DNA of 27,012 nt from positions 1-27,012 of the forward strand of contig CAYYBZ010000002.1 in NCBI GenBank assembly GCA_964470285.1, read 5' to 3'. Below the pieces are notes generated by a model. That model ran no database searches and was not told where the DNA came from. It saw only the letters and a program-made list of their open reading frames with translations. Shown here piece after piece: positions 1 through 27,012 of the stretch. Origin of the DNA: an uncultured Oligoflexia bacterium. GTDB taxonomy: Bacteria > Bdellovibrionota_G > CAYYBZ01. The position numbers and the translations under genes were made by a program. Every line of letters begins with the position of its first letter. The first letter of the stretch is position 1.

Positions 1-21
1 AACTCATAATCCTGTATTCCG

Positions 22-1374
22 TCAAAATCTTTGTTCATTGGAGCTACTTCTTATGTAACTGTCAGTGCCCTCAACATGGAAAGCATTTTCAAAAACCGTA
101 AAGTCGTCCCCCTGACCGTTGTATACGATATTATCTGTAAACTTCAAAGTTATACTTCCGCCGTAACGTGATGTACTTTGTGCGTCTTTCCTTGATAATG
201 CGTTTAGTGAAACAACTTCCATGGATCCCATCCATTCTCCGGCTCCTTTCGGCAGGCTTAAAACGGTATCGGCCAGCAGTTCCATTCCGTAAGCACCTGA
301 ACTGTCCAGCGGATCAAACGAAACTATTTCGTCCGGAAGAACATCAAAACTCCCGCTTAATGATACCCGATGAGGGGTTGCTAAGGCCTTTGAACCGTTT
401 TGAAGTACGGAATGATTACCCGAAGCATCAAATGAAAAAGCGGAAAAATAATAAGTAATTTCATTATCGAGTCTTGTTATTACAGCGTTATTACCCGCTC
501 CGGAGTATACTTCTATACCGTCTGAAGGTTCCGCAGGATAATCTACATCGCTTATAAAAATTTTCACTGAAGTGTTTTTGTCCCATACAAGACCTATTTT
601 TGAATCCGATGAAACTGCCCTTAGACCGGATACAGGATTTGTGCGGTTTTCGGTCTTCTTAAACCCCTGAGTATCCAAGTTATTATTCTGATTAAGTAAA
701 AGGTTATTGGTTCTAGTTTTAGGGAAATTAACGGCAACCCTATTATCGGAATTTTTATCAGACAGAGGTGAACCTTTAAGTTTACTATTTTTAGTTCTGT
801 TCGCATTATTTTGTTCTTTATCTGTTGTTTTATCCTTTATTTCCCCGCCCCCGACACGTTCTATCTGATTGCTCCTTGCGGCAGTTTCTTTTAGATTTTC
901 CTCATCTCCCTCAGCCGAATTCTTTTCCGGCTCGCCATTAAACTCCTGCACTTTATTGCTTTCCGTCAAATCATAGCTTCCCAAATTACCCAAAAAAGGC
1001 GAATAATCAGTTTCCTCTGACTGCTCACTTTCACTTTGAATTTGTTTGTTTGTTTCAGCTTCCTCTTCACCGGGCGATTCATCATGCGATGATTTTGAGG
1101 ATTTTAACGAGGGCGAAATTTTCCCCGGCGAAAACAAATCAAGGCTTTCCGTTCTTTCCGTCAAAGATTCTGCTTGACTAGCCTTTAAACGTATTTCTTG
1201 AGAATCGGGTCCGGCAATTTTTCTTTCCTGCTTCTGCTTGATTTTTAATTTTGAAGAATTCTTATCGGAGAAACCTAACAGGTCAGGATTTGAAAAAACG
1301 GTTAAATTTAAAAGGCCGACAAAACCGGCTATGCAGGCTAGAAGTATTAATATTTTCAGATATTTAATATTCAT
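22..1374 (-). CDS. Membrane-anchored/secreted surface protein: N-terminal hydrophobic anchor, low-complexity charged linker, FN3-like domain, C-terminal 'cell surface protein' domain (BtuH/LIC13355-like), possibly truncated
   Basis: 450-aa ORF with SD-like AGAGAGGG before the ATG. N-terminus ILILLACIAGFVGLLNL is hydrophobic. FN3-like segment PVSGLRAVSSDSKIGLVWD...LDNEITYYFSAFSFDASGNHS. Motif VVSL...GGSITLKFTDNIVYNGQGDDFTVFENAF. Lies directly downstream of a cobalamin riboswitch. Confidence 0.75.
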   Translation of the reverse strand: MNIKYLKILILLACIAGFVGLLNLTVFSNPDLLGFSDKNSSKLKIKQKQERKIAGPDSQEIRLKASQAESLTERTESLDLFSPGKISPSLKSSKSSHDESPGEEEAETNKQIQSESEQSEETDYSPFLGNLGSYDLTESNKVQEFNGEPEKNSAEGDEENLKETAARSNQIERVGGGEIKDKTTDKEQNNANRTKNSKLKGSPLSDKNSDNRVAVNFPKTRTNNLLLNQNNNLDTQGFKKTENRTNPVSGLRAVSSDSKIGLVWDKNTSVKIFISDVDYPAEPSDGIEVYSGAGNNAVITRLDNEITYYFSAFSFDASGNHSVLQNGSKALATPHRVSLSGSFDVLPDEIVSFDPLDSSGAYGMELLADTVLSLPKGAGEWMGSMEVVSLNALSRKDAQSTSRYGGSITLKFTDNIVYNGQGDDFTVFENAFHVEGTDSYIRSSSNEQRF

Positions 1375-1420
1375 CCACCCTCTCTTTACCTCGAAGAGTT
1401 TTACCCAGTGGTTGTTACTT

Positions 1421-1578
1421 GCAAGGCAGGTTTCCTGGCTTACGGCTTTGCCCCTTTAAGTCCTTCCCGGCTTTAAAAACCAGTGGATATGCTTTAAAGA
1501 GGATATCCGGTTACAGTGGCGGGACCGCACGGGATTTTCACCCGATTCCCTTTTAACTCATTAAAGAGCACCTTAAAA
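1421..1578 (-). promoter_or_regulatory. Cobalamin (AdoCbl) riboswitch
   Basis: The minus strand reads AGGTGC...TAAAAGGGAATCGGGTGAAAATCCCGTGCGGTCCCGCCACTGTAACC...CCACTGG...GGGAAGG...AAGCCAGGAAACCTGCC. These are the hallmark cobalamin riboswitch elements, including the B12 box at 1440-1425. A CTCTT/AAGAG hairpin (1398-1382) overlaps the downstream SD region. Confidence 0.95.
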
Positions 1579-1651
1579 GCCGTGCATAGCATTATTTAAA
1601 GACAAGAATTTGTCAAGTACAATAATTGGAAAGCCGCTCCGGCAATTATAA

Positions 1652-1879
1652 TTATCTGATCTTGCTTTTTCCGCCGGTAAAAAGTTTAACAGTTCCCCCT
1701 AATAGCCTCGTAAAAAGCCTGTATAAACCCCATACAATCATCATGCTTATCAGAAATATTATTAGTCCCAATATAATTTTCCCTATGAATATCCCTGCAT
1801 CCGACAAAGTCCATTTTTCCGGATGCTTAGTAAAAAAATCAAGAATTGTTTTCGTAATCTCTTTCATTGCTTCATTCAT
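1652..1879 (-). CDS. Small membrane protein, hypothetical
   Basis: GGAAGG SD 7 nt before the ATG at 1879. One long hydrophobic segment (IFIGKIILGLIIFLISMMIVWGLY). It explains the spurious N-terminal extension of the 1626 ORF on the opposite strand. Confidence 0.6.
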   Translation of the reverse strand: MNEAMKEITKTILDFFTKHPEKWTLSDAGIFIGKIILGLIIFLISMMIVWGLYRLFTRLLGGTVKLFTGGKSKIR

Positions 1880-1970
1880 AAACAACCTTCCGTCCCCGGA
1901 ATTGTTACACTACGACAGACTTAAGACTTTTGGAACGAAAACAATATATGATTATGCTATAGTTGAAAGC

Positions 1971-2690
1971 ATGCTTAATTATTATACGTTTGAATCCATG
2001 CAGTCGCTTTGGAACTTTTTATGCAGAAGATTTCACGAAATTTCGCTTGAATCCATCGCCGCAAGAGGTTTTTTTTCTCTGGCTTTCCCATGCGATAATA
2101 TCCCAAAGGGCCTGTATGAAGAGCTTTCCAAAAAAAAGGAATTCCAGTGGAACAAAACCCGTTTGTTCCAGGTCGATGAAAACTTTGTTAAAAAATCACA
2201 TCCCGACAACAACTTCTCATCTATAAAGAAAAATCTTATTGATCATGTAAGCATACGTCCCAGAAACACCTTTCCCATAGATGTAAGATCGGCATCCCCT
2301 GCTGATTCTGCAATAAAATACTCTGCTTCGATTTTAGAATCTTTTGATCTCAAGGAGGGAAATTTCCCGGATATCGATCTGATCTTCCTTGGTTTAGGTT
2401 CAGACGGCCGTATAGCTTCTATTCTCCCGGGATCAGAGACAGTTGAAGAGAGAAAAAAAATTGCCGTGCCCGTACATAACGAGGATGGAAAACCCGACAG
2501 AATTACGCTTACACTTCCGGTACTCAACAACGCAAAGAATATAATTTTTATTATATTAGGCAAAGAGAAGGCTAAAGCAGTATCAAAACTGATAAAAGAC
2601 AGGAATTTATCTCTGCCTGCATCCCTGGTTAACCCTTCAAATAAGCCTCCCGAGATTCTTCTTGATGAAGGTGCTTCTTCTCTGCTTTAG
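1971..2690 (+). CDS. pgl: 6-phosphogluconolactonase-like protein with degenerate active-site motifs
   Basis: DLIFLGLGSDG.IAS.LPG, RITLTLPVLNNAKNIIFIILGKEKAKAV and LPASLV match the Pgl/NagB fold. Start moved from 1626 to the ATG at 1971 (in frame; extended -10 TGcTATAGT at 1955-1963). Confidence 0.8.
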   Translation: MLNYYTFESMQSLWNFLCRRFHEISLESIAARGFFSLAFPCDNIPKGLYEELSKKKEFQWNKTRLFQVDENFVKKSHPDNNFSSIKKNLIDHVSIRPRNTFPIDVRSASPADSAIKYSASILESFDLKEGNFPDIDLIFLGLGSDGRIASILPGSETVEERKKIAVPVHNEDGKPDRITLTLPVLNNAKNIIFIILGKEKAKAVSKLIKDRNLSLPASLVNPSNKPPEILLDEGASSLL

Positions 2691-3172
2691 GGTGTGGATC
2701 TTCTAAAGCCTATCCTGTGAAAAGGATTAACAACCGCAGTTGCTACGTTTTTTAAATGTGCATTTACTCTCTTGATATATCTAACTATTAAAGTATAGGC
2801 AATTATTCGCTTATCAACCATTTCCTTGCCGCTTAACCCATCACTCTTAAAAACTTCGCTTATCTCAGAGTCACATTTTTTACCGATTCCCGCATATTGA
2901 GTTTCAAGATTACTTCGGCTGATTCCCTTCTCGGTTTGTATGTATGAAAAACCGTGATAAATCATTTCAAAAATGACCTCCTTGCTATTTTCGTCTTCAT
3001 TTTCCAGGATTATGTTGTCTTTAAGTTTATATGTTCGATGTTCGTATATCTGAACAACGGGATAGGATTTGAATTTTCCCGGAATCTTTTTTTTCATCAA
3101 AGTAATGGCAAAAGCATCGTCAGAATTACTTTTGTTTAACCTGCCTGCTTTAGTTTTTTCAGGCAGAATCAT
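2687..3172 (-). CDS. Hypothetical protein
   Basis: 161-aa ORF filling the gap between pgl and the tRNA-Leu promoter, with a 4-nt convergent overlap with pgl. No motif recognised; start uncertain. Confidence 0.6.
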   Translation of the reverse strand: MILPEKTKAGRLNKSNSDDAFAITLMKKKIPGKFKSYPVVQIYEHRTYKLKDNIILENEDENSKEVIFEMIYHGFSYIQTEKGISRSNLETQYAGIGKKCDSEISEVFKSDGLSGKEMVDKRIIAYTLIVRYIKRVNAHLKNVATAVVNPFHRIGFRRSTP

Positions 3173-3299
3173 TCTTTTTATAAACCATCCCTCCTTAAAT
3201 CAACTTGTTGTTTTTACAGTTCTTTTCAATCATTTACAATGTATTTTTTACAGGGGTTCTTAGTACAAAACTATGCAAACCCGGAGAATAGTCAAAGGC

Positions 3300-3328
3300 T
3301 TGCAAATATTGAATAATTTGAATAAAAT
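3300..3328 (+). promoter_or_regulatory. Sigma70-type promoter for tRNA-Leu/tig
   Basis: TTGCAA-N17-TAAAAT followed by a GC-rich discriminator GCGCGG, as is typical of stable-RNA promoters. Confidence 0.65.
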
Positions 3329-3375
3329 GCGCGGACTTAAAACTCCTGTTGACTATTGGCTTAATTGCTTTATAA

Positions 3376-3457
3376 GCGAGGGTGGCGGAACTGGCAGACG
3401 CGCTGGACTTAGGATCCAGTGGGTAAAACCGTAGGGGTTCAAATCCCCTCCCTCGCA
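3376..3457 (+). tRNA. tRNA-Leu(TAG)
   Basis: GCGAGGG/CCCTCGC acceptor stem, anticodon arm CTGGA-CTTAGGA-TCCAG, long variable arm, GGTTCAAATCC T-arm. CCA is not encoded. Confidence 0.97.
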
Positions 3458-3499
3458 TTATATTTTTTTTAAAGCACTTTAAACAAAGGATTTTTTACA

Positions 3500-4840
3500 A
3501 TGAAACACAGTATTGAAAACAAATCGGATGTTGAAAAGGTAATAAACGTCGAGATTCCAAAAGAAAAAATAAATAAAGAGATTGAAAGCACCTTTGAAAC
3601 CCTTAAGAAAAACGCACAGATAAAGGGCTTCAGAAAGGGAAAGGTTCCCAGAAATGTCCTGGAGATGCATTACAAAGAGCAGGTTCATTCAGACGTAATG
3701 AGTAAATTAATTAATGACAGCTACTCGAAAGCGCTGGATGATGAAAAACTTGAACCTGTCTCCTACCCTCAATTCGACGCAGACAAGTTTGAGCCTGACA
3801 AGGACTACACCTATAAGGCAACCGTACAGGTTAAACCTGGAATTAATCCCGAAAATTACGAGGGGCTGGAGCTTACCCGGGAAAAGGTTGAAATTACGGA
3901 AAAGGACGTTGAAAACGTAATAAATCATTTAAGAGATTCACATGCCGTTTTAAAAATCAAGGACATAGAAACACCCGGCGAGGGAGATTTCGCAGTCACA
4001 GAAGTAGAAGCCTACGTTGACGGCAAACTTTTAACCCCTGAAAACCAGAAAACACAAAATATGCATATAGGAAGCGGGCTTGTTAATCCTGACATCGAGA
4101 AGGCACTTAAGGAAATGAAAAAGGGGGATCAAAGAACCGTAAAGTCAAAGATTGACAAAGACTTTGAGGATAAAAAGTATGCAGGTAAAGATACCGAATT
4201 TAAAATTAAACTTAAGGAAATAAGAGAGCGCGTACTGCCTGATATCGACGACAACTTTGCAAGAAGCATGGGCCCGTATAAGGACTTAAAGGACTTAAAA
4301 GATCAGGCTAAAGAGCAGATAAAAACACAGAGGGAAAACACATCTAGGGTAAAGCTTCAAAACCAGGCATTTAAAAAACTCATTGAGATAAATACTTTCG
4401 AAGTGCCTTCGGTTATGGTTGAAAACGAGAAGAATTACATGATCAATGAGTTCAAGGCCCGCATGTCCAGAAGAAGAATGCCCGAAGAGGAACAGAAAAA
4501 ACAGATTGAAAAATCCGGCAAGGAATTTGACGAGGAAGCCCTAGACAGGGTTAAGAAATACTTACTTTTAGAGGCGATTGCAAAAAAGGAAAAGATAAGA
4601 GCTGACTCCCAGGAAATAGAAAGTAAAATGCAGTCAACGGCAAAGGGATTAAACGTTCCCATCAATCAGATCAAGGAGTATTACAGCAAGGGAAACGCCC
4701 TTGCTGAGCTTAAGGGTCAGATTGTTTCCGAAAAAACGCTTGATTTTGTCATCAGGAACGCTAACATTAAACTGGAACCTGCTAAAACCCACAAAGAAAG
4801 CGGAGATAAAAAAGATGGCGCTGATTCCAATAGTGGTTGA
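3500..4840 (+). CDS. tig: Trigger factor
   Basis: Signature GFRKGKVP, central FKBP-like domain, 446 aa, upstream of clpP-clpX. Confidence 0.97.
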
Positions 4841-5414
4841 ACAAACCCATAGAGGTGAGAGGTCGTATGACATTTATTCAAGGCTTCTAAAAGACAGAAT
4901 TATATTCTTAGCCTCTGAAATTAATGACGACATAGCAAATCTAATAATCGCCCAGCTACTATTCCTTGAATCAGACGATCCGGATAAAGATATAAACTTC
5001 TATATAAATTCACCGGGCGGATCCGTTTATGCAGGATTAGCCATTTATGATACCATGCAACATATCAAACCCGAGATTTCAACTTTCTGCGTAGGAATGG
5101 CCGCAAGCATGTCGGCCCTTTTACTGGCTGCCGGGGAAAAAGGGAAACGCTTTGCCCTTCCCCATTCAAAAATCCTTATACATCAGCCGATGGGAGGTTT
5201 TAAGGGACAGGCATCGGATATTGATATTCAGGCTCGTGAAATCTTGAGCCTAAAGGAAGAATTGAGTAAAATTCTGGTTAAGCATACAAGACAGCCAATG
5301 GATAAAATAATTAAGGATTCCGACCGTGATTTTTACATGACAGCACAGGATGCAAAGGAATATGGTATAATCGACAGCGTTGTAATTAAGAAAAAGGCCA
5401 TAATCAAAAAATGA
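4815..5414 (+). CDS. clpP: ATP-dependent Clp protease proteolytic subunit
   Basis: Start corrected to [11 protein letters not shown] at 4815. Motifs [28 protein letters not shown] and HQP. Confidence 0.98.
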
Positions 5415-6667
5415 AAAAAAGAGAAGATACAAATAGTACGATGAGCTGTTCCTTTTGCGGTAAGAGCAATAAGGAAGTTAAAAAACTCATTGCCGGCCCG
5501 ACGGTTTACATTTGTGACGAATGCATTGAGCTTTGTAACGACATTATAGCTGAAGAAGTAGAGAGAGAAGAATCACGCCAGGTTAAAACACAAATTCCCA
5601 AACCGTATGAAATAAAAGCTTTTCTTGATGATTATGTAGTAGGTCAGGACAGAGCCAAAAGAATTCTGTCCGTTGCGGTTTACAATCATTATAAACGGAT
5701 AGACCATAAAGCAACCGATGTTGAACTTCAAAAGAGCAATATACTGCTACTAGGGCCGACCGGAACAGGTAAAACATTGCTGGCACAAACCCTGGCCAAA
5801 TTCCTAAACGTTCCTTTTGCAATGGTGGATGCAACCACGCTTACCGAAGCCGGATATGTCGGAGAAGACGTTGAAAATATTATCTTAAATCTTTTACAAA
5901 ACGCCGAATTCGATATTGAAAGGGCCCAGAAAGGCATAGTTTACATTGATGAAGTCGATAAAATCTCAAGAAAATCAGACAGCCCCTCTATCACAAGAGA
6001 CGTATCCGGAGAAGGTGTTCAGCAGGCGCTTTTAAAAATACTTGAGGGAACCGTTTCGCATGTGCCTCCAAAAGGCGGCAGAAAGCACCCTCAACAGGAA
6101 TATATCCCCGTTGACACTACAAATGTTCTTTTTATTGTCGGAGGTGCATTTGTCGGGCTAGACAGCATAATTGAAAAGAGAGTTTCGCACACAAAAATGG
6201 GATTTACCGCAAATATAGAAAGCAAAAAAGACAGAAAAATCGGGGAGATACTCAAAAACACGCAACCCGATGACCTTTTAACTTACGGACTGATACCTGA
6301 GTTCGTCGGAAGACTGCCCGTAATAGCAACTTGCCACGAGCTTGACAAAGATGCCCTTATTCAGATATTAACCAAACCGAAAAACGCTCTTATAAAACAG
6401 TACAAAAAGCTCTTTGAGCTCGAAAAGGTTGAGCTCAAATTTGCTCAAGGGGCAATCGAAGCCGTTGCAAAAACAGCGATAGAAAAAAGCTCGGGCGCAA
6501 GGGGACTTAGAAGCATTCTTGAAAACGCACTATTGGAGATAATGTATGAGATCCCCTCACTTAGTGATGTTTCAGAGGTTGTAGTCAATCAGGAAGTCAT
6601 CACCAAGGGAGAAAAGCCGCTTTTAGTTTACCAAAAGGAAAAGCGCAAAGAAGCCGAGTCCGCCTGA
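5411..6667 (+). CDS. clpX: ATP-dependent Clp protease ATP-binding subunit ClpX
   Basis: C4 zinc finger CSFC...CDEC, Walker [32 protein letters not shown] overlap with clpP. Confidence 0.98.
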
Positions 6668-6710
6668 TTAAATAACTCGATCACCCCTTTAACCTACGAG
6701 GATGCATTAG

Positions 6711-9164
6711 ATGCAAAAGTCTGTAAACAATCTTTCGCGTGAAAAACCCCTACTTCCGCTAAGAGACGTCGTTATCTTTCCGTATATGGTAATGCCTCTT
6801 TTTGTCGGCAGGGAAAAATCCATAAATGCCCTTGAAACTGCCATGCAGGGCGACACTGAAATTATACTTGCGTCTCAAAAAAAGGCCAAAACGAATGACC
6901 CCAAAGAAAGTGATATTTATCCTGTCGGTACGTTAAGTTCCATAATCCAGTTATTAAGGTTACCGGACGGCACGGTAAAAGTTCTTGTGGAGGGAAAAAA
7001 AAGGGTTTCCGTTTCAAAATTCATCATCGACGATAAGCATTTCCTTGCCGATTATGAAGAAATCGAAAACGAAACCGATCAAACTGTTGAAAGCGAGGCG
7101 TTGATCAGATCGGTACATTCGACCTTTGAAACATATGTAAAACTGAACAAAAAAATGCCGCCTGAAATGCTTTTAGCTGTTGCAAATATCGAAGAAGCCG
7201 GAAGACTTTCAGATACCGTAGCATCACACATTAATCTTAAGCTTGAACAAAAACAGGATATTTTAGAAACATTTAACGGTACTCAAAGGCTTAAAAAGCT
7301 TTTGGAACTGATGCAGTCGGAGATTGAGATACTTCAGGTGGAAAAGAAAATACAAAACCGAGTTAAAAGGCAGATGGAAAAAGCTCAAAAGGAATATTAC
7401 TTAAACGAGCAGATGCAGGCCATTCAGAAAGAGCTCGGTGGAAAAGATTCCGTACTTTCGGAACTTATAGAACTTGAAGAAAAAATTGCAAACAAGGGAA
7501 TGTCAAAAGAAGCCGAGGAAAAGGCTCAAAAAGAGCTGCAAAGACTAAAGGCCATGCCCCCCATGTCCGCTGAATCTACCGTATCGAGAAATTACATAGA
7601 CTGGCTGATTTCTATCCCGTGGAAGGAATCTACAGAAGACAAACTTGACATTGATAAGGCCGAAAAGATTTTGAATCGAGATCATTACGGCTTAAAGAAA
7701 GTAAAAGAAAGAATTCTTGAATACCTTGCTGTTCAATCTCTTGTTGAAAAGGTTAAAGGTCCTATTTTATGTTTCGTGGGTCCGCCCGGTACCGGGAAAA
7801 CATCCCTGGCAAATTCCATAGCAACCGCTCTGGGTAGAAAATTCGTCCGAATGTCCCTTGGAGGAGTTAGGGACGAAGCGGAAATAAGAGGACACAGAAG
7901 AACCTATATAGGTGCGCTTCCCGGTAAAATTATTCAGTCAATGAAAAAAGCAGAAACCGTTAATCCGGTTATACTTCTCGATGAAGTCGATAAGATGAGC
8001 ATGGACTTCAGAGGAGATCCCTCAAGCGCGCTTTTGGAAGTGTTAGATCCCGAGCAAAATCATACATTCAATGATCATTTTCTGGATACCGATTATGACC
8101 TTTCAAAAGTAATGTTTATCACAACGGCAAATTCGCTGCATAACTTACCGAGAGCATTGGAAGACAGGATGGAGGTTTTAAGACTTCCCGGATATACCGA
8201 GCTTGAAAAACTGCAAATCGCATCAAAACATCTTGTACCCAAACAGGTTAAATCTCACGGTTTAAAGGAATTAAATGTCAAATTTAATGAAAAAAGCATT
8301 AAAAGAATTATCAGGCTTTATACAAAGGAAGCCGGTGTAAGAAATCTTGAAAGGGAAATAGCCGCTGTTTGCAGAAAGGTTGCAAAGGAAGTAATAAAAC
8401 ACGGTAAAAACTTCTCAATGAAAGTAAGCACACATACGATTACAAAATTCCTGGGCCCCTTGAGATTCAGATACGGCGTAGCTGAAGACAAAAATACTGT
8501 CGGGGTTGCTACCGGTCTGGCATGGACAGATGTCGGCGGAGAACTTTTAAGCACCGAAGTATCGATTATGCCCGGCAAGGGAAAACTAACCGTTACGGGA
8601 AAACTCGGTGAAGTTATGCGGGAATCATCTCAGGCAGCAATGAGTTATGCAAGATCAAGAGCGGGTTCACTGGGACTTAAAAAAGATTTTTATCAGAATA
8701 TAGACATACACATTCATATTCCCGAAGGGGCAATTCCCAAAGACGGCCCTTCAGCGGGAATTACAATGGCAACAGCCATAATAAGCGCTTTAACAAAAAT
8801 ATCGGTCAAAAGAGATATCGCAATGACAGGTGAAATAACGCTTCGCGGTAGAATTCTTCCCGTAGGCGGTTTAAAGGAAAAGATTCTGGCCGCCCACAGG
8901 GGAAGGATTAAAACGGTAATAATTCCCAAAGAAAATGAAAAGGACATAAGGGAAATCCCTTCAAAGATAAAATCCGAGGTAGAAATTCTTACGGCAGATC
9001 ATATGGATGACGTTCTTTCAAAAGCACTTGTACTTCCAAATCCTTCACTTTTTAAGGAAAAAATTCATACAATGGATTTGGATATTTATGATAGGCGTAC
9101 ATCCGGTACTCCCGGGAGAATAAGAAGAGACAAGGCTATAGACAACAGACCGTTTAACCATTAG
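6711..9164 (+). CDS. lon: Lon protease (endopeptidase La)
   Basis: N-terminal [31 protein letters not shown], catalytic PKDGPSAG and GGLKEK. Confidence 0.98.
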
Positions 9165-9174
9165 TCACTGAAAT

Positions 9175-9735
9175 TTACTTAAAGTAAAAGCTGAATCCGA
9201 AGGGTACACCGTAAACATCAAGATCGAGATGGGAGAATATCACCTCATATTGGAAAGCAAACCCAAAAGCAACGTTTCTGGTTAGAAGTATATCGAGGCC
9301 CACTCCTACAAGAATATCAAAGTTAACCTGATTAACTTTAGTCCCGTCTCCTGCAAGTGTTTCGAGATTATAATTAAAGACATGAACCGAGGGGATGAAT
9401 TTAATGTATGGAACAAATCTTGATTTAAAGTTAAATATTCCCTTTAATCCAAGCCCCCATACGAAATCAGTAATTGAATCTTCGCCCAAGAAAGCTATGG
9501 TTGTACCCATTCTCGTAATAGGTGAAAGATAATCAAAAATCATATATTCGATTTCCGTTTCAATTGTAAAACTGGAAACGTCGTTAAAAAGACTGCCGGC
9601 AAGCCTTCCCTTTTGGAATGATCCCATTAAGCCAGCACGAAAATCCCCTTTTTCAACAAAAAGTTCACTTTCAGCATTGGCAATACTTAAAAAGGAAATA
9701 ATAAGGAATATAGAAATTACAGTAACTTTTTTCAT
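9175..9735 (-). CDS. Outer-membrane beta-barrel protein
   Basis: Signal peptide MKKVTVISIFLIISFLSIANA (start moved to 9735), alternating amphipathic strands, aromatic C-terminus GFSFYFK. Confidence 0.7.
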   Translation of the reverse strand: MKKVTVISIFLIISFLSIANAESELFVEKGDFRAGLMGSFQKGRLAGSLFNDVSSFTIETEIEYMIFDYLSPITRMGTTIAFLGEDSITDFVWGLGLKGIFNFKSRFVPYIKFIPSVHVFNYNLETLAGDGTKVNQVNFDILVGVGLDILLTRNVAFGFAFQYEVIFSHLDLDVYGVPFGFSFYFK

Positions 9736-9868
9736 AAAAACCTTAGGAACCCGTGATAATAGCCTTCTGAGTTTTATTTGCAACTACTTTAAGTTCTTGA
9801 CTATTTGCGGTAATTTGTATAGAAAGTCTTGTTTTTGTTATTGCTATGAATATTTGAAATGATTTTTT

Positions 9869-9966
9869 AGCTGGAAATTGCGGGCGCTTAGCTCAGCTGG
9901 GAGAGCATCACGTTTACACCGTGGAGGTCGCAGGTTCGAGCCCTGCAGCGCCCACAATTTCCAGCT
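9869..9966. repeat. 12-bp perfect inverted repeat enclosing tRNA-Val
   Basis: AGCTGGAAATTG (9869-9880) and CAATTTCCAGCT (9955-9966). Confidence 0.9.
9882..9954 (+). tRNA. tRNA-Val(TAC)
   Basis: GGGCGCT/AGCGCCC acceptor stem, anticodon arm TCACG-TTTACAC-CGTGG, GGTTCGAGCC T-arm. CCA is not encoded. Confidence 0.95.
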
Positions 9967-10074
9967 CATTTTTATATTTTTATGGTAGTATGTTTCGGGT
10001 TCGAGTCAATTGTCTGCAATGTCTGCAAACGGGACTCGAAAAATGTTGTTTGAAAACTTAAATTGAGATTAACG

Positions 10075-10102
10075 TTGACATCGATGTTAACATTAACATA
10101 AT
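10075..10102 (+). promoter_or_regulatory. Sigma70-type promoter candidate for tRNA-Asp
   Basis: TTGACA (10075-10080), 16-nt spacer, CATAAT (10097-10102). Confidence 0.5.
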
Positions 10103-10132
10103 CACAAACTGCTTTTAGCAGTTTGTGATTAT

Positions 10133-10133
<1 letters not shown>
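10097..10133. repeat. 17-bp perfect inverted repeat with a 3-nt loop abutting tRNA-Asp
   Basis: CATAATCACAAACTGCT-TTT-AGCAGTTTGTGATTATG; the last G is tRNA-Asp base 1. Confidence 0.95.
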
Positions 10134-10206
<73 letters not shown>

Positions 10207-10210
10207 TACG

Positions 10211-10243
10211 AAAAAAACCTCACCCTTGTGGTGAGGTTTTTTC
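10211..10243 (+). terminator. Intrinsic terminator after tRNA-Asp (potentially bidirectional)
   Basis: AAAAAACCTCACC-CTTGT-GGTGAGGTTTTTT. Confidence 0.85.
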
Positions 10244-10483
10244 ATATGAGTTGAATGAGAAACGAATCTCGCGTCCGACGTTTATCATTTCACGTCGGAG
10301 CATGAGTATACGGAATTACGAAATTGAGCTGTACTTGTTTAAAGAATGAATTTCGATGACCCCGTAACAAGCGGAGGGTTCGAGTATTACAACAGCAAAG
10401 ACTAAAAGCTATAAAATTTATTAAAACCACAGTTAAATCTATCCTAATATAATCTTTATTATCTAATACTTAAAGAATTATAT

Positions 10484-10515
10484 TTGTATTTATGTACAAT
10501 ATATTGTACAATATA
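10484..10515 (+). promoter_or_regulatory. Promoter plus palindromic operator of the wHTH-nucleotidyltransferase operon
   Basis: TTGTAT (10484)-N17-TACAAT (10507), overlapped by a perfect 18-bp palindrome TGTACAATATATTGTACA (10493-10510). The ATG is 7 nt after the -10 box with no SD (leaderless geometry). Confidence 0.7.
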
Positions 10516-10518
10516 CTT

Positions 10519-10890
10519 ATGAAAACGGATATATCTACAATTCTATCTTCAAAAGCTAAATACAGAGTTTTAAGAACTCTATTTTTGCAGAAAATTCCTA
10601 TACCCTTGAGACATATCGGATATCTTTCGAATCTTTACATCTATTCCGTACAGCAGGCCGTAAAAAATCTCTTAATAACAGGGTTAATTGAAAGAAAACT
10701 GAAAGGTAGGGAAACGCTTTATTTCTTGAATAAAAACCATAATATATATGCTGTTATTATAAATCTTTTTACATCGGAGATCGAAAACGAGATAAAAGAA
10801 CGTGCAAGGAACTATACCTTAAGAGCAAAAAGCTCCTTAGTCTTCGCAAACTCCGTTCATAAACTATTTAGCAATATGAGATCAAATTAA
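10519..10890 (+). CDS. Winged helix-turn-helix DNA-binding protein (putative antitoxin/autorepressor)
   Basis: ILSSKAKYRVLRTLF...PLRHIG...SVQQAVKNLLITGLIERKLKGRETLYFLN has an ArsR-like wHTH pattern. Start moved to 10519 because the 10492 ATG lies within the promoter/operator. Confidence 0.7.
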   Translation: MKTDISTILSSKAKYRVLRTLFLQKIPIPLRHIGYLSNLYIYSVQQAVKNLLITGLIERKLKGRETLYFLNKNHNIYAVIINLFTSEIENEIKERARNYTLRAKSSLVFANSVHKLFSNMRSN

Positions 10891-10891
10891 A

Positions 10892-11518
10892 ATGGATCTA
10901 ATTTCATTTTTTAAGAAAGTTCTTGAAAAACTTAAAAGAGAAAAAGTAAAGTTCGCCCTAACGGGTGGATTTATTGCTTCAGCTTACAGAACAACCAAAA
11001 GAACGACTGAAGATCTCGACTTCCTCATATTAGCAGAATCAAACACTCAAGAAATTGCCGATAAAATCATAAAAGAATTTGGACTAACACCACACATAAT
11101 AAGAAAATCAGACCTTGAAAGAAAACCCGGTTTTACAAAAAAGACCACACCTGTATATATGATTCTTGGAAAAGATAAAGAAAACAAAAAACCGGGGCTT
11201 GATTTTATTCTGCCTCCAATGCCCTGGTTTGAAGATGCTATTAATAGGGCTCAATTTAATAACATTGATTTCGGCATTGCTAAAGTTCCTTCCTTAACAT
11301 TAGAAGATTTCATTATCTCAAAGATCTATGCCGTCTATAATGATTCGAGTAGATTTAAGGATATGGATGATCTTAAATCTATATTTGAGGCAAAGCATGA
11401 TATTGACGAGGCTTATATATCCGGACAAATGCAAAAATTAAAAATAACTATTCACCCTAATCTTAAAAATTTCGTTCCAAAAGCCCTTCGCCTGGCTTCT
11501 AAAAAGATTAATAAATAA
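10892..11518 (+). CDS. Nucleotidyltransferase, AbiEii/DUF6036-like (putative type IV toxin)
   Basis: ALTGGFIA...RTTEDLDF (GG + DxD), third Asp in GLDF, C-terminal EDFIISK...RFKDMDDL. Coupled to the wHTH gene (1-nt gap). Confidence 0.75.
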   Translation: MDLISFFKKVLEKLKREKVKFALTGGFIASAYRTTKRTTEDLDFLILAESNTQEIADKIIKEFGLTPHIIRKSDLERKPGFTKKTTPVYMILGKDKENKKPGLDFILPPMPWFEDAINRAQFNNIDFGIAKVPSLTLEDFIISKIYAVYNDSSRFKDMDDLKSIFEAKHDIDEAYISGQMQKLKITIHPNLKNFVPKALRLASKKINK

Positions 11519-11623
11519 AATTCTAAAATTCACAGCGAGCCGGGTTCGAGTTAGTTTTACTATTTGCATTTTATTTTCGATCATGAAATAACTGTTTAAA
11601 TAAATTTTCTAGAAGGATTCAAG

Positions 11624-12976
11624 ATGCCAAAAGATCTATCTGAATTAAAACACACAACCGTTAATATAAAAGGTGGCGGTGAAGTAATAGTTCTTGATAC
11701 GGGAGCAATTATAGATGCTGAGGCCGAAGCAATGCTTCAATCCCTGCATTCAAGATCCACCGGTGGATTATGGAATCATCTTAAAATCCTTGCCGAAAAG
11801 GGCGCCGACAACTTCATGGAGAAATTTTATGTCGGTTACGGGCATCACTCAATAGGCGATTGCGCAGACACAACTATATTTATAGAAGGCGTATCTATGC
11901 ATGCTGCAAAGGCAGTTCAGGATAATTCCCTTTTCAGGGGACAGGAATCTTCGACTAGATATCTTGATTTTTCCAAGCAACCATTTATCGATCCGACTAA
12001 GAGCGAAAAGGGAAAATATCTTTTAGAAAAACAAAGACAATTCTACATTGACGCTCAGGAACCGACGCGGGAAACTTTAAGAGAGCTTTATCCAATCGGT
12101 GAAGGAGAAAAGCAAAATATTTATGAAAAGGCTATAGATGCCAGGGCTTTTGATATAACAAGAAGTCTTCTTCCGGCTGGAGCATCTACTAATCTTGCAT
12201 GGCATACTGACCTTCGGCAGGCGGCTGATAAATTATTATTTTTAATGCATCATCCGCTTAAAGAAGTCCGAAACATGGCTTCAAGTGTAAAAGAAGCGCT
12301 TGCGAAGCATCACACACATTCTTTCGGTCATGATATACCAAGTGAAACTGAAAAATATCAGGATTTAATAGCAGATAATTATTATTATCATGATCCGCAA
12401 TGCCCCTTAGAACCGACCGTAGATTTTAAAAATATTGATCGCAGCGAACTCGATAAATTTAATGAACTCTTCAAGAAAAGACCTCCCAAAACCGGACTTC
12501 CTAAATTTGTCGGGCAAATAGGAACACTTGATGTTAAGTATCAGCTCGATTTCGGTTCGTTTAGAGATATTCAAAGACACCGCGCCATCAATCAGCGATT
12601 ACCTCTCCTGACTAAGGAGCTTGGATTTAATAAATGGTATGTCAATAATCTTCCTGAAAAAATTAGTAATAAATTGCCGGAACATTTAAAAACAATTGAG
12701 AATTCAATAGATGAATTGAAAGTTTCTAGAAAAGAGCAACAGTATTTCATACCAATGGGATATAACATTTCGAATAGATTTACCGGAGACCTTCCGGCAA
12801 CAATTTATATGGTTGAAATAAGAGACTCAAGATTCGTGCATCCGACTCTGCAAAAAGTTGCTCATAATATCAAAAAACAAATTGAAGAGAATTTAGGGAT
12901 ACGATTGAATGTTGATCCCGAGCCTAATCGCTTTGATGTTAAAAGAGGACAGCAGGATATAATTCTCAAAAAATGA
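11624..12976 (+). CDS. thyX: FAD-dependent thymidylate synthase, long tandem-domain type
   Basis: GYGHHSIGD and QESSTRY in the N-terminal half, DFGSFRDIQRHR in the C-terminal half. 450 aa; SD AAGGA. Confidence 0.8.
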   Translation: MPKDLSELKHTTVNIKGGGEVIVLDTGAIIDAEAEAMLQSLHSRSTGGLWNHLKILAEKGADNFMEKFYVGYGHHSIGDCADTTIFIEGVSMHAAKAVQDNSLFRGQESSTRYLDFSKQPFIDPTKSEKGKYLLEKQRQFYIDAQEPTRETLRELYPIGEGEKQNIYEKAIDARAFDITRSLLPAGASTNLAWHTDLRQAADKLLFLMHHPLKEVRNMASSVKEALAKHHTHSFGHDIPSETEKYQDLIADNYYYHDPQCPLEPTVDFKNIDRSELDKFNELFKKRPPKTGLPKFVGQIGTLDVKYQLDFGSFRDIQRHRAINQRLPLLTKELGFNKWYVNNLPEKISNKLPEHLKTIENSIDELKVSRKEQQYFIPMGYNISNRFTGDLPATIYMVEIRDSRFVHPTLQKVAHNIKKQIEENLGIRLNVDPEPNRFDVKRGQQDIILKK

Positions 12977-13002
12977 TAAGGTTAAGATATTAGATTCTGC
13001 TC

Positions 13003-13761
13003 TCACTTGTAATTGGCAAGATAAACTTTTCTTTCAACCTTCACATACTGTTCGGGTTTTAACACCGTACTGTTACATTCGCTGTCAAAGTTCGAGGAAC
13101 CCGCAAAATGTACCTTGGGAACTACTGCTAGAATGATTTTTATCATTCTTGGAGGGTTGTTGGCATCACCCGGTGAGCAATCCCCGGATGAATCAGTGTC
13201 CTGACATTTTCTGAAATTTGTAGAGCTCTGACACATGCACGGGATATTGTTTTCGCTGTCCCATAGAATAAACTTTACGCAGGCATTGTTTACAAGAGTC
13301 ATCATGGCTTTTGCCGAAGTCGCCTGATCGTAATACTCCTTAACAAGGTCATATCCGTTCATAGAATATCTCTCACAGCAGCATGAAATCTGGGGATCCA
13401 TAGAATTACGGGGGCATGTTGCTTCGATTTCGTTTGTAGAGCAGTTGCATGACGGGAAAGTAAAAAGTGAATATCTGATCTCTTCATTGCTGCCGTGATA
13501 CTGCAGTCCGTATAAAGGAAAATTGCTGCTGTTAATCTCCGCTGAAGGGTTATACCCTATAAGCTTCATATCTGTAGCCATGCTGTTAATCGCAACGGTT
13601 GCATTTCTTCTCATGATGCTCAGCTTGGCTGAATCGCTCATGGAACCGACACCCTTCATCATATGGCGGTAAACTGCCAGAACCACTATTGCGGATAAAA
13701 CTAAAGCGACTAAAAGCTGGGGTATCGTAAAACCTTTAGAGTTTTCAATTCTTCTAATCAT
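13003..13761 (-). CDS. Type IV minor pilin, PilW-like, Cys-rich
   Basis: Prepilin leader KG|FTIPQLLVALVLSAIVVLAV, ...MKLIGYNP motif, C-terminal VYLANY. 12 Cys. Confidence 0.75.
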   Translation of the reverse strand: MIRRIENSKGFTIPQLLVALVLSAIVVLAVYRHMMKGVGSMSDSAKLSIMRRNATVAINSMATDMKLIGYNPSAEINSSNFPLYGLQYHGSNEEIRYSLFTFPSCNCSTNEIEATCPRNSMDPQISCCCERYSMNGYDLVKEYYDQATSAKAMMTLVNNACVKFILWDSENNIPCMCQSSTNFRKCQDTDSSGDCSPGDANNPPRMIKIILAVVPKVHFAGSSNFDSECNSTVLKPEQYVKVERKVYLANYK

Positions 13762-13778
13762 TTCAACTTAAGTTAATA

Positions 13779-16124
13779 TTATACATTAGGTTCCGGTATT
13801 TCCTTAATTGATTGTAGAATAATTTTAACCTCGTGATCGGCTGACGGAGGAGGGTAAATACCGTAATTTTTAACGTGTTTTGTTATCCACTTTGCCGGCG
13901 TATAAAAGAATTTCCATGCTCTTAAGTACCAGTTATTTACTTCGGTGCCGCCGTTTTTAGGCGGGAAATTATCGGATCTCCATAGAGCCAGAGCAGAGAT
14001 ATTTCTTATTATTTTTGACCCGCCCCAGGATTCTATGAGAGGATGCTCCATCCCTGACGGCATACCGAGCCCGATCATATAGGCCAAGTTATAAGTTGTC
14101 TGGCTTGCAGGCGGAGGTCCTTTAGGACCGCTCGGCTGCCAGCCGTAGCTTTCTGACCAGGAGGAAGGATCCCATGAATTTGATAAAAATCCCAGCATAT
14201 CGCAGTTGACAGCAGCCGGAGGCTCAATCTTGTTTCCATCCTTATCAGTAAACACTTTATCGGTATTGAAGTCCCCCTGAATGAATGTCATAAGATTCGT
14301 AGAAACGGTTAAACCTTCAACTGGAAGTGAAGAACCGTTTTTAAGCATAACTATGTCCATTTCTCCTGTTTGATTCGGATTACAGGCCTGTACGCATCCT
14401 TCATCCGGATCACATTCCTGTGTGCAATCGCTGCCGTCTTCGGCCACGCAAAGTTCGGAATTTACCCCGCCGTTTGAGTTGTCCGGGTTACAGGCCGGAT
14501 CGGGATAATGTATTTCACCGGTTTTAGCTTTTAACGAACCGACATATATGTGCTTAATTGAATAATTCTTGAGCTGAGGATCGTTTTTCAAAGCATTTAT
14601 ATCAACAGTAATCGTCCTTGCAATTCTTCCCGTAGTCGGCAGATAAAAGTCATTCGAACCGTCAAAGGTTATTATTCCGTTATCTCTCAGATATTCATAT
14701 GAAAAAGGTCCGCTTGATATTTTATTGCCGGCACCGTCTATGGATGTAAATGTGCCGTCTTCGCCTCTAAGAACCTTAATGTTTGTCTTGCCCCATTTCT
14801 GAATTTTCATGTTGTCAAAATTGTAAGGGATACCGTGAACGTTGCTGTAGCCGGGCTCAATAATTCTTCTTTGAGCGTTATTGTTGCTTGTCATGTCTTC
14901 GTCTTTTAAATCCTGATACATAGGCGGATAAATTCTATAGCCGTCGGCATCTGAACCATACTTATTATCTGAATTAAGCCTTTCGTTTAAAGCCGCCGAT
15001 GAAGTATCAACCTTAACAGAATAAATAGTATAGCCATGCGGTGTCGTTTCAACCCAGCATTCCGGGTCGTCCCGATCAGCACAATCCGAAGGTGCGGGAT
15101 CGGAAGAATCTAAAAGATCACCGTACTGAAGGTTCTGATGAAATGGGACCCATGTATCTTCCTCGGTTTCAACCTGAACGATTCTTCTCCATTCTCCGGA
15201 TGTGTTCAAATACGGTCTGTAATTATAATAGTTTGCCTTAAACACTCTCCAGATATTACCGGTAGCCGTCAAGGCTTTAGTGCCCGATTCAAAATCATTG
15301 GGAATAAAATCAATGGGCCCGCCTATTGTGGCTGCCCTAATATCCTTATTTGAATGCAATCTTCCGTTAATAACTGCATGACTTCCGGGCATCATTGTTA
15401 TTGTATCGTCAGACAGGAAAAGCCATTGAAAGATAGGAATATTATGAATGCTTACAGTGGCCTCAAGGGTTGTCTTTGACATATCTGTTTTCGATGTAGC
15501 CCTTACAATAAAACTGTAAATTCTTCTTGTAACGTTAAGTCCTGTGTAATTTGTTGTTTCAATATAATTGGGCATAGTGAATTTATCTTCAAGTGTTTTT
15601 GTTTCACCTTTTGCATCCATTTTACCTACTGTTACAAGTTCAATATCAAACTTATCATCGATATTTGACAGTCCATTCGGTAAAACAGAATTCTTCAAAT
15701 AGAGATAACTGCAACCCCAGATTAGGTTGGTAAGAGTATCCCCGCCCCATTCAGGAGGAGGATTTGTCCAAAGATACAGGGCGCATTCCTGTAAATAACC
15801 CTGGGGGTTAGTAATCGGATCCACTGTTAATGGAATATTCTCAGGCATTTCAAATCCGCTTTCCGGATCACTCAATGAGGGTTCATAGTAAAGCCTCTGA
15901 GCTCCGTTTTGCTTCACATCGTCCATAAGGTTTTTAACAATCTTTTCAACAGCACTTTCAGCGGCATAATAACTGGCCGTTTTTCTCTTTACGTTACTGG
16001 ATGCCTTTAGGTCCGTATTGCTTCTTGATAAAAAAGCCAGTCCCATAACGGATAAAACGACAAGCGCTATAACGCTTACCATTAAAAGCGAGCCTTTCTC
16101 GCGATTTAAAAAGGATGATCTCAT
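13779..16124 (-). CDS. Large PilX-like protein (PilX N-terminal pilin domain plus large C-terminal domain)
   Basis: KG|SLLMVSVIALVVLSVMGLAFL and ASYYAAESAVE match the PilX N-terminus. Start moved to 16124 (SD AGGGAGG). The C-terminal PAAVNCD..FLSNSW, TTYNLA, IESWGG and YPPP pattern is recalled from large PilX-like proteins. Confidence 0.75.
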   Translation of the reverse strand: MRSSFLNREKGSLLMVSVIALVVLSVMGLAFLSRSNTDLKASSNVKRKTASYYAAESAVEKIVKNLMDDVKQNGAQRLYYEPSLSDPESGFEMPENIPLTVDPITNPQGYLQECALYLWTNPPPEWGGDTLTNLIWGCSYLYLKNSVLPNGLSNIDDKFDIELVTVGKMDAKGETKTLEDKFTMPNYIETTNYTGLNVTRRIYSFIVRATSKTDMSKTTLEATVSIHNIPIFQWLFLSDDTITMMPGSHAVINGRLHSNKDIRAATIGGPIDFIPNDFESGTKALTATGNIWRVFKANYYNYRPYLNTSGEWRRIVQVETEEDTWVPFHQNLQYGDLLDSSDPAPSDCADRDDPECWVETTPHGYTIYSVKVDTSSAALNERLNSDNKYGSDADGYRIYPPMYQDLKDEDMTSNNNAQRRIIEPGYSNVHGIPYNFDNMKIQKWGKTNIKVLRGEDGTFTSIDGAGNKISSGPFSYEYLRDNGIITFDGSNDFYLPTTGRIARTITVDINALKNDPQLKNYSIKHIYVGSLKAKTGEIHYPDPACNPDNSNGGVNSELCVAEDGSDCTQECDPDEGCVQACNPNQTGEMDIVMLKNGSSLPVEGLTVSTNLMTFIQGDFNTDKVFTDKDGNKIEPPAAVNCDMLGFLSNSWDPSSWSESYGWQPSGPKGPPPASQTTYNLAYMIGLGMPSGMEHPLIESWGGSKIIRNISALALWRSDNFPPKNGGTEVNNWYLRAWKFFYTPAKWITKHVKNYGIYPPPSADHEVKIILQSIKEIPEPNV

Positions 16125-16205
16125 GATCATTACCTCCCTTAACTTACTGTTTTTATATCTATATTTTTTATTCATTTTAATCTCCCTTTTCTTTTCTTTA
16201 TCCAT

Positions 16206-16221
16206 TGCAAGTTGCATACCT
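16206..16221 (-). promoter_or_regulatory. Sigma54 (-24/-12) promoter candidate for the pilX-pilW-like operon
   Basis: The minus strand reads AGGTATGCAACTTGCA, i.e. GG-N10-GC, close to the TGGYAYR-N4-TTGCW consensus. Confidence 0.6.
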
Positions 16222-16321
16222 AGCGCTCAAAACCGTAACTAACTGTTATTAATTGATTATTCGGCAGTAAATTCACCATTGCCAATCTGGGCTCGAAAAT
16301 CAGATGGAAAAGATTTTATTG

Positions 16322-16367
16322 ACTTGAATATAAATCGGTTCTGTGATCTCAAGTACTTGAATATAAA
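16322..16367. repeat. 13-bp direct repeat plus 12-bp palindrome; candidate activator binding site
   Basis: ACTTGAATATAAA at 16322-16334 and 16355-16367 (33-bp spacing); TCAAGTACTTGA palindrome at 16349-16360. Confidence 0.65.
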
Positions 16368-16473
16368 GGCTTATTATTCACGCAATTTTTGCATAGAGCT
16401 TCGCTAAAAGTTAGGGTAAGAATAAGACCATAAAAAATTTTTCTAACTCAAGTATGTAAAAAACGGAGTTTTA

Positions 16474-17922
16474 GTGACTTTTAAAATTGTCGTTCTATCG
16501 CTTTATGCTCTCATGATTGTAGTAATCGGAATTACTGCTATGAGAAAAACAAAATCATTTTCCGATTATTTCCTCGGCGGCGGTAAAATCGGTGCATGGA
16601 TGACCGCATTTACTTACGGAACAGCATATTTCTCAGCTGTTCTATTCATCGGTTTTGCGGGGAAAATTGGCTGGTCGTTCGGTTATTCAGGTCTGTGGGT
16701 TGCCATAGGCAACGCTCTGTTGGGAGTTCTGGGTGTATGGTGGCTTATCGGATGGCGAACAAAAAAAATGTCGCTTGAGTACAAAGTTTCGACCCTTCCC
16801 GAATTCATGGAGAAGAGGTATGGGTCAGGATTTTTAAAATTATTTTCAGCTGTCTGTATTTTTATATTTTTTATTCCGTATTCCGCAGCGGTTTTTATAG
16901 GCCTTTCTTACCTTTTTCAATCCAACTTCAACATTGAATATACTTACGCTTTAATTTTCATGGGAACTTTTACCGCTTTTTATCTTGTAACCGGCGGATA
17001 CAGGTCCATGACAATGATTGATGTAATTTTCGGAATAATCATGACTGCAGGTGTTATGGTTCTTTTAACCAGTGTTACCTCAAAGGGCGGCGGGTTTTCA
17101 CAAATCACCGCTTCGTTAAAGAACATAAATCCGGAACTAATCTCCGTTGTCGGTCCTCCCGGTTTCTGGCCTCTTTTTTGTCTGGTTTTCTTAACCAGCG
17201 TAGCTCCGTTTGCCATGCCGCAGCTTATTCAGAAATTTTACGCAATTAAGGATAAAACAGCTGTCAAAAGGGGAATGATATTTTCAAGTCTTTTTGCAAT
17301 TTTTATAAGCGCTATAGCATATTTTACGGGGGCAACCTCAAGGATATTTCTTTCTGCGCAAAATGCACCGAACGCATTTAAAGGAGGAAAACCAGTTTTT
17401 GATGCCTTAATCCCTGAACTTTTAGATAAAGTTGTTCCTCAGTCTCTTTCAATCTTAATGCTGATACTTATTCTATCTGCCTCAATGTCCACTTTGGCCG
17501 CATTGGTTCTAATCTCCAGCTCCTCTCTGGCCAAAGATATTTACGCAGGTTTTATGAATAAAAATGCATCGGATAAAAAGCTCACCGTTTTAATGAGATT
17601 TGCAAGCGCATTTTTTATCCTTCTTTCAGTTATTCTGGCCTATTTCAAACCTTCAACAATCGTGGCAATTCTGGCAATTTCATGGGGAGCAATCGGGTCG
17701 GCATTTCTGGGGCCGTTTATCTGGGGTCTTTTTACAAAAAGAGCGGGTAAATTCGGAGCCATAGCATCTTCTACCCTGGGTCTTTTAACTTGTCTGATAC
17801 TTTACATGGAAGGGAGACCATCCCCCGAAGCCGGAACAATAGGCATGATGGTATCACTCGGATTCAATCTCATATTTGTTCCCTTTTGGATTCTTCGGCC
17901 CACCCGCAACCGAAATACTTAA
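16474..17922 (+). CDS. Sodium:solute symporter (SSS family)
   Basis: DYFLGGGKIG, about 13 hydrophobic segments, ILSASMSTLA motif. GTG start with SD GGAG. Substrate unknown. Confidence 0.9.
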   Translation: MTFKIVVLSLYALMIVVIGITAMRKTKSFSDYFLGGGKIGAWMTAFTYGTAYFSAVLFIGFAGKIGWSFGYSGLWVAIGNALLGVLGVWWLIGWRTKKMSLEYKVSTLPEFMEKRYGSGFLKLFSAVCIFIFFIPYSAAVFIGLSYLFQSNFNIEYTYALIFMGTFTAFYLVTGGYRSMTMIDVIFGIIMTAGVMVLLTSVTSKGGGFSQITASLKNINPELISVVGPPGFWPLFCLVFLTSVAPFAMPQLIQKFYAIKDKTAVKRGMIFSSLFAIFISAIAYFTGATSRIFLSAQNAPNAFKGGKPVFDALIPELLDKVVPQSLSILMLILILSASMSTLAALVLISSSSLAKDIYAGFMNKNASDKKLTVLMRFASAFFILLSVILAYFKPSTIVAILAISWGAIGSAFLGPFIWGLFTKRAGKFGAIASSTLGLLTCLILYMEGRPSPEAGTIGMMVSLGFNLIFVPFWILRPTRNRNT

Positions 17923-18070
17923 TCAGATACTGCACATCAGAGATATATACCCTGCCTTTGCATCCATTCATAAAATCCTATTCTTTTAATACACCATTTA
18001 TACTCATAGATAATTGCATAGCTTATCTTTTTCTTCTGATCTATAATTTTACTTTTAATTTTGGAAATCT

Positions 18071-18490
18071 TTATCTCAGTTTCGTTGAACTGACCCAGCC
18101 TTTTTCCCCGTATTTACATTTGAAACGTTTTTTCTTTCCAAATTCTTCATCAGTCATTTCCATCTGCTCAGGCAAGGCAAAGCCGAACTTTTCTGCATTG
18201 CTTTCCCTAAGGGGTTCGATAGAAATCATTCCGGGACCGTTGTCGTAATAAGCTTTCAAATGCTTCATCTCCACTTCGACATCGAAATCTTTTACTTTTT
18301 TCTTTATTCTGGCATGAATCTCCTTTAATTCTAAAGAATCTGAAAAATTATTTTCATTTCTAGATATTTTTGATTTACCGTACTTAGAGCTATTTAGCTC
18401 TTTAACGTCTGTTGCAGTTGCAGAATCGGAGGATTCCTTCTTTGAACATGAAAGTTTATAAAATCATACACAAAACGATACTACTTGCAT
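18071..18490 (-). pseudogene. Probable lipoprotein gene interrupted by an in-frame TGA in the signal peptide
   Basis: Manual translation: ATG at 18490 (preceded by AGGTG) gives MQVVSFCV*FYKLSCSKKESSDS..., in frame with the 18274-18071 ORF. One TGA at 18466-18464, and an LSC lipobox-like motif. Confidence 0.5.
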
Positions 18491-18539
18491 CACCTGATTT
18501 AATTGTTAGAATATTTTAATACTGTAACGGGAGATTAAT

Positions 18540-19817
18540 ATGAAAAAATTTAGAATTTTTCTAGTGGTTGGACTGCTGCTGATTATTTCCTGCGGGGGTA
18601 AAAGCACGCAAACTTCATCTCAAAACAACACTGAAGCAGCCCATCTCAGAACGATAGGTATATTCGTAATGGGTCAGAACGACATAAAACTGACCGAAAG
18701 TGTAGAACAGGTTCTTGACAGGCTTTACGGATCAAGAACTGCCAGGTTAACTCCTTCAAATCAGATAACTGAAGAATTACCGGTAAAAACACTTTATGAA
18801 GCCGGCCTTGCAGTTGCAGACGATATAATCATGATAGAAAACCCCGAAAAATCAAGTCCGGATAAAAACATAAAAGTTTCTATCTACAACACATATGAAT
18901 CTAAAATAGTTGCTCAGTTTAGCTTCCCGAAAGAAAACAATTTCAAAACCGGGCTTTCATCAGGTCTGGCGGCCAATCATCCTGATCCGAATAAATACAA
19001 AAAGGCAGATCCCAGATTAATAGCGGATCAGCTTGAAAAAAAACAGGCTTATGAAGAAGCTGTCAACGTCCTTAAAAAGATGCGCAAGGAAGACGGCACA
19101 ATGCTTTTGCAGGAAATGGACGAACAGGCGGCTTTGGATTCCAAAATTCAATCTCTTGAAAGACTCGTCAAAAAGCAGAAATGTATTGAGGCGGATAAAC
19201 TAGCTAAATACGGCTTTAAAATAGTTAAAAAAGGTATCTCAGACGAATACACAAAAAAACTGGTAGCCGCCATACGTGAAGCCGATCTAAACCGTTTCGC
19301 GGGTAAATACACGAACAAACCGGTCAAATTCAGAATTCATTACGATGCCAATTCGGAAACCGGGTCCATGTGGCTTGAAATGCGGTACTGGCCCAAATGG
19401 TATAAGCGCATTATAGCAAAGCTAAGAATTCCAAAATACATCAGCGATAAGAGAGTTATTACGTTTAAGCCTTACTTTAAACTGATGGAGAAGATAGTTC
19501 TTGTTAAGGAAAATTTTGCCAACAAGCTTCCAAAAGACAAAAAAGTTAAAATAATGAACATGGATACTTTTCTTGTTCTTACGAAACCCTGTGACGAAAC
19601 ACTCGAAATTACAGCTGCAAAAGGTACTCACGGAGGAATGCTTCACCCCTACTCAATAAAGGTTAGGGTTACGGGGTTCGGAGAGGAAACTCTCGATGCC
19701 GCAGACAAAACCATTTTTAACAAAAACGGCATGTTTGCACTTGGAACATCCAAAACAATGAGCGGCGACAGAACAATGCACGGCATTCTGTACGATTTTC
19801 TTGAGATCAAAGAGTAG
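18540..19817 (+). CDS. Hypothetical lipoprotein
   Basis: Lipoprotein signal MKKFRIFLVVGLLLIISC, SD GGAG, 425 aa. No family recognised. Confidence 0.8.
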   Translation: MKKFRIFLVVGLLLIISCGGKSTQTSSQNNTEAAHLRTIGIFVMGQNDIKLTESVEQVLDRLYGSRTARLTPSNQITEELPVKTLYEAGLAVADDIIMIENPEKSSPDKNIKVSIYNTYESKIVAQFSFPKENNFKTGLSSGLAANHPDPNKYKKADPRLIADQLEKKQAYEEAVNVLKKMRKEDGTMLLQEMDEQAALDSKIQSLERLVKKQKCIEADKLAKYGFKIVKKGISDEYTKKLVAAIREADLNRFAGKYTNKPVKFRIHYDANSETGSMWLEMRYWPKWYKRIIAKLRIPKYISDKRVITFKPYFKLMEKIVLVKENFANKLPKDKKVKIMNMDTFLVLTKPCDETLEITAAKGTHGGMLHPYSIKVRVTGFGEETLDAADKTIFNKNGMFALGTSKTMSGDRTMHGILYDFLEIKE

Positions 19818-20694
19818 GGTTAGCGTTAATATGCTTGGTTGAATACCTTAAAAACCCTACATAGCCAAGTACAACCGCATTCATCAATACAGCATAAATT
19901 ATTGCCGGCACTGCAAGCTTTTCGTTATTTAAAAGCAGCGGGCTTGCAGCTATTGTAATTGCCAGAGCAGCGTTCTGTATCCCTATTTCAATTACAATTG
20001 CTTTTCGCCTTTTACGCGAAACCTTCACCAGAAGTGCAACAATTTTTCCGGCAGCCATTGTAAGTATTAAAAGAAGAGATGTCGCGGCAAGTAAAATTCC
20101 CGCACTTTTTAGAATTACCTGATACTGTTTAAATGTAAAAATCAGAATAATCATAAGTAGCATGGGAAAGGAAATTTTTCTGATAATTACGTTTAGTTTT
20201 TCTGAATAATTCTTACTTAAATACCTTAACATCATGCCGGTTGAAACCGGAACGATAATGACAAGAATCAGCTGAACAAAAATGGAATTAAAAGGTATAA
20301 CTACTACCGCTTCTGAGGAAAGAAAATATAATGAGGAAAAACTTAATATTAACGGAATCGTTAAAACTCCGATAAAACTGGAAATTGCAGTCATGGTTAT
20401 CGAAAGAGCTATATCACCGCCTGAGAGCATTGTAAGAATATTGGAAGAAGATCCTCCCGGACAACAGGCAATCAGCACAATCCCCAGAGACATTAAAGGT
20501 TCTATTTTCAAAACAATGACCAGTCCGAAGGCAATAAGCGGAAGTAATAATGTCTGAGCAAACATGCCGGCTATTAACGCTTTCGGCCTGGCTAACACTT
20601 CTATAAAGTCTTTTCTTCTTAAATCAAGTCCCAGCCCAAACATTAAGATTATTAAAACCGGAAGAACAAAATAAATAGCTTTCATAAGGGGCAC
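19807..20694 (-). CDS. Bile acid:sodium symporter (BASS) family transporter
   Basis: MFGLGL, IACCPGGSSSN, GDIALSI.MT and IEIGIQNAALA motifs. Start is GTG 20694 or ATG 20685. Confidence 0.9.
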   Translation of the reverse strand: MPLMKAIYFVLPVLIILMFGLGLDLRRKDFIEVLARPKALIAGMFAQTLLLPLIAFGLVIVLKIEPLMSLGIVLIACCPGGSSSNILTMLSGGDIALSITMTAISSFIGVLTIPLILSFSSLYFLSSEAVVVIPFNSIFVQLILVIIVPVSTGMMLRYLSKNYSEKLNVIIRKISFPMLLMIILIFTFKQYQVILKSAGILLAATSLLLILTMAAGKIVALLVKVSRKRRKAIVIEIGIQNAALAITIAASPLLLNNEKLAVPAIIYAVLMNAVVLGYVGFLRYSTKHINANPTL

Positions 20695-20783
20695 TATTAT
20701 CCATATCCTTTAAAAAGTTGCAATACGTTAAATTTATCAAACACATTAAGACATTATGACGGTTTTACTTTTAAACGATTTAA

Positions 20784-21956
20784 ATGTATAAAATCCCTAT
20801 GAGAAGTGCAGTAATAAATCACCGGGCAATGCTTTCGGACAGAATAAGAATGAACGCCTACGGTAAAGCCATAAGGAAAACAGTAAAAAAGGGTGACGTA
20901 GTATGCGACATAGGTACTGGCAGCGGTATTTTAGCATTCCTGTGCCTTCAGGCCGGAGCAAAAAAGGTTTATGCGATTGAAAGAAACTCAATAATCAAAG
21001 AGGCTAAAAAGCTGGCCAGAATCAATAAAATCGACAAAAGAATAGTTTTTCTACACAAAGACTCATTAAACGCAAAACTCCCTGAAAAGGTTGATGTCCT
21101 TATTACTGAAACACTCGGAGTATTCGGAATTGAAGAAAACATACAAAACACACTCATAGACGCCAAAAGGAGATTTCTAAAACCAAAAGGTAAAATCATT
21201 CCTTCAAGCCTTGAACTTTTCATTTCCCCTGTGGAATGTACAAACTTCTGGGAAAAAAACTATGGGCTTTGGAAAAACAACTATTACGGAATGAACTTCT
21301 CATCAATATTCAATGAAGCAACCACAAGAAGGTTATCTTTTAACGGCAAATCCGAGGATTTAAAAATAATTTCTTCGCCTAAACCCGTCGTCTCGATAAA
21401 CTTTATTTCACTTAACAAACCAATTTTCAGTTTTTTAAAAACTTTTACGGCACAACAAAGCGCCCACCTGCACGGCTTAATAGGTTTTTTTAAAGCCCGT
21501 CTCTGTAAAGGGGTAAACATTTGTACATCCCCTTCTAGACCGCGCACTCACTGGCAACAGTCATTTTTCCCTTTGAATGACAGTTACAAAATTAAAAAGA
21601 ACGACAGCATCAGAATAAAGGTTATTTCCCTGCCCTTCGATCAGAAATTTTACTGGAATTGGAATGTACAGATAAAAAGAAATGATAAAACCGTCGCAAG
21701 ATACTCTCAAAGTGATTTTGACTTCAAATCAAACAAGAAATTTCTGCAAAAAGACGAAGACAGGCCTTCCCTTTCAATTGATGGTCGCATATCAAAACTT
21801 ATTCTGGGACAATTCGACGGACATAAGACAGTTGAAGCTATCTCCAGGAATGTTCTAAAGAAATTCCCGTCTAAATTCAAGAATATGAAAAACGCAAAGG
21901 CCTATGTAAAAACTCTTATGATCGGTAAAACAGTTAAAAGACCAAATGATCATTAA
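20784..21956 (+). CDS. Protein arginine methyltransferase-like class I SAM methyltransferase with a C-terminal PqqD/RRE-like domain
   Basis: LSD..RM.AY, motif I VCDIGTGSGIL, post-I VYAIE, double-E loop ETLGVFGIEE, THW loop RTHWQQ, tail ILGQFDGHKTVEAISRNVLKKFP. Confidence 0.8.
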   Translation: MYKIPMRSAVINHRAMLSDRIRMNAYGKAIRKTVKKGDVVCDIGTGSGILAFLCLQAGAKKVYAIERNSIIKEAKKLARINKIDKRIVFLHKDSLNAKLPEKVDVLITETLGVFGIEENIQNTLIDAKRRFLKPKGKIIPSSLELFISPVECTNFWEKNYGLWKNNYYGMNFSSIFNEATTRRLSFNGKSEDLKIISSPKPVVSINFISLNKPIFSFLKTFTAQQSAHLHGLIGFFKARLCKGVNICTSPSRPRTHWQQSFFPLNDSYKIKKNDSIRIKVISLPFDQKFYWNWNVQIKRNDKTVARYSQSDFDFKSNKKFLQKDEDRPSLSIDGRISKLILGQFDGHKTVEAISRNVLKKFPSKFKNMKNAKAYVKTLMIGKTVKRPNDH

Positions 21957-21980
21957 TTGCACTAAATAATGAAGTGATAT

Positions 21981-22061
21981 ATGACCGTTGCAGGATCGGT
22001 CGGATATCTGGCACCTGAACAAAACAAAAGAAGATTTCATAATTATGGCAATGGTTTTTAA
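21981..22061 (+). CDS. Putative 26-aa small ORF MTVAGSVGYLAPEQNKRRFHNYGNGF
   Basis: ATG at 21981 and TAA at 22059-22061. Weak SD-like GAAGTGA. It fills the intergenic gap and its first half is GC-richer than the flanks. Below the ORF-track length cutoff. Confidence 0.35.
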   Translation: MTVAGSVGYLAPEQNKRRFHNYGNGF

Positions 22062-22771
22062 TGAATGATATGATATTTTCAGACATGAAAAGATATTTAA
22101 CCTTATGTATAGTAACCCTTTTTCTTGTTTCATGCACTAACGGCAAATCCAAGGGCTCGAAAGATCTTCTTCCAAAAAAAATCGGTGATTCATGGGGTTA
22201 TGTAAATTCCAAAAATGAAACGGTTATAGAACCCTCTTTTGAAGCCGCCATGAATTTTCAGGGGGGATTGGCACCGGTAAAAATTAATAAAAAATGGGGC
22301 CTGATAAATAAAAGGGGAATCACGGTCATAAAACCCCGTTTTGACTCTATCGGGGGATTTTTCTACGGCCTATGCGTAGTAGAACTTAACAATAAATTCG
22401 GCTTTATTGATGAACAGGGAGAGGTAGTCTGCCCGATTAAATATGAAAGCGCCGGAACGTTTGAAGGCGGCCTGGCCCCGGTCAAGCTGGGCGGCAAATG
22501 GGGATATTTAAACAACCGATGCAATATGATAGTTAAACCTCAATTTGATTCTGTTACACAGTTTAAGAGCGGCATAGCAAGCGCAGCCTCGGACTCCAAA
22601 TGCGGATACATAGATAAAAACGGAATGTTTTTCATTGAGCCGCAATTCGAAAAATGCGAAGCATTCATAAACTCCCGTGCCAGGGTAATAAAAGACGGAA
22701 AGTGGATTGAAATCAGCAAAACAGGCAAACCTGTTTTCGATGAAAACCAAGCAGAGCAAGAACACAATTGA
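22061..22771 (+). CDS. WG-repeat (KWG) lipoprotein
   Basis: Repeated F..GLA.V...KWG.IN..G..VI.P.F units; lipobox LVSC. The start may be 22085 (MKRYL). Confidence 0.9.
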   Translation: MNDMIFSDMKRYLTLCIVTLFLVSCTNGKSKGSKDLLPKKIGDSWGYVNSKNETVIEPSFEAAMNFQGGLAPVKINKKWGLINKRGITVIKPRFDSIGGFFYGLCVVELNNKFGFIDEQGEVVCPIKYESAGTFEGGLAPVKLGGKWGYLNNRCNMIVKPQFDSVTQFKSGIASAASDSKCGYIDKNGMFFIEPQFEKCEAFINSRARVIKDGKWIEISKTGKPVFDENQAEQEHN

Positions 22772-22875
22772 TAAGATTGAGTTTTTTCTCAGAGTCTTTT
22801 CTTGTTAGGGTTTTCAAAAAGAGATATCATTGTAATTTGTAAATTCATATAACAATCAAATCTTTCGGAGGGGCT

Positions 22876-23883
22876 ATGAAAAAACTTCTTTATTTAATTC
22901 TTGTATTTAATATCTTTTTATTTCCTGCATGTTCGAATGACGACGATGACAACCGGATTACAAGTACGATGTTTCAGGATGCAGCTGCAGATACCGCACC
23001 GGTCTTTGAAGTTGTTGAGGGTCTTCTCAAAACCGACATTCACGGAACACTTTATGAATTTAGCTGGGGTAATGTAAATTACGAAATATTCAATTTAATG
23101 CGTGAATACGATAATGCAATTCATGAAGGAGATGTCGGAATCGACAACATGTATAAAGCCCTTTATCAGGCAGGCTCTTTTTTTCAAGGGGCGGTTAGTC
23201 AATGCACATCAATAACGGAGAGCTCAATAACTCCTCCTTTCAATTTCGGAAACACGTACACTTACAACTGTGCCGGCAATAATGAAACTGAAGAGCACGG
23301 TTTTGCCGTTAAGCAGACAACAGATGAGGTAACAGGCATTATAGGATGGCGCGTTTATAATTATGACGGGGCCGGATCAGATGAAAAGGGAGTACTTGAA
23401 GGTTATTACAATTCGGCAACCGGTGAGATCAGCCTCGACCTTACAGCTTATGTATACTACGCTACAACCGATGATTACTCAATGAGAATAGAACTTGAAG
23501 GTAATGAGCTTACTCATGAATTTACAATAAGGCTTTATAAATACACCGGCGGCGGATATAGCATTTCAATAATAGGAAATGGGATTTCTCAGGGCACAGG
23601 CAACTATTTCCTTTTTAAAATTCAGGATACCAATGCTCTTTCTACTCCCAAATATTTCTGCTATGAAGCAAGCGATGTCAATCAGGAATTTCTCCAGACA
23701 AAAGCTGAAGAAGACTATACAGGAGAAGACTCTGCATCTGTACCCGCTGAATGTTCAACCTACAAAACCGTTGTAGATGCCATGACCTTTTTTGAAGTAT
23801 CCGATGTTCCGGTAGAGGCCTCGGATTTCAACACAGGCATAACGGATTATGAAGGCACAATTTATTTAAGCGGCATAGAATAA
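22876..23883 (+). CDS. Hypothetical acidic lipoprotein
   Basis: SD GGAGG, signal MKKLLYLILVFNIFLFPAC, beta-rich acidic body. No family recognised. Confidence 0.8.
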   Translation: MKKLLYLILVFNIFLFPACSNDDDDNRITSTMFQDAAADTAPVFEVVEGLLKTDIHGTLYEFSWGNVNYEIFNLMREYDNAIHEGDVGIDNMYKALYQAGSFFQGAVSQCTSITESSITPPFNFGNTYTYNCAGNNETEEHGFAVKQTTDEVTGIIGWRVYNYDGAGSDEKGVLEGYYNSATGEISLDLTAYVYYATTDDYSMRIELEGNELTHEFTIRLYKYTGGGYSISIIGNGISQGTGNYFLFKIQDTNALSTPKYFCYEASDVNQEFLQTKAEEDYTGEDSASVPAECSTYKTVVDAMTFFEVSDVPVEASDFNTGITDYEGTIYLSGIE

Positions 23884-23892
23884 TTCTATTTA

Positions 23893-23934
23893 AGGGGAGC
23901 GGAAACAACAACACGCTTTCGCTCCCTTTCATTT
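23893..23934 (+). terminator. Possible intrinsic terminator/hairpin
   Basis: GGGAGCG...CGCTCCC stem followed by TTTCATTT. Confidence 0.45.
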
Positions 23935-23941
23935 AAAAATT

Positions 23942-24928
23942 ATGTTCTCCAAACAAACTGTCAAATTTTATCTAACCCGAATCCTTTTGGTAATCCTCCT
24001 TTCCTCATGCAAATTCGGAAGCAGAGACCATCTATACCCTATAATAGAAAATGAAAAAGTGGGTTTCATAAACAGATACGGCCAAGTACTGATTAAACCA
24101 AAATTTGACAGTGCATGGTTCTTCAAGGAAGACTTTTCAAGAATAAAAAGAGGCGAGAAATACGGCTACATTAACAAAAGGGGGAAAGTTGTTATTAAAG
24201 CCGTATTCGACGGTGTAAGAGACTTTTCTTCAGGTGTGGCAGCAGTCAAACTTGATGATAAATGGGGATACATCGATACTGAGGGCAAGATAGTCATCAA
24301 ACCCGAATATAACTACGCATGGGACTTCATATCAAAGCGTGCAAAAGTAAGGACAGGCAAAAAATATTCCTATATCGATCTGAAAGGACGCAAAATAACC
24401 GATGAAAAGTTTGACTGGTGTGACGATTTCTCTGAAAAAATGGCCCAGGTAAAAATAGGCCACTTATGGGGATATATTAACACAGCGGGCGTTATGCAAA
24501 TAAAACCGCAGTATTCCTGGAACGGGCCCTTCAGTGAAGGTTTGGCACCGGTTGAAAAGGACGGGAAATGGGGATTCATAGATAAGAACAATCATTTTGT
24601 AATTGAGCCTAAATATTACTGGGCAAATTCATTCTCAGAAGGATTGGCTCATGTATATAACAATAAATCATGGGGAAGCATCGATAAGAAGGGAAATGTA
24701 ATAGTAGATTTCAAATTCGAAAAGATCCTTGATTTTTCCCACGGTTTTGCCGCTTTTAAAGTCGATGAAGTCTGGGGATATCTCAATAAGCGCGGTCAAA
24801 TAGCCATAAACCCCGAATTCGAGGAAGCTGAGCCCTTCATGGGAGACCTTGCTCCCGTGCAAGACGACGATAATCTTATTTATATTAACAAAAAAGGAAA
24901 AAAGATCTGGGCAGCTTCCAAAAAATGA
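23942..24928 (+). CDS. WG-repeat (KWG) lipoprotein
   Basis: About 8 repeats of the F.EGLA.V..DGKWG.ID..G..VI.P type; lipobox LSSC. Confidence 0.9.
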   Translation: MFSKQTVKFYLTRILLVILLSSCKFGSRDHLYPIIENEKVGFINRYGQVLIKPKFDSAWFFKEDFSRIKRGEKYGYINKRGKVVIKAVFDGVRDFSSGVAAVKLDDKWGYIDTEGKIVIKPEYNYAWDFISKRAKVRTGKKYSYIDLKGRKITDEKFDWCDDFSEKMAQVKIGHLWGYINTAGVMQIKPQYSWNGPFSEGLAPVEKDGKWGFIDKNNHFVIEPKYYWANSFSEGLAHVYNNKSWGSIDKKGNVIVDFKFEKILDFSHGFAAFKVDEVWGYLNKRGQIAINPEFEEAEPFMGDLAPVQDDDNLIYINKKGKKIWAASKK

Positions 24929-25839
24929 AAATTCTAATAACCGGGACAGACGGATTCATAGGCTCTCACCTCAAGGATTATTTTTCAAATACTCATGAAG
25001 TAACCGGAACAGTATTTTTTCGTGCTCCCGGCTCCGACGAAATAAATTTTAATATAGAATCCCAAAGCGATTTTAAAAACCTTCCTGTAAATCCGGATAT
25101 AGTGATTCACACTGCCGGGCTGGTTGAGCAAACTTTACCGCGCAAAAAGCTGTTTTCTGTTAATGCACAAGGAACTAGAAACCTTGTTTTGTGGTCAGAA
25201 AAGAACTCATCTCATTTCATCTTTACTAGCTCAATAACTGTGTACGGAGCAAAGCTTTTAGGAATCAACAGATCTGAAAAAGATACAAAAAGATCATGCT
25301 CGACATTGTTCTTACCTTACGGCCATTCAAAAGTGTTGGCCGAAGAATTCATAGAGAAAAGCTCAAAGAGTTATACTATTTTGCGGTTACCTGCAGTTTT
25401 CGGAGAAAATGATTCTTATCTTTCTGCGGCAATAATTCCCGGTCTTTTAAACGGGACTTTTTCATTTTTTGGAAAGAAAGACAGGCTTTACTCTACCATG
25501 TACGTAAAAAACCTGGGTCCTATAATTGAATCGATTATAGAGAAAGGTCCTTTTAACAGGGCGTTTAATTGCTGCGATTATCATATTACGTGGAAAGAAT
25601 TCATATCCGAATTTGCCAAATCCTTAGACGTAAAAATGCCGGATAAAAGACAAAGTCTTTTAAACGCCTTACCTCGCATCAGAGATAAAAGATACATGCT
25701 AATGGTATTGTTTTCTTACTTCGGTGCTCATTACCCAAACAGCGAACTTTTTAAAAGTATAGGCTTTAAACCCCGGCTACCTTGGCAACAGGGAGTAAAA
25801 GAAGCCTGTAAAAAGTATCTGCATCATTTGCCATCTTGA
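24925..25839 (+). CDS. NAD-dependent epimerase/dehydratase (extended SDR)
   Basis: MKILITGTDGFIGS Rossmann motif, FTSSITVYG, YGHSK (YxxxK). ATGA overlap with the upstream gene. Confidence 0.85.
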   Translation: MKILITGTDGFIGSHLKDYFSNTHEVTGTVFFRAPGSDEINFNIESQSDFKNLPVNPDIVIHTAGLVEQTLPRKKLFSVNAQGTRNLVLWSEKNSSHFIFTSSITVYGAKLLGINRSEKDTKRSCSTLFLPYGHSKVLAEEFIEKSSKSYTILRLPAVFGENDSYLSAAIIPGLLNGTFSFFGKKDRLYSTMYVKNLGPIIESIIEKGPFNRAFNCCDYHITWKEFISEFAKSLDVKMPDKRQSLLNALPRIRDKRYMLMVLFSYFGAHYPNSELFKSIGFKPRLPWQQGVKEACKKYLHHLPS

Positions 25840-25863
25840 CAAAAGACAGGGTTTTGCTACTAC
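25836..25863 (+). promoter_or_regulatory. Possible sigma70 promoter for menG-menA
   Basis: Perfect TTGACA at 25836-25841, with an imperfect extended -10 TGcTACTAC at a 16-nt spacer. Confidence 0.35.
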
Positions 25864-25875
25864 TCATTATCCCTT

Positions 25876-26577
25876 ATGGAACCATTAACTAAAGATGATA
25901 TAAGAAAAATCTTTGATAGAATCAATCCGCGCTATGATCTGCTCAACCATGTCTTGTCAGCCGGGCAGGATATTCTATGGCGCAAATTTACGGCAAAAAG
26001 AATTGAAAAGAATTCGGCTAACATTCTTGATATAGCAACAGGCACGGGAGATATGGCCCTTGAGATAGCAAGGAAACTTCCCCACAGCACTATTTTGGGA
26101 CTTGATTTCTCTGATGAAATGCTAAAACTTGGAAAAGATAAAATCTTAAGGAAAAACCGATCTGAAAGAATCCGACTTCTATCGGGAGATTCAATGAAAC
26201 TACCCTTCCCAAACGGATATTTTGACGCTGTTACAGCAGCCTTCGGATTTAGAAACCTACCTGACAAACCTGCCGGACTTGAAGAGATGAAAAGGGTTCT
26301 CAGAAAAGGGGGAAAGTTGCTTATTCTGGAGATGACACTGCCTAAGGGCGGAATAAGAGGTCGATTTTTTAAATGGTATTTGAAAAAGGTCATCCCGGCA
26401 CTCGGAGGTTTTATCTCTGGCAATAAAGATGCCTATGAATATCTTGGTAACTCCATTGAGGGATTTTTAAGACCGGATGAGCTGACAGGTTATTTAAGCA
26501 AAGCCGGATTTGAGAAGATAAAAACATTTCCCCTTTCCATGGGAATAACCTGTCTGCATGAAGGAGTTGTAAACTGA
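25876..26577 (+). CDS. menG: Demethylmenaquinone methyltransferase (MenG/UbiE)
   Basis: IFDRINPRYDLLNHVLSAGQDILWR, LDIATGTGD, AFGFRN, AYEYL..SI..F. Confidence 0.93.
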   Translation: MEPLTKDDIRKIFDRINPRYDLLNHVLSAGQDILWRKFTAKRIEKNSANILDIATGTGDMALEIARKLPHSTILGLDFSDEMLKLGKDKILRKNRSERIRLLSGDSMKLPFPNGYFDAVTAAFGFRNLPDKPAGLEEMKRVLRKGGKLLILEMTLPKGGIRGRFFKWYLKKVIPALGGFISGNKDAYEYLGNSIEGFLRPDELTGYLSKAGFEKIKTFPLSMGITCLHEGVVN

Positions 26578-27012
26578 ATAAATCTAAGCTTAAAGCCTGG
26601 TACAAAGCCTCCAGACCCCCCTTCTTCGTGGCCACCTTAATACCTCTGATTTTAGGAGCCGTAATTGCCTTAAAGGAAGATTCTTTTAACCCGCCTCTTT
26701 GGATTCTAATTTTGATGGCCTCTTTCTTTGTACATCTGAACGCGAACCTCGTTAACGATTATTTTGAATACTCATCCGGTGCCGATGACGGCCCTTCACT
26801 GGGGGGAACAAAGGTTTTACAGTCTGGCCTTTTAACATTCAAAGAAATGAGAAGGGCAATCATAACCCTTTATACTTTAGCATTCCTGATAGGCCTTACG
26901 ATTGTGTGCATTTCTGAGCTCTGGTGGCTTCTGGCCGTAATGGCTTTTTCGGGCCTTTCGAGCCTGTTTTACACGGCAAAACCGATCAGATACGGTTATC
27001 ACGGACTGGGAG
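26574..27012 (+). CDS. menA: 1,4-dihydroxy-2-naphthoate prenyltransferase (MenA/UbiA family), 5' part, runs off the window end
   Basis: Manual translation: (M)NKSKLKAWYKASRPPFFVATLIP...NANLVNDYFEYSSGAD...FYTAKPIRYGYHGLG. The only plausible start before the conserved RP motif is CTG at 26574, 7 nt after AAGGAG. Absent from the ORF track because no stop lies in the window. Confidence 0.88.
   Translation, partial: MNKSKLKAWYKASRPPFFVATLIPLILGAVIALKEDSFNPPLWILILMASFFVHLNANLVNDYFEYSSGADDGPSLGGTKVLQSGLLTFKEMRRAIITLYTLAFLIGLTIVCISELWWLLAVMAFSGLSSLFYTAKPIRYGYHGLG

Follow-up and report, generated by a model that had tools for sequence, protein, structure and literature searches.

Protein arginine methyltransferases (PRMTs) are commonly considered to have been invented by eukaryotes, and their type I members (PRMT6, PRMT1, PRMT8, PRMT3, PRMT2, and CARM1) are associated with chromatin or RNA-binding proteins. 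The bacterial protein described here shares with those enzymes the same two-domain core (about 25% identity, E 1e-34 to 1e-26, TM about 0.8) as well as the double-E loop, the THW loop, and an H-x-x-M-x-x-D-x-x-R helix; it differs, however, in lacking the YFxxY helix, in carrying an extra PqqD-like domain at its C-terminus, and in belonging to a family whose genomic context is that of ribosomal-peptide (RiPP) clusters. The closest characterised enzyme is TsaG, required according to genetic evidence for the bis-N-methylation of histidine in thiostreptamide S4 (PMC8153245). TsaG and TvaG, the thioamitide His bis-N-methyltransferases, have a PRMT fold (with PrmA and PRMT_C Pfam matches) and are encoded in a RiPP cluster, one with a YcaO/TfuA/flavoprotein context. 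The TsaG homologue of the Streptomyces mutomycini thioamitide cluster, which also has a PRMT_C match, is 29% identical to our protein over 282 residues (E 8e-43) and bears a 170-aa N-terminal extension, whereas our protein has a C-terminal tail instead. For free arginine, finally, the bacterial methyltransferase SznE of streptozotocin biosynthesis is cited in PMC12637814, whose description is the basis of the likeness that we draw below.

The tail, for its part, has three described counterparts. PqqD and the related RREs (3g2b, 5sxy, the N-terminal RREs of LynD and TruD, lasso B1, and MftB) have in common with it a profile homology over alpha1-alpha3, an L-[NST]-x-x-[AG] junction, and a D-G...T..(E)I...L...[YF] pattern, but they comprise some 85 residues against about 55 in the tail, whose models lack the beta1-beta2-beta3 sheet. 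The rickettsial OmpB lysine methyltransferases PKMT1 and PKMT2 likewise carry a small winged-helix-type domain on a protein methyltransferase, although their catalytic core and their acceptor, lysine, are different and the relation of their domain to our tail is one of weak scores only. The third counterpart, the SynChlorMet cassette (ScmC, the PqqD-family ScmD, and the radical-SAM/SPASM enzymes ScmE and ScmF; NCBIfam TIGR04249-04251), gives weak model matches at loci of homologues and also on two contigs of the source genome, C174 and C255; because none of those matches comes near its equivalog cut-off, we consider these cassettes relatives of SCM and not SCM proper. No PRMT-type gene is named among the SynChlorMet models that we looked at, and our literature search found no paper on either the ScmC/SynChlorMet cassette or a PRMT/PqqD-tail family, nor any report of side-chain N-methylation of arginine in a ribosomal natural product.

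The gene lies in a stretch of 27,012 nucleotides, the whole of which we refer to as the window, and its features, all on the forward strand, are the following:

20784..21956, +, coding sequence of the methyltransferase with its PqqD-like tail: 390 aa from the ATG at 20784, 385 aa from the ATG at 20799

20820..20864, +, PRMT-specific N-terminal helix motif H13-x-x-M16-L-x-D19-x-x-R22-x-x-x-Y26, which aligns with PRMT6 HEEMxxDxxRxxxY

20889..21206, +, Rossmann-type SAM-binding domain, residues 36-141, with motif I (D42-x-G44-x-G46-x-G48), post-I E66, and LKPxGxxIP

21108..21137, +, double-E loop from E109 to E118 (E-TLGVFGIE-E), aligned onto both PRMT6 glutamates

21213..21713, +, PRMT beta-barrel and dimerisation-arm region, residues 144-310, from Pfam PRMT_C, the AF2 model, and Foldseek

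21546..21554, +, THW loop T255-H256-W257, in register with T-H-W of PRMT6

21714..21764, +, low-confidence linker, residues 311-327, with one short helix in the AF2 model (pLDDT about 65)

21765..21923, +, PqqD-like C-terminal domain, residues 328-380, from profile comparisons, models, and the family alignment

21981..22061, +, 26-aa open reading frame containing YLAPEQ and then KRR, 24 nt past the stop; a doubtful and unsupported candidate for a minimal substrate

The frame from 20784 to 21956 is uninterrupted over its 390 codons and has no long competitor on either strand. The public gene call begins at M6 (20799), which start fits the family alignment better than does the ATG at 20784, and no Shine-Dalgarno-type sequence is evident ahead of the methyltransferase ATG.

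The window protein contains a complete PRMT core, with a match far beyond chance. In a phmmer search of the PDB the best scores were those of PRMT6 (2.6e-34), PRMT1 and PRMT8 (about 1e-31), and CARM1 (5e-27), and the same query gave 2e-20 for PRMT7 and 7e-11 for PRMT5; Pfam PRMT_C matched residues 144-281 with 59 bits (cut-off 27). The AF2 model (pLDDT 91), when compared by Foldseek with known structures as the earlier note had proposed, retrieved PRMT6, PRMT1, and PRMT8 at E values of about 1e-30 and target-normalised TM scores of 0.76-0.87. The signature set claimed in that note (the SAM motifs, E109 and E118, and T255-H256-W257) was found to be entirely in register with PRMT6. Within an alignment of 46 family members the three glycines of motif I (D42-I-G44-T-G46-S-G48 in the window protein) are invariant, E66 and W257 are each kept in 44, the double-E columns hold a glutamate in 40 (E109) and 39 (E118), and D19 and R22 vary little or not at all. 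The arginine-gripping pocket, made up of the double-E glutamates, the THW loop, and D19/R22, is intact. As to the further assertion that the spacing of the double-E loop denotes a type I enzyme, the 9 residues are indeed present, but such a spacing is common to PRMTs generally and the YFxxY helix, which in type I PRMTs closes over SAM, is absent from both the window protein and the whole family alignment, only 7-12 residues preceding H13.

With PrmA, the lysine/N-terminal methyltransferase of ribosomal protein L11, the window protein has in common a Rossmann SAM domain, but PrmA has no PRMT beta-barrel and neither a double-E nor a THW loop. The PrmA model TIGR00406 reached 40 bits, its cut-off being 183, and covered residues 31-112 only, so that the protein has no full-length, above-cut-off match to TIGR00406 or NF001785; on the grounds of that score, of the restriction of the match to the Rossmann part, and of the different architecture, we rejected identity with PrmA. 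The NCBI names of the homologues nevertheless read 'L11 methyltransferase', which designation we attribute to the common Rossmann domain, and the prediction that this protein stands apart from PrmA while being likely to be annotated as such is thus borne out. Labels of the form 'ribosomal protein L11 methyltransferase' conceal these genes from genome mining.

Regarding the tail, the earlier note had recognised a PqqD pattern in the last 60 or so residues, which claim holds at the level of the family profile but not for the window protein alone. Pfam searches with the window tail (residues 285-390 and 320-390) returned nothing relevant and no PF05402 match even at E 10; in contrast, PF05402 matched 35 of the 46 homologue tails (E<=1, the best at 3.2e-5), and the alignment of the family tails with nine standalone PqqDs by hhalign gave a probability of 86.9% and an E of 4e-6 over 46 columns corresponding to alpha1-alpha3. 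The tail profile found among its top PDB matches PqqD 5sxy (0.007) followed by PqqCD, LynD, 3g2b, and TruD, while Foldseek placed PqqD 3g2b first for the isolated tail model with a probability of 0.95 but with a TM of 0.53 and an E of 0.79, too weak to count by itself. A conserved P328-x-L330-[STN]331-x-x-[GA]334 corresponds to the L-N-x-x-A beta3/alpha1 junction of PqqD, though kept as a sequence motif only, and is followed by helices at 332-342, 350-360, and 368-379, with D345-G346, T349, I353, and F361-P362; the window protein retains the hallmark residues. These comparisons support the homology of the tail to the helical half of PqqD, visible at the family and profile level. Because both models contain three helices and no beta-sheet, the tail amounts to half of a canonical RRE. 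The earlier note had considered that its reading would fall if this region did not fold as an RRE winged helix-turn-helix; what we find is the alpha1-alpha3 half in the models and the three-stranded sheet missing.

A search with the tail profile collected 1360 cluster representatives, 331 of them at E<=1e-10; among the best 150 of the 1360 the tail stands at the C-terminal end, and seven short proteins among the matches are fragments of the PRMT/PqqD-tail enzyme. A scan of genome contigs yielded mostly tail-less PRMT-like genes, the full-length ones among the matches listed being those of L019 and L021. The earlier note had also proposed an inspection of the gene neighbourhoods of homologues, and RiPP clusters were found in 12 of 15. 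Six entries (L001, L002/3, L005, L097, L098, and L099) are loci with radical-SAM/SPASM, PqqD, and ScmC genes, of the multi-radical-SAM type, two are lasso clusters (L007 and L021), and in L004, L006, and L019 an ABC exporter, an HprK-like gene, or NTP_transf_5 adjoins the homologue; G018, being the same contig as L006, was not counted as an extra locus. A Cys-rich, Arg-containing precursor often lies next to the homologue, and four such precursors have one common leader motif, [W/Y]-x-K-P-x-[L/I]...P-E-E-A-V-L, with arginine in the core of all four and, in one, 7 arginines within 22 residues. All this strongly suggests that the PRMT/PqqD-tail proteins are a large, uncharacterised bacterial family serving as a tailoring component of ribosomal-peptide clusters. 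Since the homologues are found in peptide natural-product clusters, the enzyme probably methylates an arginine of such a peptide.

The surroundings of the window copy are of another kind. Over the 20 kb that precede the gene in the window and the 5 kb that follow it no RiPP gene is present, nor does the window contain a YcaO or TfuA gene or, beside the gene, a precursor with core maturases; the earlier note is right that the adjacent genes include no cyclase, peptidase, or exporter. Pieces of a matching cassette do occur, however, elsewhere in the genome, on separate contigs: PqqD with radical SAM/SPASM (C81); an HprK/ScmC-like gene, a 58-aa open reading frame, a radical-SAM gene, and PqqD (C174); an ScmC-like gene (C255); NTP_transf_5, an ABC2 exporter, and a B12-radical-SAM gene (C107); and a radical-SAM/SPASM gene with a Cys-rich 86-aa peptide that bears the family leader motif and only one arginine (C418). 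A further contig, C92, had at one point been taken for a radical-SAM cluster and was discarded upon being recognised as the alternative heme (Ahb) pathway. The ClpX of the genome was not diagnostic as to taxonomy, its nearest named matches being Myxococcota or 'Deltaproteobacteria' MAGs with an identity of about 71%. Cassette parts and a precursor elsewhere in the same genome make action in trans plausible, and of the two options left by the earlier note, a minimal system or action in trans, we favour the latter. A search for a precursor adjoining the gene turned up the 26-aa reading frame alone, the motif of which is within chance expectation for so loose a pattern.

Our leading proposal, which we put forward tentatively and at close to an even chance of being right, is that the window gene encodes a SAM-dependent peptide-arginine methyltransferase with a PRMT fold and a PqqD-related tail, acting in trans. 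According to this scheme, the PqqD-like tail would dock a Cys-rich precursor by its conserved leader, upon which the PRMT core, with SAM as the donor, would methylate an arginine of the core peptide once or twice on a guanidino nitrogen; the gene, unlinked from the remainder of the pathway in the source genome, would exert its effect in trans, and the best candidate substrate would be the 86-aa Cys-rich peptide encoded next to the radical-SAM/SPASM enzyme on C418. Complexes were predicted for the cognate pair at L099 (P0061 and the neighbouring 53-aa precursor) and for the C174 peptide together with the window enzyme; each scored 0.00, a value equal to that of the controls, uninformative, and no evidence against binding. 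The claim of a peptide-directed arginine methyltransferase is strongly suggested for the family by the 12 RiPP loci out of 15, whereas for the window copy, which has no RiPP neighbours and whose nearest relative is outside any visible cluster, peptide-directed arginine methylation is something that we infer. We would further offer, as a possibility to which we assign somewhat less weight, the broader notion of a bacterial PRMT-type family placing omega-N-methylarginine on ribosomal peptides under the guidance of a helix-only RRE relative, with the window copy as a free-standing, trans-acting module. If these proposals were true, peptide engineering would gain a new tailoring reaction, and a short peptide together with the domain that docks it would make a simple, soluble system in which to model substrate recognition by PRMTs; a bacterial PRMT family in peptide clusters would moreover bear on the origin of the eukaryotic PRMTs, and a helix-only RRE relative would test which parts of an RRE are needed for leader binding.

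The likeliest of the alternatives, though we judge it rather unlikely, is that the enzyme methylates arginine in one or more folded proteins of the cell or its envelope, the RiPP role having been lost or never held, in which case the C-terminal winged-helix-type domain would recognise the substrate or a partner, as has been proposed for the rickettsial PKMT. The winged-helix domain of those enzymes, PF21782, matches 15 of the 46 family tails (best 2.3e-4), and in an Atlas search for look-alikes of the tail, which returned WHD_PKMT, PqqD, and MftB, it was the first of the named ones and ranked above PqqD; PKMT-type domains score about equal to PqqD. The window gene is an orphan, and so is the homologue P0057, while the sister protein P0013 (44% identity), on a contig of 3.3 kb without a visible RiPP cluster, is encoded by a gene overlapping one for 180 aa that itself lies 3' of an ECF sigma gene. 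Both P0013 and the window protein sit on long branches apart from the rest, so that their function may have changed. Among 16 genomes of the same phylum, moreover, the gene was found in none and NTP_transf_5 in 7, which means that parts of the pathway occur without the PRMT-type gene. Against a folded-protein substrate, in turn, the tree nests the window protein and P0013 with a support of 99 in a clade whose known contexts are nearly all radical-SAM RiPP clusters, the window protein keeps the PqqD-like hallmark residues, the genome has the matching precursor and cassette parts already enumerated, and no candidate protein substrate is evident.

Returning to a peptide substrate, the acceptor might not be arginine but histidine, as for TsaG/TvaG, or else lysine, an N-terminal amine, or a C-terminal group. 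That TsaG methylates histidine means that a PRMT fold does not guarantee an arginine target (PMC8153245), and the similarity of the S. mutomycini homologue to the window protein is in keeping with such an acceptor, as is the loss of the double-E and THW residues in the distant lasso- or HprK-linked members of the family and in that homologue. We nonetheless hold it improbable, for the canonical double-E and THW are kept in the clade to which the window protein belongs along with the members from radical-SAM clusters, E109, E118, and T-H-W of the window protein occupy exactly the PRMT6 positions, the TsaG homologue has D...D-M in place of E...E-E, and the four precursors adjoining members with the canonical pocket all contain arginine; neither the altered pocket nor the YcaO/TfuA context of TsaG is found for the window protein.

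An activity on free L-arginine or a small guanidino compound, for which the SznE precedent as described in the citing paper and the solitary position of the gene might be adduced, we deem very improbable in view of a conserved extra domain of the peptide- or protein-binding type, of a family residing in RiPP and not in small-molecule clusters, and of the lack of adjacent genes for the downstream tailoring of a small molecule. Equally far-fetched in our estimation is a minimal two-gene system in which the 26-aa open reading frame, located on the strand of the gene, would be the substrate, docked through YLAPEQ and methylated at KRR: whereas its Y-x-x-P-E resembles Y-I-A-P-Q, W-K-K-P-E, and Y-S-S-P-Q in the leaders of real precursors, so loose a motif produced about 25 chance matches in small open reading frames over 11 loci, and the frame fits only if Q is allowed at the L/I position of those leaders, lacks the second leader motif P-E-E-A-V-L, and has neither a Pfam match nor a similar counterpart at the homologue loci. 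The want of an evident Shine-Dalgarno-type sequence ahead of its ATG is a weak argument, because the methyltransferase ATG has none either. The string GxxGYLAPE within this reading frame also resembles the activation-loop motif of protein kinases.

The catalytic core of the window protein is that of a protein arginine methyltransferase (PRMT). When the protein was compared by phmmer with all PDB chains, the matches covered residues 9-285: PRMT6 came first (2.6e-34), followed by PRMT1/8 near 1e-31, by PRMT3, PRMT2 and CARM1 near 1e-27, and, more weakly, by PRMT7 (2e-20), PRMT9 (3e-18) and PRMT5 (7e-11), a ranking in which the type I enzymes are the nearest. The Pfam PRMT_C model scored 59 bits, above its cut-off of 27, and an AlphaFold2 model computed from the 46 family sequences (mean pLDDT 91) matched the structures of PRMT6, PRMT1, PRMT8, CARM1, and yeast Hmt1 with E values of about 1e-30 and target-normalised TM scores of 0.76-0.87. 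Alignment with PRMT6 identified E109 and E118 as the double-E glutamates, T255-H256-W257 as the THW loop, and H13..M16..D19..R22..Y26 as the HEEMxxDxxRxxxY helix; of these residues D19, R22, and W257 are each conserved in 44 of the 46 members, E109 in 40, and E118 in 39. The full PRMT signature set that the earlier note had read from the sequence was thus found in register, and its distinction from PrmA likewise held, the Pfam PrmA model covering the Rossmann part only and the NCBIfam prmA model reaching 40 bits where its cut-off is 183. The 9-residue spacing between the glutamates, for its part, is a general PRMT feature and no type I marker; and the whole family lacks the YFxxY helix that in type I PRMTs precedes the HEEMxxDxxRxxxY motif.

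The gene itself is as follows:

20784-21956, strand +, methylase ORF, 390 aa without interruption

The strand opposite contains many stops. A second ATG at 20799, giving the 385-aa product held in the public collection (P0002), fits the family alignment, since seven residues precede the conserved His in most members.

Regarding the C-terminal tail, Pfam found nothing relevant when the last 70-106 residues of the window protein were searched alone. The tail is nevertheless kept in the full-length homologues, with the consensus F-x-P-x-L-S-x-x-G-x-I-x(4)-L-x-L-C-D-G-x-x-T-x-x-E-I-A-x-x-L-x(3)-Y-P, and when the 46 family tails were scanned singly, 35 matched PF05402 (PqqD; best 3.2e-5) and 15 matched PF21782 (the winged helix found C-terminally in the rickettsial PKMT methyltransferases); every further family was matched by six at most. 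A tail profile run against PDB sequences placed PqqD (5sxy, 0.007) and PqqCD on top, with LynD, 3g2b, and TruD also in the short list, all of them RRE-bearing proteins; and hhalign against nine standalone PqqD proteins from the fetched loci gave 86.9% probability (E 4e-6) over 46 columns, which columns correspond to alpha1-alpha3 of PqqD. Just before alpha1 of the tail, P328-x-L330-[STN]-x-x-[GA] resembles the L-N-x-x-A of the PqqD beta3/alpha1 junction. The proposed fit to PqqD/RRE therefore stands at the level of the family, though not by a Pfam match of the protein's own tail, and the expected winged-helix fold is present in part: both structure models contain three helices (332-342, 350-360, 368-379) but no strand. 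The top Foldseek match of the isolated tail was PqqD 3g2b, a weak one (E 0.79, probability 0.95, TM 0.53), and a language-model look-up returned WHD_PKMT, PqqD (45 of 100 matches), and MftB, all below 0.9 and thus leads at most. We read the tail as a real homologue of the PqqD/RRE superfamily that has lost the N-terminal sheet, roughly half an RRE. Its profile retrieved 1360 cluster representatives at E<=0.001 (331 at E<=1e-10); in the best 150 of the 1360 the match lies at the C-terminus, seven short sequences among those listed being fragments of the methylase, so that among the matches listed the domain appears specific to this methylase family, which is large.

We obtained 15 distinct neighbourhoods across the family, three of them, including that of the window copy, being orphans. 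Six (L001, L002/L003, L005, L097, L098, L099) are multi-radical-SAM clusters in which PqqD occurs as a standalone gene together with ScmC, the HprK-related protein known from the SynChlorMet cassette (TIGR04249); frequent additions are genes for a B12-radical-SAM, a YcaO, an ABC exporter, and NTP_transf_5. The lasso clusters number two: L007, where B1 (PqqD), B2, an Asn-synthase-type cyclase, and a precursor of 59 aa lie directly upstream; and L021, with a cyclase, an HprK-like gene, NTP_transf_5, and an ABC exporter. At L004, L006, and L019 the methylase adjoins an ABC exporter, an HprK-like gene, PqqD, or NTP_transf_5. L013, from the relative G022, has NTP_transf_5 directly after a shorter gene of PRMT-like type, whose 325-aa ORF matches residues 12-305 and, as far as could be seen, carries no tail. 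Four small genes adjoining members with the canonical pocket share the leader [W/Y]-x-K-P-x-[L/I]...P-[ED]-[EQ]-[AS]-[VIL]-L-x-x-C:

L002 5545-5805, precursor with the common leader
L005 1119-1343, precursor with the common leader
L098 1289-1486, precursor with the common leader
L099 1517-1678, precursor with the common leader

None matched an NCBIfam model. Their cores are Cys-rich and all contain arginine, that of L099 having seven in 22 residues. The last residue is Ser in three and Thr in one, which would suit C-terminal phosphorylation by the adjoining HprK-like (ScmC) proteins, in the manner of paeninodin-type lasso peptides.

The window's own genome, a fragmented assembly of 462 contigs (92% complete), contains the methylase gene in single copy. 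The gene was found in none of 16 same-phylum genomes and in 5 of the 41 genomes searched overall, NTP_transf_5 being found in 19 of those 41; the methylase is a rare accessory. Contig C81 carries PqqD and a radical-SAM/SPASM gene, and further parts are:

C174 (L011) 2315-4777, compact four-gene cassette: HprK/ScmC-like, 58-aa ORF, radical SAM, PqqD
C255 (L106) 2993-3856, second ScmC-like gene, the contig end falling inside it
C107 (L105) 1698-6868, NTP_transf_5, ABC_tran, and ABC2 membrane genes, with glycosyltransferase and B12-radical-SAM
C418 (L107, 1.9 kb) 573-1640, strand +, radical-SAM/SPASM gene, convergent with the next
C418 (L107) 1642-1902, strand -, 86-aa peptide gene, 11 Cys, Gly-rich

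On C107 the glycosyltransferase and the B12-radical-SAM gene, the latter running off the contig, are divergent from the other three; with the C255 gene, the C107 genes have the look of one or more RiPP clusters that the assembly has split up. The 58-aa ORF of C174 is Pro/Ser-rich, lacks Cys, and has a leader-like K-K-I-Y-I-A-P-Q-I-R-K-L. The N-terminus of the C418 peptide, M-K-Y-K-K-P-E-I-H-N-L...G-K-S-D-E-P, matches the L098 and L002 precursor leaders, and the core of the peptide has one Arg; it is the best candidate substrate of the window enzyme. The usual family partners are thus all in the genome but unlinked to the methylase, which makes concrete the earlier suggestion of action in trans.

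The analysis establishes the fold and the catalytic residues of the enzyme, the homology of its tail, and the context in which the family occurs. Our reading, in which leader binding, acceptor residue, and substrate are inferred, is that the tail would guide the methylase to a precursor leader and that the methylase would N-methylate arginine in a radical-SAM-modified Cys-rich peptide reached in trans; we hold it tentatively, the balance being just short of even.

The main alternative, that the window/P0013 lineage has departed from RiPP biosynthesis and acts on a protein as its methylase, we consider unlikely though deserving of serious weight. The window copy, L100, and P0013 are orphans, and P0013, the closest relative of the window protein (44% identity), lies on a 3.3-kb contig where it overlaps a gene of 180 aa that in turn follows an ECF sigma factor gene, possibly a sign that this sub-branch serves a purpose outside RiPPs:

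31-558, 551-1093, 1071-2309, genes of the P0013 contig, the last being P0013

The window protein and P0013 form a sister pair (SH-aLRT 99, long branches) nested in a support-99 clade that holds the radical-SAM-cluster members, all with S-E-x-x-G-x-F-G-[LI]-E-E-N and T-H-W. Both complex predictions were blank and give weight to neither reading.

That the acceptor is other than arginine we regard as improbable. His bis-N-methylation in thiostreptamide S4 requires TsaG (PMC8153245), and a TsaG homologue lies in a Streptomyces mutomycini thioamitide cluster with APH, HopA1, flavoprotein, YcaO, TfuA, PhyH, and peptidase C1 genes:

L028 7482-8900, TsaG/TvaG-type methylase with a PRMT_C match

This enzyme, 29% identical to the window protein, has the PRMT beta-barrel and a 170-aa N-terminal extension, and shows D...D-M at the positions where the window protein has intact glutamates; by this match and this change, the thioamitide His methylases are PRMT-fold enzymes with an altered double-E loop. 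Within our own alignment, the distant lasso- or HprK-linked members, among them P0117, P0100, P0108, P0113, P0098, and P0111, the member of the L007 lasso cluster being included, have the double-E and THW deleted or replaced but keep the PqqD-like tail. The methylase family accordingly has at least two pocket types, and the type follows the tree. Since an intact double-E is not universal in the superfamily, its retention in the window protein argues for arginine.

The earlier note had remarked that cyclase, peptidase, and exporter are missing from the adjacent genes; the 27-kb window as a whole contains none of these three, nor any gene for a radical SAM or PqqD. Upstream of the methylase is a divergent SBF-type transporter gene and, farther on, tig-clpP-clpX-lon and an AbiEii pair; 105 nt downstream, on the same strand, come WG-repeat lipoprotein genes, then epimerase, UbiE/MenG, and UbiA. 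The immediate 3' side reads:

21981-22061, strand +, 26-aa ORF 24 nt after the methylase stop, G-S-V-G-Y-L-A-P-E-Q then K-R-R
22061-24928, strand +, 335-aa gene between two WG-repeat (PF14903) lipoprotein-like genes

The 335-aa gene had no Pfam match, and we found no connection of this group to the methylase. The minimal system proposed earlier, which would here have the 26-aa ORF as substrate, we could not support: its Y-L-A-P-E-Q fits a loosened leader motif only, as do some 25 ORFs by chance across 11 loci, the second leader motif is absent, and Pfam gave no match. The stop codon of this ORF overlaps the first ATG of the one that follows. Three readings come into question: an ORF arisen by chance, a tiny substrate, or a relic similar to the activation-loop motif of kinases.

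Tailoring enzymes fused to an RRE have precedent, and so, in TsaG, does a PRMT-fold RiPP methylase; in the literature searched we found neither the combination of a PRMT core whose arginine pocket is intact with a PqqD relative made of helices only, nor side-chain arginine methylation of a RiPP. The window copy, because it stands alone, is less informative than the in-cluster copies; it does, however, keep the canonical pocket, and a candidate substrate for it can be traced within its own genome.
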